IMG/VR virus record: IMGVR_UViG_2660238683_000009
Span: 1-41,078 of that record
From: a virus
Taxonomy: Duplodnaviria; Heunggongvirae; Uroviricota; Caudoviricetes
Direction: 5' to 3' (one strand)
DNA length: 41,078 bases
Part shown: piece by piece, positions 1 through 41,078 of the stretch
Layout of the letters: the number at the start of each line of letters is the position of its first letter
Numbering within the stretch: position 1 is the first letter of the stretch
Made by a program: the position numbers and the translations under genes
The notes under the pieces: generated by a model
Seen by the model: the letters and a program-made list of their open reading frames with translations, nothing else
Databases searched by the model: none
What the model was told of the DNA's origin: nothing

Positions 1-1173
1 TCAGGCCTTATGGTGGAAATAATCACTCAGGCGAGAAAACATGCTGCCTTCCCCGACAGATTCCAGGGTAACCAGCGGCCAGTGCGCCACCTGTTTATCA
101 CGGTCGTAAAGTTCAATTTCCCCTACCCGCTGATGGGCGCTAATTGGCGCGGTGAGCTCTTTACCATCAAGGGTATATTTGGCTTTGATATGTGGAATTT
201 CGGCTTTCGGTAGCACCATCCAGAACTCTTGTTCCGTTCCCAGGTCGATATTTTCTTTATCGCCATACCAGATGCGTTCCGTTCCGACCTTTTTCCCACG
301 GTGCAAAATTTGCACCGTAGTAAAGTTTTGTTGCCCCCAACGCAGTAATTTTCTTGCCTCTTCCTCACGACCTTTTGCACTGTCAGCCCCCATTACCACT
401 GCAATGAGACGACGCTGCCCATCTACAGCCGAAGCAATGAGATTAAACCCGGCACCAGAAGTATGACCCGTTTTCAGGCCGTCAACATTCATGGTTTTAT
501 CCCACAACAACCCGTTACGGTTTTGCTGGGTGATACCGTTCCAGGTGAGACTTTTCTCACTGTACATATGATAAAACTCGGGCTCGCCGTGGATGATAGC
601 GCGAGAAAGCACAGCTAAATCATAAGCCGAGCTATGCTGGCCAGGTGCATCCAGACCATGCACTGTTTCAAAATGCGTATCCTTGAGATGCAGCTTCTCG
701 GCATAGTTGTTCATCATTTCAACAAACTGCCGTTGCCCACCGGCAATATAGTCAGCCAGAGCAACACAAGCGTCATTTCCGGAATCCACAATTAAACCAC
801 GGCTTAAATCACGTACCGATACGCGATCGCCCTCTTTCAAAAACATCAGTGAAGAACCGACAAACACCGGATTATCTTTCGCCCACGCATCGCGCCCCAC
901 GGTGACAATATCGTCTGGCGTAATGCGATGACTATCGATAGCGCGATCCACGACATAACCCGTCATCAGCTTTGTCAGGCTGGCGGGATTGCGCTGTTGA
1001 TGCTCATTACCCGCGGTGAGGATCTGACCGGTGGTGTAATCCATCAGTACCCAGGACCCGGCATGAATCTGTGGAGGCTGAGGTGAAAAAGGAATGTTTT
1101 CCGCCGCAAAACCAGACGATAAGTTAAAAATGAACAAAGAAGCAGCAATAATAAGACGGCGTTTCAACAGCAA
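1..1173 (-). CDS. dacD: D-alanyl-D-alanine carboxypeptidase DacD (PBP6b); host chromosomal gene
   Basis: 390-codon ORF with N-terminal signal peptide (MLLKRRLIIAASLF...), SxxK active-site motif (SLTK) and SGN motif; recalled near-identity to enterobacterial DacD. ORF track initiates at TTG; the true start may be 1-2 codons downstream. Confidence 0.85.
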   Translation of the reverse strand: MLLKRRLIIAASLFIFNLSSGFAAENIPFSPQPPQIHAGSWVLMDYTTGQILTAGNEHQQRNPASLTKLMTGYVVDRAIDSHRITPDDIVTVGRDAWAKDNPVFVGSSLMFLKEGDRVSVRDLSRGLIVDSGNDACVALADYIAGGQRQFVEMMNNYAEKLHLKDTHFETVHGLDAPGQHSSAYDLAVLSRAIIHGEPEFYHMYSEKSLTWNGITQQNRNGLLWDKTMNVDGLKTGHTSGAGFNLIASAVDGQRRLIAVVMGADSAKGREEEARKLLRWGQQNFTTVQILHRGKKVGTERIWYGDKENIDLGTEQEFWMVLPKAEIPHIKAKYTLDGKELTAPISAHQRVGEIELYDRDKQVAHWPLVTLESVGEGSMFSRLSDYFHHKA

Positions 1174-1899
1174 ACCCTCAGGAGTTTCAAATAGCTGTTC
1201 TTTTTACGGAAATACTTATGAACTGGCTGGAATAAAGTGCAAGAAAATGTGACTACCCTCTCATTTTTATCTGACATGATCTGTTGTCACTCGCTGTCAA
1301 ATTGTCGCGCTAAAGCTGATTAGCACGGTGATATTTGATACTCTGGCAGACAGCAGAAATAACGGATTTAACCTAATGATGAATGACGGTAAGCAACAAT
1401 CTACCTTTTTGTTTCACGATTACGCGCAATACCCCTGAGAACCGCCATGAACAAGGGTTTCATGATTTGTGATTTTAGTTTGGTACGCAATTTGGTACAC
1501 AACACAATTTTCACTTCAGCGGGTAGTCATCAAACTCACCATAACGAGCATCGTTGATGATGTATGTGATCACCACAAATATCACATCTGGACTAGTTCC
1601 GTCTTCATGCGCAGGTATCTGTTCACGCCTCCCTTTCTGCAAATCCTAAAGATGAGATTTTGGGGTTTTGGGATATCTTTTATCCTCAGTTCTCTATCCA
1701 TTATGCAAACCAGTAATGAACCATCACCGTGTGATAGTGAGGCATCTGCCACGATAAGCGCAGAGAAATGATGCAGTGGTGGGCGGACTGGATTGATGAA
1801 AAGGTGGAGTGATCCACCTTAACCACTATCGAAGAGCACAAAGTCTTGCAATCCAGTGCAAAGCTTTGTGTGTATCAGTTTTGTCCAGTGCTCAGGATA

Positions 1900-2316
1900 T
1901 CAATTGGCCTGCTCCCCCGGAGGCGTAGGCCAGACGGGATTTGATGTATCAACGCGCATCAGCAAGACCCGGTATTTTTTCCATTCAGATAACGCGGCGG
2001 TTTCTTCTGCCGTCGCGATTTCCGCATCAAAAGCATCCTGTCTCCAGACTATTTCCTTATCAGCCATAGAACGCAATACCGTTCTTTTCTGTTCAGCCTG
2101 AATAATCTGTTGTTCAGCGGAGAGTGGCGGGATATCAATCCACGCAGGATTACCATTTTTATCAGCCCCCAGCGTTTTGCCTTGTGGCGCTACGCCTGTG
2201 TAAATTGCCATTGTTTCATCATCAACATCAACGCCATTTTCAGGCCATGAACCGGCGCTGATATATACCCCTTTTAGTGCTTTCGGATAGAAAGAGCCTT
2301 TATAAAATTTATTCAT
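1900..2316 (-). CDS. Tail fiber assembly protein (Tfa/gpU-like)
   Basis: Last gene of tail cluster, directly after tail fiber gene; C-terminal region typical of Tfa chaperones. Start chosen at internal Met (MNKFYKG) to avoid 28-nt overlap; ORF track start is 2346. Confidence 0.55.
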   Translation of the reverse strand: MNKFYKGSFYPKALKGVYISAGSWPENGVDVDDETMAIYTGVAPQGKTLGADKNGNPAWIDIPPLSAEQQIIQAEQKRTVLRSMADKEIVWRQDAFDAEIATAEETAALSEWKKYRVLLMRVDTSNPVWPTPPGEQAN

Positions 2317-2318
2317 TC

Positions 2319-3218
2319 TTAATACCCCAGCGCGATAAAACAACAATCTTCGGTGCCCTCTCCGGATGGCGACCAGTTCTGAATACTGATATGCGTTCTG
2401 CTGGCAATACGCACATTCATCGCGGCATTGTAGCCAGATGTTCCACGGTTTCCGGTCGCAAATAAGCCTGCATAGGGAAAAGCAAATGGTAAGGCATATC
2501 CAGCATCAGCTCCCTTTTGTGTTGCCACCGTTCCCCACTGCAACATAAGTTTCACCGGGTTTCCTGTCGTCGCAATGCATGGAATGTAGATGTAGCCATT
2601 CCCTGACATCATTGACCTGAAGCTGCCTAAATCCAGTAACTTCGAGGCATTATCTGCTCCAACATCTCGTGTTGCAGCGGTCCCTAACTGGAGCGCATTT
2701 CGGAAGGCTGATACATCAGAAATATCAGATCCATTAGCCGATTTCTGCATAGCTCCGGAGGCTTTATTTATCGTTTCTCCCAAACCAAGGTATGTGAGAA
2801 TGTCTGCAATAGTATTTTTCCCGATAATGTCACGGCCTACAGAAGTTAAATCAGTCTGCGCTGCTGTATCATTTCCAGTGAAATACGGGAGTTTATTTGC
2901 ACCGGTTTCGAGCCCAGCCAATGCCGTCAGCGTGGCATCAAGGGCCTGGAAATCCTTCCCAAAAGCGGTTCCCATTTTGGAGATAAACCCGTTCAGGTCA
3001 CCATCATCAAGCACGTCCAGCCCACTTTTGTTGGCTGTGTACTGCGCAAGCGCTGCCGCAATAAAGCTGGCCTGCCGAATAACCTTATTGACTTGCGCAC
3101 TGGATGCTTTCCCTGCTGTAAATCCGGATATAAGCGCAGGCAACGCTTCCCATTCCTCCTGCGACATAACATTGGCATTTCGATCAGTTGCAAACGCTTT
3201 AAAGTCATTTTTCGCCAT
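2319..3218 (-). CDS. Tail fiber protein
   Basis: Gly/Ala/Thr-rich ~300 aa protein between baseplate gene and Tfa; start at Met overlapping upstream stop (TGATG coupling); ORF track start is 3236. Confidence 0.5.
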   Translation of the reverse strand: MAKNDFKAFATDRNANVMSQEEWEALPALISGFTAGKASSAQVNKVIRQASFIAAALAQYTANKSGLDVLDDGDLNGFISKMGTAFGKDFQALDATLTALAGLETGANKLPYFTGNDTAAQTDLTSVGRDIIGKNTIADILTYLGLGETINKASGAMQKSANGSDISDVSAFRNALQLGTAATRDVGADNASKLLDLGSFRSMMSGNGYIYIPCIATTGNPVKLMLQWGTVATQKGADAGYALPFAFPYAGLFATGNRGTSGYNAAMNVRIASRTHISIQNWSPSGEGTEDCCFIALGY

Positions 3219-3898
3219 CAGAGTAATACTCCCCATGCCCCTACATCAAAACCACTGATGAATTCGTTATCCATATCAAAACCAAAAAATTTAGAGCCTT
3301 CCGATGGAGTTTCCACCGAAGGTGTTTCAATGCCACCCGCCCATACCCCGGCGGCTTTTACTGTTAGATACCCCTGTTTAATTGCCGCAATTAACTCACG
3401 CGATACATCTGAAATATCAGTATCAGGAAAGACCCAGACCGATATCGTCATGTCCTGGTTATCGACTATCTGCATTCGCAGCCCGGATCCTGCTGTTGCA
3501 GCGTCAAGAATTGCCGGAAGCGAATCATTCCGTCCGTCCCAGTTATTAATCGCAATCTTCGCTTTAAGGATGACACGATAAGTTTCATCGCTGAGGTACA
3601 TGTATCCGGAATCAGGATCGTATGGCCCCTGCCATACACCCTGATCATATCCAAGCCCGTCGGTATCCCAGCTGAAATAGACACCTGAGATAGGCTGGCT
3701 GACAACACGGCTACGCCCGATCCACAATCCCAGAATGTCAAGTTGCACACCAACGGCAGAGTCAATATCAAATGCAGTAATCAGCCCTCTGGTGGCAGCC
3801 GCAACATCAATAAGCGGCCGGGTCATCAGATCAACATGTGCAAGAAATTTAGGTTTGGTGGCGTGGTAGTTCGTGATTAGTTCGGTGTATTTGCTCAT
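3218..3898 (-). CDS. Baseplate/tail protein, Mu gp48-like (DUF2313/YmfQ-like)
   Basis: 226 aa, position between baseplate J-like gene and tail fiber; 4-nt ATGA overlap with upstream gene; recalled resemblance to e14 YmfQ/Mu gp48. Confidence 0.45.
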   Translation of the reverse strand: MSKYTELITNYHATKPKFLAHVDLMTRPLIDVAAATRGLITAFDIDSAVGVQLDILGLWIGRSRVVSQPISGVYFSWDTDGLGYDQGVWQGPYDPDSGYMYLSDETYRVILKAKIAINNWDGRNDSLPAILDAATAGSGLRMQIVDNQDMTISVWVFPDTDISDVSRELIAAIKQGYLTVKAAGVWAGGIETPSVETPSEGSKFFGFDMDNEFISGFDVGAWGVLL

Positions 3899-5094
3899 GA
3901 CTCCACCGTTATAACGATATTTTCCGGGGTACAGGACGCAGATTCGTTGTATCTGATATCAATGTTTGATGACGACAAAGCCCCCGGGGATTTCCCAATC
4001 GTCAGTTCCTGAATATCGTAATAGCGTGCATTCCCGCCACTCACCACGCCAAGATTCGCCGGTGAGTAAATGCGACTTAAAAGGACCGAATCACCGATCG
4101 TCAGACTATTGATATAGTCGGAAATAGCCTGCTGGATCTGCTGCCCTATCTGTGAGGTATAACCCGTAAAAACTTTTAATTTAATCCGGGCATAAACAGG
4201 CACATCACTGGAACGAGAGAATTTGATTACATGGGGATTGCCGTATTTATCCGGAACCGTAACGGATGTTGTACCGTGAGTGGCTGTCCCCTGGCCTTTA
4301 TTCCCTCTGATAGCCTGAGCAATATCCGTCACATCACCGCCATCCACAATTACAGCAACAGAGTGTGGCGGTAACCCGTTACCGTCCTCCGAACCAGTAT
4401 CGTTTTCATAGAGTTTGTGGCGGGTTACACCGGTAACATTAGAAACGGCACCATCCAGTGCTTCAAATGGGGTTATTGATGGCAACGCAACACTTTGCGA
4501 CTGGCGGATACGTAACTCAGCATCAGTTTCTGCTGGAGTGCCTACAGTAGCTGCAGCAGGATTGGTTACCGAAACCCAGCCACGAGTCGGTGTGTTAATG
4601 GTGGTAATAGTCCCGGCCATCGCCGCAACCGAACCGCTATTCGCACATGTGGCCGTCACCAGCACAGTACCATCAACCCCGATTGCTACACTCGCGGGAA
4701 AATTCCAGATAATGCCGTTTTTATCCCGTGCGGAGCCATTCGTGATAGTCGTGCCCGCCGTACCGGTTAACAGAAGGTCAGCAGTAGAGTTTGTCGCTAC
4801 TTTTCGCGTGATCCCGTTAATTTTCACATTGCTGCTAAGCGCTGCGGCCTGCGCTGTCGTCGGTGAAAACGAGTTGTAGATCTCGATAGCGGTATTGTTA
4901 GCATCATGCACAGCCAGAGCCACCAGCGCGACCATTTGCCCATCTTTGCTGTCTGGTTCGAGGTAGGCATCACTACCGTAAATCTGCCTGAAATAGCTGG
5001 TCAGTGTATCGAGGATTGTCTGGTAATCAGGCGCACTAATCCCCTGGGCGGTTACCGTTGCCGATAGCCCCAGCGTGTCGAGGTTCAAAGCCAT
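3895..5094 (-). CDS. Baseplate J-like protein (Mu gp47-like)
   Basis: 399 aa; size, position and sequence character consistent with baseplate J family. Confidence 0.55.
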   Translation of the reverse strand: MALNLDTLGLSATVTAQGISAPDYQTILDTLTSYFRQIYGSDAYLEPDSKDGQMVALVALAVHDANNTAIEIYNSFSPTTAQAAALSSNVKINGITRKVATNSTADLLLTGTAGTTITNGSARDKNGIIWNFPASVAIGVDGTVLVTATCANSGSVAAMAGTITTINTPTRGWVSVTNPAAATVGTPAETDAELRIRQSQSVALPSITPFEALDGAVSNVTGVTRHKLYENDTGSEDGNGLPPHSVAVIVDGGDVTDIAQAIRGNKGQGTATHGTTSVTVPDKYGNPHVIKFSRSSDVPVYARIKLKVFTGYTSQIGQQIQQAISDYINSLTIGDSVLLSRIYSPANLGVVSGGNARYYDIQELTIGKSPGALSSSNIDIRYNESASCTPENIVITVES

Positions 5095-5448
5095 TTATGC
5101 CTCGCTTGTTACAGTCGTCTGGCCGTAGATTGTGTCAATGGAGGAAGTGAAAGTGACGCGTCGGCTGTTGCCGTCATAATTGGTATCGAAGGAAAGAATC
5201 GACAGAACGCCCGGCGTGTCCTGTATGCGTTCGCGTATAGCCAGGATGTAGACGTCTGATCGCTGTTTCCCAAGCACTGACTGAACATACGGCGTACCTT
5301 CCGTCAGATCGAGAAACCACTGACCGCGCCACAGCTCGAAACGGGTTTTTACGGCCTGGGCGACACACTCCGGACTGTCTATAAGGAAGGTGTCGTCACC
5401 CTGCCCGAAAGTGTAATCACCGTCAGCATCTTCTCGTCGGTATCGCAT
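5095..5448 (-). CDS. Baseplate protein (gp46 / GPW-gp25-like)
   Basis: 117 aa, tightly coupled between V-like and J-like genes. Confidence 0.45.
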   Translation of the reverse strand: MRYRREDADGDYTFGQGDDTFLIDSPECVAQAVKTRFELWRGQWFLDLTEGTPYVQSVLGKQRSDVYILAIRERIQDTPGVLSILSFDTNYDGNSRRVTFTSSIDTIYGQTTVTSEA

Positions 5449-6188
5449 TATTGCGGCCCTCCAGTAGTTCCCCCGCCTGTCTGAACTCCGCCATGTTTAT
5501 GCGTGGCGACACTTATACCTGAAGCTGTCACATCATTCGTTACCGTAACCGGCCCAAGCATCGTCGCAGTACCACCACTTTCTCCCATTCCCTGAGACAG
5601 GTTACCGTTAATCGTTACGTTGCCGTTCAGCGTGATGGTCGGGGATGTGATTGTCGTTCCACCTTCAGCCGTAGCCGTAAGCTGGCCCGGCGTTTTAATG
5701 GTGATGTTATGTCCTGCAGCGACCTCTACGAACGCCGCACCATCATCGGTTCGCAGCTGCGCGGCGCTGGTGCTGATACCACTGATTTTCTGTGCTTGCG
5801 ACTGCGGGCCAACGATGGCGAACGCATCAGATAAGTCATGCTGGCGCGGGTCGACGGTCTCCTGAACGCCGCCGCTCTGCCACCAGAAATCTATGCAACG
5901 GTCGGCAAAGATCAGCAGGCACTCGTCGCCTTCTTTTACCGGAAAGGTCAGCGTGCAACCGCCGCCGCGCGGGAAGATAACCGGCACATCCACCAGCGGT
6001 TTTAATTCGGTGGAGCCATCGCCAACAATACCGCGAAGCGCCACTTCTACTGTGCAGGTTACAGCGTCAGGATCGAACGACTGAATGATGCCAGGCATCG
6101 CCACGCGCATTTGGGTAGACACTGAATCGGCAATGGCCTGCGCGGTCTGCTGCTCACCGCCGATCTGTGATTGAGTTGGAATTGGCAT
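5448..6188 (-). CDS. Baseplate spike/assembly protein V-like (Mu gp45-like)
   Basis: 246 aa; Gly/Thr-rich C-terminus (GGVQTGGGTTGG) typical of spike proteins; position upstream of W/J genes. Confidence 0.5.
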   Translation of the reverse strand: MPIPTQSQIGGEQQTAQAIADSVSTQMRVAMPGIIQSFDPDAVTCTVEVALRGIVGDGSTELKPLVDVPVIFPRGGGCTLTFPVKEGDECLLIFADRCIDFWWQSGGVQETVDPRQHDLSDAFAIVGPQSQAQKISGISTSAAQLRTDDGAAFVEVAAGHNITIKTPGQLTATAEGGTTITSPTITLNGNVTINGNLSQGMGESGGTATMLGPVTVTNDVTASGISVATHKHGGVQTGGGTTGGPQ

Positions 6189-6198
6189 AAAAACCCCA

Positions 6199-6220
6199 TA
6201 AAAAAACCAGCCGAAGCTGG
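6199..6220 (-). terminator. Putative intrinsic terminator (minus-strand hairpin + U7) immediately upstream of baseplate gene V
   Basis: Minus strand reads CCAGCTTCGGCTGG followed by TTTTTTT; sits between the AT-rich insertion and the V gene RBS. Confidence 0.4.
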
Positions 6221-6399
6221 TTTGGTATCAATTACTAAGCTACATCAGTGTGAAGTAAGGCTTTTCCGCTGCAATGGCACACATTCACAAGGTGTATTAG
6301 GATATGTTTGCAACAAGTAAGCATTAAAAATCAATTTCAGCCATGAAGCCGCCATAGAGTGGACCTGCACCATCGCATTCTTGACTACAGGAGTAACAA

Positions 6400-6690
6400 A
6401 TGGGATTTAGATTTCGCAAAAGAATCCGGATTGCGCCCGGACTCGCGATCAACATTAGCAAAAGCGGAGTAAGCACTTCGATTGGTGGTAAAGGTTCCAC
6501 CATTAACATCGGGAAAAAAGGCGTAAAGATGACAAATGGCCTTCCCGGCACTGGGCTGTCGCATACCACTAACCTTTACTCTCCCGGAAAATCGACAGAA
6601 AAAAAACAACTTACTCATAAGCAAAAAATAATTAGAAACATCCTGTTCGTAATTATTTTGTTTATTATAATTAAAGCTCAATATTTTTGA
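6400..6690 (+). CDS. DUF4236-family small membrane protein
   Basis: 96 aa; N-terminus MGFRFRKRIRIAPGLAINISKSGVSTSIGGKG matches the DUF4236 signature as I recall it; C-terminal hydrophobic helix (NILFVIILFIIIKA); AGGAG RBS 7 nt upstream; opposite orientation to the surrounding tail operon. Confidence 0.6.
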   Translation: MGFRFRKRIRIAPGLAINISKSGVSTSIGGKGSTINIGKKGVKMTNGLPGTGLSHTTNLYSPGKSTEKKQLTHKQKIIRNILFVIILFIIIKAQYF

Positions 6691-6695
6691 CGCAT

Positions 6696-6725
6696 GCCCG
6701 CCTATCTGGCGGGCTATTTTACTTT
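6696..6725 (+). terminator. Intrinsic terminator after DUF4236 gene
   Basis: GCCCGCC-TATCT-GGCGGGC hairpin followed by TATTTTACTTTT on plus strand; overlaps 3' end of convergent lipoprotein gene. Confidence 0.5.
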
Positions 6726-7604
6726 TCGGCAGTCGTATGTTGCATACTGTCGCGGCGCATCCATGCTGGCTTGTACCCACTGAGCGTTTAGGATGGCTTT
6801 TCCTTTACGTTTAATGTATTCAATACCAACCCAACGACCGGGCAGACTGGTAGCAACCATCCACTCCATTTTTATATTATCCGGTTCGTTGTTAGTGCTG
6901 CCACCAGCACCGATGGGAGTAATTTTTTGCGTCTCTGGTTTCGCGCCATTAATTCTGGCCCAGCCATCAGCAGAGGAAAGATCTATCCTATACGGTCCAC
7001 AAACTATTATGTAATTGATGCCAAGTTTTTCGTTGCTGCGAGCTTTCCTGCTTTTCTCATAATCTTCCTTCGCAACATCATTCATCTTTTGATAGATAGC
7101 AGGTTGTTTTAAAGAAAACTCATTCAGCTTCTTAATAAAGTTTTCTCGCGGAACCTCTGCAAGCCCCATAGATTTTCTATCAAGGATATAGTCATCATAT
7201 ATCTTTGACACAACAGAAAGTGATGACAGTTTTTTAGCTAAATCATTTGCAAAGTTTAGATAATTAAGTGGTGAGTTGTCTCTTATATCAATAGCTCTAA
7301 CTCCACCTGTACCGTATTCATGATAAGCAGCATAAAAAACAGGTATACTTTCAGGTTTTTTGTTAATCGCTTTAATTAGTCCTTCTGGACCGCAAGACTC
7401 TCCACTCCAGTCAATAAGCGACTTCCCTTTCGATTTCCATGTTTGGCAATCATCAGCTGATAAAATTAAAATTGGCTGCCACCCCGGGCGTTTTTTGTAA
7501 CTAACATTCTTATCAGAATTGAAGCCTGCATTTGCGCATCCAGAAACGAGCAGCACCGACAGGAAAATCACACTGTATCGAAGTCCATTCATGTTCTTAT
7601 ACAC
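6714..7604 (-). CDS. Predicted lipoprotein of unknown function (cargo gene in baseplate operon)
   Basis: 296 aa; signal peptide with lipobox (LLVSGC); AT-rich relative to flanking tail genes; start abuts stop of upstream hub gene. No family recognised. Confidence 0.6.
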   Translation of the reverse strand: MYKNMNGLRYSVIFLSVLLVSGCANAGFNSDKNVSYKKRPGWQPILILSADDCQTWKSKGKSLIDWSGESCGPEGLIKAINKKPESIPVFYAAYHEYGTGGVRAIDIRDNSPLNYLNFANDLAKKLSSLSVVSKIYDDYILDRKSMGLAEVPRENFIKKLNEFSLKQPAIYQKMNDVAKEDYEKSRKARSNEKLGINYIIVCGPYRIDLSSADGWARINGAKPETQKITPIGAGGSTNNEPDNIKMEWMVATSLPGRWVGIEYIKRKGKAILNAQWVQASMDAPRQYATYDCRKVK

Positions 7605-8672
7605 TCAACCTCCTCCTGAACGAGCTATAGTCGCCTGGCTAATCAGATCACGAGCGCCACGCGCAAAGCACATCAAATCCATGTACCACGCCTGACCTCT
7701 GGTGTCACCAGTATAATCGATAGCTTTGACGATATAAACGCCATCCGTCGCAATGCTGGCAGCCTGTGACGTTGTGCCGGTCAGCACACGATTGCCGTTT
7801 TCTTCCGTCTCGGTGATACGCCCGGGCGACTGTGCGATTTCGCTATTGCCGAGCGCGGCGCGGTACACCGAAGCCTGATCGAGCTGGATAAGACCATTAA
7901 TGCGGATGTTCGGGTTTATCAGGCACCGCACGTTTACGCCGCCGCCCATCGTTTGTTGCGGCATACCGATCAGGCCAGTATCTGCATTCAACAAAATGGC
8001 TTCGTGAATATATTTATCATCCGGCACCATCTGGACCTGACCATCCACCAGCTGCCATGTCGCTTTGCACTGCGCAGCAATATTATCCATCACGTTACGG
8101 GTGGATGAGTAAATCGCGCGGCCACGAGGAAACACGGTATCAGGAAAATCACCGGTAATGCCCTGTGTCACGCCGAACGCGTTGAAATCCTGCATCGTCG
8201 CCCGGTGCAGATCCGCAACGGTATAGCCAGCGGCAAGCGTGGTGATGGTGGTCGCATAGAGGAACGCTTCGTGATCACCAATGGCCTGAATCAATACCCA
8301 GGAATCCGTAATGTTGTCCTTCCCGGTGACGGTAAAGCGAATATCACCGTCAAAAATCAGGCCGTAGTTCTGACCATTTACCTGCCCTATCTGGTCTGGT
8401 GAAATCTCACGGGCGACACCAACCTGGCTCGCATCAACATCCTGCGCTATACCGTCATACCCGGCAATGATGCGAATTTTGGCAAACTCCTGCCCAAGGA
8501 TCTTATTCGTGGTATCGGTGGAAAGGTTATAAATTTTCACGTTAGCCACGCGCGGCCAGCGTGTGTCTGCCCACTCGATCTGGAACGTGACCTTAAAATC
8601 TGACAGAGAAACGCCCTGCCCGTTCTGGTCCAACAGCTGCAACTCAAAATGGCGCATCCAGTTAAGAGACAT
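7605..8672 (-). CDS. Baseplate hub / late-control-D-like tail protein
   Basis: 355 aa; position between tape-measure-proximal genes and baseplate spike; size consistent with Mu gp44/P2 gpD class. Confidence 0.4.
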   Translation of the reverse strand: MSLNWMRHFELQLLDQNGQGVSLSDFKVTFQIEWADTRWPRVANVKIYNLSTDTTNKILGQEFAKIRIIAGYDGIAQDVDASQVGVAREISPDQIGQVNGQNYGLIFDGDIRFTVTGKDNITDSWVLIQAIGDHEAFLYATTITTLAAGYTVADLHRATMQDFNAFGVTQGITGDFPDTVFPRGRAIYSSTRNVMDNIAAQCKATWQLVDGQVQMVPDDKYIHEAILLNADTGLIGMPQQTMGGGVNVRCLINPNIRINGLIQLDQASVYRAALGNSEIAQSPGRITETEENGNRVLTGTTSQAASIATDGVYIVKAIDYTGDTRGQAWYMDLMCFARGARDLISQATIARSGGG

Positions 8673-8674
8673 TT

Positions 8675-8980
8675 CTACTCCTGAACGAAAATGAGGTGGC
8701 TGTATGTGCCGAGATTGGTTTTGGTGGGCTCGTCCGGTGCGCCCTTATCGGTCGCCACCACCAGCGCGCCATCAATGCCAAGCTGTGGATATTGTCGTAA
8801 AAGGTTTACGCCGGTCAGTAGAGGTACGCCAGAGAGAAGCGCAGCACCGCCGCTATCCATCACGTCCATAATCCAGCCAGCCGCATCACGCCAGATAATC
8901 CTGAGCGTATACGTGGTATTGCCCAGCAATACGCGGAACTGCTGATTGTCAGGAGAAAGCGGTATTTCGTTAAACTGCAT
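8675..8980 (-). CDS. Tail protein, hypothetical
   Basis: 101-aa ORF tightly packed in tail operon. Confidence 0.3.
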   Translation of the reverse strand: MQFNEIPLSPDNQQFRVLLGNTTYTLRIIWRDAAGWIMDVMDSGGAALLSGVPLLTGVNLLRQYPQLGIDGALVVATDKGAPDEPTKTNLGTYSHLIFVQE

Positions 8981-8981
8981 A

Positions 8982-9584
8982 TCATCCCCCTAATGCTGAT
9001 GTAACGCTTCCGCCCAGCTGGCTCAGCAAGGATTCGTTTGGCGGTGTAGTGGATTTCGTCCCGGAATTTTGCACCGCCGATGTGCTGACGCCATCCTGCA
9101 TATCTGATTTATCAGCAACGCTAACGCTCTGCGTTTGCGACATGATTACTTCACGCAGGGTAAGCGTGCAGTTCAGTACGTTCTCGCTGGTTTTATCGGT
9201 CGTCACCTCAATGGCACGCACCAGCATATTGGTGTACACCCTCTTCCCGGTAATCACATCGAACGGCACGCGCTCAAGCTGCATATCCAGCAGCTTTTGG
9301 TATGTCTCCTTTGGGCTAAGTCTGGCGCTGAGGCCGATTGACGATGTATCAATGAAGTCCAGCAACGAACCGCCACCTGCGAAGCCGCATTCCATCGTGA
9401 CTTCGCTGGGGCGCTTATACGCATGATCGGCGATGAAACCCGACGCGCTATTCGTTGTTGGCTTCTCCACCGGGTGCTCAGTAATTTCGAGCGCATCAGA
9501 ATGCTTTTCAGAAACAACTACGCTGGGGATTAATATGCCAATTCGCCGGGATTGCTGGCGAAAAATAGCTGATAAAATATCCAT
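8982..9584 (-). CDS. Tail protein, hypothetical (immediately downstream of tape measure)
   Basis: 200-aa ORF; start overlaps tape measure stop region. Confidence 0.3.
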   Translation of the reverse strand: MDILSAIFRQQSRRIGILIPSVVVSEKHSDALEITEHPVEKPTTNSASGFIADHAYKRPSEVTMECGFAGGGSLLDFIDTSSIGLSARLSPKETYQKLLDMQLERVPFDVITGKRVYTNMLVRAIEVTTDKTSENVLNCTLTLREVIMSQTQSVSVADKSDMQDGVSTSAVQNSGTKSTTPPNESLLSQLGGSVTSALGG

Positions 9585-19590: not shown

Positions 19591-20908
19591 TCTCTATGTC
19601 CTCGTCGGTAATGGACGCCCCGATGCCGGTTACGTCAGAATTTTCGCGCAAATCAGTCATAGCGGCTTTCAGTGTCATCAGACCATCACCCAGCGCCGTA
19701 CTGATTGCGTTGGTAGTGTTTACGGCCACCGTTGAGCGGTCAACGTCAGACATTTGCCATAGCGGGTTAAACTCAAACGTGAAATCGTCCGGCAGCGGCT
19801 TGCCAAGCTCCGAACGATGCATGATGTCCAGTATCCGACGCATCGGCATCCGTAAGCGGCGTTCCTGCAATGAGCTCACCCGGTCGTAATAGTTGGCGAG
19901 GTCTGCGTCACCAGTAGAGAAGCCTTTCGGGGATTGACCGAACAGTCGCACCAGCGGGATACCAACGGCACCGCTGATCTGCTCAGCGAACTGCGAAAGA
20001 ATGTCATCCAGACCGCTGAAGCTGTACTGGTGGGTTTCGAACTTATCCCGCGAGTCCATGAGCGTCATGCCTTCATTGCTCTGGAACTGGCGGATCAGGT
20101 CGATGTTCTTCAGCAGCGCTTCATACGCAGGACCACCAAGTGCGATAAGCTCGCGTAGCTTCTCCACGCTGTAGGTACGCAAATGCGCTTTGTAGACCAG
20201 CTGCGCCGCGCCGACAGTGGCGCTGTCGAACGCAGTAAGCCGATCCCAGATACGCTCTACAACCGACATTCCCCATTCGTTTTCGGTCATCTTCTGCTGG
20301 AATGGCAGCGTGACGCCATCGAAGCGAATCAGGCGGCTGTGATGGATGCGCCAGGCCGGGATGCCCGTTGCAGTGGTCACCACGTCGTAAAACTCAGGTT
20401 TGCCGAGATCTGGCCCCATCTCTTTAATGCGGCGGGTCAGGACCGGGTTAATCATCCAGCGGTCGAGCGGGAGAATGCCCTTAAACTTGCCTTCTCCAAT
20501 GGTTTCTAGCCGCAGCGGGGTCATTGGTGCCTGCCCCTCAATCATGATGAACCCCACCGCGCCGCCGTAGAGGCGAGACCATTTCAGCACGTCGTTCAGC
20601 GCATCCCAGATCTGCAACTCATCAAGTTGTGATTCGAGAATGCCGCGATCTTTTGCATCAATTTCCGAAGTGATGCGAATGCCTTTGCGGGTCATATCAT
20701 CCGGGATAGCGTCGACCGCTTCGCCGATGATCCAGGACGAACGATAGGACCATTCCACCAGCATGCGGTTACGACTGGTGAAATTAGCCCGGTAGGTGGA
20801 TGCTGAGTGCTGGTTAGGTGTCTGCATCCCCACGCGGGCAACAAAGTTCTCATAGCCATCAGCGGTGGCCTGTGCCGTTCGCCGCGTGGCTTGTTTGTTT
20901 CGTGCCAT
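19442..20908 (-). CDS. Portal protein
   Basis: 488 aa directly downstream of terminase large subunit (1-nt overlap); size and position. Confidence 0.6.
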   Translation of the reverse strand: MARNKQATRRTAQATADGYENFVARVGMQTPNQHSASTYRANFTSRNRMLVEWSYRSSWIIGEAVDAIPDDMTRKGIRITSEIDAKDRGILESQLDELQIWDALNDVLKWSRLYGGAVGFIMIEGQAPMTPLRLETIGEGKFKGILPLDRWMINPVLTRRIKEMGPDLGKPEFYDVVTTATGIPAWRIHHSRLIRFDGVTLPFQQKMTENEWGMSVVERIWDRLTAFDSATVGAAQLVYKAHLRTYSVEKLRELIALGGPAYEALLKNIDLIRQFQSNEGMTLMDSRDKFETHQYSFSGLDDILSQFAEQISGAVGIPLVRLFGQSPKGFSTGDADLANYYDRVSSLQERRLRMPMRRILDIMHRSELGKPLPDDFTFEFNPLWQMSDVDRSTVAVNTTNAISTALGDGLMTLKAAMTDLRENSDVTGIGASITDEDIENAEDEAPPGIGELGDKPPESPGGDPISNEPTADSAGGRGYRKWSLRWFK

Positions 20909-22530
20909 CAGGCCTGTCTCCCTAGCAGCTCCCAGATGTTCAGGGCTGAATTCATTGGCGCGTAGCTGATCATCACCGAGTCGGCGAGGTTCGGCGACTT
21001 GGTGCCATCAGGCTGTTTATCAACAACGATTTTCCCCACGCCATTAATGGAGTAGGTCGGCTGCGACAGCTCAATGATGAGTTTGTCTTTGCTCGCCATG
21101 GCGCTGCTGATTGAGATGATTTCGTCCGGGTTGTAGGCCATGCCCTCAACCACGGCGCGATAGGTGTTCTGGAAAAGCTTGCGTAAATGCCACCAGCTCT
21201 GGGCCTTGGCGTTGGCGAAGAAGTCCTTGTTCAGGCGTGCGGCCTGTCCGTTGTCCCCGCGCACCGCTTCATCGTCCGGATCAAATACCGCGCCGCTACC
21301 ACGAAACGGTGTGGCGAGTATTGACGGTCGGCGCGCAGCGTTACGCAGTTCGTTGATAGCGCGTGCATCGCCGCGAACGCCAGCGCCCAGCCCGTCCTCG
21401 TCAAAGCGAAACTCTTCGAGGTTGTCCTGTTCGCAAAAGCCGAAGACCTTCTCAACAGACTGGTAAATGTCGCTGCCAACGCCGGACCATTCACGCACGT
21501 TCTCCAGAAGGAAGCCGTGACGGGTCGAAAAGGCATTTTTGTCCCGGCCTTCGTCGGCGACGTCCATCGCGCCCAGTCGCTTGCCTGTTGGCTGGATGCC
21601 CAGCTTGATATGCGCGTCGACAGCAGCCTGTACCCATTCGGATGGAATCAGGACGCCTTCCGCTGATGCGCTGTAGTTCAGATCAAGTTCCTGTGCCACC
21701 ACCACCGGATTATCGATTTTCTCGCATTCCCTGCGATACCACTCTTCATCCTTGCGAGGATCATCCCGCCAGTGGAATGTGAATACCGGTATCTTCCCGC
21801 CATGACGCTTCTGAGCGAACGGGTTCGCCATGCCGTTAACCGAACTCAGGTCGATACGGCAACGCGTCGTTTGTGACAACGCCGCATCAATCAGCAGAGG
21901 ACGCTGAAGGAATGCAGCCTCATCAACCAGATAAAGCGTGGTACGGTCACCACGACCAATATTATCGCCAGCCTCGCCTTTGATAACGGCACCAGTTTCA
22001 GGAAACTCAACACGCATATATGGCGCGTGCTTCTTCTCGCTCCACGAACCGCGAAACTCTACAGGTAGCGTTTCCACGAACTTGCGTGCCTTCCAGAACA
22101 ATGCTTTCGGGTCACCGGTGCTGTCGACGTATTCCTCTTTACGGGAGCCGAAACCGATAACCATTTCTTTGTTGAAGAGACAAAGCGAGCAGGCCAGTCC
22201 GATCGCGGTCCAGCTGAGCCCCATTTCACGGGATTTTTCGGTAATACCATTCTCCCGATTACCCCAGCGTTCCATAATCCAGTGGATCCACTCCTCCTGC
22301 TTAGGGAAGAGTAAAAACGGAATGGTCACCGGCAGGCCATAATCAATATTACGCGGGTCCGTTGTCATGCCCCAGTCGATGATGAACTGAGCCGGATTGG
22401 TTCGGTAAAACTGTTTTAGTGCTGGCAATATTTCAGGGTTCTGGCGAATGCGCTGTAAGCGTTCCATCCGCCATTCAAAAACCATCTGGTAATCAGGATG
22501 TTTAAAATCGAAGGGAAATGGTAACGGCAT
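20908..22530 (-). CDS. Terminase large subunit
   Basis: 540 aa; ATPase-like N-terminal half and nuclease-like C-terminal half with acidic motifs (LYLVDEAAF); follows small subunit. Confidence 0.7.
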
Positions 22531-22532
22531 AC

Positions 22533-23087
22533 TTAGCCCATCATTTTTCTATACGCTTCTGCAACCTGCTCCGGCGTTAAGTTGGTAATTTCTGTTCTGA
22601 CTGGTCCTCCGTCAGCACCAGTCACTTCATTTTTGACATTGTCTTTAAACGCCTGAACAGAAACATGACGCCCGAGCAACTCAAGGTTTTTAACCTTATC
22701 AGGCCATTTGATTTTCTTCAGAAGTGCGGCGCTATCTGCGGATACCATCTCCACGACATCCATTCCTGATAGCGTTGTGCGCCATACCTTAGGCCAGTCT
22801 TTAATCGGCTTCAGTTCGCCATTGGCAAGCAGGATATCCAGCACGTCCATCTGATCGATTTCAGTCAGCCGTCGCAATACATAGGCAGCGTCTATACCTA
22901 CCTCTTCATTGCGTTCAGCCTTTAGCTCAGCAATGCGATCTGCTATGTCAGGTTTTGACAGGTTCTCGCTACCAGTGGCGCGAGCAGTCTTCTCGCTGTA
23001 ACCCGCCCTGATAGCTGCCTGTGTGGCGTTTAAATCTTTCAGGTACTCACGGGCAAACAGCTCTTGTTTGTCGGTGAGCTTTGCCAT
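22533..23087 (-). CDS. Terminase small subunit
   Basis: 184 aa; N-terminal [13 protein letters not shown]... HTH motif typical of small terminase subunits; immediately upstream of large subunit. Confidence 0.6.
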
Positions 23088-23441
23088 TGTTGGCTCCGTT
23101 TATCCGTTAAAAGGGATATCAGTTAAGTTATCCCGTGTAGGGTATAAGCCATTGTCGAGACCACTCATTGAATGGCCTCTGCAATAACCGATGTCTTTCC
23201 ATCAGTCCGCCACCACAAAGAATCTTTTTTGCCATAAGGCAGGAGGTTCATCTTTCAGTGGCTGCCAGTGTTATTTCCCCACTTACTGGCTTGGGTTGTT
23301 TCGTGGTACTGCCGTTAACTGGTGGCGCACAGATTTAGTTAAATCCGTTCTCGCATGATCCAGCTTTTACATACCTGGATTGTGAGGGATGTAAATCACG
23401 GTTTCATTATCAAGCCCACCTGTAGATGGGCTTTGGAATGG

Positions 23442-23960
23442 TCACTTTGGCAGTCCGGGGATCGATATTTGCGCCTGCTGCTCAAGCCTTTCGATTCTTG
23501 CTATGAGTTGCGGTTTTTTGATCCTGCCCCAGCGGTTCAGCAAGCGTCCTGACATACTGGCAACATCCTTTTCCTTCATGAACTCCAGCATTAACTCGTT
23601 GTGCTCTCTTTGGTATGAGTGAGCCAACTCCATCAGCCTGTCACGCATCCAATTAAATGCTTTGATAAACGCCTCTTTGATGGCGGCAGCTTTTTTGCCG
23701 GTAAACGACATGATGATGTACATCGCGCCGTCTTTGGAAATTTCATATTCAACATACTGATTACCCTTGTGTTCATAGGTAACCCGCGAAAAGTTGCTGG
23801 TTAGAAATTCATCCGAACAGTCTAGCTTTTCGATTTTCTGAATGATGTGGTGATGCTGCTTGTCGAAGTAAGCTGCTACCTTGCGGGAGGTTGTGATCAC
23901 GCGATCACCAGAAACAACCACCATGTCCCGGAAATCGAGATTAGCCAATTGATGATTCAT
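23442..23960 (-). CDS. Phage regulatory protein, Rha family
   Basis: Motifs VITTSRKVAAYFDKQHHHIIQKI and YIIMSFTGKKAAAIKEAFIKAFNWM match the Rha family as I recall it; located between lysis cassette and terminase. Start at internal Met; ORF track start is 23996. Confidence 0.6.
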   Translation of the reverse strand: MNHQLANLDFRDMVVVSGDRVITTSRKVAAYFDKQHHHIIQKIEKLDCSDEFLTSNFSRVTYEHKGNQYVEYEISKDGAMYIIMSFTGKKAAAIKEAFIKAFNWMRDRLMELAHSYQREHNELMLEFMKEKDVASMSGRLLNRWGRIKKPQLIARIERLEQQAQISIPGLPK

Positions 23961-24107
23961 AGCGTCTTTACCTTTTAGAAAGTGAGCCTGTCTCACAGAA
24001 AAGCCGCCCCGAGATGGTCGCCACCATATACGGCAGTTCTCAGGCTCAACTTTCTGAAAGGCTCGGGTGATGTAATATGCGCGTGAGATGCGCGTTTACT
24101 GCGGACA

Positions 24108-24131
24108 TAAAAAAGCCCCGCATCGCGAGGC
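24108..24131 (-). terminator. Intrinsic terminator downstream of lysis cassette
   Basis: Minus strand GCCTCGC-GAT-GCGGGGC hairpin followed by TTTTTTAT. Confidence 0.4.
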
Positions 24132-24163
24132 TCATTAAATGGACTTTGTGATTTGCAAAAAAA

Positions 24164-24631
24164 TTATTTCAGGCATTGCGTCCTGATGTATTCCTGAAGC
24201 GTTCTCAGTGCTGTTTGGTCGCGGATAATTCCGTCCCGGATACCGAGAACGTTTCGTCCAGCAACTGAAGAGAGTTCGACGGTGGCATCATTGCCCATGC
24301 CGGAGGCGCTGGAGGTTTCGGCTGAGGATGGCACAGAGCATTTTCCTTTGACGAGCACCCGACCACCATTATCAAGCTTGCGCCGAAGAGCATCATTTTC
24401 AGCTTTCGCATCAGCTAACTCCTTCGTGTATTTTGCATCGAGCGCAGCAACATCACGCTGACGCATCTGCATGTCAGTAATTGTCGAGTTCGCCAGCTTC
24501 AGTTCTCTGGCATTTTTGTCGCGCTGGGCTTTGTAGGTAATGGCGTTATCGCGGTAATGATTAACAGCCCATGACAGGCAAACGATAATGCAGATAACCA
24601 GAGCGGAAATAATCGCGGTTACTCTGCTCAT
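24164..24631 (-). CDS. Rz: Spanin, inner membrane subunit Rz
   Basis: 155 aa, N-terminal TM helix plus coiled coil; recalled high identity to lambda Rz; follows endolysin R. Confidence 0.85.
24205..24411 (-). CDS. Rz1: Spanin, outer membrane lipoprotein Rz1 (embedded in Rz, +1 frame)
   Basis: MRKLKMML... with lipobox (VVGCSS) and proline-rich stretch (PKPPAPPAW) as in lambda Rz1; entirely inside Rz. Confidence 0.75.
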
Positions 24632-25104
24632 AACTCAATCTCTCTGACCGTTCCGCCTGCTTCTTTGAATTTTGCAATCAGGCTGTCAGCCTTATGCTCG
24701 AACTGACCATAACCAGCACCCGGCAGTGAAGCCCAGATATTGCTGCAACGGTCGATTGCCTGACGGATATCACCGCGATCAATCATCGGTAAAGCGCCAC
24801 GCTCTTTAATCTGCTGCAATGCCACAGTGTCCTGGCTTTTCGGAGAGAAGTCTTTCAGGCCAAGCTGATTACGATAGGCATCCCACCAACGGGAAAGAAG
24901 CTGGTAACGTCCGGCTGCTGTTGATTTGAGTTTGGGGTTTAGCGTGACAAGTTTGCGAGGGTGATCTGAGTAATCAGTGAATAGCTCTCCGCCTACAATG
25001 ACGTCATAACCATGATTTCTGGTTTTCTGCCGTCCGTTATCAGTTCCCTCTGACCACGCCAGCATATCGAGGAACGCCTTACGTTGATTATTGATTTCCA
25101 CCAT
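24628..25104 (-). CDS. R: Endolysin R (lytic transglycosylase)
   Basis: 158 aa beginning [24 protein letters not shown]...; recalled near-identity to lambda R. Confidence 0.9.
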
Positions 25105-25411
25105 CTTCTACTCCGGCTTTTTTAGCAGCGAAGCGTTTGATAAGCGAACCAATCGAGTCAGTACCGATGTAGCCGATGAACACGCTCGTTATATAAGCGA
25201 GATTGCTACTTAGTCCGGCGAAGTCGAGAAGGTCACGAATGAACCAGGCGATAATGGCGCACATCGTTGCGTCGATTACTGTTTTTGTAAACGCACCGCC
25301 ATTATATCTGCCGCGAAGGTACGCCATTGCAAACGCAAGGATTGCCCCGATGCCTTGTTCCTTTGCCGCGAGAATGGCGGCTAACAGGTCATGTTTTTCT
25401 GGCATCTTCAT
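25088..25411 (-). CDS. S: Holin S (class I, dual-start MKM motif)
   Basis: 107 aa beginning [20 protein letters not shown]...; recalled near-identity to lambda S107/S105. Confidence 0.9.
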
Positions 25412-25536
25412 GTCTTACCCCCAATAAGGGGATTTGCTCTATTTAATTAGGAATAAGGTCGATTACTGATAGAACAAATCCAGGCTACTGTGTTTAGTAA
25501 TCAGATTTGTTCGTGACAGATATGCACGGGCAAAAC

Positions 25537-25566
25537 GGCAGGAGGTTGTTAGCGCGACCTCCTGTC
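25537..25566 (-). terminator. Possible tR'-like terminator upstream of S
   Basis: Minus-strand hairpin (GACAGGAGG...CCTCCTGCC) followed by GTTTTG; weak U-tract, so low confidence. Confidence 0.3.
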
Positions 25567-25948
25567 ACCCGCTTTCACGAAGATCATGTGTAGAAGGCCG
25601 CAGCGTAACTATCACTGATGAATTCAGGATAGCCAGTGGCTACGGCTCAGTTTGGGTTGTGGCGGCCGGAATCGAACCGGCTTCCATCGGTGCGCTGCCG
25701 ATTGCAGTACGCGCGGCGGTCAGCTACATGACTAGTATTTTCACTGTCGCCTATCTGCTAGCTCGCCATTGAGCTTCACCACAACGATAAGAGCACTGCG
25801 CGGCACCTTTCACCAATTCCGCGAGGTCTGCGGGTTCAATGCTCTTACCTGTTGTGCAAACAAAAAAAGCCACCGTTGCAACTTAAGAGTCACTAACGGC
25901 AGCTTATGCGAATAGTGTTGCTCATTTGCTCAATGATGTCAACACGTT

Positions 25949-26437
25949 CTATGCTACATGTTTAATTTTCTCTACACGTTTCCGATTTTTAAACGCACTA
26001 TCCAGAACCGGGTAAATCATAAACAACGAAGCATTGAGGATTTCGTCAACTTCCCGGCGACAGGTTGCGAGCGATGGTTTTTGAATACGCCCGCCGCCCC
26101 GGCATAACATCTTGCGAGGTCTTGCGACACGATGATAGTAAGATGCAATGGCATGCTTGGAAGATCCATGAGCGTAGTAGCTGAGGAGGATGCCAAAGGC
26201 TTTCTTGTCAATGTACATGACGGAATCGACGACCTGAGAAATCAACATTCCATCATCATCATTACACATTGGCCTTGTCATAACTCTTCCCGGCTCTACG
26301 CTCTCCATGAACTTAGCTATTACGCTGCTCATGCGCTTTTCCAGACGACCTGAATAAACCCATGCGCCCCACAGTTCAAGCCAGCCATTCAGCCACTCGT
26401 GCTGTTCTTTGGTGAGGTTTAGTTCTCTTATGCCCAT
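25949..26437 (-). CDS. Q: Late-gene antitermination protein Q (phage 21/82-like type)
   Basis: Position between nin region and lysis genes; Cys-containing motifs; start set to ATG of MGIRELNLTKEQ (162 aa). ORF track begins at GTG 26494. Confidence 0.6.
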   Translation of the reverse strand: MGIRELNLTKEQHEWLNGWLELWGAWVYSGRLEKRMSSVIAKFMESVEPGRVMTRPMCNDDDGMLISQVVDSVMYIDKKAFGILLSYYAHGSSKHAIASYYHRVARPRKMLCRGGGRIQKPSLATCRREVDEILNASLFMIYPVLDSAFKNRKRVEKIKHVA

Positions 26438-26480
26438 GCGCCTTCTCCCTTGTGATCTGGAATGGTTTTTACTGAGAACG

Positions 26481-27092
26481 TCATGCGGCCTCACTTCTGC
26501 TGTTTCGCAGGTCTTTGAGTTTCTGCTGATACTCCGCCTTGATGGCCCTGCACTCTTCGACAGTCCAGCGATGGCGGTTATGGTTTGATTCGATTTCGTC
26601 TACTGCTTCCTGCCCGATGCGGCTAATCAGTTCGACGCGATACGGAACGAGATTTCCGCTTTTGTGCTGGTTGCACACCACGCATTGCTTGTGAATATTG
26701 CGTTCATCAAATCGGAGTTGAGGTGCCGCAGCAGTTGTCCGGTAATGTCCGGCATCCCACTGAGCAGACGTGAGCGTTCCGCACGAGATACATGGTAAGT
26801 CGCGGTCTCTTTCTCTGATGAAGGCGTTTACGGCTTGTTGGGCTTGTTTAATCCAGTAACTGCGGGGCTTTAAGGCGAGTTTTCGAATCTTAAGTTTATC
26901 TTTCTGTTTCTGCTCCTCTCGTCGTCGTTTCTTCTCTGCTGCTTTTTCCGCTTTTTCGCGTTCTTTACTTCGTCGTTCGAGTGCTATCTTGGTTCCACAC
27001 TCTGGAGAGCACCACCACTGATTAGCGAATGCAGGATGAAACCATTCCCGACATTCTTCGTTTTTACATCGTCTTCGCGCTTGTTTAGCCAT
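26481..27092 (-). CDS. ninG: NinG / Rap recombination-promoting endonuclease
   Basis: 203 aa; [33 protein letters not shown]... recalled near-identity to lambda NinG. Confidence 0.9.
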
Positions 27093-27361
27093 TATGGTTC
27101 GCTCCAGTAATTCTCAATTGCAGCAGCCATTCTCTGCATCCACTCAGCCAGCTTTAACGCGGCTTCTCTTTCAGAACCACATTTAGGGAAATCCTTCATT
27201 TCCATGCTGGCCTTATATGTTCTGAATGCTAGGTCTCCGGTAATAACCAGCTCCTGATCAAGCACCGAGCGTTTATTCCGGTGTTGAACGTAATAGACAG
27301 ATTCAGTCCGCATTTCTTCTCTGTCTTTTTTGAAGGAAATAAGCTCAGAGAAATCACTCAT
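27092..27361 (-). CDS. Hypothetical protein inserted between ninF and ninG
   Basis: 89-aa ORF, tightly packed; no lambda counterpart at this position recalled. Confidence 0.4.
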
Positions 27362-27566
27362 CGTCTTCTTCCTCGTACATTGAGCTATTCGGATCGCTCA
27401 TCAGTTCTGCGCAGCAGTGCTCACATACGTGAACTTCCAGCACATGCAGCTTCTGACCGCAGTTAGCGCACGTTAAAGCTCGCTCGACGCTTTCTTGTTC
27501 GTAACTTCGATTTGGGTCAATCACCTTGTATTCCTCGCACGATGTCTTAGCCACCGGATATCCCAC
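27354..27566 (-). CDS. ninF: NinF-like zinc-binding protein
   Basis: C-terminal [27 protein letters not shown] motif as in lambda NinF; 5' end overlaps ninE so true start may be downstream. Confidence 0.6.
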
Positions 27567-27703
27567 AGGTGAGCCGTGTAATTGAAGGTTTTTACGTCAG
27601 ATTCTTTTGGGATTGGCTTGCGTTTATTTCTGGAGCGTTTCGTTGGAAGGTATTTGCAGTTTTCGCAGATGATGTCGGTGAAACTTCGTCGCTGTCGCCT
27701 CAT
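27521..27703 (-). CDS. ninE: NinE
   Basis: [23 protein letters not shown]... recalled near-identity to lambda NinE (60 aa); start at internal Met of ORF 27521..27763. Confidence 0.75.
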
Positions 27704-28140
27704 GCCGCCCTGTCTCCCCATCTCGCTTTCCACTCCAGAGCCAGTCTCGCTTCGTCTGACCACTTAACGCCACGCTCTGTACCGAATGCCTGTATAAGCT
27801 CTAATAGCTCCGCAAATTCGCTTACACGCATCCTGCTGGTTGACTGGCCTATTACCACAAAGCCATTCCCGGCAAGGTTAGGAACAACATCCTGCTGCTT
27901 TAATGCTGCGGTAAACACACACTTCCAGCTTTCTGCATCCAGCCAGCGACCATGCCATTCAACCTGACGAGAGACGTCACCAAGGCAAGCCCAAAGCTTT
28001 CGATTCTGGTCTAAGCTGCGGTTGCGTTCCTGAATGGTTACTACGATTGGTTTGGTTGGGTCTGGAAGAATTTGCTGTACCGCGTGAATAGCGTTTTGCT
28101 GATGTGCTGGAGATCGAATTTCAAAGGTTAGTTTTTTCAT
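27700..28140 (-). CDS. ninB: NinB (recombination protein)
   Basis: [31 protein letters not shown]... recalled near-identity to lambda NinB; start at internal Met of ORF track. Confidence 0.85.
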
Positions 28141-28213
28141 GACTTCCCTCTCCCCCAAATAAAAAGGCCTGCGATTACCAGCAGGCCTGTTATTAGCTCA
28201 GTGATGTAGATGG

Positions 28214-28483
28214 TCATTGCTTCATCTCCCTTTCCATTTCATCAATGTCAACGTCATCAGGAAGATGGGAGCAATACGCCGATATACCATGATGATTTAT
28301 CTCATACCCTTTGAACGTTACCATCTGGTGCGTAATCTCAACTTCGTTCAGGAATCCGTCATCGCATAACTGCCTGGCTATTTTCGATTTGGTCTGGATT
28401 ATTGGTAGTGCCTGTTCTTTCAAAGCGCATGATATTTGTGCATCCCATGCCTTTTCGAGAATGGCTAATTGTTTTTTATTCAT
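28214..28483 (-). CDS. Hypothetical protein in the ren-equivalent slot
   Basis: 89-aa ORF between helicase and ninB; does not resemble lambda Ren as I recall it. Confidence 0.4.
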   Translation of the reverse strand: MNKKQLAILEKAWDAQISCALKEQALPIIQTKSKIARQLCDDGFLNEVEITHQMVTFKGYEINHHGISAYCSHLPDDVDIDEMEREMKQ

Positions 28484-29919
28484 CAGAATCCTCCTTTCTT
28501 CTTGGACTGCGGTTCCTCGCGTTCACGGCGGCGCATTTCAGCAGACTGTTGGTCTGTGTCATAAATAGCGCCATTTGCCTGAATGCAATACACCGTGCCG
28601 GTATTGCCATGACGATTGAGACGAAGGATTAGTTCGGTTTCACCAGGTGGAACACTGTCATCAAAAGCACCTTCACGATGGATCCCCACCCAATAATCGC
28701 AATCCTGTTCAATCTGCCCTGTATCGCGCGAGTCACTTGGTAATGGGCGTTTATTGGTTCGGCTTTCCAATGCGCGGTTAAGCTGTGTCAGAAGCACAAC
28801 AACGCAATCAAGCTCTTTGGCAAGGTTCTTCAATCCTTTGGTGATCATGCCGTAAGCAAGGTCGTTGCGATCGGCCTTCTCAGCAGTCATTAGTGTCAGG
28901 TAATCGACCAGAATCATGCCAACGCATCCTTTTTCTCGTTTGATTCGACGGCTTTCGCTGACGATTTGAGCCAGAGATAATCCCGGCGTGTCGTCGATGT
29001 AAAGCATGTCGATTTCACTCAAGCGATTGGCTGTTTCGATCGCCCTGTTGAAGTCACCATCGTAATCACCCTGATAGCCGTCATCGGCGTCATTTGTCGC
29101 CGGAAGGTAAAAAATATTCGGGTTAACACCTGACTTCTGTCCTACCAGCTTTTCCAGTATCTGGTCGCCAGGCATTTCAAGACTGAACATCAGAGCGGGC
29201 TTTTTCTCATGCACTGCGCAGTTGATTGCCATCTGGCTGTATAGCGTCGTTTTCCCCATCTTAGGGCGAGCGCCAATGACGAACAGAGAGCCTTTCACCA
29301 GACCTTTCGGTGACAGCATCCTGTCCAGAGATGGGATCCCTGTGCTCATTCCTCGTTGTTCGCCTGACGGGTCAAATCGCTTCTCAAGGTCGCTAACCCA
29401 GTCTTCCATGACCTCACCAAATGAGCGAAGGCCGCGACGCGATCCGGTTTTTGCATGGTCTGTCAGTTGCGTGAAAATCGCCTGAATAGCTTCGTACTTC
29501 TGCGTTGCAGTCATTCCGTTGCGGGAATAGAGCAATTCCGTCGCTTCAGTCATGCGGTTGATGGCGTAGCGTTCCATTGCGGTTTCGCGAACCTGCATTG
29601 CATAGGCAACGATGTTTGCGGCGCTTGGCGTGTTCTTTGCGATCTCAGCGATATAAGCAAAACCGCCAACAGACGCCGTTAACGATTTACGCTCCAGTTC
29701 ATCGAAAAGCGTCAGGCCATCTACTGGCTTTTGCTCCCGGTGCATTCTGGTTATTTCTTCGAAAATGATTTTGTGTGGTCGGCTGTAAAATGAATCAGGC
29801 TTCAGCATCGCCAGAACTTTCTGGACGCGCTCACTGCTGTCATCATCCAGAAGCAATCCACCAATCACCGCCTGCTCTGCCTCGATGCTATGGGGCGGCG
29901 CATAAAAATTATCGGTCAT
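28483..29919 (-). CDS. Replicative DNA helicase (DnaB family)
   Basis: DnaB N-terminal signature (PPHSIEAEQAVIGGLLLD) and Walker A (GARPKMGKTT); occupies the lambda P position. Confidence 0.8.
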   Translation of the reverse strand: MTDNFYAPPHSIEAEQAVIGGLLLDDDSSERVQKVLAMLKPDSFYSRPHKIIFEEITRMHREQKPVDGLTLFDELERKSLTASVGGFAYIAEIAKNTPSAANIVAYAMQVRETAMERYAINRMTEATELLYSRNGMTATQKYEAIQAIFTQLTDHAKTGSRRGLRSFGEVMEDWVSDLEKRFDPSGEQRGMSTGIPSLDRMLSPKGLVKGSLFVIGARPKMGKTTLYSQMAINCAVHEKKPALMFSLEMPGDQILEKLVGQKSGVNPNIFYLPATNDADDGYQGDYDGDFNRAIETANRLSEIDMLYIDDTPGLSLAQIVSESRRIKREKGCVGMILVDYLTLMTAEKADRNDLAYGMITKGLKNLAKELDCVVVLLTQLNRALESRTNKRPLPSDSRDTGQIEQDCDYWVGIHREGAFDDSVPPGETELILRLNRHGNTGTVYCIQANGAIYDTDQQSAEMRRREREEPQSKKKGGF

Positions 29920-30808
29920 CGTGTTCACCCTCACGAACTTTCAGGTAGGTATTATCGTTAAGCAGGAAATCAAATCCCTTTTTGTGCCAGACGGTTCCGC
30001 GCTGATGGTTTTGGCGCTCTTCGAACATCCATCGGCAATTTTCGCCTACGTAGCTCAAATAATTTCTCCAGTCCTGCATCGTGAACCCATGCCCGTCAAG
30101 CTGGCGGGTTATCACTCCGGCTTTGCGCCAGAACGTTCGGATCTGGTTTTTACGCTTGTCATTCAGTGCGCGGATTCTTGGCGCTTCAGGAAGGATTTCG
30201 TGGTAAGCATCGACAACATCCTGACAGCTAACGGAAGGTTTTTTCTTGTCAGACTTTTTGTCTGCTGCGGTACTCTCTAATACGTCAGTATTAGAGATAA
30301 TATTATTATATTCTTTATCTGTGGTAATTTGCTGGTAATCTGCTGGTACAGTATTGCTTGCAGGCATTGGTATTGCTGGCTTTGAGGTGGTAATTTGCTG
30401 GTAATCTGCTGGTACAAAATTTGACTGATAATCGTCATATTTCTCTACCGAGAAAACTGAGAATTTACCGTGTGAAACCCAGTCAATCATGCCGAGTTTT
30501 TTGAACTTTCTAAGCAGGTACTGAACGCGATCTGGTTTGAGTCCTGTTTCAAACGCCAGAGAGTTTCTACCGCCAAGTAGCTTCCCTCTGCCTACCAGAA
30601 TTTCTCCTGCGTCAGTCATTACATACTCAGGCGTATGCTTTGCTTTGAGGATTAAGTGAACCCACAGATGCGCAGCTTCTGCGTCCTTGTAAAACGGCAC
30701 ATCCATAATTTTACGGTGCAGCAAGGCATACCCCTTACCGCTGCTTTGATGCGGTTGTTGTAGCCTTCTGGCCTCTCTGGCTTCGGCTAGATTAGATATG
30801 TTACTCAT
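29909..30808 (-). CDS. Replication initiator, O-like (replisome organiser)
   Basis: 299 aa; contains iteron direct repeats inside the coding sequence (duplicated peptide [10 protein letters not shown]); follows cII as O does in lambda. Confidence 0.6.
30321..30416. repeat. Putative replication origin iterons within O-like gene
   Basis: 30-bp direct repeat GTGGTAATTTGCTGGTAATCTGCTGGTACA at 30321..30350 and 30387..30416, with TGCTGGTA and GTATTGCT sub-repeats. Confidence 0.5.
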
Positions 30809-30979
30809 GACCTCTCTCCTTCTGCATCAGCTTCACTTTTTCCAACTCAGCCCGGAATCGACCAGGCTGCTTGAAGCTGGACAGGAAGCGATCACGTAGT
30901 ATGTGTTTGTGAATTTTGTCCTGGTAAGGACTGAGTGGTTTTGTCATAATGACTCCTGTTGATAGATCCAGTAATGAAC

Positions 30980-31279
30980 TCAGAATTCCATCTGGATTTG
31001 ATCAGAACGCCCGGTCTTGCACACCGGGCGTTTTTTATTGGTGAGTTCATCAAGCGCATACTTAAAAGCCCTGCTAATCGGACTGATGTCTGATGCCATT
31101 CCGAAAGCACACAAGACCGAAGCAATAAATCTCCAGTCCGTTCTGCTTATCTTCGATTCATGACAGCCAATCATCTTTGCCAGACCGCGCTGGGTAAGCG
31201 TTGACAGGTTGATAAGTAAATCTGTTTCTGCGCGATCAACGTCACGCTGTGATAGTTTGCTGTAACTTGTTTGTTCCAT
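30980..31279 (-). CDS. cII: CII-like transcriptional activator
   Basis: 99 aa; C-terminus [20 protein letters not shown] closely matches lambda CII C-terminus as recalled; HTH in middle; position after cro. Confidence 0.75.
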
Positions 31280-31417
31280 TTCTTAAGATTTCCAATAGTG
31301 AATAGTTAGTTGAAAGGTATGCGTGGAAACGCATATGACCTTAGTTGGTCAGATATCTTGGGACTCGCTTTGTCAGCGACGTAGGACGAATGTCCATTGT
31401 GAAAAGAGCGGTGTTAC

Positions 31418-31651
31418 TTATGCTGCTGATGCTCTACGCGATACGAACACCAGGTTTTCCTTTTTCACGGGTTTATAGGCCGTGAAATTACGAGTAGCTT
31501 CTTCGATTGCATTCGCTTTATCAGGGGAAGCTCTTCGAAATCCATATGCAATCTGGTCAAGATAGCCAACTGAAGTTTTCGCTAATGCGGCGAGTCGCTT
31601 CCATTCCTCACTAGAAGCCTCTTTTCGCCAGCGTAGTAGTTCATTACTCAT
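31418..31651 (-). CDS. cro: Cro-like repressor
   Basis: 77-aa ORF divergent from cI across an operator-rich intergenic region; identity by position. Confidence 0.5.
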   Translation of the reverse strand: MSNELLRWRKEASSEEWKRLAALAKTSVGYLDQIAYGFRRASPDKANAIEEATRNFTAYKPVKKENLVFVSRRASAA

Positions 31652-31764
31652 TAGTGCCTCCGTTTATCATACAGAATAACTTTACCATTTTGATAAATCA
31701 ACCGCAATGTAAATTTATCATATTGCGTATTTATCCATTTGCTAAATAGAGGGAGAATTGTGAG
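31652..31764. promoter_or_regulatory. OR/PR/PRM-like divergent promoter-operator region
   Basis: 113-bp AT-rich spacer between divergent cro and cI with repeated TTTATCA half-sites and inverted repeat TTGATAAATCAA (31689..31700). Confidence 0.5.
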
Positions 31765-32469
31765 ATGGAAAACAAAGATATTCGCAAATCGAATCTGGCG
31801 TTTTTGCTAGATGAGCATAAAAAAATCGCGGGTAACACTAATGCAAGCTTTGCCGATAAGCTTGGGGTTAGCCCTTCTCAACTCACGCAAGTCTCCGGTG
31901 AAAAAAGCACTCGAAACATAGGGGATAAACTAGCAAGAAAATTTGAAGCCGCACTTGGGTTACCTAATGGGTGGCTTGATTTGGTACATGATGTAACACC
32001 AATTGCATCATGCTCAGATTCTTTAACTTTTGTCGGTCAGGTAAGAAAAGGGTTAGTGCGCGTGGTTGGTGAGGCAATTCTTGGTGTTGATGGTGCCATC
32101 GAAATGACCGAAGAGCGCGATGGGTGGCTCAAAATTTATAGCGATGATCCAGATGCCTTTGGCCTTCGTGTGAAAGGAGACAGCATGTGGCCTAGAATAA
32201 AATCAGGAGAATATGTACTCATTGAGCCTAACACCAAAGTATTCCCGGGTGATGAGGTGTTTGTCAGAACCGTTGAAGGACACAACATGATTAAGGTTCT
32301 TGGCTATGACAGAGATGGAGAATACCAATTTACAAGCATCAACCAAGACCACAGGCCAATAACGTTGCCTTATCATCAAGTAGCAAAGGTGGAGTATGTG
32401 GCTGGTATTCTGAAGCAATCTCGCCATCTGGATGACATCGAGGCAAGGGAGTGGCTGAAAAGTTCGTGA
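31765..32469 (+). CDS. cI: CI-type repressor (HTH + LexA-like S24 peptidase domain)
   Basis: 234 aa; N-terminal HTH (FADKLGVSPSQLTQV); C-terminal autocleavage domain with GDSM serine motif. Confidence 0.8.
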   Translation: MENKDIRKSNLAFLLDEHKKIAGNTNASFADKLGVSPSQLTQVSGEKSTRNIGDKLARKFEAALGLPNGWLDLVHDVTPIASCSDSLTFVGQVRKGLVRVVGEAILGVDGAIEMTEERDGWLKIYSDDPDAFGLRVKGDSMWPRIKSGEYVLIEPNTKVFPGDEVFVRTVEGHNMIKVLGYDRDGEYQFTSINQDHRPITLPYHQVAKVEYVAGILKQSRHLDDIEAREWLKSS

Positions 32470-32545
32470 CTTCATCGTCACATAGCTGATAGCCAGTGGC
32501 CTGAAGAGACGTTTGGGTGATAGGAATGGATGTTAAGGATTAAGA

Positions 32546-33592
32546 ATGTCAGCGATTGATCAACCTGCGCAATATGTTATCAAGTCAGAAGACGACTTTG
32601 TATCTTTTGTAACGGAAATGCTCGGAAGGAAGGATATCGACTCAAGCGACTTCACATTCCCTAACGTAGTTTTCAGTGGATGGCCAAAGATCAATATTAA
32701 TGTAAAAGGCGATCCAAATAGATATAATTCTTCATTGACTGCGTCAATGCTTTTTGGTATGGCAGAGCTTACGCATGAAATACAAAAAGCATTTACGGTA
32801 GTCAGTCACAGCACTCATAATCGGCAGAAGCTAAAAGATGCAGAGAAAGGTTTGCTGGATATTGTCTACCGAATAAGCGAAGGCTCAAGCCAAGCGGATG
32901 GTGACTCAGATCCGATTGTAAACGGAGTGGTGACAGTGTTTACTCAAGCGATAGGCAAAATGACAGGAAGGCAAGCACTATGCGCCGTCGCCGCTATCGT
33001 CTTAGCTGCCAGCACGGTAGGCTATAAGTGGATCAGTGAGTACTACGAAACACAGCGACATGACCAAGATTCTCAGGTGCAATTGGTGGAAAAAAGCACC
33101 AAAGCGGTAAACGAAGCACAAGACAATGTGCTCAAGTTGTTGATTAGCGGTCAAACAAACATTAGCAGAGAGGTTCTGGCTCACGGCGAGGATGGTAAAA
33201 GCAAGTTGCTTAAAAAGCTTGCTCAAGACTCGTCAGTTGAGAGGGTAACAATTGGTCAGAGAGTGGTAAATAGAGAACAGTTGAATACCTTAAACCAAAG
33301 ACAATCAATTGATCGAAAAAAGGAAACTAGAAGAGATAACTTTTATGTCACGGGCGTTCGTCGCTCGGGAGAAACAAATCAGGACATAAATATTGACGTC
33401 ATAAGGGTTTCAAATGGTGAATCTTTCACCATAAAAACCTCAGCCGACATAACATCTACTGATGAGCTTCTTGAGTTTTTGAATGCTGTAGCCAAAGAAT
33501 CAACTGTTGAAATTTCATACCTAGAGGTTGTAGAAAATGGGCACATTTCAACAGGGCAATTGATAAATATATTCCCCAGCGAACCAGAGTGA
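32546..33592 (+). CDS. Hypothetical protein with one predicted TM helix, immediately downstream of cI (rexAB-equivalent slot)
   Basis: 348-aa ORF with AAGGA RBS; single central hydrophobic helix (ALCAVAAIVLAASTVGY); AT-rich; followed by strong terminator. No family recognised. Confidence 0.6.
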   Translation: MSAIDQPAQYVIKSEDDFVSFVTEMLGRKDIDSSDFTFPNVVFSGWPKININVKGDPNRYNSSLTASMLFGMAELTHEIQKAFTVVSHSTHNRQKLKDAEKGLLDIVYRISEGSSQADGDSDPIVNGVVTVFTQAIGKMTGRQALCAVAAIVLAASTVGYKWISEYYETQRHDQDSQVQLVEKSTKAVNEAQDNVLKLLISGQTNISREVLAHGEDGKSKLLKKLAQDSSVERVTIGQRVVNREQLNTLNQRQSIDRKKETRRDNFYVTGVRRSGETNQDINIDVIRVSNGESFTIKTSADITSTDELLEFLNAVAKESTVEISYLEVVENGHISTGQLINIFPSEPE

Positions 33593-33603
33593 TGCACTCC
33601 AAA

Positions 33604-33629
33604 CCCGGCCACCGAGCCGGGTTTTTTTT
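33604..33629 (+). terminator. Intrinsic terminator ending the cI operon
   Basis: CCCGGC-CACCGA-GCCGGG hairpin followed by TTTTTTTT, 12 nt after the stop of the 348-aa gene. Confidence 0.65.
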
Positions 33630-33791
33630 GCCTCTCGATCCCCCACCTAAAAAACATAACTCATTGTATTTATTGAAAAACTGATTGATACAACTTGCTA
33701 AACCACGCAATCCAGATCTCCCTCAAATCTCTTTATTTATCCTGTCGAATTCCTACAACAAAATAAAACACCATAAGAATCAATACGATAT

Positions 33792-33848
33792 TTGAAAATC
33801 AAAAGAATTTATCATTTTGCTATTGCCATTAATTTATCATTCCGATAA
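33792..33848. promoter_or_regulatory. OL/PL-like operator region upstream of N
   Basis: Same motifs as the cro-cI region: TTGAAAATCAA (33792..33802), AATTTATCATT (33806..33816) and TTATC-N5-GATAA (33834..33848). Confidence 0.4.
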
Positions 33849-34195
33849 AGTTTTCCCATCAGCAGGACGCACTACTCACCAGGGCGGTGAATATACAACG
33901 ATTCGAATATGAATCTACGGCGCTGACAAAGCGCAATAACCAAAGTGAACTTTGGGGTGTGGTGAAGCCAGCTAGTCACTGGCAAGTGCTTACCTACTGT
34001 TGAGCGGTGAAGCGCTCCCAACGCTAGCAATAGCGTGGACGAGATGGGGAGCCGCGGGCGATAAGGCCGCCATAACGCGCACGTTGTCGCATGGAAAAAT
34101 CACTGGGGTGCCGGTTATACCCCTCCGAATGAGACTCAACAAGCTGGAGCTAGACTACCAGCCACCACACCACCAAAGTTCATCAGGAGGTCTAT

Positions 34196-34579
34196 ATGAC
34201 ACGCAGAACTCAGTTCAAAGGCAATTCACGTTCTCGTCGTCGTGAGCGTTTAAAGGCAAAGGCATTAGCTAACGGCGTACTGGCCCGCGAAGAAGCAATA
34301 AGTTCAGAAGTATTACACCGCCCTACTCTAAGCAGAGCGCAGATTCAGGCTAAAGGTACTCACGAAACGCCTGAGCGCATAGAAGACGCTAAGCCAATTA
34401 AGTTCATGGCACAGGACGTGATCTGGCAACAGAAAGAATACAGACGCAATCTGGAGAGAGCGGCCATTGTGTACGCGAATGAGTTTGGACATAAGCAACC
34501 AGAAACTGGTGTATGTCTTCCAAATGTAGCTCTTTACGCGGCAGGCTATCGGAAATCAAAACAACTGACAGCAAGGTGA
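34196..34579 (+). CDS. N: N-like transcription antitermination protein
   Basis: 127 aa; N-terminal arginine-rich motif (NSRSRRRERLKAKALANG) like the lambda N boxB-binding ARM; first gene of the early-left operon. Confidence 0.5.
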   Translation: MTRRTQFKGNSRSRRRERLKAKALANGVLAREEAISSEVLHRPTLSRAQIQAKGTHETPERIEDAKPIKFMAQDVIWQQKEYRRNLERAAIVYANEFGHKQPETGVCLPNVALYAAGYRKSKQLTAR

Positions 34580-34640
34580 CTTGTGTTGGTCGCCAGAAAA
34601 TAAAATTAGGCAGCAAACCACTTATTTGAGAGGAATTAAT

Positions 34641-35264
34641 ATGTCATCAATCCGCTTAACTACGAGAATGAAAGAGAAAATCGCTCGTAACGCTTTAATT
34701 AAGTCTGGGGTTTTCACTGAACTTGAAGAAGTAACAAAGTTAAAGAACCAGCTTGCACTTGACGCCAGAGTTATTGCGTTTGGCGGTAAAAAGAAAACTG
34801 AGGAAGTGGATCAGTTATCATCCAGGTTAGTAGCTATAAGTGAAGAACTTGAAAAGATGGGATGTTCATTTTACTCATACGATGTTCGTTCTACTTCAAT
34901 TTATCTGACTGTATCTGGCAGAAGGGTTGGATGGCATTCATATGGGAAAGACGGCAACGGCGAAGATATATTGCTCCCTACTCCAACCAAAGATAAATGC
35001 ATGTTTGATGCAGAACACGAAATAACAAAAAGGTTTGATGAAATCTGCGCATTGCAACAAAAACTTGAAGCCAAGAAAAAGGATATCGAATCAAATGTAT
35101 TGGCTGCTTTGAACTCAGTCACAACAGTTAAGCGACTTATTGAAGTTTGGCCTGAAAGCAAAGAATTGCTACCAAAAGAAGCAGACAAAGCAAGTACAGC
35201 ACTTCCTGCTTTACGGGTAGAAGATTTGAATAAGATGATTGGACTTCCTTCCGAGTCCGCATAG
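34641..35264 (+). CDS. Hypothetical protein (ral/sieB-equivalent slot)
   Basis: 207 aa from Met with GAGAGGA RBS (ORF track starts 34581); no family recognised. Confidence 0.5.
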   Translation: MSSIRLTTRMKEKIARNALIKSGVFTELEEVTKLKNQLALDARVIAFGGKKKTEEVDQLSSRLVAISEELEKMGCSFYSYDVRSTSIYLTVSGRRVGWHSYGKDGNGEDILLPTPTKDKCMFDAEHEITKRFDEICALQQKLEAKKKDIESNVLAALNSVTTVKRLIEVWPESKELLPKEADKASTALPALRVEDLNKMIGLPSESA

Positions 35265-35398
35265 TCGGCCTTTATTTTTGGCACTAACAACAGAATAAAC
35301 ACTGCACTGTGTATTCATTCCAACGAGTGAATACACGGAGCAATGTCGCTCGTAACTAAACAGGAGCCGACTTGTTCTGATTATTGGAAATCTTCTTT

Positions 35399-35424
35399 GC
35401 CCTCCAATGTGAGGGCAATTTTTT
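35399..35424 (+). terminator. Intrinsic terminator (tL-like) within early-left operon
   Basis: GCCCTC-CAATGT-GAGGGC hairpin followed by AATTTTTT. Confidence 0.5.
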
Positions 35425-35436
35425 GACGGAGGATAT

Positions 35437-36405
35437 ATGAGTGAAGTAACAGATTTAGTTGTTATTGAAAAAGCAAATGCAATGACTGTATTTCAGTCTG
35501 CCGACCAGATTGAAGAAATCCTTCAAAAGGTTGAACGTGAAGTTATGTCCTTTGTGCCTGATATCACAACGGCAAAGGGCAGAAAGGAGATCGCTTCTCT
35601 GGCGTATAAAGTTGCGCAGACGAAAACATATCTCGATGGTCTTGGCAAAGACCTTGTTGCTGAACTGAAGGAAATTCCAAAGCTAATTGATGCTAACCGC
35701 AAGACAGTGCGTGATCGCCTTGATGAGCTGAAATCCAAGGCACGCCAGCCTCTTACTGATTATGAGGAGGAACAGGCGCGGATTAAAGCCGAAGAAGAAG
35801 CTAAGGCAGCAGCTGAAGCTCTCGCAAAGCAAATTGAGTCTGACCATGAAATAGCGATTTTGATGGATCGCGAATTTGACCGCCAAAGAGAAGAGGCAAG
35901 ACTCAAAGCGGAGCAGGAAAAGCGAGAGCATGAAGAACGCTTAAAAAGAGAAGCTGAAGAGAAAGCCAGAGCAGAAGCCGAAGCAAAGGCAAAAGCCGAA
36001 ATTGAAGCAGCAGCAAGGCGAGAAGCAGAAGCTAAGGCCGCAGCGGAACGTGCAGAGCGTGAACGCATTGAAGCCGAGCAACGAGCACAGCGCGAAGCAA
36101 AAGAGGCAGCAGAACGAGCTGAAAGAGAAAAGCAGGCGGCAATTGAAGCAGAACGCCGAAAAGCACAGGAGGAGGCTGAACGAATCCGGCGCGAGGCTGA
36201 AGCAAAAGAGCAAGCCAGAATCGCAGAAGAAAAAAGAATCAAGGACGAAGAAGAGCACAGAGCAAAGGATAAAGCTCACCGGAAAGAAGTAAATAACAAA
36301 ATACTTGCTGACCTTATCAAGGTTGGCGCATCAGAAGATGTTGCTAAAAATATCATAACAGCCATCGTAAAAGGCGAAGTATTCGCAACAAAAATAACCT
36401 ACTAA
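35437..36405 (+). CDS. Hypothetical protein with long charged Ala/Glu/Lys/Arg-rich helical repeat (TolA-like low complexity)
   Basis: 322 aa; GGAGG RBS; central ~170 aa of EAKAKAE/AEREA-type repeats flanked by N- and C-terminal globular segments. Confidence 0.5.
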   Translation: MSEVTDLVVIEKANAMTVFQSADQIEEILQKVEREVMSFVPDITTAKGRKEIASLAYKVAQTKTYLDGLGKDLVAELKEIPKLIDANRKTVRDRLDELKSKARQPLTDYEEEQARIKAEEEAKAAAEALAKQIESDHEIAILMDREFDRQREEARLKAEQEKREHEERLKREAEEKARAEAEAKAKAEIEAAARREAEAKAAAERAERERIEAEQRAQREAKEAAERAEREKQAAIEAERRKAQEEAERIRREAEAKEQARIAEEKRIKDEEEHRAKDKAHRKEVNNKILADLIKVGASEDVAKNIITAIVKGEVFATKITY

Positions 36406-36429
36406 TAAAACCAACATAAGGAACCACCC

Positions 36430-36561
36430 ATGATTTACGCAATCGCGGGAGGCGCTCGCATGGGTGCCTTCCAATTAAATGAATCTTTACTTGAACGAAT
36501 CACCCGTAAATTACGTGACGGATGGAAAAGAGTTGAGGTCTTATTATGCGCAATGAAATAG
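36430..36561 (+). CDS. cIII: CIII-like protease (FtsH) inhibitor
   Basis: 43 aa; core ESLLERITRKLRDGWKR matches lambda CIII as recalled. Confidence 0.7.
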   Translation: MIYAIAGGARMGAFQLNESLLERITRKLRDGWKRVEVLLCAMK

Positions 36562-36698
36562 CCATCAATCACCAGATGCTTCGTGCTGCACAGAACAAAG
36601 CAGTAATAGCCAGATTTATTGGTGATTCAAAAATGTGGCTTGAAGCAAATAAAGCGATGAAATCAGCTATCAACCTTCCGTGGTATCGCAGGAAATGA
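36546..36698 (+). CDS. kil: Kil-like host cell-division inhibitor
   Basis: 50 aa; IARFIGDSKMW resembles lambda Kil IATFIGDEKMF; overlaps cIII stop as in lambda. Confidence 0.55.
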   Translation: MRNEIAINHQMLRAAQNKAVIARFIGDSKMWLEANKAMKSAINLPWYRRK

Positions 36699-36773
36699 GT
36701 TTTACATATAACTGGTCAGACGAAGAATTCATTCGTCAGATGAAAGAATTAATCGGTAACGAAGGAGATATTC

Positions 36774-36944
36774 ATGTCACTTGCAACCACAGTGAAGGAG
36801 AGCAAGTTACAGAGACGCATGTACACGCAGAAAGCTCTCTGGTATCGCCATAATGGTGACCGCGAAGGAATGCGGGTATGCCTTAATTTGTCCAGAGTCG
36901 AAGTATTAAACCAGCGTTATTTCCTTGGGCCATGTCCATTCTGA
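36774..36944 (+). CDS. Small hypothetical protein
   Basis: 56-aa ORF with AGGAG RBS; an alternative overlapping 52-aa ORF (36695..36853) is also possible. Confidence 0.3.
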   Translation: MSLATTVKESKLQRRMYTQKALWYRHNGDREGMRVCLNLSRVEVLNQRYFLGPCPF

Positions 36945-36952
36945 GGTGAATT

Positions 36953-37660
36953 ATGGATTTGAATAAATTCGATGAGCCATTCAGCCCTGAAGATATCGAA
37001 TGGCGAATACAGCAAAGCGGTAAAACACGCGATGGCAAAGTGTGGGCTATGGTGCTGGCTTATGTCACGAACCGGGCAATCATGAAACGCCTGGACGATG
37101 TTTGCGGCAAAGCAGGATGGCGCAATGAATACCGCGATATTCCCAACAACGGAGGCGTTGAATGCGGCATATCAATCAGGATTGATTCCGAATGGGTAAC
37201 CAAATGGGATGCTGCTGAAAACACGCAGGTAGAAGCCGTCAAAGGTGGTCGTTCCGGTGCAATGAAGCGCGCTGCCGTTCAGTGGGGAATCGGTCGGTAT
37301 CTGTATAACCTTGAGGAAGGTTTTGCACAAACATCTCTCGATAAAAAGCAGGGATGGCACAGGGCAAAACTCAAGGATGGAACAGGATTTTACTGGCTCC
37401 CTCCATCGCTGCCGGGATGGGCAATCCCAGCATCAGATAACAAACCATCACCAGAAAATACCAACCAGAAATCTCCATCGGTTGACTGCGAACAAATCCT
37501 GAAAGACTTCAGCGATTATGCGTCAACAGAAACTGACAAGAAAAAACTCATCGAGCGTTATCAGCGTGACTGGCAATTAATGGCTGGAAACGAGGAGGCG
37601 CAGGCTAAATGCGTTCAGGTAATGAACATCAGAGTTAACGAGCTAAAACAGGCGGCATAA
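36953..37660 (+). CDS. Single-strand annealing protein (Rad52-like family)
   Basis: 235 aa immediately upstream of ssb in the recombination slot; N-terminal region resembles Rad52/22-type annealases as recalled. Confidence 0.5.
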   Translation: MDLNKFDEPFSPEDIEWRIQQSGKTRDGKVWAMVLAYVTNRAIMKRLDDVCGKAGWRNEYRDIPNNGGVECGISIRIDSEWVTKWDAAENTQVEAVKGGRSGAMKRAAVQWGIGRYLYNLEEGFAQTSLDKKQGWHRAKLKDGTGFYWLPPSLPGWAIPASDNKPSPENTNQKSPSVDCEQILKDFSDYASTETDKKKLIERYQRDWQLMAGNEEAQAKCVQVMNIRVNELKQAA

Positions 37661-38176
37661 ATGGCAAGCAGAGGCGTAAATAAGGTGATCATTATTGGTC
37701 GCCTTGGGCATGATCCAGAAATCAGATATTCACCATCAGGAACGGCATTTGCAAACCTTACAGTTGCTACGTCAGAACAATGGCGTGATAAGCAAACTGG
37801 AGAGCAAAAGGAGCAGACGGAGTGGCACCGCGTGGTAATGAGCGGGAAACTGGCAGAAATTGCCAGCGAATATCTGCGAAAAGGCTCTGAGGTTTATCTT
37901 GAAGGCAAATTGCGGACAAGAAAATGGCAGGATCAAAGCGGACAGGATCGGTTCACTACTGAAGTCATCGTGGGCGTTGGTGGAACTATGCAAATGCTTG
38001 GTGGCAAGCAAGGAGGCAATGAACAGTCTTCACCTCAGCGAAATAACGGTCAGCAACAAAGACAGCAACCTCAGCAGCAGGGGAATCATAGCGAACCACC
38101 TATGGATTTTGACGACGATATACCCTTTGCACCAGTAACTCTCCCCTTCCCTCGTCACGCTATTCACGCAATTTAA
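37661..38176 (+). CDS. ssb: Single-stranded DNA-binding protein with 15-aa extension beyond DDDIPF
   Basis: OB-fold signature ([18 protein letters not shown]), Gly/Gln-rich linker and DFDDDIPF motif, followed by [15 protein letters not shown] before the stop. Confidence 0.85.
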
Positions 38177-38189
38177 TCAGGAGAAAATC

Positions 38190-38486
38190 ATGCCAGCGCC
38201 TCTGTATGGTGCGGATGACGTGCGCCGCTGTTCCGGCAATTCCGTATCGGAGGTGCTGGATAAATTCAGAAAAAACTACGACCGGATAATGTCGCTACCG
38301 CAGGAAACGAAAGAGGAAAAGGAATTTCGCCACTGCATATGGCTTGCAGAGAAAGAAGAGCGCGAGCGAATTTACCAGACATCAATCCGACCATTCCGCA
38401 AAGCCACATATACCCACTTCCCTGAATATATCGACCCGCGCCTGCGTAATTACCGCTCACGCTATGGCGCTATCAGTAATGACTGA
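38190..38486 (+). CDS. Hypothetical protein
   Basis: 98-aa ORF with GGAG RBS directly after ssb. Confidence 0.4.
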
Positions 38487-38657
38487 GGAATTTACCATGA
38501 GAGGACTTGCATACAATCCCGGCATTCTTCCGGCAGAAATGATTATTCGCCAACGCGTAAAGCCAATGCCATCGAGAGAGGAATTGCTTAAAAGAAATAG
38601 TTTCGGTTCTGTTAATGACAACAAATATCTGAATGCGATGTTGCGGAGTGGGAAGAA

Positions 38658-39077
38658 ATGAAACAAATGTCACTAATTGAGATGGATGGATTTCTGAAAG
38701 GCAAATGCATCCCAAGTGATTTAAAGGTTAACGAAACAAACGCTGAATATCTGGTGCGTAAATTTGCTGAAGCGGAGGCCAAGTGCGCGGCGCTAGCAGC
38801 GGAGAATGCGGCGCTTAAACAGTCGGAGAAGGAATTTAATAACTTCTGTCGTCAGGAGTACTACGGTTGGGAGGACAACTTCACGGAAACCCCAGCCACC
38901 GATGCTTTCCTGGCTGAAGTACGGGCGCAGGGGGTAGAGATGTACGCAGATAACCTCGACAACGGAGCAGACGACGTAGAACGAGGTGGTTTTGATTATG
39001 CCGTTAAGTTTCTACGCAGTGAAGCGTCTAGTGTACGTTTGTTCGCCGACCAGCTTCGCAAAGGAGGCAACCAGTGA
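38658..39077 (+). CDS. Ead/Ea22-like protein
   Basis: 139 aa; position and sequence character resemble lambdoid Ea22-family early proteins as recalled. Confidence 0.4.
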
Positions 39078-39370
39078 GCAAGATTGACTATCAGGCACTG
39101 CGTGAGGCAGCAGTAGCAATTGAAACAGTAGCAACACCTCAAAAATTGCTGGCATTTCGTATGAAAGTCACACCTCAGGTTGTGCTGGCTCTACTGGATG
39201 AGCTGGAATCCAAAGACAGGCGCAACGCTGAGCTGGAGGCGAAACTCCAAGCCACTGACAAATTGCATGATAGCGCGTTCCGTCATGGTCTCCAGCATGG
39301 TTTTAGTTACGGTCAGACAGATGATCAAGCAGGATTTGAGAAAGCCATCCAAGCGTATGGGCAGCAGTGA
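39074..39370 (+). CDS. Ead/Ea22-like protein
   Basis: 98 aa, ATGA-coupled to the preceding gene. Confidence 0.35.
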   Translation: MSKIDYQALREAAVAIETVATPQKLLAFRMKVTPQVVLALLDELESKDRRNAELEAKLQATDKLHDSAFRHGLQHGFSYGQTDDQAGFEKAIQAYGQQ

Positions 39371-39384
39371 AAAGGAGAGTGAGT

Positions 39385-39561
39385 ATGAAATATGAAATCC
39401 CGGAATCAGAAGATATTGAATGGCAGCAGGCTATGCTCCGTGAAATAGACAGCGCCCTTGACGTCTTGCGTGATGAGCATGAGCACGCAGTGGTGGTAGA
39501 AGAAATCATCAATGATATCACCGCGAGAATAGCATCACTCCGCGCGTACTCTGGATACTGA
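39385..39561 (+). CDS. Small acidic hypothetical protein
   Basis: ORF track 39367..39561; start at Met (MKYEIPESED) preceded by GGAGAG. Confidence 0.3.
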   Translation: MKYEIPESEDIEWQQAMLREIDSALDVLRDEHEHAVVVEEIINDITARIASLRAYSGY

Positions 39562-39571
39562 GGGCTAACCC

Positions 39572-40588
39572 ATGACCAAACTAACCAAAGAACGCTTGGA
39601 AGAAATCGCAGAGCTTGCAAGAAAGGCGACGTACAAGCCATGTGCAATGCACATGACGAATTTATTGGTAGTATGCGATAGCGAAGTTATCGAGGAAATG
39701 GCCCGCCAGTTGCTTGCAAGCATGGAGCAGGAGCCTGTGTCGTACACCTGTAGTGACGCGTTAGATGATGTTTACTGTGGTAGCGCAGCCATGATGGGGC
39801 CCGCTGGCGCTGTGGGAGAAGTACCACTCTACGCAGCACCACAGTTACCTCATCCAGCACCGGAGCATCTTGCAGCAGTGGCAACGCTTGAAAGCAAAGG
39901 CTACACCTGGTACGGCGGCCAGCTATGGAAACCACCACTCGGCAAAGCGCCTGCATACATCACAGATGAGCAGCCAGCGGTGCCAGAAACGCTGCCGTGT
40001 CCAGTGATGCTTGAGCCGGGACTTCGCTTCGGCAAAGGCGTACGCACTCAAACCATGCTGGATGCATTGCAGCGCCGGGATGAATATTACGCCGACCTTG
40101 AAGCTATGACGCCAGGGCAGCGCGCCGATCACGATGCGGGCATGAAAGAGTTCGCCGCCATGCTTCAGGCCGAACCTGTAAGTAATAGTGATGAGTTACC
40201 GCTGGACTATCTGCAAGGACACAAAGACGGCCTTGAATGGGCGGCGCAACTGGCAGAGGCCAATCATCCGCAAACAGGTGACTGGTTATACGACGACCCA
40301 ATCGATCTTGCCAGGGCGATTCGCAAAGGTCCGGATATGCCTACTGTTCAGGGTGGCAATTCTCCGGTAACTCCGGATGGTTGGATAAGCTGTAGTGAGC
40401 AGATGCCTTCCGCAGGGTAACAAGTGTTGGCGTACCGTCCAGACGCGCCGGAAAGTAATGATCCATTAATCAAGATGGCAACGTACGTTGGCGGGTCAGC
40501 ACACGGACACGGCTTTGATTGCTACTGCAAGCCAACCCACTGGATGCCGCTGCCAGCAGCACCGCAGCAGGAGGTTAACCGTGGCTAA
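39572..40588 (+). pseudogene. DUF551-family protein interrupted by in-frame TAA (40418..40420)
   Basis: ORF ends ...DGWISCSEQMPSAG-stop, and the same frame continues QVLAYRPDAPESNDPLIKMATYVGGSAHGHGFDCYCKPTHWMPLP to a stop at 40586..40588; together this resembles one DUF551 domain. Confidence 0.5.
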
Positions 40589-40688
40589 CCTGCAACTTGC
40601 CGTCAAAGGTGAATAACAATCCTCGCACTCGCGGGGATTTCTTTTATCTGAACTCGCTACGGCGAGTTTTGTTTTATGGAGATGATAA

Positions 40689-40856
40689 ATGCAATTCCGA
40701 GTCACAGGTGAATGGAATGGAGAACCATTCAACAGGGTTATCGAAGCAGAGGACATCAATGACTGCTATGACCACTGGATGATATGGGCGCAGATAGCAC
40801 ATGCAGAAGTAACCAATATTCGAATTGAAGAACTGAAAGAACACCAAGCCGCCTGA
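40689..40856 (+). CDS. Small hypothetical protein upstream of excisionase
   Basis: 55-aa ORF (MQFRVTGEWNGEPFNRVIEAEDINDCYDHW...), GGAG RBS, followed by GCCGCC-TGAT-GGCGG hairpin and T-run; below the ORF-track size cutoff. Confidence 0.4.
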   Translation: MQFRVTGEWNGEPFNRVIEAEDINDCYDHWMIWAQIAHAEVTNIRIEELKEHQAA

Positions 40857-40886
40857 TGGCGGTTTCTTTTTGCCTGGAGAATTAAG

Positions 40887-41078
40887 ATGACCGATACCAG
40901 CCTGATTCCTGAGAAAGAAGTGATGAACAAGCTCGGTGTTTCATCACGTCAGACAATCTGGAACTATACCAAACGGCACGGATTTCCAAAGCCAGTCAGA
41001 ACCCACCCCAAATCATACCTTCGTGAAGCTGTTGAGGGGTGGATTCTTAACGGTGGCGTTAATCAGAAATGCTCCTGA
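40887..41078 (+). CDS. AlpA-family excisionase / transcriptional regulator
   Basis: 63 aa with HTH (MNKLGVSSRQTIWNYTKRHGFPKP) typical of AlpA/Xis proteins; at the expected position before an integrase beyond the window. Confidence 0.6.
   Translation: MTDTSLIPEKEVMNKLGVSSRQTIWNYTKRHGFPKPVRTHPKSYLREAVEGWILNGGVNQKCS

Follow-up and report, generated by a model that had tools for sequence, protein, structure and literature searches.

A lipoprotein with a tape-measure-like loop and a tail-anchored DUF4236 protein, encoded between the hub gene and the spike gene of an E. coli prophage baseplate, are candidate superinfection-exclusion factors

T5 Llp and the Cor proteins of phi80, N15 and T1 are phage lipoproteins of the outer membrane that face the periplasm, block receptors and confer exclusion, and their genes are linked to tail-tip genes. 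Ltp, a lipoprotein of the Streptococcus thermophilus prophage TP-J34, is reportedly built of helix-turn-helix repeat domains, and it is not known to copy the sequence of a tape-measure protein (TMP). Motifs in mycobacteriophage TMPs are said to be enzymatic (peptidoglycan hydrolase) and to help infection. Ltp blocks DNA injection (PMC3952083). HK97 carries, beside its TMP gene, a moron for gp15, a small protein of the inner membrane with a single TM segment (Juhala et al. 2000; Cumby et al. 2012; PMC3594210); gp15 excludes superinfecting phage in a tail-dependent manner and without receptor blocking (PMC3594210). SNIPE, also known as PD-Lambda-1, acts at the site of genome injection and associates with TMPs, and in some of its homologues the N-terminal region shows homology to the P22 tail needle, a phage penetration protein (PMC13190303), which provides a precedent for defence proteins that borrow pieces of the entry machinery. 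According to Piuri and Hatfull (2006; PMC1796659), short segments of mycobacteriophage TMPs share sequence with secreted bacterial proteins.

The locus described here lies in a window of 41,078 nucleotides (the whole stretch of DNA that was analysed), a lambdoid E. coli prophage that adjoins bio/ybhB and has a contractile tail of the E217/Pam3/SEN34 type. Two genes, encoding an exported lipoprotein and a DUF4236 protein on the opposite strand, are found between the baseplate hub gene and the baseplate spike gene V, with the following features:

5448-6188, minus strand: baseplate spike gene V, 246 aa, the downstream flank (Pfam N-terminal spike domain, E 1.3e-41, and GpV Apex motif)
6189-6399, no strand assigned: intergenic DNA of the DUF4236 cassette, the expected site of the DUF4236 promoter, none being convincingly identified
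6204-6223, minus strand (that of the tail operon): strong intrinsic terminator just upstream of the V start, absent from the original prediction
6389-6393, plus strand: RBS AGGAG, 6 nt before the DUF4236 ATG
6400-6690, plus strand: DUF4236 gene, 96 aa (Pfam PF14020 over residues 3-55, 73.6 bits against a cut-off of 27)
6619-6687, plus strand: C-terminal TM helix of DUF4236, aa 74-96 (Kyte-Doolittle 2.55)
6696-6714, plus strand: intrinsic terminator of DUF4236, GCCCGCC-loop-GGCGGGC with 7 GC pairs and a T-rich tail, overlapping the lipoprotein stop codon and weak in the minus direction
6714-7604, minus strand: two-domain exported lipoprotein ORF, 296 aa (ORF call, 21 full-length homologue clusters, dN/dS)
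6717-7007, minus strand: C-terminal beta domain of the lipoprotein, aa 200-296, with conserved Cys202 and Cys292 (PHROG 3443)
7008-7535, minus strand: AT-rich, all-helical N-domain of the lipoprotein, aa 24-199 (GC 0.377, GC3 0.33; AF2), absent from short forms
7392-7463, minus strand: TMP-like motif of the lipoprotein, aa 48-71 (LSADDCQTWKSKGKSLIDWSGESC), flanked by invariant Cys53 and Cys71 (hhalign, hmmsearch)
7536-7604, minus strand: lipoprotein signal peptide, aa 1-23, with lipobox L-V-S-G-C and Ala at +2 (from the sequence)
7605-8672, minus strand: baseplate hub gene, 355 aa, the upstream flank, its stop codon touching the lipoprotein start (PHROG 196 'baseplate hub', E 3.6e-83; Pfam E217_GP41)
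10616-10684, minus strand: original motif in the prophage's own TMP, aa 328-350 (LLYDDYKTWKEGGKSLIDWSKWE), within the TMP gene at 9584-11665 (693 aa)

The lipoprotein resembles Llp and Cor in being phage-encoded, in its predicted outer-membrane location and in the placement of its gene among tail genes, but it is much larger, has two domains, and its informative feature points to the TMP and not to an outer-membrane receptor. A profile search of PDB sequences, Llp included, gave no relevant match at E values up to 10, and no Cor-type family appears among the Pfam and PHROG matches. Given this lack of similarity to Llp or Ltp in sequence or fold, the description 'Llp and Cor type' in the original prediction is an analogy only. 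The protein also differs from Ltp, which has a Gram-positive host and to which neither the PDB profile search nor Foldseek detected similarity, and from SNIPE, a cytoplasm-facing nuclease, in that it is predicted to be periplasmic and has no nuclease or catalytic signature. DUF4236 is comparable to gp15 as a cassette of foreign composition with its own terminator, inserted into a tail operon. It is nevertheless unrelated to gp15, a YebO-family protein, in sequence (a Pfam scan gave PF14020 only), and it differs in its opposite strand, tail anchor and beta-rich cytoplasmic domain.

All features named in the original prediction lie where it placed them, and the stretch between the hub gene and V is compositionally foreign in both GC and GC3. 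GC is about 0.41 across 6189-7604, against 0.532 in the hub gene and 0.568 in V, in keeping with the earlier description of this DNA as more AT-rich than the flanking tail genes (41% against 53-57%). By segment, it amounts to 0.377 in the first 600 nt of the lipoprotein ORF (GC3 0.33), 0.474 in the last 291 nt, 0.392 in the DUF4236 gene and 0.412 in the V-proximal intergenic DNA. Among all 600-bp windows of the 41 kb (mean 0.499, sd 0.047), the one at 7001 has the second lowest value, 0.375. Of the properties by which a moron is recognised, foreign composition is present (insert genes at GC 0.38-0.47 and GC3 0.33-0.42; flanking genes at GC 0.53-0.57, with GC3 0.60 in the hub gene and 0.58 in V), and the terminator at 6696-6714 on the plus strand provides DUF4236 with one of its own. 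The DUF4236 cassette and the N-domain of the lipoprotein, though not its C-domain, are extra units between genes that are adjacent in relatives.

The GTG start of the lipoprotein gene lies immediately 3' of the hub TGA (GGAGGAGGTTGA followed by GTG), so that its SD sequence is supplied by the 3' end of the hub gene, and this coupling implies late lytic expression at the least. The encoded N-terminus, MYKNMNGLRYSVIFLSVLLVSGC, has a VSGC lipobox with Cys23 followed by Ala at +2 and fits the expected succession of charged n-region, hydrophobic core and lipobox; by the E. coli +2 rule, Ala at this position predicts sorting to the outer membrane. The lipobox (LLVSGC) and the start abutting the hub stop, both part of the original prediction, are thus present in the ORF at 6714-7604. 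Of 23 family clusters, 20 have a lipobox, as do distant relatives of 350-370 aa. The GTG start is kept in an Enterobacter homologue, and a Dickeya homologue with 49% identity has both the same position and a start that touches the hub stop. The lipoprotein has no match in PADLOC, NCBIfam or PDB sequences, and Pfam and PHROGs gave phrog_3443 alone; Foldseek with its model returned no PDB match at E <0.1 and no significant BFVD match.

The lipoprotein motif shares 14 of 17 residues with a nearly invariant motif of this family's TMPs (consensus [DE]DYxTWKEGGKSLIDW; DD(Y/C)xTWKxxGKSLIDW for the loop when the lipoprotein copy is included). It is matched to the window TMP by hhalign with 88% probability (E 2.9e-6), the two families are matched to each other with 94.7% probability (E 6.2e-8), and an hmmsearch over 359 six-frame ORFs of the window returned the TMP as its sole match (E 5.4e-5). 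Seven of the 22 invariant columns of the lipoprotein family fall in the motif. On the TMP side, every one of the 20 TMPs in the genome set has it, as do at least 120 IMG/VR contigs, and 74 of 80 IMG/VR occurrences examined are in ORFs of at least 400 aa; judged by this sequence distribution, the motif is a hallmark of TMPs. Its position in the TMP is between hydrophobic segments 293-332 and 379-411, both predicted to be membrane-inserting, and upstream of an SLT domain (527-627). No account of it turned up in a literature search for conserved TMP motifs, and unlike the mycobacteriophage motifs it is non-enzymatic, with a non-TMP copy that is phage-encoded in an exported lipoprotein. At the DNA level the two copies are only 53% identical, with the same codon at 6 of the 14 identical residues, which rejects a recent DNA transfer from the TMP gene. 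The match spans about 23 residues and could represent shared ancestry, or a shared contact with lipid or peptidoglycan, rather than mimicry. Covariation of the lipoprotein motif with that of its cognate TMP carries no information, the TMP motif being almost invariant.

The motif lies within the N-domain, which AF2 models with helices over residues 35-188 (pLDDT mostly 74-97 over aa 31-180 and 59-67 towards 181-200) and which is confidently predicted to fold. The domain, together with the lipobox, occurs in 4 of 5426 E. coli genomes; it is absent from 48 of 52 E. coli relatives and is missing in short-form sister prophages despite hub proteins that are 96-98% identical. Elsewhere it is also joined to other C-terminal domains, and found outside tail modules, and long forms are polyphyletic in the C-domain tree. 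The add-on in the lipoprotein is only this AT-rich helical domain and the lipobox. A weak tblastn match to the transglycosylase region of the TMP (E 0.25) suggested a degenerate SLT/lysozyme fold, which hhalign between the N-domain family and the SLT region of the TMP family did not support (probability 0.3%, E 0.24); none of the 23 N-domain family members matched Pfam SLT at E values up to 5.

The C-terminal part has a different history. Residues 200-296 match positions 23-114 of the 115-position profile of PHROG 3443, a family of unknown function, with E 3.3e-34. A phrog_3443 gene directly follows the hub gene at 30 of 31 loci in the genome and phage set and at 35 of 37 IMG/VR loci, together about 65 of 68, across Enterobacterales, usually as a Sec-secreted protein of 110-120 aa with a conserved Cys pair. 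The C-domain is a resident exported module of this tail family, disulfide-containing and about 95-97 aa long. Unrelated exported proteins replace it in three relatives (L118, L047 and L020), and the two family members that lack phrog_3443 have a different lipoprotein or a secreted protein at this position. In more distant tails with the same TMP motif, the hub gene and V are adjacent with nothing between them. The original view of the lipoprotein gene as inserted cargo thus holds for its N-terminal ~200 codons and fails for the C-domain. That view was to give way if the genes proved to be core components of all related tail modules with matching composition; the C-domain comes close to such conservation, while its composition still differs. 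A near-universal domain at one position is also unusual for exclusion genes, which normally vary among related phages.

In this tail family the hub gene is always followed by an exported-protein gene with an intrinsic terminator, then by a variable slot and then by V. Six relatives have a slot of 43-62 bp, and elsewhere its length reaches 1.8 kb; GC is always 0.35-0.49. Its cargo in relatives includes PD-Lambda-1 (SNIPE; E 2.8e-82), found in the Pantoea prophage L024, as well as PDC-S42 (E 1.7e-36) and Phd/Doc, and the slot is an accessory and defence hotspot; the literature on defence hotspots in tail genes yielded no description of this locus. A hairpin equivalent to 6204-6223 is found at the same junction in L018, L030, ECONIH5, Hafnia, Klebsiella and E. 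coli L046, and this V-proximal terminator occurs alike with other cargo and with an empty slot.

In the window the slot is occupied by DUF4236, and the predicted opposite-strand gene with its own RBS, C-terminal TM helix and terminator is indeed found there as accessory cargo. The AF2 model of this small, basic protein (pLDDT 81) has a six-strand beta domain over aa 1-60, a linker and a helix over 73-95, and the tail-anchored architecture is kept in 46 homologues. DUF4236 is predicted to be a tail-anchored inner-membrane protein with its beta domain facing the cytoplasm. The family is spread widely across Proteobacteria, and all six homologues that were looked up are encoded within tail operons of prophages, some of the myovirus and some of the lambda-like siphovirus type. 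Of 5426 E. coli genomes, 18 have the whole 525-bp cassette (6189-6713) in one piece. In the literature, the term DUF4236 was found solely in an unrelated context. Foldseek with the DUF4236 model gave weak matches to the phi92 spike and to a contractile-injection-system spike (E 1.5), none of them significant in PDB; mimicry of the spike beta-helix was rejected, hhalign against the window V giving 1.2% probability.

Neither a consensus scan nor a comparison of six cassettes revealed a convincing sigma-70 promoter for the lipoprotein or the DUF4236 gene: the scan found no site upstream of DUF4236 and elsewhere returned hits at chance level (5 found, 5.2 expected), and the sole conserved element in the alignment of the six DUF4236 cassettes is TTGACTACAGGAG, at the RBS. 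The antisense geometry proposed earlier is borne out, since the tail-operon transcript reaches V only by running antisense through DUF4236.

Envelope-acting exclusion appears to be the most reasonable hypothesis for this locus, and it is strengthened because the slot holds known defence genes in relatives and because the lipoprotein has a TMP motif. We tentatively favour, at somewhat less than an even chance, a reading in which both products, rather than being virion parts, are accessory proteins of the envelope that keep out superinfecting phage, the lipoprotein acting as a TMP decoy and DUF4236 in a gp15-like way, with silencing by read-through. As the slot carries anti-phage genes in relatives, both proteins are candidate entry blockers, and the lipoprotein is more probably exported than structural because its lipobox or Sec signals are conserved, its gene is absent from distant tails and it is replaced by other exported proteins. 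Nothing points specifically to receptor blocking; the single concrete clue, the TMP motif, suggests a step after adsorption. The lipoprotein would be anchored in the outer membrane on its periplasmic side and act post-adsorption, its TMP-like loop serving as a decoy that either occupies the partner of the ejected TMP or co-assembles with the TMP, and formation of the DNA channel would thereby be prevented. For DUF4236, the proposed site of action is the inner membrane, by analogy with HK97 gp15. With the terminators and the phage Q antiterminator, late tail transcription may read through, and this read-through would silence DUF4236 by antisense in lytic growth.

To a bolder version we give only a small chance. 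In it, the lipoprotein would be a true TMP mimic whose disulfide-bracketed loop titrates an envelope partner of the TMP or poisons TMP oligomerisation, blocking injection by phages with this tail family; the short phrog_3443 proteins would form the basal arm of this exclusion system in the periplasm, and tail-anchored DUF4236 proteins a widespread class of exclusion factors in tail operons.

Several other explanations deserve weighing against exclusion. Both products could be lysogenic-conversion envelope proteins that benefit the host apart from phage entry, for example in serum resistance, adhesion or envelope stress, like lambda Bor and Lom. The AT-rich, moron-like composition with a terminator is in line with this, as are the nature of the products (an outer-membrane-type lipoprotein and a small membrane protein) and the diverse host-directed roles of morons (PMC3594210). 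However, the hub-spike position is fixed across genera, the lipoprotein carries a TMP motif, DUF4236 recurs specifically inside tail operons and there is no Pfam match to Bor or another family, and we regard host benefit as fairly unlikely. A role of the exported protein in the phage's own lytic cycle, acting in the periplasm to restrain the lytic transglycosylase of the TMP, to aid egress or to spare progeny from infected cells and debris, seems rather improbable to us. Sparing progeny in this way is reportedly a second proposed role of T5 Llp, and the coupling of the start to the hub stop (hence co-transcription with late genes), the near-universal presence of the gene in the family and the SLT domain of the TMP would all fit; against this, a separate lysis cassette (holin, endolysin and lysis protein) is annotated elsewhere in an identical prophage, no PDB fold similarity to known lysozyme or transglycosylase inhibitors was detected, and the gene is missing from more distant tails with the same TMP motif. 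More doubtful still is that DUF4236 is a membrane toxin or abortive-infection effector that kills or depolarises the cell upon infection, rather than an entry blocker. Its small size, basic character and tail anchor, the toxin-antitoxin and defence genes of the slot elsewhere, and a convergent antisense layout like that controlling small toxins speak for such a role; yet no partner antitoxin gene is present, neither DUF4236 nor the lipoprotein matches any PADLOC model (E up to 1), and DUF4236 is maintained singly, in 18 E. coli genomes as well as widely across Proteobacteria.

The remaining two alternatives concern the lipoprotein gene itself. That the protein, or the C-domain alone, forms part of the baseplate or helps to assemble it, as its conserved position in the baseplate gene block and its translational coupling to the hub gene might suggest, is very improbable, given that Sec or lipoprotein signal peptides are conserved family-wide, that unrelated exported proteins substitute for it in three relatives, that distant relatives lack the gene and have adjacent hub and V genes, and that the gene is foreign in composition and followed by a terminator even where the slot is empty. 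Scarcely credible, and already largely refuted, is the notion that the 296-aa ORF is a decayed remnant consisting of a truncated phrog_3443 gene and junk. It has on its side the RefSeq/PGAP annotation (NZ_CP143627), in which only the last 96 codons, the 3' third, are annotated, as a pseudogene 'incomplete, missing N-terminus', and the remainder is unannotated. The mature C-domain is, however, complete from the conserved Cys onward, the full-length architecture is found in 21 homologue clusters with identity down to 42%, and the N-domain is confidently modelled. Against the Enterobacter homologue, dN/dS is 0.087 in each of the two domains (dS 0.77-1.11), a comparison of coding sequences by which the ORF is under purifying selection. 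Because of this selection (dN/dS 0.09), the pseudogene call is probably wrong, an apparent annotation error that hits a real protein family.

If the exclusion reading is correct, a decoy made of a TMP piece would be a new way of blocking phage genome injection, and the conserved TMP loop would be a functional contact point as the myovirus TMP crosses the periplasm and inner membrane. This crossing step is poorly understood and would become testable with a defined 17-residue motif. For DUF4236, an uncharacterised family spread over the Proteobacteria, there is now a definite hypothesis. SEN34-like tail modules have, between hub and spike genes, a conserved accessory locus in two parts, an exported protein and a variable slot (SNIPE/PD-Lambda-1, PDC-S42, toxin-antitoxin), and this interval offers a new place to hunt for defence genes. 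The slot in relatives also holds recurrent cassettes of unknown function, such as a pair of genes encoding proteins of 257 aa and 131 aa.

The region between 6189 and 7604 lies in a prophage tail module. The 3.3 kb around it are 99.9% identical to a chromosomal prophage of Escherichia coli FJ_Ec_21, which adjoins bioA/ybhB in its record and whose control genes, early and late, are lambdoid (nin region, Q antiterminator, and lambda-type holin). The tail is contractile, with Pfam families named for Pseudomonas phage E217 and cyanophage Pam3, and the same module is found in Salmonella phage SEN34 (Brunovirus), in temperate phages of Klebsiella and Escherichia, and in prophages of Dickeya, Pantoea, Rahnella, Serratia, and others. 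Its genes are arranged as follows:

9584-11665, minus strand: tape-measure protein (TMP) with SLT domain
8982-9584, minus strand: Dit-like protein
8675-8980, minus strand: plug
7605-8672, minus strand: hub, with the region in question next in gene order
5448-6188, minus strand: spike V
5095-5448, minus strand: sheath-initiator-like protein
3895-5094, minus strand: baseplate J

The AT-richness claimed in the original prediction is borne out, with a GC content of ~0.41 for the region as opposed to 0.53 for the hub gene and 0.57 for V. This foreign composition is most pronounced in the 5' 600 nt of the lipoprotein ORF (0.377; GC3 0.33), the second-lowest 600-bp GC window across the 41 kb. As predicted, this 296-aa ORF (6714-7604, minus strand; product MYKNMNGLRYSVIFLSVLLVSGC) begins with a GTG immediately 3' of the hub TGA. 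The opposite-strand gene (6400-6690, 96 aa) is a clear DUF4236 member (73.6 bits), and its anticipated features are recovered as well: AGGAG 6 nt 5' of the ATG, a strongly hydrophobic C-terminus consistent with a TM helix, and a GC-rich terminator at 6696-6714. To these we add a strong minus-strand terminator at 6223-6204, immediately ahead of V. The window has one other strongly AT-rich part, 32546-35264 (600-bp GC minimum 0.368 at ~33250). There, a 348-aa ORF at 32546-33592 lacks matches in both Pfam and PADLOC; next come the genes for an N-type antiterminator (34196-34579) and for a protein with an Nmad5 domain (34581-35264).

The lipoprotein is built from two joined domains. Its PHROGs match is confined to the last 97 residues (phrog_3443, E 3.3e-34; C-domain), and RefSeq/PGAP annotates only the last 96 codons (6714-7001, or 21315-21602 of the twin locus L001, NZ_CP143627.1), as a pseudogene "missing N-terminus," with no annotation over the N-terminal 600 nt. 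In sister E. coli prophages, the post-hub gene encodes a 114-116-aa protein with a Sec signal peptide (...AFA/DQQCG... or ...ALA/DTQCG...), and these short forms share a mature domain bounded by the first conserved Cys and a C-terminal YDC-KVK. By this comparison, the 296-aa ORF retains the whole mature domain, the Sec signal being replaced by a lipoprotein signal and ~175 extra residues (N-domain). An AlphaFold2 model shows residues 1-30 as disordered, an all-helical N-domain, and a seven-strand C-domain, with pLDDT mostly 74-97 over residues 31-180, falling to 59-67 near the junction of the two domains. The exact protein occurs in a large protein collection solely from Logan assemblies; the full-length long form is represented by 21 clusters down to 42% identity (Serratia, Dickeya, Pectobacteriaceae, and others), with a lipobox in 20 of the 23 clusters of the family and the GTG start kept. 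Compared with an Enterobacter bugandensis homologue, dN/dS is 0.087 in both domains (dS 0.77-1.11), indicating purifying selection. Because of this conservation and low dN/dS, we judge the ORF to be an intact, real gene, and a pseudogene is extremely improbable. The C-domain may also exist as a repeat, as a 937-aa protein with a signal peptide (P0085, from the representative search) has five stretches matching part of it (profile positions 233-280).

An exported protein follows the hub throughout the close relatives. Among 31 genome and phage loci with both hub and V, the post-hub gene is the short secreted form in 23, the long form in seven (the window, L001, Dickeya L007 and L008, L010, Enterobacter L017, and Phytobacter L025), and another gene in one, Serratia L020, where a distant N-domain-like lipoprotein has a different C-terminal domain. 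A scan for the TMP motif described below retrieved the IMG/VR loci; in the 37 that have hub and V, with a hub identity of 55% or more, the corresponding numbers are 34, one, and two, the two others having a different lipoprotein or Sec-secreted protein in this position. At these three loci lacking phrog_3443, the post-hub gene is still exported: a 242-aa lipoprotein (L118, IMG/VR), a 154-aa Sec-secreted protein (L047, IMG/VR), and the 379-aa, distantly N-domain-related lipoprotein of Serratia sp. PL17 (L020). Long forms are found in four of the 52 complete E. coli genomes with the tail module. Four distant IMG/VR tails (L111, L099, L053, and L062; hub 26-30% identical) have the same TMP motif yet no exported gene, their hub-V gap being 65-286 bp with no gene between. 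Together with the survey loci, these tails establish that an exported protein after the hub is a family trait and no requirement of this baseplate type.

In a tree of the C-domain, long forms appear in three separate places, and lipoproteins of 350-370 aa, including one encoded away from any tail module, join the N-domain to an unrelated C-terminal domain. Because of this scatter and alternative pairing, the N-domain is a mobile add-on. The original prediction of inserted cargo thus holds for the N-domain but not for the C-domain, which follows the hub in nearly all relatives.

Between the exported gene and V lies a slot of variable length: in six loci, Rahnella L018 and Pantoea L030 among them, it measures 43-62 bp, and its maximum is 1.8 kb. 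Its GC content is 0.35-0.49 in all loci versus 0.50-0.60 in the flanks. Empty slots, too, have a canonical terminator between exported gene and V, and a hairpin is present at the V junction with every cargo type examined. The cargo includes an annotated Phd/Doc toxin-antitoxin pair in E. coli ECONIH5 (L002), a two-gene pair of similar size in Yersinia aldovae (L019), a PD-Lambda-1/SNIPE homologue in Pantoea dispersa (L024, E 2.8e-82), and a PDC-S42 candidate in Pantoea ananatis (L021, E 1.7e-36), alongside recurrent two-gene cassettes and a number of small proteins that are secreted or in the membrane. PD-Lambda-1 is SNIPE; this membrane nuclease associates with TMPs and cuts the phage DNA as it is injected (PMC13190303). 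Because of the PD-Lambda-1/SNIPE, PDC-S42, and Phd/Doc cargo, we regard the slot as a defence hotspot inside the tail operon.

One two-gene cassette (~257-273 aa plus ~127-165 aa) recurs in the slot of at least five loci from different genera (L010, 2225-3380; L025; L033; L073; L118); the L010 pair has no match in Pfam or PADLOC, and the cassette is a candidate defence pair. A second recurrent pair, in L022, L023, and L029, encodes 149 aa and 108-156 aa (coiled coil with TM). In Klebsiella phage ST340-VIM1phi10.1 (L013), a 61-aa opposite-strand gene other than DUF4236 (3826-4011) directly follows the exported gene and adjoins a 188-aa protein with an HEAGH metalloprotease-like motif.

The DUF4236 gene is part of a 525-bp cassette that 18 of 5426 E. 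coli genomes carry as a unit. Homologues commonly consist of a 55-aa conserved domain joined by a variable linker to a C-terminal TM, and the structure model has six strands followed by a helix (73-95). All six homologues looked up reside in prophage tail operons. Four occupy the same slot, again on the opposite strand (one in Hafnia, two in Klebsiella, and one in another E. coli); a lambda-like prophage of Leclercia has its copy between the TMP gene and gpM, and in Pseudomonas syringae the gene lies between gpK and gpI/J. A second architecture of ~167 aa (P0100, P0105, P0107-P0109, P0112, and others; Vibrio, Photobacterium, Oceanimonas) carries, C-terminal to the DUF4236 domain, bacterial SH3 domains (PF08239, PF06347) that may bind the cell wall.

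A tblastn search of all fetched loci with the N-domain gave unexpected matches to TMP genes. The shared motif spans residues 48-67 of the lipoprotein (LSADDCQTWKSKGKSLIDWS) and residues 328-347 of the window TMP (LLYDDYKTWKEGGKSLIDWS), with 14 of 17 core residues identical. Profile comparisons agree (lipoprotein family against window TMP, 88% probability, E 2.9e-6; against the TMP family, 94.7%, E 6.2e-8), and among all 359 six-frame window ORFs the lipoprotein-family HMM finds only the TMP (E 5.4e-5; runner-up E 2.2). The similarity is maintained at the protein level, since the motif DNA is 53% identical and only six of the 14 identical residues share a codon. In the TMP (10616-10684, minus strand), the motif is flanked by hydrophobic segments 293-332 and 379-411 and precedes the SLT domain; as [DE]DY[KQR]TWKEGGKSLI[DN]W, it is nearly invariant in 20 of 20 TMPs of the genome set, including loci with a hub only 57-70% identical. 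It occurs in at least 120 IMG/VR contigs, some with a hub only 26-30% identical, and 74 times in ORFs of at least 400 aa among 80 fetched contigs; genes carrying it were seen in the window, L007-L033, and L047-L126. In the lipoprotein, it sits exactly between invariant Cys53 and Cys71, contains seven of the family's 22 invariant columns, and is modeled as a helix end followed by a loop. No description of the TMP motif was found in the searchable literature. A reading of the whole N-domain as a degenerate SLT domain was rejected, being unsupported by profile comparison and a Pfam SLT search.

Both proteins may act on incoming phage, an exclusion function that we tentatively put at somewhat less than an even chance. 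Because of Ala at +2, the E. coli sorting rule predicts an outer-membrane location for the lipoprotein, from which it would extend into the periplasm, where the tail tip and TMP would emerge once the sheath contracts. Its loop, a putative copy of the invariant TMP segment adjacent to the membrane-inserting helices, could occupy whatever partner that segment binds or else join TMP oligomers and poison them; either would block channel formation. Such a TMP-loop decoy specifically is unlikely. The DUF4236 protein, its beta domain predicted to lie on the cytoplasmic side, could interfere at the inner-membrane step, like HK97 gp15 (PMC3594210). Late transcription is presumably Q-antiterminated; as the predicted antisense geometry had it, a late transcript to V would cross the weak minus-strand hairpin at 6696-6714 and then run antisense to DUF4236, reaching V by read-through of the 6223-6204 terminator. 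From this arrangement, we propose that DUF4236 is favoured in the lysogen and silenced in lytic growth. Coupling of its start to the hub stop makes the lipoprotein gene a late gene at the least.

Host-directed lysogenic conversion is an unlikely alternative to exclusion. A function in the periplasm during the phage's own lytic growth is rather improbable; the near-universal C-domain and late co-transcription fit it better than they fit a typical exclusion gene. DUF4236 as a toxin or abortive-infection effector is quite improbable. A structural role is very unlikely given the conserved signal peptides and the replacement by unrelated exported proteins.

The region's anatomy is that of morons, with HK97 gp15, T5 Llp/Cor, Ltp, and T4-type periplasmic exclusion proteins as closest functional analogues. 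The suggested likeness to Llp- and Cor-type exclusion stands as a functional analogy; searches of Pfam, PHROGs, PADLOC, and PDB found no membership in any of these families. Defence proteins that borrow sequences of the entry machinery have a precedent in SNIPE homologues with parts of the P22 tail needle (PMC13190303). To judge from the searchable literature, three findings are new: the accessory locus between hub and spike in this tail family, the family of lipoproteins bearing the TMP motif, and the consistent location of DUF4236 proteins in tail operons.

What the first reader, a model, noticed from the sequence alone, without database searches (positions are those of the whole stretch)
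25655..25783. tRNA-like motif between Q and S that does not fold as a canonical tRNA
On the minus strand the sequence GCCGG-TTCGATT-CCGGC forms a textbook T-arm with a consensus T-loop, followed by CGCCACA-A-CCC (acceptor 3' strand, discriminator and a near-CCA). A complementary TGTGGTG (with one G-U pair) lies about 120 nt upstream, too far for a standard 76-90-nt tRNA, and I could not place D and anticodon arms. Lambdoid phages often carry tRNA genes between Q and the lysis genes, so this may be a degenerate or interrupted tRNA, a tRNA-derived remnant, or part of the pR'-initiated leader RNA.
Basis: seen in the sequence. Interest (0 to 1): 0.4.

Follow-up and report, generated by a model that had tools for sequence, protein, structure and literature searches.

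The report
tRNA-shaped RNA in phage late leader
The odd "tRNA-like" stretch between the phage's Q and S genes is a real, conserved folded RNA: a tRNA-shaped version of a large, apparently uncatalogued family of phage leader RNAs (phage lambda has a copy) that carry a highly variable middle part on a fixed scaffold, with function still unknown.

Summary
On the minus (late-transcript) strand, 25784-25653 encodes a 132-nt RNA. It has an 8-bp acceptor-like stem, a D-like arm, a 55-nt extra arm, an anticodon-like arm, a canonical T arm, then C-CCA. ARAGORN and Rfam do not call it. The fold is supported by covariation in 27 distinct homologues: 98.9% of cells paired, and 10 pairs changed on both sides against 4.5 expected.

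It is not a decayed tRNA. It is one variant of a large family that shares a closing helix, an AA linker, a first hairpin (loop GGCUGA), a hypervariable folded interior, and a last hairpin (loop AGAUCAGCA) flush with the closing helix. The two loops are complementary. The window type replaces them with tRNA D and T loops.

At least 45 interior types exist. Members occur in lambda (~44,857-44,945), in many Proteobacteria, in tRNA arrays, in late leaders (Q to lysis genes) and in early leaders (upstream of N-like genes). No Rfam 15 family or searched paper describes it.

Function is unknown. My best guess is excision from the leader by tRNA-type or RNase III processing to give a stable RNA. A cis-acting leader role is the main rival.

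The parts
25777..25784 (-). 5' strand of the closing (acceptor-like) stem, UUGUGGUG
   Evidence: Pairs with 25657-25664. 8 pairs, 99.1% of cells paired in 27 homologues, with U.G to U-A and G-C to G.U changes. Lambda has the compensatory UUGUGCUG/CAGCACAA. In the wider family this stem is fully variable and perfectly compensated.
25760..25775 (-). D-like arm (A)GCUC-AAUGGC-GAGC(U); the loop contains GG
   Evidence: Helix 2 (99.3% paired, almost invariant). It occupies the position of hairpin 1 (loop GGCUGA) of the other family members, after the same AA linker.
25704..25758 (-). Extra long arm (variable 'payload' arm): outer stem GCAG/CUGC, inner stems GGCG/CGCC and CAG/CUG
   Evidence: Helices 3 and 4. 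7 of 11 pairs change on both sides (for example A-U to C-G, G-C and U.G at columns 41/64), and 96-100% of cells are paired.
25686..25702 (-). Anticodon-like (or class-II variable-arm-like) hairpin AUCGG-CAGCGCA-CCGAU
   Evidence: Helix 5 (98.5% paired; G-C to A-U compensation in L184; wobble changes in L131). The 7-nt loop lacks U33 and R37, so it is not a canonical anticodon loop (read directly from the sequence).
25665..25681 (-). T arm GCCGG-UUCGAUU-CCGGC with a canonical T loop
   Evidence: Helix 6: two pairs change on both sides (C-G to U-A in 4-5 sequences; GGUGG/CCACU in L184). The loop is invariant except U/C at one position.
25653..25664 (-). 3' strand of the closing stem CGCCACAA, then discriminator C (25656) and CCA (25655-25653)
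   Evidence: The CCA is in register with the CCA of Sf6 tRNA-Thr. N-CCA is present in 24 of 27 homologues.
25786..25856 (-). Element A: CACAAC, then a 13-bp hairpin GGUAAGAGCAUUG...CAGUGCUCUUAUC with a variable top. It travels with the tRNA-like element. Its 3' flank GUUGUG overlaps the 5' strand of the closing stem, giving alternative pairing.
   Evidence: z = -2.5; lambda's copy z = -3.2. The upstream conserved strand GUGCUCUU(U/A)(C/U)CGU precedes most family members. In Massilia its place is taken by a real tRNA.
25862..25942 (-). Context: candidate late promoter (TTGACA at 25942-25937) and terminator tR' (hairpin plus U run, about 25903-25862), immediately upstream of elements A and B
   Evidence: Homology to the annotated pR'/tR' of HK75 and Sf6. 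The Q-like ORF at 26494-25949 matches the phage-21-type Q cluster.

Best explanation
The region encodes a folded noncoding RNA, transcribed with the late operon from pR' once Q allows read-through of tR'. It is the tRNA-shaped variant of a widespread phage RNA family. The family scaffold is a closing helix, a 2-nt AA linker, a first hairpin and a last hairpin. The last hairpin abuts the 3' strand of the closing helix, and its loop contacts the loop of the first hairpin. That is the acceptor/T-arm stack and D/T 'elbow' geometry of a tRNA. Between the two hairpins sits a hypervariable but folded 'payload' domain. In most members the elbow is a 4-5 bp kissing helix (GCUGA/UCAGC). In the window type it is a GG-containing D-like loop plus a canonical T loop, and the RNA ends in N-CCA. 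I infer that the scaffold is a processing and stability module. In lambdoid late leaders it would be cut out of the long transcript by tRNA-maturation enzymes (RNase P at the 5' side, 3' trimming to CCA). In members with a 17-20 bp basal helix it would be cut out by RNase III. Either route would release a compact stable RNA whose variable domain acts in trans during infection. Shown here: the structure, the strand, the family, its genomic positions and the lack of annotation. Inferred: processing. Unknown: the trans function.
For: Structure: 98.9% of cells paired, 10 pairs changed on both sides (4.5 +/- 1.4 in shuffles, 0 of 500), slid controls 23-50% paired. Scaffold alignment: 96.9% paired, 12 pairs changed on both sides against 3.1 +/- 1.3. 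Strand: many G.U cells (U7.G123 in 22 of 27 sequences) would be C.A mismatches on the other strand. Family: at least 45 interior types on one scaffold. The closing stem is fully variable yet perfectly compensated when only the 3' hairpin is used as anchor, with the AA linker in 63 of 76. The loop-loop complementarity is kept in 98.3% of cells, was not used for filtering, and is re-established with different sequences in two members (GGUCGA/UUCGACA; CUAGU/GCUAG). tRNA-like handling: the same slot, and the same CCA register, as the real tRNA-Asn/Thr of Sf6. Real tRNAs lie within 1-10 nt of the element in Massilia, Aeromonas and other genomes. The geometry is a 7-8 bp stem, 2-nt linker and 5-bp last stem flush with the 3' strand. 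Payload is folded: the same interior type in different genera shows compensatory changes. Position: between Q-like antiterminators and holins, or between a cI-type repressor and an N-like gene. No dedicated neighbouring protein.
Against: There are no expression or end-mapping data for this RNA, so processing is an inference from shape and neighbourhood. CCA is not family-wide: 19 of 47 types against about 19% expected by chance, and 18 of 76 wide members. Many wide members have no free 3' tail at all, because the stem continues into a long helix. So tRNA-type processing can apply to the lambdoid branch at most. Usually there is only one copy per leader, which fits a cis element as well as a gene. 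No trans target was found: the payload has no unusual antisense match in its own phage. MFE z-scores of single sequences are modest (-1.8 for the window element). Part of the scaffold statistics is built in by my filters and by exact-pattern ascertainment.
Confidence: 0.45

Rival explanations
1. It is a cis-acting leader element. The folded RNA stays part of the transcript and acts on its own operon. It might be a processing site that uncouples the promoter-proximal leader (qut/nut RNA) from the downstream mRNA, a 5' stabiliser, or a boxA-linked module that helps RNA polymerase through a long untranslated stretch. No trans-acting product would be involved.
For: It always lies in untranslated leaders at the start of long operons: late (Q, tR', A, B, holin) and early (promoter-like site, boxB-like GNRA hairpin, element, then SD/ATG of an N-like gene). 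From my own knowledge, the early position is that of the lambda N-leader RNase III hairpin. A boxA-like sequence, YGCUCUU(U/A), sits 5-6 nt upstream of many members. The basal helix is 17-20 bp in many members. Element A is a 13-bp near-perfect hairpin. One copy per leader is the rule.
Against: A plain processing or stability hairpin does not explain the conserved kissing-loop scaffold or the cassette-like replacement of a folded interior between phages whose flanks are 95-100% identical. Lambda already has N and Q for antitermination. HK022, which does use an RNA antiterminator (put), lacks this scaffold. In late leaders the boxA-like strand is paired inside element A. The element is interchangeable with, and embedded among, real tRNA genes.
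Confidence: 0.3
2. It is a decayed or interrupted tRNA gene, a non-functional remnant.
For: It has a canonical T arm, a GG-containing D-like loop, N-CCA, and the tRNA slot of lambdoid phages. ARAGORN and the Rfam tRNA model fail on it.
Against: The non-tRNA parts are conserved and covary (helices 3-5). 141 of 164 E. coli genome copies are >=99% identical. Diverged copies keep every helix through compensatory or wobble changes. The same scaffold exists with non-tRNA loops in hundreds of phages.
Confidence: 0.04
3. It is a DNA-level feature: inverted repeats that mark recombination boundaries of a mosaic 'moron' slot (the 'boundary sequences' annotated in CUS-3), with no RNA function.
For: CUS-3 annotates the flanks as boundary sequences bsq3 and bsq4. 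Different cassettes (tRNAs, A/B types) are exchanged exactly at these flanks.
Against: Pairing is kept through G.U wobbles that work only on the transcribed strand. Helices inside the cassette covary, and loop-loop complementarity is conserved. None of these is expected for recombination sites. The conserved flanks may still promote cassette exchange as a side effect.
Confidence: 0.05
4. It is a C4/CI-type antisense immunity RNA: processed by RNase P, with loops that pair with targets in the same phage.
For: The architecture resembles P1 C4 and P4 CI RNAs (own knowledge): an acceptor-like stem, NCCA, and variable hairpins. The TraDIS paper PMC3632133 notes IsrK/C4-like RNAs in lambdoid prophages.
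Against: There is no Rfam C4 or IsrK match even at E<=1-10. There is no above-chance antisense complementarity of the payload anywhere in the 41-kb window (longest 11 nt; shuffles average 10.96). The payloads look like folded domains rather than exposed seed loops.
Confidence: 0.06

Closest known systems
Phage tRNA genes in the Q-S (late leader) slot: tRNA-Asn/Thr of Sf6, phage 21, BTP1 and L; ileZ-argN-argO of Stx phages
   Same: Same genomic slot, strand and flanks. The 3' CCA is in the same register as Sf6 tRNA-Thr. It has an acceptor stem, a 2-nt linker, a GG D-like loop and a canonical T arm. PMC8022706 and PMC7547250 describe tRNAs in this slot.
   Different: It is 132 nt, has an extra 55-nt arm and no canonical anticodon loop, and is not called by ARAGORN or the Rfam tRNA model. 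It cannot decode.
T4 'species 1' and 'species 2' stable RNAs (rnaC, rnaD) encoded in the T4 tRNA gene cluster (from my own knowledge, not tested here)
   Same: These are phage-encoded stable RNAs of about 120-140 nt and unknown function. They are co-located and co-transcribed with tRNAs and matured by the tRNA-processing machinery. That is the behaviour I infer for this element.
   Different: T4 is a virulent phage. No hypervariable-cassette behaviour is known for them.
P1/P7 C4 and P4 CI antisense RNAs (Rfam C4, RF01695)
   Same: Small phage RNAs cut out of a leader transcript by RNase P, with an acceptor-like closing stem and variable hairpins (own knowledge; mentioned in PMC3632133).
   Different: There is no covariance-model similarity and no cis-encoded complementary targets. 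The scaffold here has kissing or D/T loops and a large folded insert.
tmRNA tRNA-like domain (RF00023)
   Same: It is the only Rfam hit: 20.2 bits, covering the T arm, acceptor 3' strand and part of the 5' side.
   Different: The score is far below the gathering score of 47. The model's central 316 positions are skipped. There are no pseudoknots or tag reading frame, and ARAGORN finds no tmRNA.
Lambda N-leader RNase III hairpin, and nut (boxA-boxB) and HK022 put leader RNAs
   Same: The family also occupies early leaders between a boxB-like hairpin and an N-like gene, on a long basal helix. A boxA-like sequence often precedes it.
   Different: HK022 putL and its Q-S leader lack the scaffold. 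No known nut or put element has this four-way, kissing-loop architecture (own knowledge).
Engineered 'tRNA scaffold' for expressing recombinant RNAs in E. coli (Ponchon and Dardel; own knowledge)
   Same: A payload RNA inserted in place of the anticodon arm of a tRNA is processed and stabilised by the host. The window element looks like a natural version of this design.
   Different: That is an artificial construct. Here the payload's role is unknown, and most family members use a kissing-loop elbow instead of D/T loops.

Membership tests
Canonical tRNA (Rfam RF00005 / ARAGORN) | Recognised by tRNA gene finders or the covariance model | tested here: not met
   ARAGORN finds 0 genes in the window. 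Rfam finds no tRNA hit at gathering score. In permissive mode one lower-scoring same-clan match was suppressed under the 20-bit tmRNA hit.
Canonical tRNA (Rfam RF00005 / ARAGORN) | 7-bp acceptor stem, discriminator, CCA; 5-bp T stem with a UUCRANY loop flush with the acceptor 3' strand | tested here: met
   UUGUGGUG/CGCCACAA + C + CCA, and GCCGG-UUCGAUU-CCGGC with 0 nt between T stem and acceptor strand. The stem is 8 bp rather than 7.
Canonical tRNA (Rfam RF00005 / ARAGORN) | Anticodon arm with a 7-nt loop carrying U33 and a purine at 37; total length about 70-95 nt | tested here: not met
   The loop CAGCGCA has A at position 33 and C at 37. The element is 132 nt, with an extra 55-nt arm.
tmRNA (RF00023) | tRNA-like domain plus pseudoknots and a tag-peptide reading frame; score at or above gathering | tested here: not met
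   20.2 bits against a gathering score of 47, with the model's central 316 positions skipped. ARAGORN finds no tmRNA.
C4 / CI antisense RNA (RF01695) and IsrK | Covariance-model match; loops complementary to targets in the same operon | tested here: not met
   No match at E<=10 or E<=1. The longest antisense match in the window is 11 nt, equal to the shuffled expectation.
HK022 put antiterminator RNA | Homology to putL/putR | tested here: not met
   The HK022 genome has no scaffold motifs in its pL or pR leaders or in its Q-S leader.
Uncatalogued phage 'kissing-loop scaffold' RNA family (defined here) | Closing helix (>=7 bp, covarying) + 2-nt AA linker + first hairpin with a 6-nt loop | tested here: met
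   The window has UUGUGGUG/CGCCACAA, AA, and (A)GCUC-AAUGGC-GAGC(U). For the family.
Uncatalogued phage 'kissing-loop scaffold' RNA family (defined here) | Last hairpin (5-bp stem) directly abutting the 3' strand of the closing helix | tested here: met
   The window's T arm ends at 25665 and the closing strand starts at 25664. The same holds in 43 of 47 types.
Uncatalogued phage 'kissing-loop scaffold' RNA family (defined here) | Complementary loops GGCUGA / ..UCAGY.. (kissing helix) | tested here: not met
   The window type (and its relative C27) has AAUGGC and UUCGAUU instead. I read this as a swap to the tRNA-type D/T loop contact, so the window is a variant, not a typical member.
Uncatalogued phage 'kissing-loop scaffold' RNA family (defined here) | Same genomic context and same upstream partner (element A) as typical members | tested here: met
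   Window/HK75, CUS-3 and HK629 have identical flanks, identical element A and an identical closing stem, with different interiors.
RNase P / tRNA-processing substrates | Cleavage at the 5' end of the acceptor-like stem; 3' end at CCA | not testable with these tools
   Only shape and neighbourhood arguments are available.

The most novel reading that the evidence does not exclude
The element belongs to a widespread, so far undescribed class of phage noncoding RNAs that is present even in the lambda late leader. In this class a conserved tRNA-elbow-like scaffold (kissing loops or D/T loops) displays a rapidly exchanged, folded 'payload' domain. The RNA is excised from early or late leaders and acts in trans in phage-host or phage-phage conflict, for example as a decoy or binder for tRNA-directed or RNA-sensing host defences.
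Probability: 0.25. Interest if true: 0.85.

Novelty: new variant of a known kind. Interest (0 to 1): 0.68.

Why it matters
If the family is indeed undescribed, a conserved structured RNA has gone unnoticed in the leader of the lambda late operon, one of the best-studied transcription units in biology, and in hundreds of other temperate phages across Proteobacteria. The cassette-like turnover of a folded domain on a fixed scaffold is the signature of an arms-race module, so it could point to a new RNA-based layer of phage-host interaction. The scaffold is also a natural counterpart of the engineered 'tRNA scaffold'. It gives a second solution to building a tRNA elbow: Watson-Crick kissing loops. 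On the practical side, gene finders and Rfam miss these elements, so phage annotations leave this interval blank.

Tried and rejected
- **AgvB/AsxR anti-sRNAs.** This idea was prompted by the CACAACA just after tR'. I rejected it: those RNAs are convergent (opposite strand) and have Rfam models that do not hit.
- **Pas, StxS and IsrJ-type sRNAs.** These end in terminators or are the pR'-tR' short transcript itself. isrJ lies upstream of element A in L364, not on the element.
- **HK022 put RNA.** No similarity.
- **Retron-like ncRNA.** There is no reverse transcriptase or any constant neighbouring protein.
- **Hammerhead or other known ribozymes.** The CUGAUG in hairpin 1 lies inside a loop, not a junction, and there are no Rfam ribozyme hits.
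- **Self-targeting antisense RNA.** No above-chance complementarity.
- **CCA as a family-defining feature.** Only modestly enriched, and absent where the stem continues into a long helix.
- **Tandem-array test of 'gene-like' behaviour.** Uninformative.
- **Simple promoter/terminator scan of the interval.** Uninformative, because it misses even the known pR' and tR'.
- **E. coli K-12 DLP12.** It lacks the element, so K-12 annotation and expression data do not help.
- **A loosened parser for the 3' strand.** It truncated many elements, so I used it only qualitatively.

Full report
**Setting.** The window is a lambdoid phage read on its minus strand. In order it carries a phage-21-type Q-like ORF (26494-25949), a candidate pR' and the tR' hairpin with its U run (about 25942-25862), then 450 nt of non-coding leader. 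These are followed by the lambda-type holin S (25411-25088) and endolysin R. The finding lies in that leader.

**Observation.** Reading the stem as 8 bp (UUGUGGUG at 25784-25777 with CGCCACAA at 25664-25657) turns the "near-CCA" into a discriminator C plus a true CCA (25655-25653). ARAGORN finds no tRNA or tmRNA. Rfam 15 finds nothing at gathering thresholds. In permissive mode it gives only a 20-bit partial tmRNA match covering the T arm and acceptor strand. The exact GGTTCGANTCC occurs once against 0.09 expected. A looser T-arm definition is expected about once per window by chance. So the motif alone proves little.

**Comparative evidence for the window element.**
- The flanks are shared by 253 GenBank phages.
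- Sf6, phage 21 and BTP1-type phages carry real tRNA-Asn and tRNA-Thr at exactly this place. The CCA of Sf6 tRNA-Thr aligns with the CCA of the window element.
- The window element occurs in 164 of 5,426 complete E. coli genomes, always chromosomal, mostly at >=99% identity, and never annotated.
- I aligned 27 distinct homologues and scored a structure with six helices: acceptor-like stem, D-like arm, a 55-nt extra arm (two helices), an anticodon-like hairpin and the T arm.
  - 98.9% of cells form standard pairs.
  - 10 pairs change on both sides (4.5 +/- 1.4 in shuffles; 0 of 500 shuffles reach the observed value).
  - Sliding the partners drops pairing to 23-50%.
- The non-tRNA parts carry most of the compensatory changes.
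- Many G.U cells would be mismatches on the other strand, so the folded strand is the late transcript.
- This rules out a decaying remnant.

**A much larger family.**
- Window/HK75, CUS-3 and HK629 share identical flanks, the same closing stem and N-CCA, but have three unrelated interiors.
- Pattern scans of viral contigs found at least 45 interior types of 30-190 nt on one scaffold. The scaffold is: closing stem, AA, hairpin 1 (usually UGCGCA-GGCUGA-UGCGCN), the interior, then a last hairpin (usually GCCGG-AGAUCAGCA-CCGGC) flush with the closing strand.
- The two loops are complementary (GCUGA/UCAGC).
  - On 83 scaffold constructs this kissing helix, which I did not use for filtering, is 98.3% paired.
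  - One member carries the double compensation GGUCGA/UUCGACA.
  - Another type has CUAGU/GCUAG.
- The window type, with its relative C27, replaces this pair with a GG-containing loop and a canonical T loop. That is the tRNA solution to the same elbow contact.
- When only the last hairpin is used as anchor, the closing stem is completely variable and perfectly compensated (GCAGAUG/CAUCUGC, GAGCCGG/CCGGCUC, GAUAGUU/AACUAUC and others). The AA linker is present in 63 of 76.
- Interiors of one type from different genera show compensatory changes, so the payload is a folded domain.
- Lambda itself has elements A and B just after tR' (about 44,790-44,945), with the compensated stem UUGUGCUG/CAGCACAA + C + CCA. 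Nothing is annotated there. The lambda type occurs in 435 of 5,426 E. coli genomes.
- An exact 24-nt hairpin-1 motif occurs in 58 species-representative genomes. These include many Enterobacterales, Aeromonas, Marinobacterium, Moraxellaceae, Lysobacterales, several Betaproteobacteria, Martelella and a few MAGs of other phyla. Each carries a different interior.

**Context.**
- The commonest upstream neighbours are Q-like antiterminators or a cI-type repressor.
- The commonest downstream neighbours are holins. For a subgroup with an extended basal helix, the downstream gene is N-like.
- In that subgroup the order is: promoter-like site, boxB-like GNRA hairpin, the element, then SD and ATG.
- Real tRNAs lie within 1-10 nt of the element in several genomes. 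In Massilia a tRNA replaces element A.
- isrJ, the short Q-controlled leader RNA of Gifsy-type phages, lies just upstream of element A in one genome.
- No protein family is constantly adjacent.
- Many wide-family members sit on a 17-20 bp helix with no free 3' tail, and CCA is only modestly enriched. So the tRNA likeness is a feature of the lambdoid branch, and most strongly of the window type.

**Known families.**
- No Rfam 15 family matches any variant in gathering or permissive mode.
- Literature searches by description and by literal sequence found nothing on this RNA.
- AgvB/AsxR, Pas sRNAs, StxS/IsrJ, C4/CI/IsrK, put RNA and retron ncRNAs were each considered and excluded (see the tried-and-rejected section).
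- These negatives cover only Rfam and the open-access library. Subscription literature was not searched.

**Mechanism.**
- **Shown here:** a conserved, strand-specific RNA fold with tRNA geometry in the late leader, and membership (as a variant) of a large family with a hypervariable folded insert.
- **Inferred:** the scaffold serves as a processing and stability module. tRNA-type maturation would apply in lambdoid late leaders and RNase III where the basal helix is long. The result would be a stable RNA whose payload acts in trans. From my own knowledge, the closest analogues are the T4 species 1/2 RNAs of the tRNA cluster and the RNase P-processed C4/CI RNAs.
- **Main rival:** a purely cis-acting leader role. 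This is supported by the leader positions, the boxA-like sequence upstream, the long helices and the single copy per leader. It is weakened by the elaborate scaffold, the cassette-like payload exchange and the embedding among tRNAs.
- No antisense target was found in the phage.

**Caveats.**
- Exact-pattern scans fix the sequence of whichever part served as anchor.
- My scaffold filter required pairing in three helices.
- Taxon labels of MAGs may be unreliable.
- No transcript data were available.

Noticed in passing
window 25786-25856 (minus strand): Element A: CACAAC followed by a 13-bp near-perfect hairpin (GGUAAGAGCAUUG...CAGUGCUCUUAUC) with a variable top. It is conserved next to the tRNA-like element in lambda, HK75, CUS-3, HK629 and many genomes. 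Its 3' strand UGCUCUUA resembles boxA. The following GUUGUG can pair either with the upstream CACAAC or as the 5' strand of element B's closing stem; the MFE and centroid structures differ on this. It could be an RNase III site or a conformational switch.
   Followed up: partly
window 25862-25942 (minus strand): A short pR'-to-tR' leader of the phage-21/HK75/Sf6 type: TTGACA at 25942-25937, and the terminator hairpin plus U7 ending at about 25862. Such terminated leaders are regulatory sRNAs in other phages (StxS in Stx phages, PMC7547250; isrJ hit in L364). The window's promoter-proximal part differs from HK75 and Sf6.
   Followed up: partly
window 25412-25652 (minus strand): The roughly 240-nt leader between the element and S is almost identical in lambda, Sf6, HK75, CUS-3 and HK629 (annotated 'bsq3 boundary sequence' in CUS-3). 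It contains a strong hairpin, GGCAGGAGGUCGCGCUAACAACCUCCUGCC. That is unusually conserved for non-coding phage DNA.
   Followed up: no
L004 (HK629) 83-595: An HNH endonuclease gene sits between the annotated pR' and the tR'-like hairpin, immediately upstream of elements A and B.
   Followed up: no
E. coli plasmids, e.g. NZ_CP122809.1 12989-13059 and NZ_CP172219.1 53141-53211: The lambda-type element B (query positions 75-147) also occurs at 121 places on plasmids of about 90 kb, which may be phage-plasmids. It is unannotated there too.
   Followed up: no
L397 about 7000-7330 (minus strand); L373 about 2900-3110 (minus strand): Early-leader members: promoter-like site, boxB-like GNRA hairpin (GCGCU-GAAA-AGUGC; CCGC-CGAAAU-GCGG), the element on an extended helix (UGGCUUUGGGA-UGUGGUG...CACCACA-UCACCAAAGCCA), then SD/ATG of an N-like protein (phrog_271).
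   Followed up: partly
L430, L434, L437 (just downstream of the element): In these metagenomic phages the element is followed within about 10 nt by GCGGGTTCGATTCCCGC-TAGGTGG. This is a tRNA 3'-half-like sequence of the kind found at attachment sites, and the end of a gene lies just upstream. So this is a third genomic context (near att?).
   Followed up: no
L048 1-750: A compact array: element B, element A, a second element B with a different interior, then tRNA-Ser, tRNA-Arg and tRNA-Met.
   Followed up: partly
L375 about 3709-3875 (minus strand): The variable interior of this member itself contains D-arm-like (AGCUCAACUGGUAGAGCU) and T-arm-like (UCUGGUUCAACUCCAGA) pieces, so a tRNA-like module sits inside the scaffold.
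   Followed up: no

Follow-up and report, generated by a model that had tools for sequence, protein, structure and literature searches.

A DUF2740 gene between cII and an O-like initiator gene in a lambdoid phage: selection on the protein and predicted coupling to the replication initiator

A small gene of 48 codons, orf48, lies on the minus strand between a cII-like gene and an O-like replication initiator gene in the window analyzed here, that is, the whole stretch of 41,078 nucleotides of the virus record IMGVR_UViG_2660238683_000009. Taken as a whole, the data are best explained by a coding gene of the DUF2740 family that is the first cistron of a module composed of an O-like initiator and the phage's own hexameric helicase, that is coupled to the initiator, and whose protein acts in this module; we assign this reading a probability of roughly 0.6. 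The existence of the ORF changes nothing by itself, as it is already part of the P22, HK022 and HK620 annotations and of a Pfam family, and the NCBI pipeline gives it a name in hundreds of E. coli genomes. The comparative results provide testable handles on it: selection at the protein level, a probable gating of initiator translation, and an occurrence only in modules that bring a helicase. The regional pattern of selection, the conserved predicted occlusion of the initiator AUG and the exclusive pairing with helicase-encoding modules each appear to exceed what a literature search turned up, and they are presented as modest, testable additions.

The ORF is located at 30801..30947 (minus strand); it begins with the ATG at 30947..30945, continues for 48 codons, ends with the TAA at 30803..30801 and is preceded by the Shine-Dalgarno sequence AGGAG (30953..30957, minus strand), 5 nt 5' of the ATG. 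A preliminary description had reported a 48-aa minus-strand ORF with an AGGAG ribosome-binding site in this place, and its coordinates, start codon and translation agree exactly with the ORF list. That description had also placed the stop codon over the start of O, and the TAA and the ATG of the O-like gene (30808..30806) do lie within an 8-nt overlap, ATGAGTAA, at 30801..30808 on the minus strand. Its statement that lambda has no gene here is in agreement with the literature, where orf48, situated between oop and gene 18 in P22, is explicitly said to be missing from lambda (Hayes 2012, PMC3349717).

By sequence comparison, the ORF is the long-annotated gene known as orf48 in P22, as hkaW in HK620 and as DUF2740 in Pfam; the observation is thus not novel, because the ORF belongs to a known and annotated family. 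It matches Pfam DUF2740 (PF10872) with 97.5 bits (cut-off 27) over model positions 1-43 of 43, and PHROG 1913 with E = 2.4e-27. In tblastn searches it shares 81% of its residues with P22 ORF48 (AAF75027) and 96% with HK620 hkaW and the ORFs of HK022, mEp043 and VT2-Sakai (H0097), and a DUF2740 gene is present in 127 phage records; it is also found in 400 of the 5,426 complete E. coli genomes, under the label 'DUF2740 family protein'. In the annotation of the P22 record ORF48 stands between c1 and gene 18 and likewise overlaps the initiator by 8 nt. P22 ORF48, HK620 hkaW and the genes of HK022 and VT2-Sakai (H0097) all occupy the slot between a cII/c1-like gene and the initiator and share this overlap, and the window copy shows no material difference from them; compared with the commonest E. 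coli allele, it carries two residue changes, Q4P and K45R. The window gene has the features of the family, namely a length within 46-48 aa, a position directly upstream of and overlapping an O-like initiator gene, and a location in a lambdoid early-right operon. The family is narrow, with 52 clusters in 5.8 billion proteins and 17 representatives in 1.84 billion, virtually all of which come from Enterobacteriaceae or from phages of these bacteria; the sources are E. coli, Salmonella, Citrobacter, Klebsiella, Pluralibacter, Atlantibacter and one Erwinia phage.

In the literature searched no function, phenotype or detected translation product was found for orf48 or DUF2740: 'DUF2740' and 'PF10872' are not mentioned there, and 'hkaW' gave only unrelated word-start matches. 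The gene rides along as a passenger in P22 replicon constructs. PHROG 1913 bears the label 'tail protein', which has spread to GenBank records such as NC_008464, NC_019706 and NC_070949; we found no support for this label, and the location of the gene in an early replication operon argues against it. An unusual copy is present in the record of Salmonella phage PSP2-22 (L093), where the orf48 frame, having lost the GHE-stop end, continues into a DUF4752 protein (135 aa), with no initiator or helicase downstream; this record is marked UNVERIFIED_ORG and looks chimeric, having T7-like ligase and RNA polymerase genes close by.

The length of orf48 is by itself no more than chance would give, given that 51 ORFs with 30 aa or more overlap the 5 kb around it. 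It is conservation that lifts the ORF above chance, because it matches a Pfam family, keeps its frame and length in all the related loci and shows an excess of synonymous changes specific to its own frame. Conservation of the frame in relatives had been proposed as a check in the preliminary description, and the frame is in fact kept at 47-48 codons in 99/99 related loci, including the Erwinia phage copy (58% aa and 67% nt identity). Among 25 unique DNA sequences dN/dS (NG86) is 0.27 in the orf48 frame, whereas the remaining sense frames give 1.23 and 1.17; the antisense frame also has a low value (0.36), which we attribute to the usual mirror effect of coinciding third positions. Selection is not uniform along the gene. 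Codons 2-11 (pS 0.07, dN/dS about 1.5) are constrained as DNA and not as protein, whereas in the core, composed of codons 12-15, 21-26 and 35-43, which hold no overlapping signals, pS is 0.57 and dN/dS 0.17, and selection on amino acids is clear. Two distant members of the family (about 45% identity) retain the motifs HKNILRD and ELEKVK and differ in their C-termini. Judged from these codon-level patterns, orf48 is a genuine small protein-coding gene whose core is under purifying amino-acid selection; the earlier suggestion that the ORF may be non-coding is rejected by the same patterns (dN/dS 0.27, frame-specific, and 0.17 in the core).

The start of orf48 has a counterpart in lambda. In the alignment of the window with lambda, near-identity extends from the 3' end of cII through AGGAGTCATTATGACAAA, a segment that includes ATGACAAA, and the two sequences diverge afterwards; the AGGAG and ATGACAAA of orf48 are therefore the positional homologue of the lambda O translation start, and orf48 uses the start site that in lambda serves O, a point also made in the legend of Fig. 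S1 of Hayes 2012 (PMC3349717). The Shine-Dalgarno sequence, the ATG, the first three codons, the oop RNA with its terminator and the -10 of pO are nearly the same in the two phages, but in lambda this site opens O itself, whereas in the window it opens the 48-codon ORF and the initiator follows 140 nt further on. The -35 region of pO also differs between the two, a difference noted for a lambda/P22 hybrid (Hayes 2012, PMC3349717).

The same site carries signals of the opposite strand. A pO-like promoter is located at 30922..30950 on the plus strand, within codons 1-9 of orf48. Its -10, CATAAT (30945..30950), is the reverse complement of ATTATG, which contains the orf48 start codon; it is extended by a TG at 30942-30943, and its -35 is weak (TGGTAA, 30922..30927). 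These hexamers were assigned by homology to lambda pO (Hayes 2012, PMC3349717), as the consensus scan did not call the site; the scan's own sigma-70 proposal for pO, TTGATA-16-CAGAAT at 30959..30986, was rejected, since the homology with lambda places it within the oop transcript. The presence of pO in the 5' end of orf48 explains the DNA-level constraint indicated by the low synonymous divergence of codons 2-11. In the 47-codon variants (L006, L096-L103) ATTATG is changed to ATTATACATG, by which the -10 becomes the consensus TATAAT and the start moves 4 nt downstream; the -10 is thus maintained separately from the start codon, because these variants keep it while the start shifts.

From this promoter an OOP-like antisense RNA would extend over 30958..31037 (approximate limits, plus strand), a region nearly identical to lambda oop that overlaps the last 58 nt or so of the cII-like gene. 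It contains two hairpins, the second of which was found by the terminator scan as an intrinsic terminator (a stem at 31004..31034 with a T run after it), and its predicted fold has -30.8 kcal/mol and z = -5.2. Homology, double hairpin, terminator within the 3' end of cII and upstream -10 are all found as in lambda oop. An Rfam scan of 28000-34000 (E <= 1) gave only two sub-threshold chance matches, and Rfam has no family for oop. For prophage BTP1, which by tblastn bears orf48, detection of an OOP transcript is reported (PMC7067206). The preliminary description of the cII-O gap had mentioned neither the pO promoter nor the 5' end of the OOP-like RNA, which are located in the same 170 bp.

At the other end of the gene, the last six codons of orf48 hold both the Shine-Dalgarno sequence of the initiator gene, AAGGAG (30816..30821, minus strand; orf48 codons 43-44, 7 nt before the O-like ATG), and its ATG. 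The initiator ATG is located at the end of orf48 minus 8 in 99/99 related loci, and the overlap octamer is ATGAGTAA in 98 of them (all but one of the unique sequences) and ATGGATAA in the remaining one; a distant locus (L224) has instead a 4-nt overlap between orf48 and the initiator.

In the predicted fold of the mRNA the initiator AUG is paired with the interior of orf48. The long-range helix, H1, is formed by UACUaCGUGAUC (30890..30901, minus strand; orf48 codons 16-20) as 5' arm and by GGUCAUGAGUA (30802..30812, minus strand), which contains the O-like AUG, as 3' arm; both arms come from the MFE fold and from RNAalifold, which recovers the helix; among 24 sequences 98% of cells are paired, with no covariation. 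The topology of H1 also appears when the Erwinia, Pluralibacter and two distant (L224 and L226) sequences are folded one by one, and in these four lineages the adjoining helix differs each time (CUUCCUG/CAGAAGG, UCUCAGU/ACUGAGA, GUUUCUC/GGGAAAC, ACCGCC/GGCGGU). In each of the 8 lineages modelled, the O-like AUG has a probability of 0.92-1.00 of pairing with the interior of orf48; with a shuffled interior the value is 0.18-0.39, and from 0 to 5 of 80 shuffles reach the observed one. In the predicted fold orf48's own start region is more open. The Arg codon that pairs in H1 is CGT in 25/25 unique sequences and is CGU in two distant homologues as well, and the only freely varying synonymous site of the 5' arm is the one at the predicted bulge. 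Third positions that are paired show less synonymous variation than those that are not (one-sided p = 0.02, in a post hoc comparison). The fold of the region as a whole has modest z values, of -2.2 in the window and of -1.2 and -1.35 in two distant homologues. H1 shows no compensatory changes, since both of its arms are constrained by coding as well, and the pairing could thus be incidental; moreover, the structure was derived from the same sequences. A covariation test on the full MFE structure was no better than shuffles, with only the percentage of paired positions standing out.

Two further helices belong to the same predicted fold. H2, the middle helix, keeps its register poorly. The central hairpin, CAGCCUGG-UCGAUU-CCGGGCUG (30848..30869, minus strand; orf48 codons 27-34), has an 8-bp stem rich in G+C and, according to the codon table, is almost invariant across genera even at four-fold sites, with a regional pS of 0.19 and 96% of positions paired. 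Its one common polymorphism, TTC/TTT, changes a G-C pair to G-U, and neither strand has a T run after the stem.

The suggestion, made in the preliminary description, that the ORF might be a translational coupler for O is therefore supported in silico, by the conserved stop/start overlap and by the conserved predicted helix that buries the O-like AUG. Translation of the initiator is likely to be coupled to that of orf48, according to the predicted folds. On the pR transcript the initiator AUG would be locked in the long-range helix with codons 16-20 of orf48; ribosomes translating orf48 would open this helix and then terminate 5 nt past the AUG, and as a consequence synthesis of the initiator would be coupled to translation of orf48. 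In a further and weaker step, the 48-aa basic helical hairpin may act together with the initiator/helicase module in the initiation of replication. Translational coupling through an occluded downstream start is classically represented by the coat-replicase and lysis genes of the RNA phage MS2. As in that type of coupling, the downstream start is predicted to pair with the upstream coding sequence and the upstream stop adjoins the downstream AUG. If coupling holds, the level of the initiator in P22-like modules and in many Stx-phage modules would be set through a small upstream cistron; as the 5' end of this cistron is also the promoter of an antisense RNA, several layers of control would be packed into 170 bp.

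The genes around orf48 form a replication module. Upstream is the gene for a cII-like transcriptional activator (30980..31279, minus strand; Pfam Phage_CII, 114 bits; PHROG 191). Downstream are the gene for the O-like initiator of 299 aa (29909..30808, minus strand; PHROG 345, 'replication initiation O-like') and that for a phage-encoded replicative helicase of the DnaB family (28483..29934, minus strand; Pfam DnaB and DnaB_C), which matches NCBIfam TIGR03600 phage_DnaB with 585 bits against a cut-off of 499. The O-like gene contains iteron-like direct repeats at 30321..30421, two 35-nt copies with GCTGGTAATYT units 11 nt apart, which encode a repeated 10-residue peptide and are presumably the origin of replication.

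In every orf48 locus that we examined, the next gene encodes an O-like initiator, of which there are at least three types, and after it comes a helicase gene of the phage, either DnaB-like or a primase-helicase fusion. A conserved 19-mer at the junction is shared by 120 viral contigs. With contigs that are too short left out, a lambda-type O directly after the junction (31 intact, 3 truncated) is accompanied by lambda P in 34 cases and never by a helicase of either type; orf48 is accompanied by a DnaB-like helicase in 13 cases, by a primase-helicase in 8 and by lambda P in none; and an unrelated 53-codon ORF (PHROG 1331) by a DnaB-like helicase in 32 (one truncated ORF), by a primase-helicase in 3 and by lambda P in none, all these counts overstating independence because the modules are few linked haplotypes and not independent events. 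One distant locus (L226) has a 249-aa gene between cII and DUF2740, and there DUF2740 is still joined to a pair of O-like and DnaB-like genes. The inserted segment of L226 (1927..3141) consists of a 30-aa ORF and of the 249-aa gene, which has no Pfam match; the DUF2740 gene shares 4 nt with the latter and 8 nt with the initiator gene. The pattern of partners is clean all the same and points to the replication module as the functional home of orf48.

The 53-codon ORF (MTKRRKKYQEKEEIRHPDSPEG..., without a Pfam family) occupies the slot of orf48 in other lambdoid modules of the HK97 type, for example in L104, L133 and L163. It uses the same start site and has codons 1-3 and 8-11 in common with orf48; its stop also overlaps the initiator ATG, although by 14 nt, and it is always followed, as is orf48, by an initiator and a phage helicase. 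No homology between DUF2740 and this 53-aa family was detected by hhalign beyond residue 11 (probability 0.6%), and in the PHROG 1331 modules the initiator AUG is not significantly buried in the predicted folds.

The Orf48 protein is modelled by AlphaFold2 as a basic two-helix hairpin, with helices at 7-23 and 28-44 and a mean pLDDT of 78.7. Against the PDB, a Foldseek search with this model matched no solved fold (its single match, with E = 5.6, is meaningless) and a sequence profile search gave nothing below E = 0.86; PADLOC and NCBIfam had no match either, and no functional hint came from any of the profile libraries searched. Known helicase loaders show no similarity to Orf48 in sequence or fold in Pfam, NCBIfam, PDB sequence and Foldseek/PDB comparisons. 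The likeness to the loaders lambda P and DnaC is thus one of genomic logic only, a small protein in an initiator/helicase operon, and orf48 sits precisely where lambda P is absent. A more speculative reading, which we consider quite unlikely, is that DUF2740 might be a minimal adaptor or loader that lets the O-like initiator recruit the phage DnaB-like or gp4-like helicase, with its synthesis stoichiometrically tied to the initiator by translational coupling; by analogy, it might extend to the unrelated 53-aa PHROG 1331 protein of the same slot. If this were true, Orf48 would fill the role that lambda P has for the host DnaB.

Three other explanations must be weighed against a coding gene coupled to the initiator and acting in its module. 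That orf48 is a chance open frame, in a non-coding spacer holding pO and the ribosome-binding site of the initiator, is extremely improbable: frames of this size are common here, with 51 of at least 30 aa per 5 kb, and both ends of orf48 are constrained by other signals, yet 99/99 loci preserve the frame, even where aa identity falls to 58%, its synonymous excess is specific to it, and it matches a Pfam family. A closer competitor grants that the frame is translated and holds that only the act of translating the 48 codons matters, so that orf48 would be a pure leader ORF which sets the level of the initiator and makes an inert peptide. The conserved stop/start overlap and the predicted burial of the O-like AUG fit this explanation, as does the presence in the same slot of the unrelated 53-codon PHROG 1331 ORF, with the same start site and a 14-nt overlap with the initiator, which suggests that geometry matters more than sequence. 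An inert peptide is nevertheless hard to reconcile with a dN/dS of 0.17 at a pS of 0.57 in the signal-free codons, with a length fixed at 47-48 codons, with motifs that persist in homologues of about 45% identity despite a different nucleotide context and C-terminus, and with a confident two-helix model; we therefore consider it quite unlikely that orf48 is a leader alone.

The third explanation accepts a real small protein, merely linked to the module, and places its job outside replication, in the tuning of lysis versus lysogeny, in host takeover or in counter-defence. Host factors are frequent targets of the small basic proteins that lambdoid phages make early, and orf48 lies directly after cII and over pO/oop, at the heart of the decision circuit. 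Where a gene has been inserted, however, it parts cII from DUF2740, and DUF2740 stays with the initiator and the helicase; moreover, orf48 is found with several immunity and cII types, but its replication modules are only those that encode a helicase, and PADLOC had no match for it. A job outside replication is for these reasons unlikely.

Two minor features of the window lie outside this region. Just downstream of the helicase gene, a sub-threshold Rfam match to Trp_leader (28159..28265, minus strand; 21.5 bits versus 41) owes its score to a G+C-rich hairpin with a T run after it, which is probably no more than an intrinsic terminator. An ORF of 348 aa (32546..33592, plus strand), which has no Pfam or PADLOC match and matches only PHROG 6191, a family annotated as of unknown function, is located just beyond the cI-like repressor gene and on the same strand, at the site where lambdoid prophages often carry exclusion genes.

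What the first reader, a model, noticed from the sequence alone, without database searches (positions are those of the whole stretch)
34641..36405. Two unrecognised genes between N and cIII (ral/sieB-equivalent slot), one with a ~170-aa charged helical repeat
In lambda the N-to-cIII interval carries accessory genes such as ral and sieB. Here it holds a 207-aa protein (34641..35264) and a 322-aa protein (35437..36405) separated by a terminator and a perfect inverted repeat. The second protein has a long Ala/Glu/Lys/Arg-rich repeat (EAKAKAE/AEREAK-like, reminiscent of TolA domain II) between short terminal domains, and the DNA shows matching tandem repetition. Neither matches a family I can name. 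Both are early-left genes expressed on infection or induction, so candidate roles include anti-restriction, host takeover or exclusion.
Basis: partly seen in the sequence, partly recalled or inferred. Interest (0 to 1): 0.5.

Follow-up and report, generated by a model that had tools for sequence, protein, structure and literature searches.

The report
Nmad5 and recombination-linked helical phage genes
Both genes are real and common in lambdoid prophages: the first belongs to the named but biochemically uncharacterised Nmad5 family, and the second, usually mislabelled "TolA", is a long charged-helix protein that in many bacteria sits directly in front of phage recombination genes, which hints at an untested role in recombination.

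Summary
Two well-formed genes (34641-35264, 207 aa; 35437-36405, 322 aa) lie between N and cIII. A 9-bp perfect inverted repeat and an intrinsic terminator separate them.

- Gene 1 does match a named family: it is a full-length Pfam Nmad5 protein (E=3e-71). Here it is a solitary cargo gene in the variable N-to-tL2 slot, where Sf6 carries ral. No nucleotide-modification partner genes are nearby, and its model shows no enzyme-like fold.
- Gene 2 is Sf6 gp33, which PGAP labels "TolA". It has no transmembrane anchor and no TolA domain III.
- Its architecture is a conserved ~115-aa N-domain, a ~175-aa Glu/Ala/Arg/Lys helix without heptad periodicity (single-alpha-helix type), and a conserved ~40-aa C-domain.
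- The family is very large (5,658 clusters at 50% identity).

New here: across alpha-, beta- and gamma-proteobacterial prophages, gene 2 lies directly upstream of a single-strand-annealing protein (Erf, RecT or Sak4), then an exonuclease and SSB. That is lambda gam's position. Nearly identical copies precede unrelated annealing proteins.

Best reading: an untested accessory of the recombination module that does not depend on annealase type. Both genes are already catalogued. Interest is moderate.

The parts
34196..34579 (+). N-type antiterminator gene. It marks the left boundary of the variable slot.
   Evidence: Pfam PF25694 N_peptide, E=9.8e-16; phrog_271.
34641..35264 (+). Gene 1: a 207-aa Nmad5-family protein, present here as a solitary early cargo gene.
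35309..35336 (+). Inverted repeat / RNA hairpin: 9-bp perfect arms, or a 12-bp stem with one G.U pair and loop CAAC.
   Evidence: It lies within the region homologous to the Sf6 'bsq4 boundary sequence'.
35397..35424 (+). Intrinsic terminator (tL2-like) immediately upstream of gene 2.
   Evidence: 8-bp stem with 5 G-C pairs, followed by TTTTTT. The homologous Sf6 site is annotated tL2A.
35437..35781 (+). Gene 2, N-terminal conserved domain (aa 1-115), containing the motif PDxTTAKGRKEIAS...K...GKDL...ID..R..VR.
   Evidence: Invariant columns. The profile finds 5,658 clusters at 50% identity. phrog_17211 and phrog_1376.
35782..36306 (+). Gene 2, Glu/Ala/Arg/Lys-rich helix (aa ~116-290) of variable length.
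   Evidence: Predicted helices 46-172 and 182-295. Over aa ~150-285: 50-68% charged, 4-7% large hydrophobic residues, no heptad periodicity. All indels fall here.
36307..36405 (+). Gene 2, conserved C-terminal mini-domain (aa ~291-322), ending in ...I.Y, plus the stop codon.
   Evidence: The C-terminal 45 aa are conserved in most full-length homologues among the 84 diverse loci (consensus D+xH+xxINxxAxxALxxxGlsEExAKxxvxxIAkGxIPxvxIxY).
36430..36698 (+). cIII and kil. These lambdoid-specific genes sit between gene 2 and the annealing-protein gene.
   Evidence: PF02061, E=4e-15; PF06301, E=1.7e-20.
36953..37660 (+). Rad52/Erf-superfamily single-strand annealing protein, 548 bp downstream of gene 2.
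   Evidence: PF04098, E=7e-26; phrog_1097 Erf-like.
37661..38176 (+). SSB gene of the recombination module.
   Evidence: ORF ending in ...DDDIPF. The homologous gene is annotated ssb.
38190..38486 (+). Abc2-type anti-RecBCD gene.
   Evidence: PF11043, E=6e-61.

Best explanation
The interval holds two independent, already catalogued early-left genes.

Gene 1 (34641-35264) is a stand-alone Nmad5-family protein. It sits as interchangeable cargo in the variable slot between N and the tL2-type terminator, the slot that holds ral in Sf6. In this setting it most likely acts as a binding or adaptor protein on a host or nucleic-acid target, not as a DNA-modification enzyme. That last step is inference.

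Gene 2 (35437-36405) is read through the terminator under N antitermination (inferred). It encodes an elongated, soluble, all-helical protein with three parts: a conserved N-terminal domain, a roughly 26-nm Glu/Arg/Lys/Ala single-alpha-helix-type spacer of variable length, and a conserved C-terminal mini-domain.

Gene 2 is the conserved leading gene of temperate-phage recombination modules in Proteobacteria. The usual order is gene 2, annealing protein (Erf, RecT or Sak4), exonuclease, SSB. In enteric lambdoid phages, cIII and kil are inserted behind it. The same gene 2 allele is found in front of unrelated annealing proteins. It therefore most likely acts on something those proteins share, such as DNA ends or intermediates, or a host factor such as a nuclease or SSB. 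It is unlikely to work through a contact specific to one annealing protein.

Shown here: the gene structures, family memberships, protein architecture and synteny. Inferred: any role in recombination and the mechanism.
For: Gene 1:
- Full-length Pfam Nmad5 match.
- It alternates with ral, gp34 and other small ORFs in the same slot of otherwise ~98% identical phages.
- It is solitary and is the first or an early gene of the leftward operon in Klebsiella, Providencia and Serratia prophages.
- The nearly identical P22-like prophage has no hypermodification genes.

Gene 2, architecture:
- The three-part layout is conserved across alpha-, beta- and gamma-Proteobacteria.
- No Pfam, NCBIfam or PADLOC family and no PDB relative by sequence or fold.

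Gene 2, synteny:
- Phages D3, JBD44, phiLM21, Vibrio 1.132.O and Ab31 have it next to Erf or Bet-like genes plus an exonuclease.
- Of 74 one-per-species loci with enough downstream DNA, 54 have Erf, RecT, a YqaJ nuclease or DUF3799 within 1.5 kb downstream. In 30 the gene is within 60 bp. Upstream the figure is 11 of 65.
- Two further loci have Sak4/AAA_24 downstream.
- Of 74 close relatives, 59 have Erf, 8 have RecT, and 4 of the remaining 7 have a Walker-A protein that looks Sak4-like.
- Upstream neighbours are highly variable (58 clusters in 76 loci). Downstream neighbours are much less so (largest cluster 28 of 80).
- Gene 2 proteins 93-95% identical precede non-homologous Erf versus RecT genes.

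Parallels:
- In Firmicutes phages the same slot holds Mu-Gam-like, DUF2483, DUF1351 or Gp157 genes, which those authors proposed to be functionally analogous (PMC8093625).
- A 34-column motif is shared with DUF1351: hhalign score 25.1 against a shuffled mean of 12.0 and maximum of 19.7.
Against: - No experiment bears on either protein in this context.
- Synteny is not function. In the window itself cIII, kil and a 57-aa ORF separate gene 2 from the annealing-protein gene.
- About a quarter of the diverse loci show no recognised recombination gene within 1.5 kb downstream.
- The Ab31 BAS operon and the HK620 Sak4+SSB pair work in recombineering without this gene, so it is not essential for annealing.
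- A 2025 survey of lambdoid Rec modules did not list it among Rec-module functions.
- It co-occurs with Abc2 in 45 of 65 close relatives, which argues against a simple replacement for an anti-RecBCD function.
- The DUF1351 link has only 9% hhalign probability.
- For gene 1, M6-like phages do carry Nmad5 inside a thymidine-hypermodification cassette, so an enzymatic or enzyme-associated role is not excluded.
Confidence: 0.5

Rival explanations
1. Gene 2 is specifically a Gam-like factor. On this reading it protects linear DNA ends or inhibits host RecBCD/AddAB-type nucleases, and so fills the 'gamma' position of a gam-bet-exo-like operon.
For: - It sits in the same position as lambda gam, immediately upstream of the annealing protein and exonuclease genes.
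- 68 of 71 diverse loci with gene 2 lack any recognisable Gam or Abc2.
- The Ab31 BAS operon was described as lacking a RecBCD inhibitor, yet orf39, a gene 2 homologue, lies 8 bp upstream of it and was not tested.
- Mu-Gam-like genes occupy the same slot in Firmicutes phages.
- Independence from annealase type fits a host-directed function.
Against: - No sequence or fold similarity to lambda Gam, Mu Gam or Abc2.
- The helix is nearly charge-neutral (net -6 over 175 aa), so it is not an obvious DNA mimic.
- It co-occurs with Abc2 in most enteric relatives, including this window.
Confidence: 0.18
2. The link to recombination genes is positional only. Gene 2 would then have an unrelated early function, such as control of replication or the cell cycle together with cIII/kil, nucleoid or transcription modulation, or anti-defence. 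The first reader's anti-restriction, exclusion and host-takeover ideas belong here.
For: - Early-left operons are syntenic in general.
- In enteric phages gene 2 is inherited as one block with cIII-kil.
- A mosaic junction lies exactly between gene 2 and the annealing-protein gene.
- About 25% of diverse loci have no recognised recombinase nearby; some have Dam or C5 methylases downstream instead.
Against: - Direct adjacency (8-12 bp, same strand) recurs in alpha-, beta- and gamma-Proteobacteria with three unrelated annealing-protein families, while the upstream neighbours vary freely.
- No PADLOC hit.
- cIII and kil are absent from the non-enteric loci that keep the adjacency.
Confidence: 0.25
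3. Gene 2 is a TolA-like cell-envelope protein, as public annotation says.
For: PGAP and several phage records call it 'cell envelope biogenesis protein TolA'. Its Ala/Glu/Lys/Arg-rich helix resembles TolA domain II in composition.
Against: - No hydrophobic segment (maximum Kyte-Doolittle 19-residue mean 1.03).
- No TolA Pfam domain.
- The conserved terminal domains are unrelated to TolA.
- The gene sits in a recombination-gene context.
Confidence: 0.02
4. Gene 1 (Nmad5) takes part in covalent modification of phage DNA or nucleotides, as the family name implies.
For: In M6/SN1-like phages Nmad5 sits in the thymidine-hypermodification cassette. A Dhillonvirus nmad5 point mutation escapes the Tmn defence.
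Against: - The gene is solitary here and in other prophages.
- Its model has no catalytic fold and no PDB relative.
- Most conserved residues look structural rather than catalytic.
- Deleting nmad5 in Dhillonvirus did not give escape from Tmn.
Confidence: 0.1

Closest known systems
Pfam PF18757 Nmad5 (nucleotide modification associated domain 5): Dhillonvirus nmad5, Pseudomonas phage M6/SN1 Nmad5
   Same: Gene 1 matches the whole model (E=3e-71). It shares the conserved C-terminal core ...LNSVTTxK(R)LIEVWPExKE...LPAL.V.DLN..IGLP with the Dhillonvirus Ioannina and M6 proteins. K216 of the Ioannina protein aligns with the near-invariant K164 here. If phiSMA8 shares that numbering, its Tmn-escape change K216E falls at this residue; I did not have the phiSMA8 sequence.
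   Different: The gene is solitary and lies early in the leftward operon of a lambdoid prophage. It is not inside a base-hypermodification cassette (M6) or among head genes (Dhillonvirus). It is shorter (207 aa, versus 253 aa in Ioannina and at least 296 aa in phiSMS22, judged from its K296E position). No biochemical activity is known for any family member.
Pfam PF07083 DUF1351, with Sipho_Gp157 and DUF2483: genes upstream of erf, sak4 or recT in Firmicutes phages
   Same: Same genomic slot, directly upstream of the annealing-protein and SSB genes (PMC8093625). All are mainly helical proteins of about 250-350 aa of unknown function. A 34-column motif, K.L.AE..K....D..R..V+...+.P..E, aligns gene 2 residues 70-110 with DUF1351 residues 47-80 above shuffled and reversed controls.
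   Different: Neither the window protein nor 10 family representatives hit the Pfam DUF1351 model (E cut-off 0.1 for the window protein, 0.01 for the representatives). hhalign probability is only 9%. The C-terminal domains differ. In L141, gene 2 and a Gp157-domain protein occur side by side, so they are not simple equivalents.
Lambda Gam / Mu Gam / P22 Abc2 (control of host nucleases in phage recombination modules)
   Same: Position: lambda gam lies immediately upstream of bet and exo, as gene 2 does in D3, phiLM21 and Ab31. Like those proteins, gene 2 appears independent of annealase type.
   Different: No sequence or fold similarity. Gene 2 coexists with Abc2 in this window. No nuclease-inhibition data exist.
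TolA domain II and ER/K single alpha-helices (myosin VI/X, caldesmon-type spacers)
   Same: A long Glu/Lys/Arg/Ala-rich helix with few hydrophobic residues, many i to i+4 opposite-charge pairs, and variable length.
   Different: Only the composition and physical character are shared. There is no transmembrane anchor and no TolA C-terminal domain. The conserved terminal domains define a separate family.
Lambda ral / sieB slot
   Same: Gene 1 lies between N and the tL2-type terminator, where Sf6, Sf101 and HK544 carry ral.
   Different: Neither protein is homologous to Ral or SieB (no Pfam or PHROG match). Gene 2 lies beyond the terminator and is not a variable cassette.

Membership tests
Nmad5 (PF18757) | Full-length match to the family HMM above the gathering score | tested here: met
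   240 bits against a cut-off of 27; residues 4-203 on model positions 1-206 of 206.
Nmad5 (PF18757) | Genomic association with nucleotide- or base-modification genes, which is the basis of the family name | tested here: not met
   No such genes flank it here, in the near-identical prophage, or in Klebsiella, Providencia or Serratia prophages. The association is present in M6/SN1.
Nmad5 (PF18757) | Nucleotide-modifying activity | not testable with these tools
TolA | N-terminal transmembrane anchor (domain I) | tested here: not met
   Maximum 19-residue Kyte-Doolittle mean is 1.03, and it falls at residue 293.
TolA | C-terminal globular domain III (TolA_C) | tested here: not met
   No Pfam hit at E<=0.1.
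TolA | Long Ala/Lys/Glu-rich helical domain II | tested here: met
   Composition and predicted helices. This is a compositional resemblance only.
Classical coiled coil | Heptad (3.5-residue) periodicity of hydrophobic residues | tested here: not met
   Spectral power at 3.5 is 0.02-0.04 for residues 116-295, with only 4-7% large hydrophobic residues over aa ~150-285.
ER/K-type single alpha-helix | High density of E/K/R with i to i+4 opposite charges and few hydrophobic residues, in a predicted helix | tested here: met
   50-68% charged residues; charge-pair scores 5.5-13 per 28 residues; helices 46-172 and 182-295. Monomeric helicity itself needs CD or SAXS.
DUF1351 (PF07083) | Match to the family HMM | tested here: not met
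   No hit for the window protein or for 10 family representatives. The positive control LG62 protein hits at 2e-18.
DUF1351 (PF07083) | Profile-profile similarity | tested here: inconclusive
   hhalign P=0.0037, probability 9%, 34 columns. Score 25.1 against shuffled mean 12.0, sd 2.1, maximum 19.7 (n=150) and reversed 12.0. The DUF1351 profile was built from only 4 sequences.
DUF1351 (PF07083) | Position directly upstream of the phage annealing-protein and SSB genes | tested here: met
   for gene 2; PMC8093625 for DUF1351.
Lambda Gam / Abc2 anti-RecBCD proteins | Sequence or fold homology | tested here: not met
   No Pfam Gam or Abc2 hit on gene 2. No fold match.
Lambda Gam / Abc2 anti-RecBCD proteins | Inhibition or modulation of RecBCD | not testable with these tools
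   Needs in vivo or in vitro assays.
Ral / SieB | Sequence homology | tested here: not met
   No Pfam or PHROG match to ral or sieB for either protein. Ral is a separate gene in Sf6.

The most novel reading that the evidence does not exclude
The gene 2 family (Sf6 gp33, D3 Orf53, Ab31 orf39; thousands of clusters) may be a missing fourth component of Proteobacterial phage recombination modules. It would be a cofactor that works regardless of annealase type and occupies lambda gam's position. It would protect or deliver DNA ends, or disarm a host nuclease, by a mechanism and fold unlike Gam, Abc2 or Mu Gam. It may also be the Gram-negative counterpart of DUF1351. If so, adding it should improve recombineering systems such as Pseudomonas BAS, which are believed to lack a native RecBCD inhibitor.
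Probability: 0.2. Interest if true: 0.7.

Novelty: already known. Interest (0 to 1): 0.38.

Why it matters
As sequence features, both genes are ordinary. Alleles 95-99% identical occur in 509 (gene 2 N-domain) and 211 (gene 1) of 5,426 complete E. coli genomes, and in long-known phages such as Sf6, mEp234 and HK633.

Three things are worth keeping.
1. The widespread "TolA" label on gene 2 is a compositional artefact and should not be propagated.
2. Gene 2 belongs to one of the larger uncharacterised phage protein families. Its strict placement in front of Erf, RecT and Sak4 recombinases across three proteobacterial classes gives a concrete, cheap hypothesis to test. The test is directly relevant to recombineering tools such as the Ab31 BAS operon, where the homologue sits 8 bp upstream and was left out.
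3. Nmad5 in lambdoid prophages has no modification partner genes. The family name may therefore mislead, and the protein may be better studied as an early effector or as a trigger of defences such as Tmn.

Tried and rejected
Searches that found nothing for either protein:
- NCBIfam and PADLOC gave no meaningful hits.
- PDB sequence searches with single sequences and with profiles found nothing.

Fold searches:
- Foldseek of the gene 2 model against BFVD found only its own family.
- Foldseek of the gene 2 model against the PDB gave a best E of 2.
- The afdb50 library was unavailable.

Other sequence-level checks:
- Rfam on 33400-36600 found nothing credible.
- No sigma-70-like promoter was found in the spacer.
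- Pfam on 10 diverse gene 2 representatives found no domain.

Literature:
- Searches for a TolA-like lambdoid protein, Gp157 with Sak4, and TolA with Erf found no study of gene 2.
- The 2025 lambdoid Rec-module survey does not mention it.

Readings rejected:
- TolA: no anchor and no domain III.
- Classical coiled coil: no heptad periodicity.
- A helical hairpin with conserved register: near-identical alleles carry one-sided deletions of 13-47 aa after the low-confidence break at residues 173-181.
- A partner specific to one annealing protein: 93-95% identical gene 2 proteins sit next to Erf in one locus and RecT in another.
- Functional linkage between gene 1 and gene 2: Nmad5 is present upstream of gene 2 in only 10 of 74 close relatives, and it occurs without gene 2 in Klebsiella prophages.
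Full report
**Setting.** The + strand of this part of the window is the lambda-type leftward early operon. The order is:
- a LexA/cI-type repressor gene (31765-32469);
- a 348-aa gene of unknown function in the rex position (32546-33592) and its terminator (33601-33624);
- N (34196-34579, PF25694);
- the two genes of the finding;
- cIII (36430-36561) and kil (36546-36698);
- a Rad52/Erf-type annealing protein (36953-37660);
- SSB (37661-38176);
- an Abc2 anti-RecBCD gene (38190-38486).

A nearly identical arrangement is annotated in a P22-like prophage of E. coli EC17GD31.

**Observation check.** Both ORFs exist as described, and both have good Shine-Dalgarno sequences. The 172-bp spacer contains:
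- a 9-bp perfect inverted repeat (35309-35317 and 35328-35336), which as RNA forms a 12-bp stem with one G.U pair;
- an intrinsic terminator (stem 35397-35418 plus T6), homologous to the site Sf6 annotates as tL2A.

The spacer RNA is far more structured than shuffled versions (z = -5.7). It matches no Rfam family, and no promoter-like site lies in it. Gene 2 is therefore probably expressed by N-dependent read-through; this is an inference.

The charged stretch is real: residues 116-290 are E 27%, A 25%, R 15% and K 11%. The DNA-level "tandem repetition" is only weak and degenerate.

**Gene 1.** The 207-aa protein is a complete Pfam Nmad5 domain (E=3.3e-71), and PGAP names it so.
- *Conservation.* The most conserved part is the C-terminal third...LNSVTTxKRLIEVWPESKEL.P......LPAL.V.DLNKMIGLP.
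- *Literature.* One relevant experimental paper was found in the searched library. In Dhillonvirus, a single Lys-to-Glu change in nmad5 escapes the Tmn defence. Deleting the gene does not give escape, and the gene could not be cloned (PMC11846954).
- *Mapping the escape mutation.* In my alignment with the Dhillonvirus Ioannina protein, K216 aligns with the near-invariant K164 of the window protein. This is an inference, because I did not have the phiSMA8 sequence itself.
- *Context elsewhere.* In M6/SN1-like phages Nmad5 sits in the thymidine-hypermodification cassette (PMC9476957).
- *Context here.* The gene is solitary here and in Klebsiella, Providencia and Serratia prophages. There it is the first or an early gene after the repressor.
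- *Slot.* In otherwise ~98% identical phages the same slot holds ral plus gp34 (Sf6), an 83-aa ORF (mEp234), or additional small ORFs/DUF2528 alongside Nmad5. Gene 1 is thus interchangeable cargo in the ral slot.

Its biochemical role is unknown. I favour a binding or adaptor role over catalysis, with low confidence.

**Gene 2: what it is not.** It is Sf6 gp33 ("similar to D3 Orf53"). PGAP and several phage records label it "cell envelope biogenesis protein TolA".
- It has no hydrophobic segment.
- It has no TolA domain or any other Pfam, NCBIfam or PADLOC family.
- It has no PDB relative by sequence or fold.

The TolA label reflects composition only.

**Gene 2: architecture.** The AF2 model (pLDDT 82, pTM 0.30) is all-helical: short helices at 12-38, then helices 46-172 and 182-295, then a small C-terminal helix.
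- Residues ~150-285 are 50-68% charged with 4-7% large hydrophobic residues. They show no 3.5-residue periodicity. This fits an ER/K single-alpha-helix type of spacer, not a classical coiled coil.
- Close relatives range from 245 to 333 aa, and every indel falls inside this helix. In IMG/VR relatives 322 aa is the commonest length.
- More distant members with very short linkers still keep both ends.
- The N-domain motif (PDxTTAKGRKEIAS...K...GK...ID..R..VR...R.PL) and the C-terminal 40-45 aa (ending ...I.Y) are conserved across alpha-, beta- and gamma-Proteobacteria.
- An N-domain profile finds 5,658 clusters at 50% identity, of which 1,399 have E<=1e-30. Ten representatives have no Pfam domain.

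**Gene 2: context, the main new result.**
- *Distant phages.* In Pseudomonas phages D3, JBD44 and Ab31, Sinorhizobium phiLM21 and a Vibrio phage, the homologue lies next to an Erf- or Bet-like annealing protein. An exonuclease and often SSB follow.
- *One genome per species.* I fetched 80 loci, one per species, and classified neighbours with profiles built from these loci and checked against Pfam. Of 74 loci with at least 1.5 kb downstream:
  - 54 have Erf, RecT, a YqaJ-type nuclease or a DUF3799 nuclease within 1.5 kb downstream;
  - 44 have an annealing protein;
  - 30 have the recombination gene within 60 bp.
  
  Upstream, 11 of 65 loci have such a gene. Two further loci have Sak4/AAA_24 downstream.
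- *Close relatives.* Among 74 close relatives, 59 have Erf, 8 have RecT, and 4 of the remaining 7 have a Walker-A protein that looks Sak4-like.
- *Neighbour variability.* Immediate upstream neighbours fall into 58 clusters in 76 loci. Downstream neighbours include one cluster of 28 out of 80.
- *Swapped partners.* Gene 2 proteins that are 93-95% identical precede non-homologous annealing proteins: Erf versus RecT in L122/L123 and in L100/L098.

The gene is therefore anchored in front of the recombinase, whichever recombinase family is present. In enteric lambdoid phages, cIII, kil and small ORFs are inserted between the two.

**Comparison with what is known.**
- For Firmicutes phages, a published survey noted that the gene upstream of erf or sak4 encodes a Mu-Gam homologue, DUF2483, DUF1351 or Gp157, and proposed that these are analogous (PMC8093625).
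- In lambda the gene upstream of bet and exo is gam.
- The Ab31 "BAS" recombineering operon (orf38-36) was described as lacking a RecBCD inhibitor (PMC6438905). Its untested upstream neighbour orf39, 8 bp away, is a gene 2 homologue.
- A 2025 survey of lambdoid Rec modules does not mention this gene.
- A profile-profile comparison of the gene 2 N-domain with four DUF1351 proteins gives a 34-column match: P=0.0037, score 25.1, against a shuffled mean of 12.0 and maximum of 19.7 in 150 trials, and 12.0 for the reversed alignment. The hhalign probability is only 9%. This hints at remote homology and does not establish it.

**Mechanism.**
- *Shown:* the protein architecture and the synteny.
- *Inferred:* gene 2 acts with the recombination module on something common to Erf, RecT and Sak4 systems, such as DNA ends, recombination intermediates or a host factor. 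The charged helix would serve as a length-tolerant spacer between two binding domains.

The specific Gam-like reading (end protection or nuclease control) fits the position and the absence of Gam or Abc2 in 68 of 71 diverse loci. Several points weaken it:
- gene 2 coexists with Abc2 in 45 of 65 enteric relatives and in this window;
- the helix is nearly charge-neutral;
- nothing resembles Gam in sequence or fold.

BAS and HK620 Sak4+SSB work without this gene, so it is at most an accessory. The alternative that the synteny is merely positional cannot be excluded.

**Verdict.**
- Both genes are already catalogued and common, and their functions are unknown.
- The useful outputs are the correction of the TolA label, the caution about the Nmad5 name in this context, and a testable link between a very large uncharacterised family and phage recombination modules.

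Noticed in passing
window 32546-33592 (+), terminator 33601-33624: A 348-aa gene lies between the cI-type repressor gene and the PL/N region, which is the rexAB position. It probably shares the repressor transcript. It has no Pfam, NCBIfam or PADLOC hit and matches only phrog_6191 (unknown function). One central hydrophobic segment (Kyte-Doolittle 19-residue mean 1.72 near residue 145) suggests a membrane helix. It is a candidate lysogen-expressed exclusion or defence gene.
   Followed up: partly
L002 4920-5525 (phage mEp234, PV340539.1): The CDS annotated 'Bet' begins MSKEFYARLAAIQENLNAPKNQYNSFGKYKYRSCEDILEG, which from memory resembles the start of P22 Erf. It grouped with the Erf seeds in my profile. 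The 'Bet' label appears to be a misannotation.
   Followed up: partly
window 35262-35436: The 175-nt spacer RNA before gene 2 is unusually structured (MFE -60.6 kcal/mol, z = -5.7). It has a strong non-terminator hairpin upstream of the terminator. The first mosaic breakpoint shared by many phages (matches starting at window ~35257) lies just before it, inside what Sf6 calls boundary sequence bsq4.
   Followed up: partly
L141 7451-8386; L162 7054-8025; L152 2287-2967: In some alpha- and gammaproteobacterial prophages the gene 2 homologue is followed by a protein with a Sipho_Gp157 domain or by an AAA_24 (Sak4-type) protein. The Firmicutes-type Gp157/Sak4 pairing therefore also occurs next to this family.
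   Followed up: partly
L107 7076-7654, L116 7094-7672, L108 8314-10068 (Aeromonas/Pseudaeromonas prophages): In these loci gene 2 homologues are followed by Dam-type or C5 DNA methyltransferase genes, not by a recognised recombinase. L103, L104 and L108 have an unidentified 346-409-aa protein immediately downstream.
   Followed up: no
Stx2a-converting phage records (hits H154-H158): The Nmad5 match in Stx2a phages starts only at residue 34, and each record has two matching places. This suggests truncated or duplicated copies in that lineage.
   Followed up: no
L175 5001-8427 (Providencia prophage): Here Nmad5 is followed by a 44-aa ORF, a 259-aa protein with no Pfam hit, then DUF2800 (a PD-(D/E)XK nuclease family) and an Enc34/Gp2.5-like ssDNA-binding protein. 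In this lineage Nmad5 itself therefore sits at the head of a recombination/replication module.
   Followed up: no

Follow-up and report, generated by a model that had tools for sequence, protein, structure and literature searches.

The locus considered here raises the question of whether two open reading frames that follow each other in one frame, with a single TAA between them, are the halves of one gene, and if so how the stop came to be there. It lies near the right end of a 41,078-nt stretch of viral DNA (IMG/VR record IMGVR_UViG_2660238683_000009), which as a whole we call the window. The ORF at 39572..40420 ends in TAA and its frame is open for 55 codons more, to a stop at 40586..40588, as the initial annotation had it. 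That annotation took the two parts together for one DUF551 domain, and left the choice between nonsense mutation, sequencing error and recoding. The features involved are the following.

39572..40420, plus strand: 5' part of the DUF551 gene, 282 codons and the premature TAA (ORF listing and translation)
40418..40420, plus strand: premature TAA, for which the ancestral codon is GAA (Glu283), from comparison with relatives
40421..40588, plus strand: 3' remnant, 55 in-frame sense codons and the original TAA at 40586..40588
about 40379..40567, plus strand: DUF551 (PF04448) domain interrupted by the stop, residues 270-332 of the read-through translation (Pfam)
40618-40639 and 40650-40669, plus strand: two tandem terminator-like hairpins just past the original stop, conserved in homologous prophages

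The 282-codon ORF begins with the ATG at 39572, preceded at about 39560-39564 by a GAGGG match to the Shine-Dalgarno sequence (-6.1 kcal/mol), and the intact orthologues P0005, P0002, P0003 and P0006 begin with the same MTKLTKERLEEI. Its product has the C-terminus ...DGWISCSEQMPSAG, which is followed by the TAA at 40418..40420. The open frame beyond the stop is by itself no more than chance; of the 50 stretches in the whole window that stay open for 150 codons or more, 12 are followed in frame by at least 55 further open codons. That the split gene is real rests on DUF551 homology across the stop, and not on open-frame geometry. Long open stretches in the same frame are also found after the stops at 3220, 7607, 13874, 17584, 20910, 24166 (-) and 37658 (+), and these pairs look like ordinary adjacent genes, for example a Rad52-like gene and then SSB at 37658.

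RefSeq has two unrelated CDSs for the disrupted gene, neither of them flagged as a pseudogene. One, at 39653-40420 (+), is a 255-aa 'hypothetical protein' that starts at Met28 with no Shine-Dalgarno match, and the other, at 40424-40588 (+), is a 54-aa 'DUF551 domain-containing protein' (WP_162761937.1) with a GTG start. The 255-aa and 54-aa halves should instead be taken as one disrupted gene.

The Pfam profile for DUF551 (PF04448) has 68 positions and a gathering cut-off of 22 bits. The 282-aa product alone scores 17 bits over profile positions 1-11, under the cut-off, and the 55-aa remnant 24.4 bits over positions 54-68 only, while the joined read-through sequence reaches 51.5 bits (E 2e-13) with all 68 profile positions covered, and so belongs to the family. 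Given this coverage of the profile the two parts are, as had been proposed, one DUF551 domain, broken at about its 14th residue. The motifs of the family, W-[IV]-x-C-S-E-R/Q-M-P, V-L, Y-x-G and T-H-W-M-P-L-P, are all present and are divided by the stop, with WISCSEQMP on its 5' side and VLAY, YVGG and THWMPLP on its 3' side, the remnant encoding the core of the domain (VLAYRP ... THWMPLP). The 282-aa product thus consists of three non-DUF551 modules, an N-terminal helical one and middle ones (PHROG 2960/19524 and the widespread EPVSN...KGPDMP module), and just the first 13 or so residues of DUF551.

With regard to the codon expected at the site, the alignment with intact relatives proposed in the initial annotation gives an unequivocal answer, with G at 40418, and hence GAA (Glu) at 40418..40420, in all 22 related DNA sequences. 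The T at 40418, which is position 45937 of contig KQ087716.1, is the only window base in 40150..40700 that is found in none of the 22. The complete genomes of E. coli strains 81, WEM25 and PK12 each have GAA at the site, in an annotated intact 'DUF551 domain-containing protein'. All three have the same C-terminal allele as the window (98.7% over 548 nt for strain 81), and the 165 nt downstream of the stop are identical to the intact allele of strain 81. A 30-mer made degenerate at the mutated base matched 17 IMG/VR contigs, all with G, and one of the GTDB species representatives, Enterobacter bugandensis, also with G. The exact TAA-bearing 30-mer was found neither in IMG/VR nor in the JGI metagenomes, and an 81-nt probe detected the TAA allele in none of 5,426 complete E. 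coli genomes, which gave GAA alleles only.

The closest comparison is with P0005 (from Logan SRR24658709), a full-length 338-aa orthologue in the 90%-identity cluster of the truncated product. It is the same gene at the same prophage position, between the Ead/Ea22-like genes on one side and the 55-aa ORF and xis on the other. Its N-terminus is that of the window protein, its residue 283 is Glu, and the protein identity is 99%. At the DNA level 9 of 1017 nt differ. Five of the differences form a patch around gene positions 672-728 and three another at 993-998, the ninth being the G/T difference at 847 (window 40418). P0005, WP_241466642.1 (strain 81) and WP_251003644.1 (WEM25) have their C-terminal DUF551 allele in common with the window and, with GAA at the site in place of the window's TAA, encode the whole domain. 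Intact orthologues with a sense codon, and a stop that relatives do not share, are the marks of a nonsense-mutated gene, and both are seen here.

The protein data agree. When the intact orthologue was compared with 5.8 billion proteins there were 7,920 matches, of which the best 120, with cluster members, made a comparison set of 128 sequences. Of these best 120 matches and cluster members, 106 have the DGW..E.MP motif; SAG-E is read in 98 of the 106, and 104 of them run 55-79 residues past the site. The other two, P0001 and P0010, stop there, and both come from the window's own contig, as annotated in GenBank and in RefSeq. Homologues with a natural end at this position, which the initial annotation had named as evidence against its proposal, are therefore not seen, the window's own contig being the only one of the 106 to stop. 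In a more diverse alignment, of 90 DUF551 relatives that for the most part represent 50%-identity clusters, different residues occupy the site of the stop (E 26, Q 19, D 16, G 8, K 6), and in all 90 there is a residue at this position and the sequence goes on to the nearly invariant T-H-W-M-P-L-P.

To place the stop in a structure we used an AlphaFold2 model, built from the 90-sequence alignment, of P0011, a protein with a tail that is exactly the C-terminal 85 residues of the window gene with the Glu restored. The mean pLDDT is 65.5 and the pTM 0.29, with pLDDT of 62-86 for the DUF551 blocks; a poor model of the whole protein is to be expected, as its modules are joined by linkers. The predicted strands of at least three residues (224-229, 239-246, 249-251 and 263-266) are all past the stop position, residue 223, so that the 282-aa product would lack the whole DUF551 β core. 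With the core strands and the conserved THWMPLP end missing, whatever DUF551 contributes is presumably lost from it. Foldseek comparison of the model with PDB gave no match at E < 1, only scattered insignificant matches to small SH3/chromo/Tudor-like beta-barrels, which may be a weak hint as to the fold class of DUF551.

DUF551 is described as a portable domain, carried by CPS-53 YfdS and, in Stx phages, by the V2 variant of Ea22 (PMC10834534; PMC4776307), and has no known biochemical activity (PMC10834534, PMC4776307). Ea22 reportedly promotes lysogeny, and sensitivity to H2O2 has been reported for yfdS mutants (PMC10834534, PMC4776307). Ea22 V2 and CPS-53 YfdS are, like the window protein, mosaic prophage proteins of the early region, with a portable C-terminal DUF551 and a location in an exo-xis-type region. 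The window protein differs in not having an Ead_Ea22 (PF13935) signature of its own, there being no match at E up to 1 in the 282-aa or the read-through protein, and it is the neighbouring ORF at 39074..39370 (+) that bears one (45.7 bits). Comparison of the sequence of the protein itself with the PDB produced no meaningful match (best E 0.29), PADLOC gave no matches, and all of the PHROG matches are of 'unknown function'.

The mosaic structure is also evident in relatives that have a different C-terminus. Enterobacteria phage HK225 gp57 (P0022) has N-terminal and middle modules about 98% identical to those of the window at the nucleotide level in the aligned parts of gene positions 1-808 (the alignment covers 46% of the 1129-nt query, in two pieces), and then a different, non-DUF551 tail, which is module exchange and not truncation. 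P0003, P0004, P0006 and P0022 all have the first 268 or so residues as in the window gene and then entirely different non-DUF551 tails that finish in a similar AAPQ(Q/L)E motif. The junction is at about 40370-40390 in the window (codons ~264-272, NSPVTPDGW), and this arrangement points to C-terminal modules that may be exchanged by recombination at short conserved junction sequences.

The truncated protein is KLX66671.1 (SK74_02868), on contig KQ087716.1 of E. coli assembly GCA_001030425.1; 7,507 overlapping bases of window and contig are identical, window position p being contig position p+5519. A literature search on the accessions of the assembly, the contig and the protein gave no result. 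The left 1.9 kb or so of the window (1-1885) is host DNA from the flank with dacD, the gene for penicillin-binding protein 6b, and beyond the right end of the window the contig has a tyrosine integrase gene and then sbcB, and the prophage thus lies between dacD and sbcB. The same site is used by Stx2 phage 1717. The closest relatives differ between the structural genes and the early region: the former (baseplate J, DUF3383) are about 90% identical to those of Citrobacter phage Omnitron and of E. coli phages such as vB_EcoM-611R5, and in the latter there are patches of about 97% identity to Sf6, IME10 and mEp-type lambdoid phages.

Upstream of the DUF551 gene are genes for a Rad52-like recombinase, ssb, abc2, DUF2737, a phrog_614 gene, an Ead/Ea22-like gene and a 64-aa ORF, and downstream there is a 55-aa ORF at 40689..40856 (+) and then an excisionase-like gene at 40887..41078. 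This early-left accessory region is the counterpart of the lambda exo-xis or P22 ea region. The region has six terminator-like sites against 1.9 expected from shuffles. One of this type, in addition to the tandem pair given above, is a third hairpin at 40846-40865 (+), after the 55-aa ORF and upstream of the excisionase-like gene. Elsewhere in the window there is a 348-aa gene at 32546-33592 (+), directly downstream of an S24-type repressor gene (31765-32469), and a 322-aa gene at 35437-36405 (+), between an Nmad5 gene and cIII, neither of them with a Pfam or PADLOC match. The Nmad5 gene, at 34641-35264 (+), is a strong match (PF18757, 240 bits) and lies between the two. The 348-aa and 322-aa genes are at immunity and early-left positions typical of morons, and are possible candidates for uncharacterised genes of defence or host takeover.

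Of the three explanations originally offered we favour the first, and consider it probable that a recent, private GAA to TAA nonsense mutation has truncated a dispensable prophage accessory gene. One G to T transversion at 40418 would have changed GAA (Glu283) to TAA in a mosaic gene of 338 codons, and translation from the ATG at 39572 would now stop after 282 residues, giving a product that would retain the three N-terminal and middle modules and lose the DUF551 beta core and the THWMPLP end. In its favour are the stop, the ancestral codon, the privacy of the change and the division of the domain, as documented above, together with the placement of the stop in a model of moderate confidence. 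Against it is that the TAA allele is known from the data of one strain only. If the event is young there would have been too little time for more decay, and it is for this reason that the remnant would still be identical to intact alleles. The event would be one of neutral decay of a dispensable prophage gene, and the base call is presumably genuine in the organism.

There is some chance, though a minor one, that the strain truly has GAA and that the base at 40418 was miscalled as T in a draft assembly. The window comes from a draft WGS contig, the T occurs as a singleton, confined to the data of this assembly, and the 165 nt downstream do not differ from intact alleles, an absence of further decay that fits a base-call error equally well as a young mutation. 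However the exact 282-aa product is on record on three contigs, in NCBI and also in Logan read assemblies, the Logan source being either an independent isolate or the same run, and this argues against an error by one assembler. In short-read assemblies substitution errors seldom reach the consensus, and the common platform errors are indels. It is this rarity, with the presence of the product in both sets of assemblies, that makes us disfavour the explanation. Also the remainder of the prophage is a tidy set of long ORFs, with no other broken gene obvious in the window.

Recoding, the third of the explanations, is effectively excluded. Recoding or a functional split, which we think very improbable, would involve either read-through of the UAA, programmed or basal, with some full-length protein made, or reinitiation after it at the GTG at 40424, to yield a 282-aa protein and a 54-aa DUF551-core peptide that reassemble or act independently. 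The GTG is indeed only 3 nt past the premature TAA, RefSeq has annotated the 54-aa ORF, and termination-reinitiation over such distances is well established in bacteria. However the AGGG-like Shine-Dalgarno sequence upstream of this GTG is weak, at -3.9 kcal/mol against -6 to -11.6 kcal/mol for neighbouring genes, though some low-level reinitiation may occur there. The break also separates the beta-strand core, in a domain of about 65 residues, from its N-terminal W-I-x-C-S-E-x-M-P segment. In addition the stop is present in none of the 22 DNA relatives and none of the 104 protein relatives, so nothing has evolved around it, and it is UAA, the least leaky stop in E. coli, and not the leaky UGA or UAG, in a stimulatory context, that programmed read-through would use unless the element supplied a cognate suppressor tRNA. 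As the stop is not conserved, is UAA, and is in a window with no tRNA gene and no Rfam element, we reject recoding. A functional split, if true, would amount to a natural experiment in domain fission, done on a phage domain that is uncharacterised.

The proposal that this lineage normally ends at ...MPSAG, with the downstream similarity left over from module exchange, gains something from the swapping of C-terminal modules between phages in this family (P0003, P0004, P0006 and HK225 gp57 having non-DUF551 tails) but is refuted, as the swap junction is elsewhere, upstream of the stop at NSPV(T/I)PDGW, the sequence to either side of the stop follows intact alleles without a break and with one base different, all 22 relatives have G, and among the best 120 of the 7,920 matches and cluster members the homologues read through and no other ends at the stop.

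A private nonsense mutation thus remains the preferred explanation. The gene is an ordinary case of a prophage gene, from a known domain family, disrupted by a nonsense codon, with nothing to indicate special decoding, and one private inactivating mutation in a dispensable accessory gene matters little in itself. The strain does however carry a natural allele without DUF551, and may be useful as a control in studies of the role of the accessory region in lysogeny decisions.
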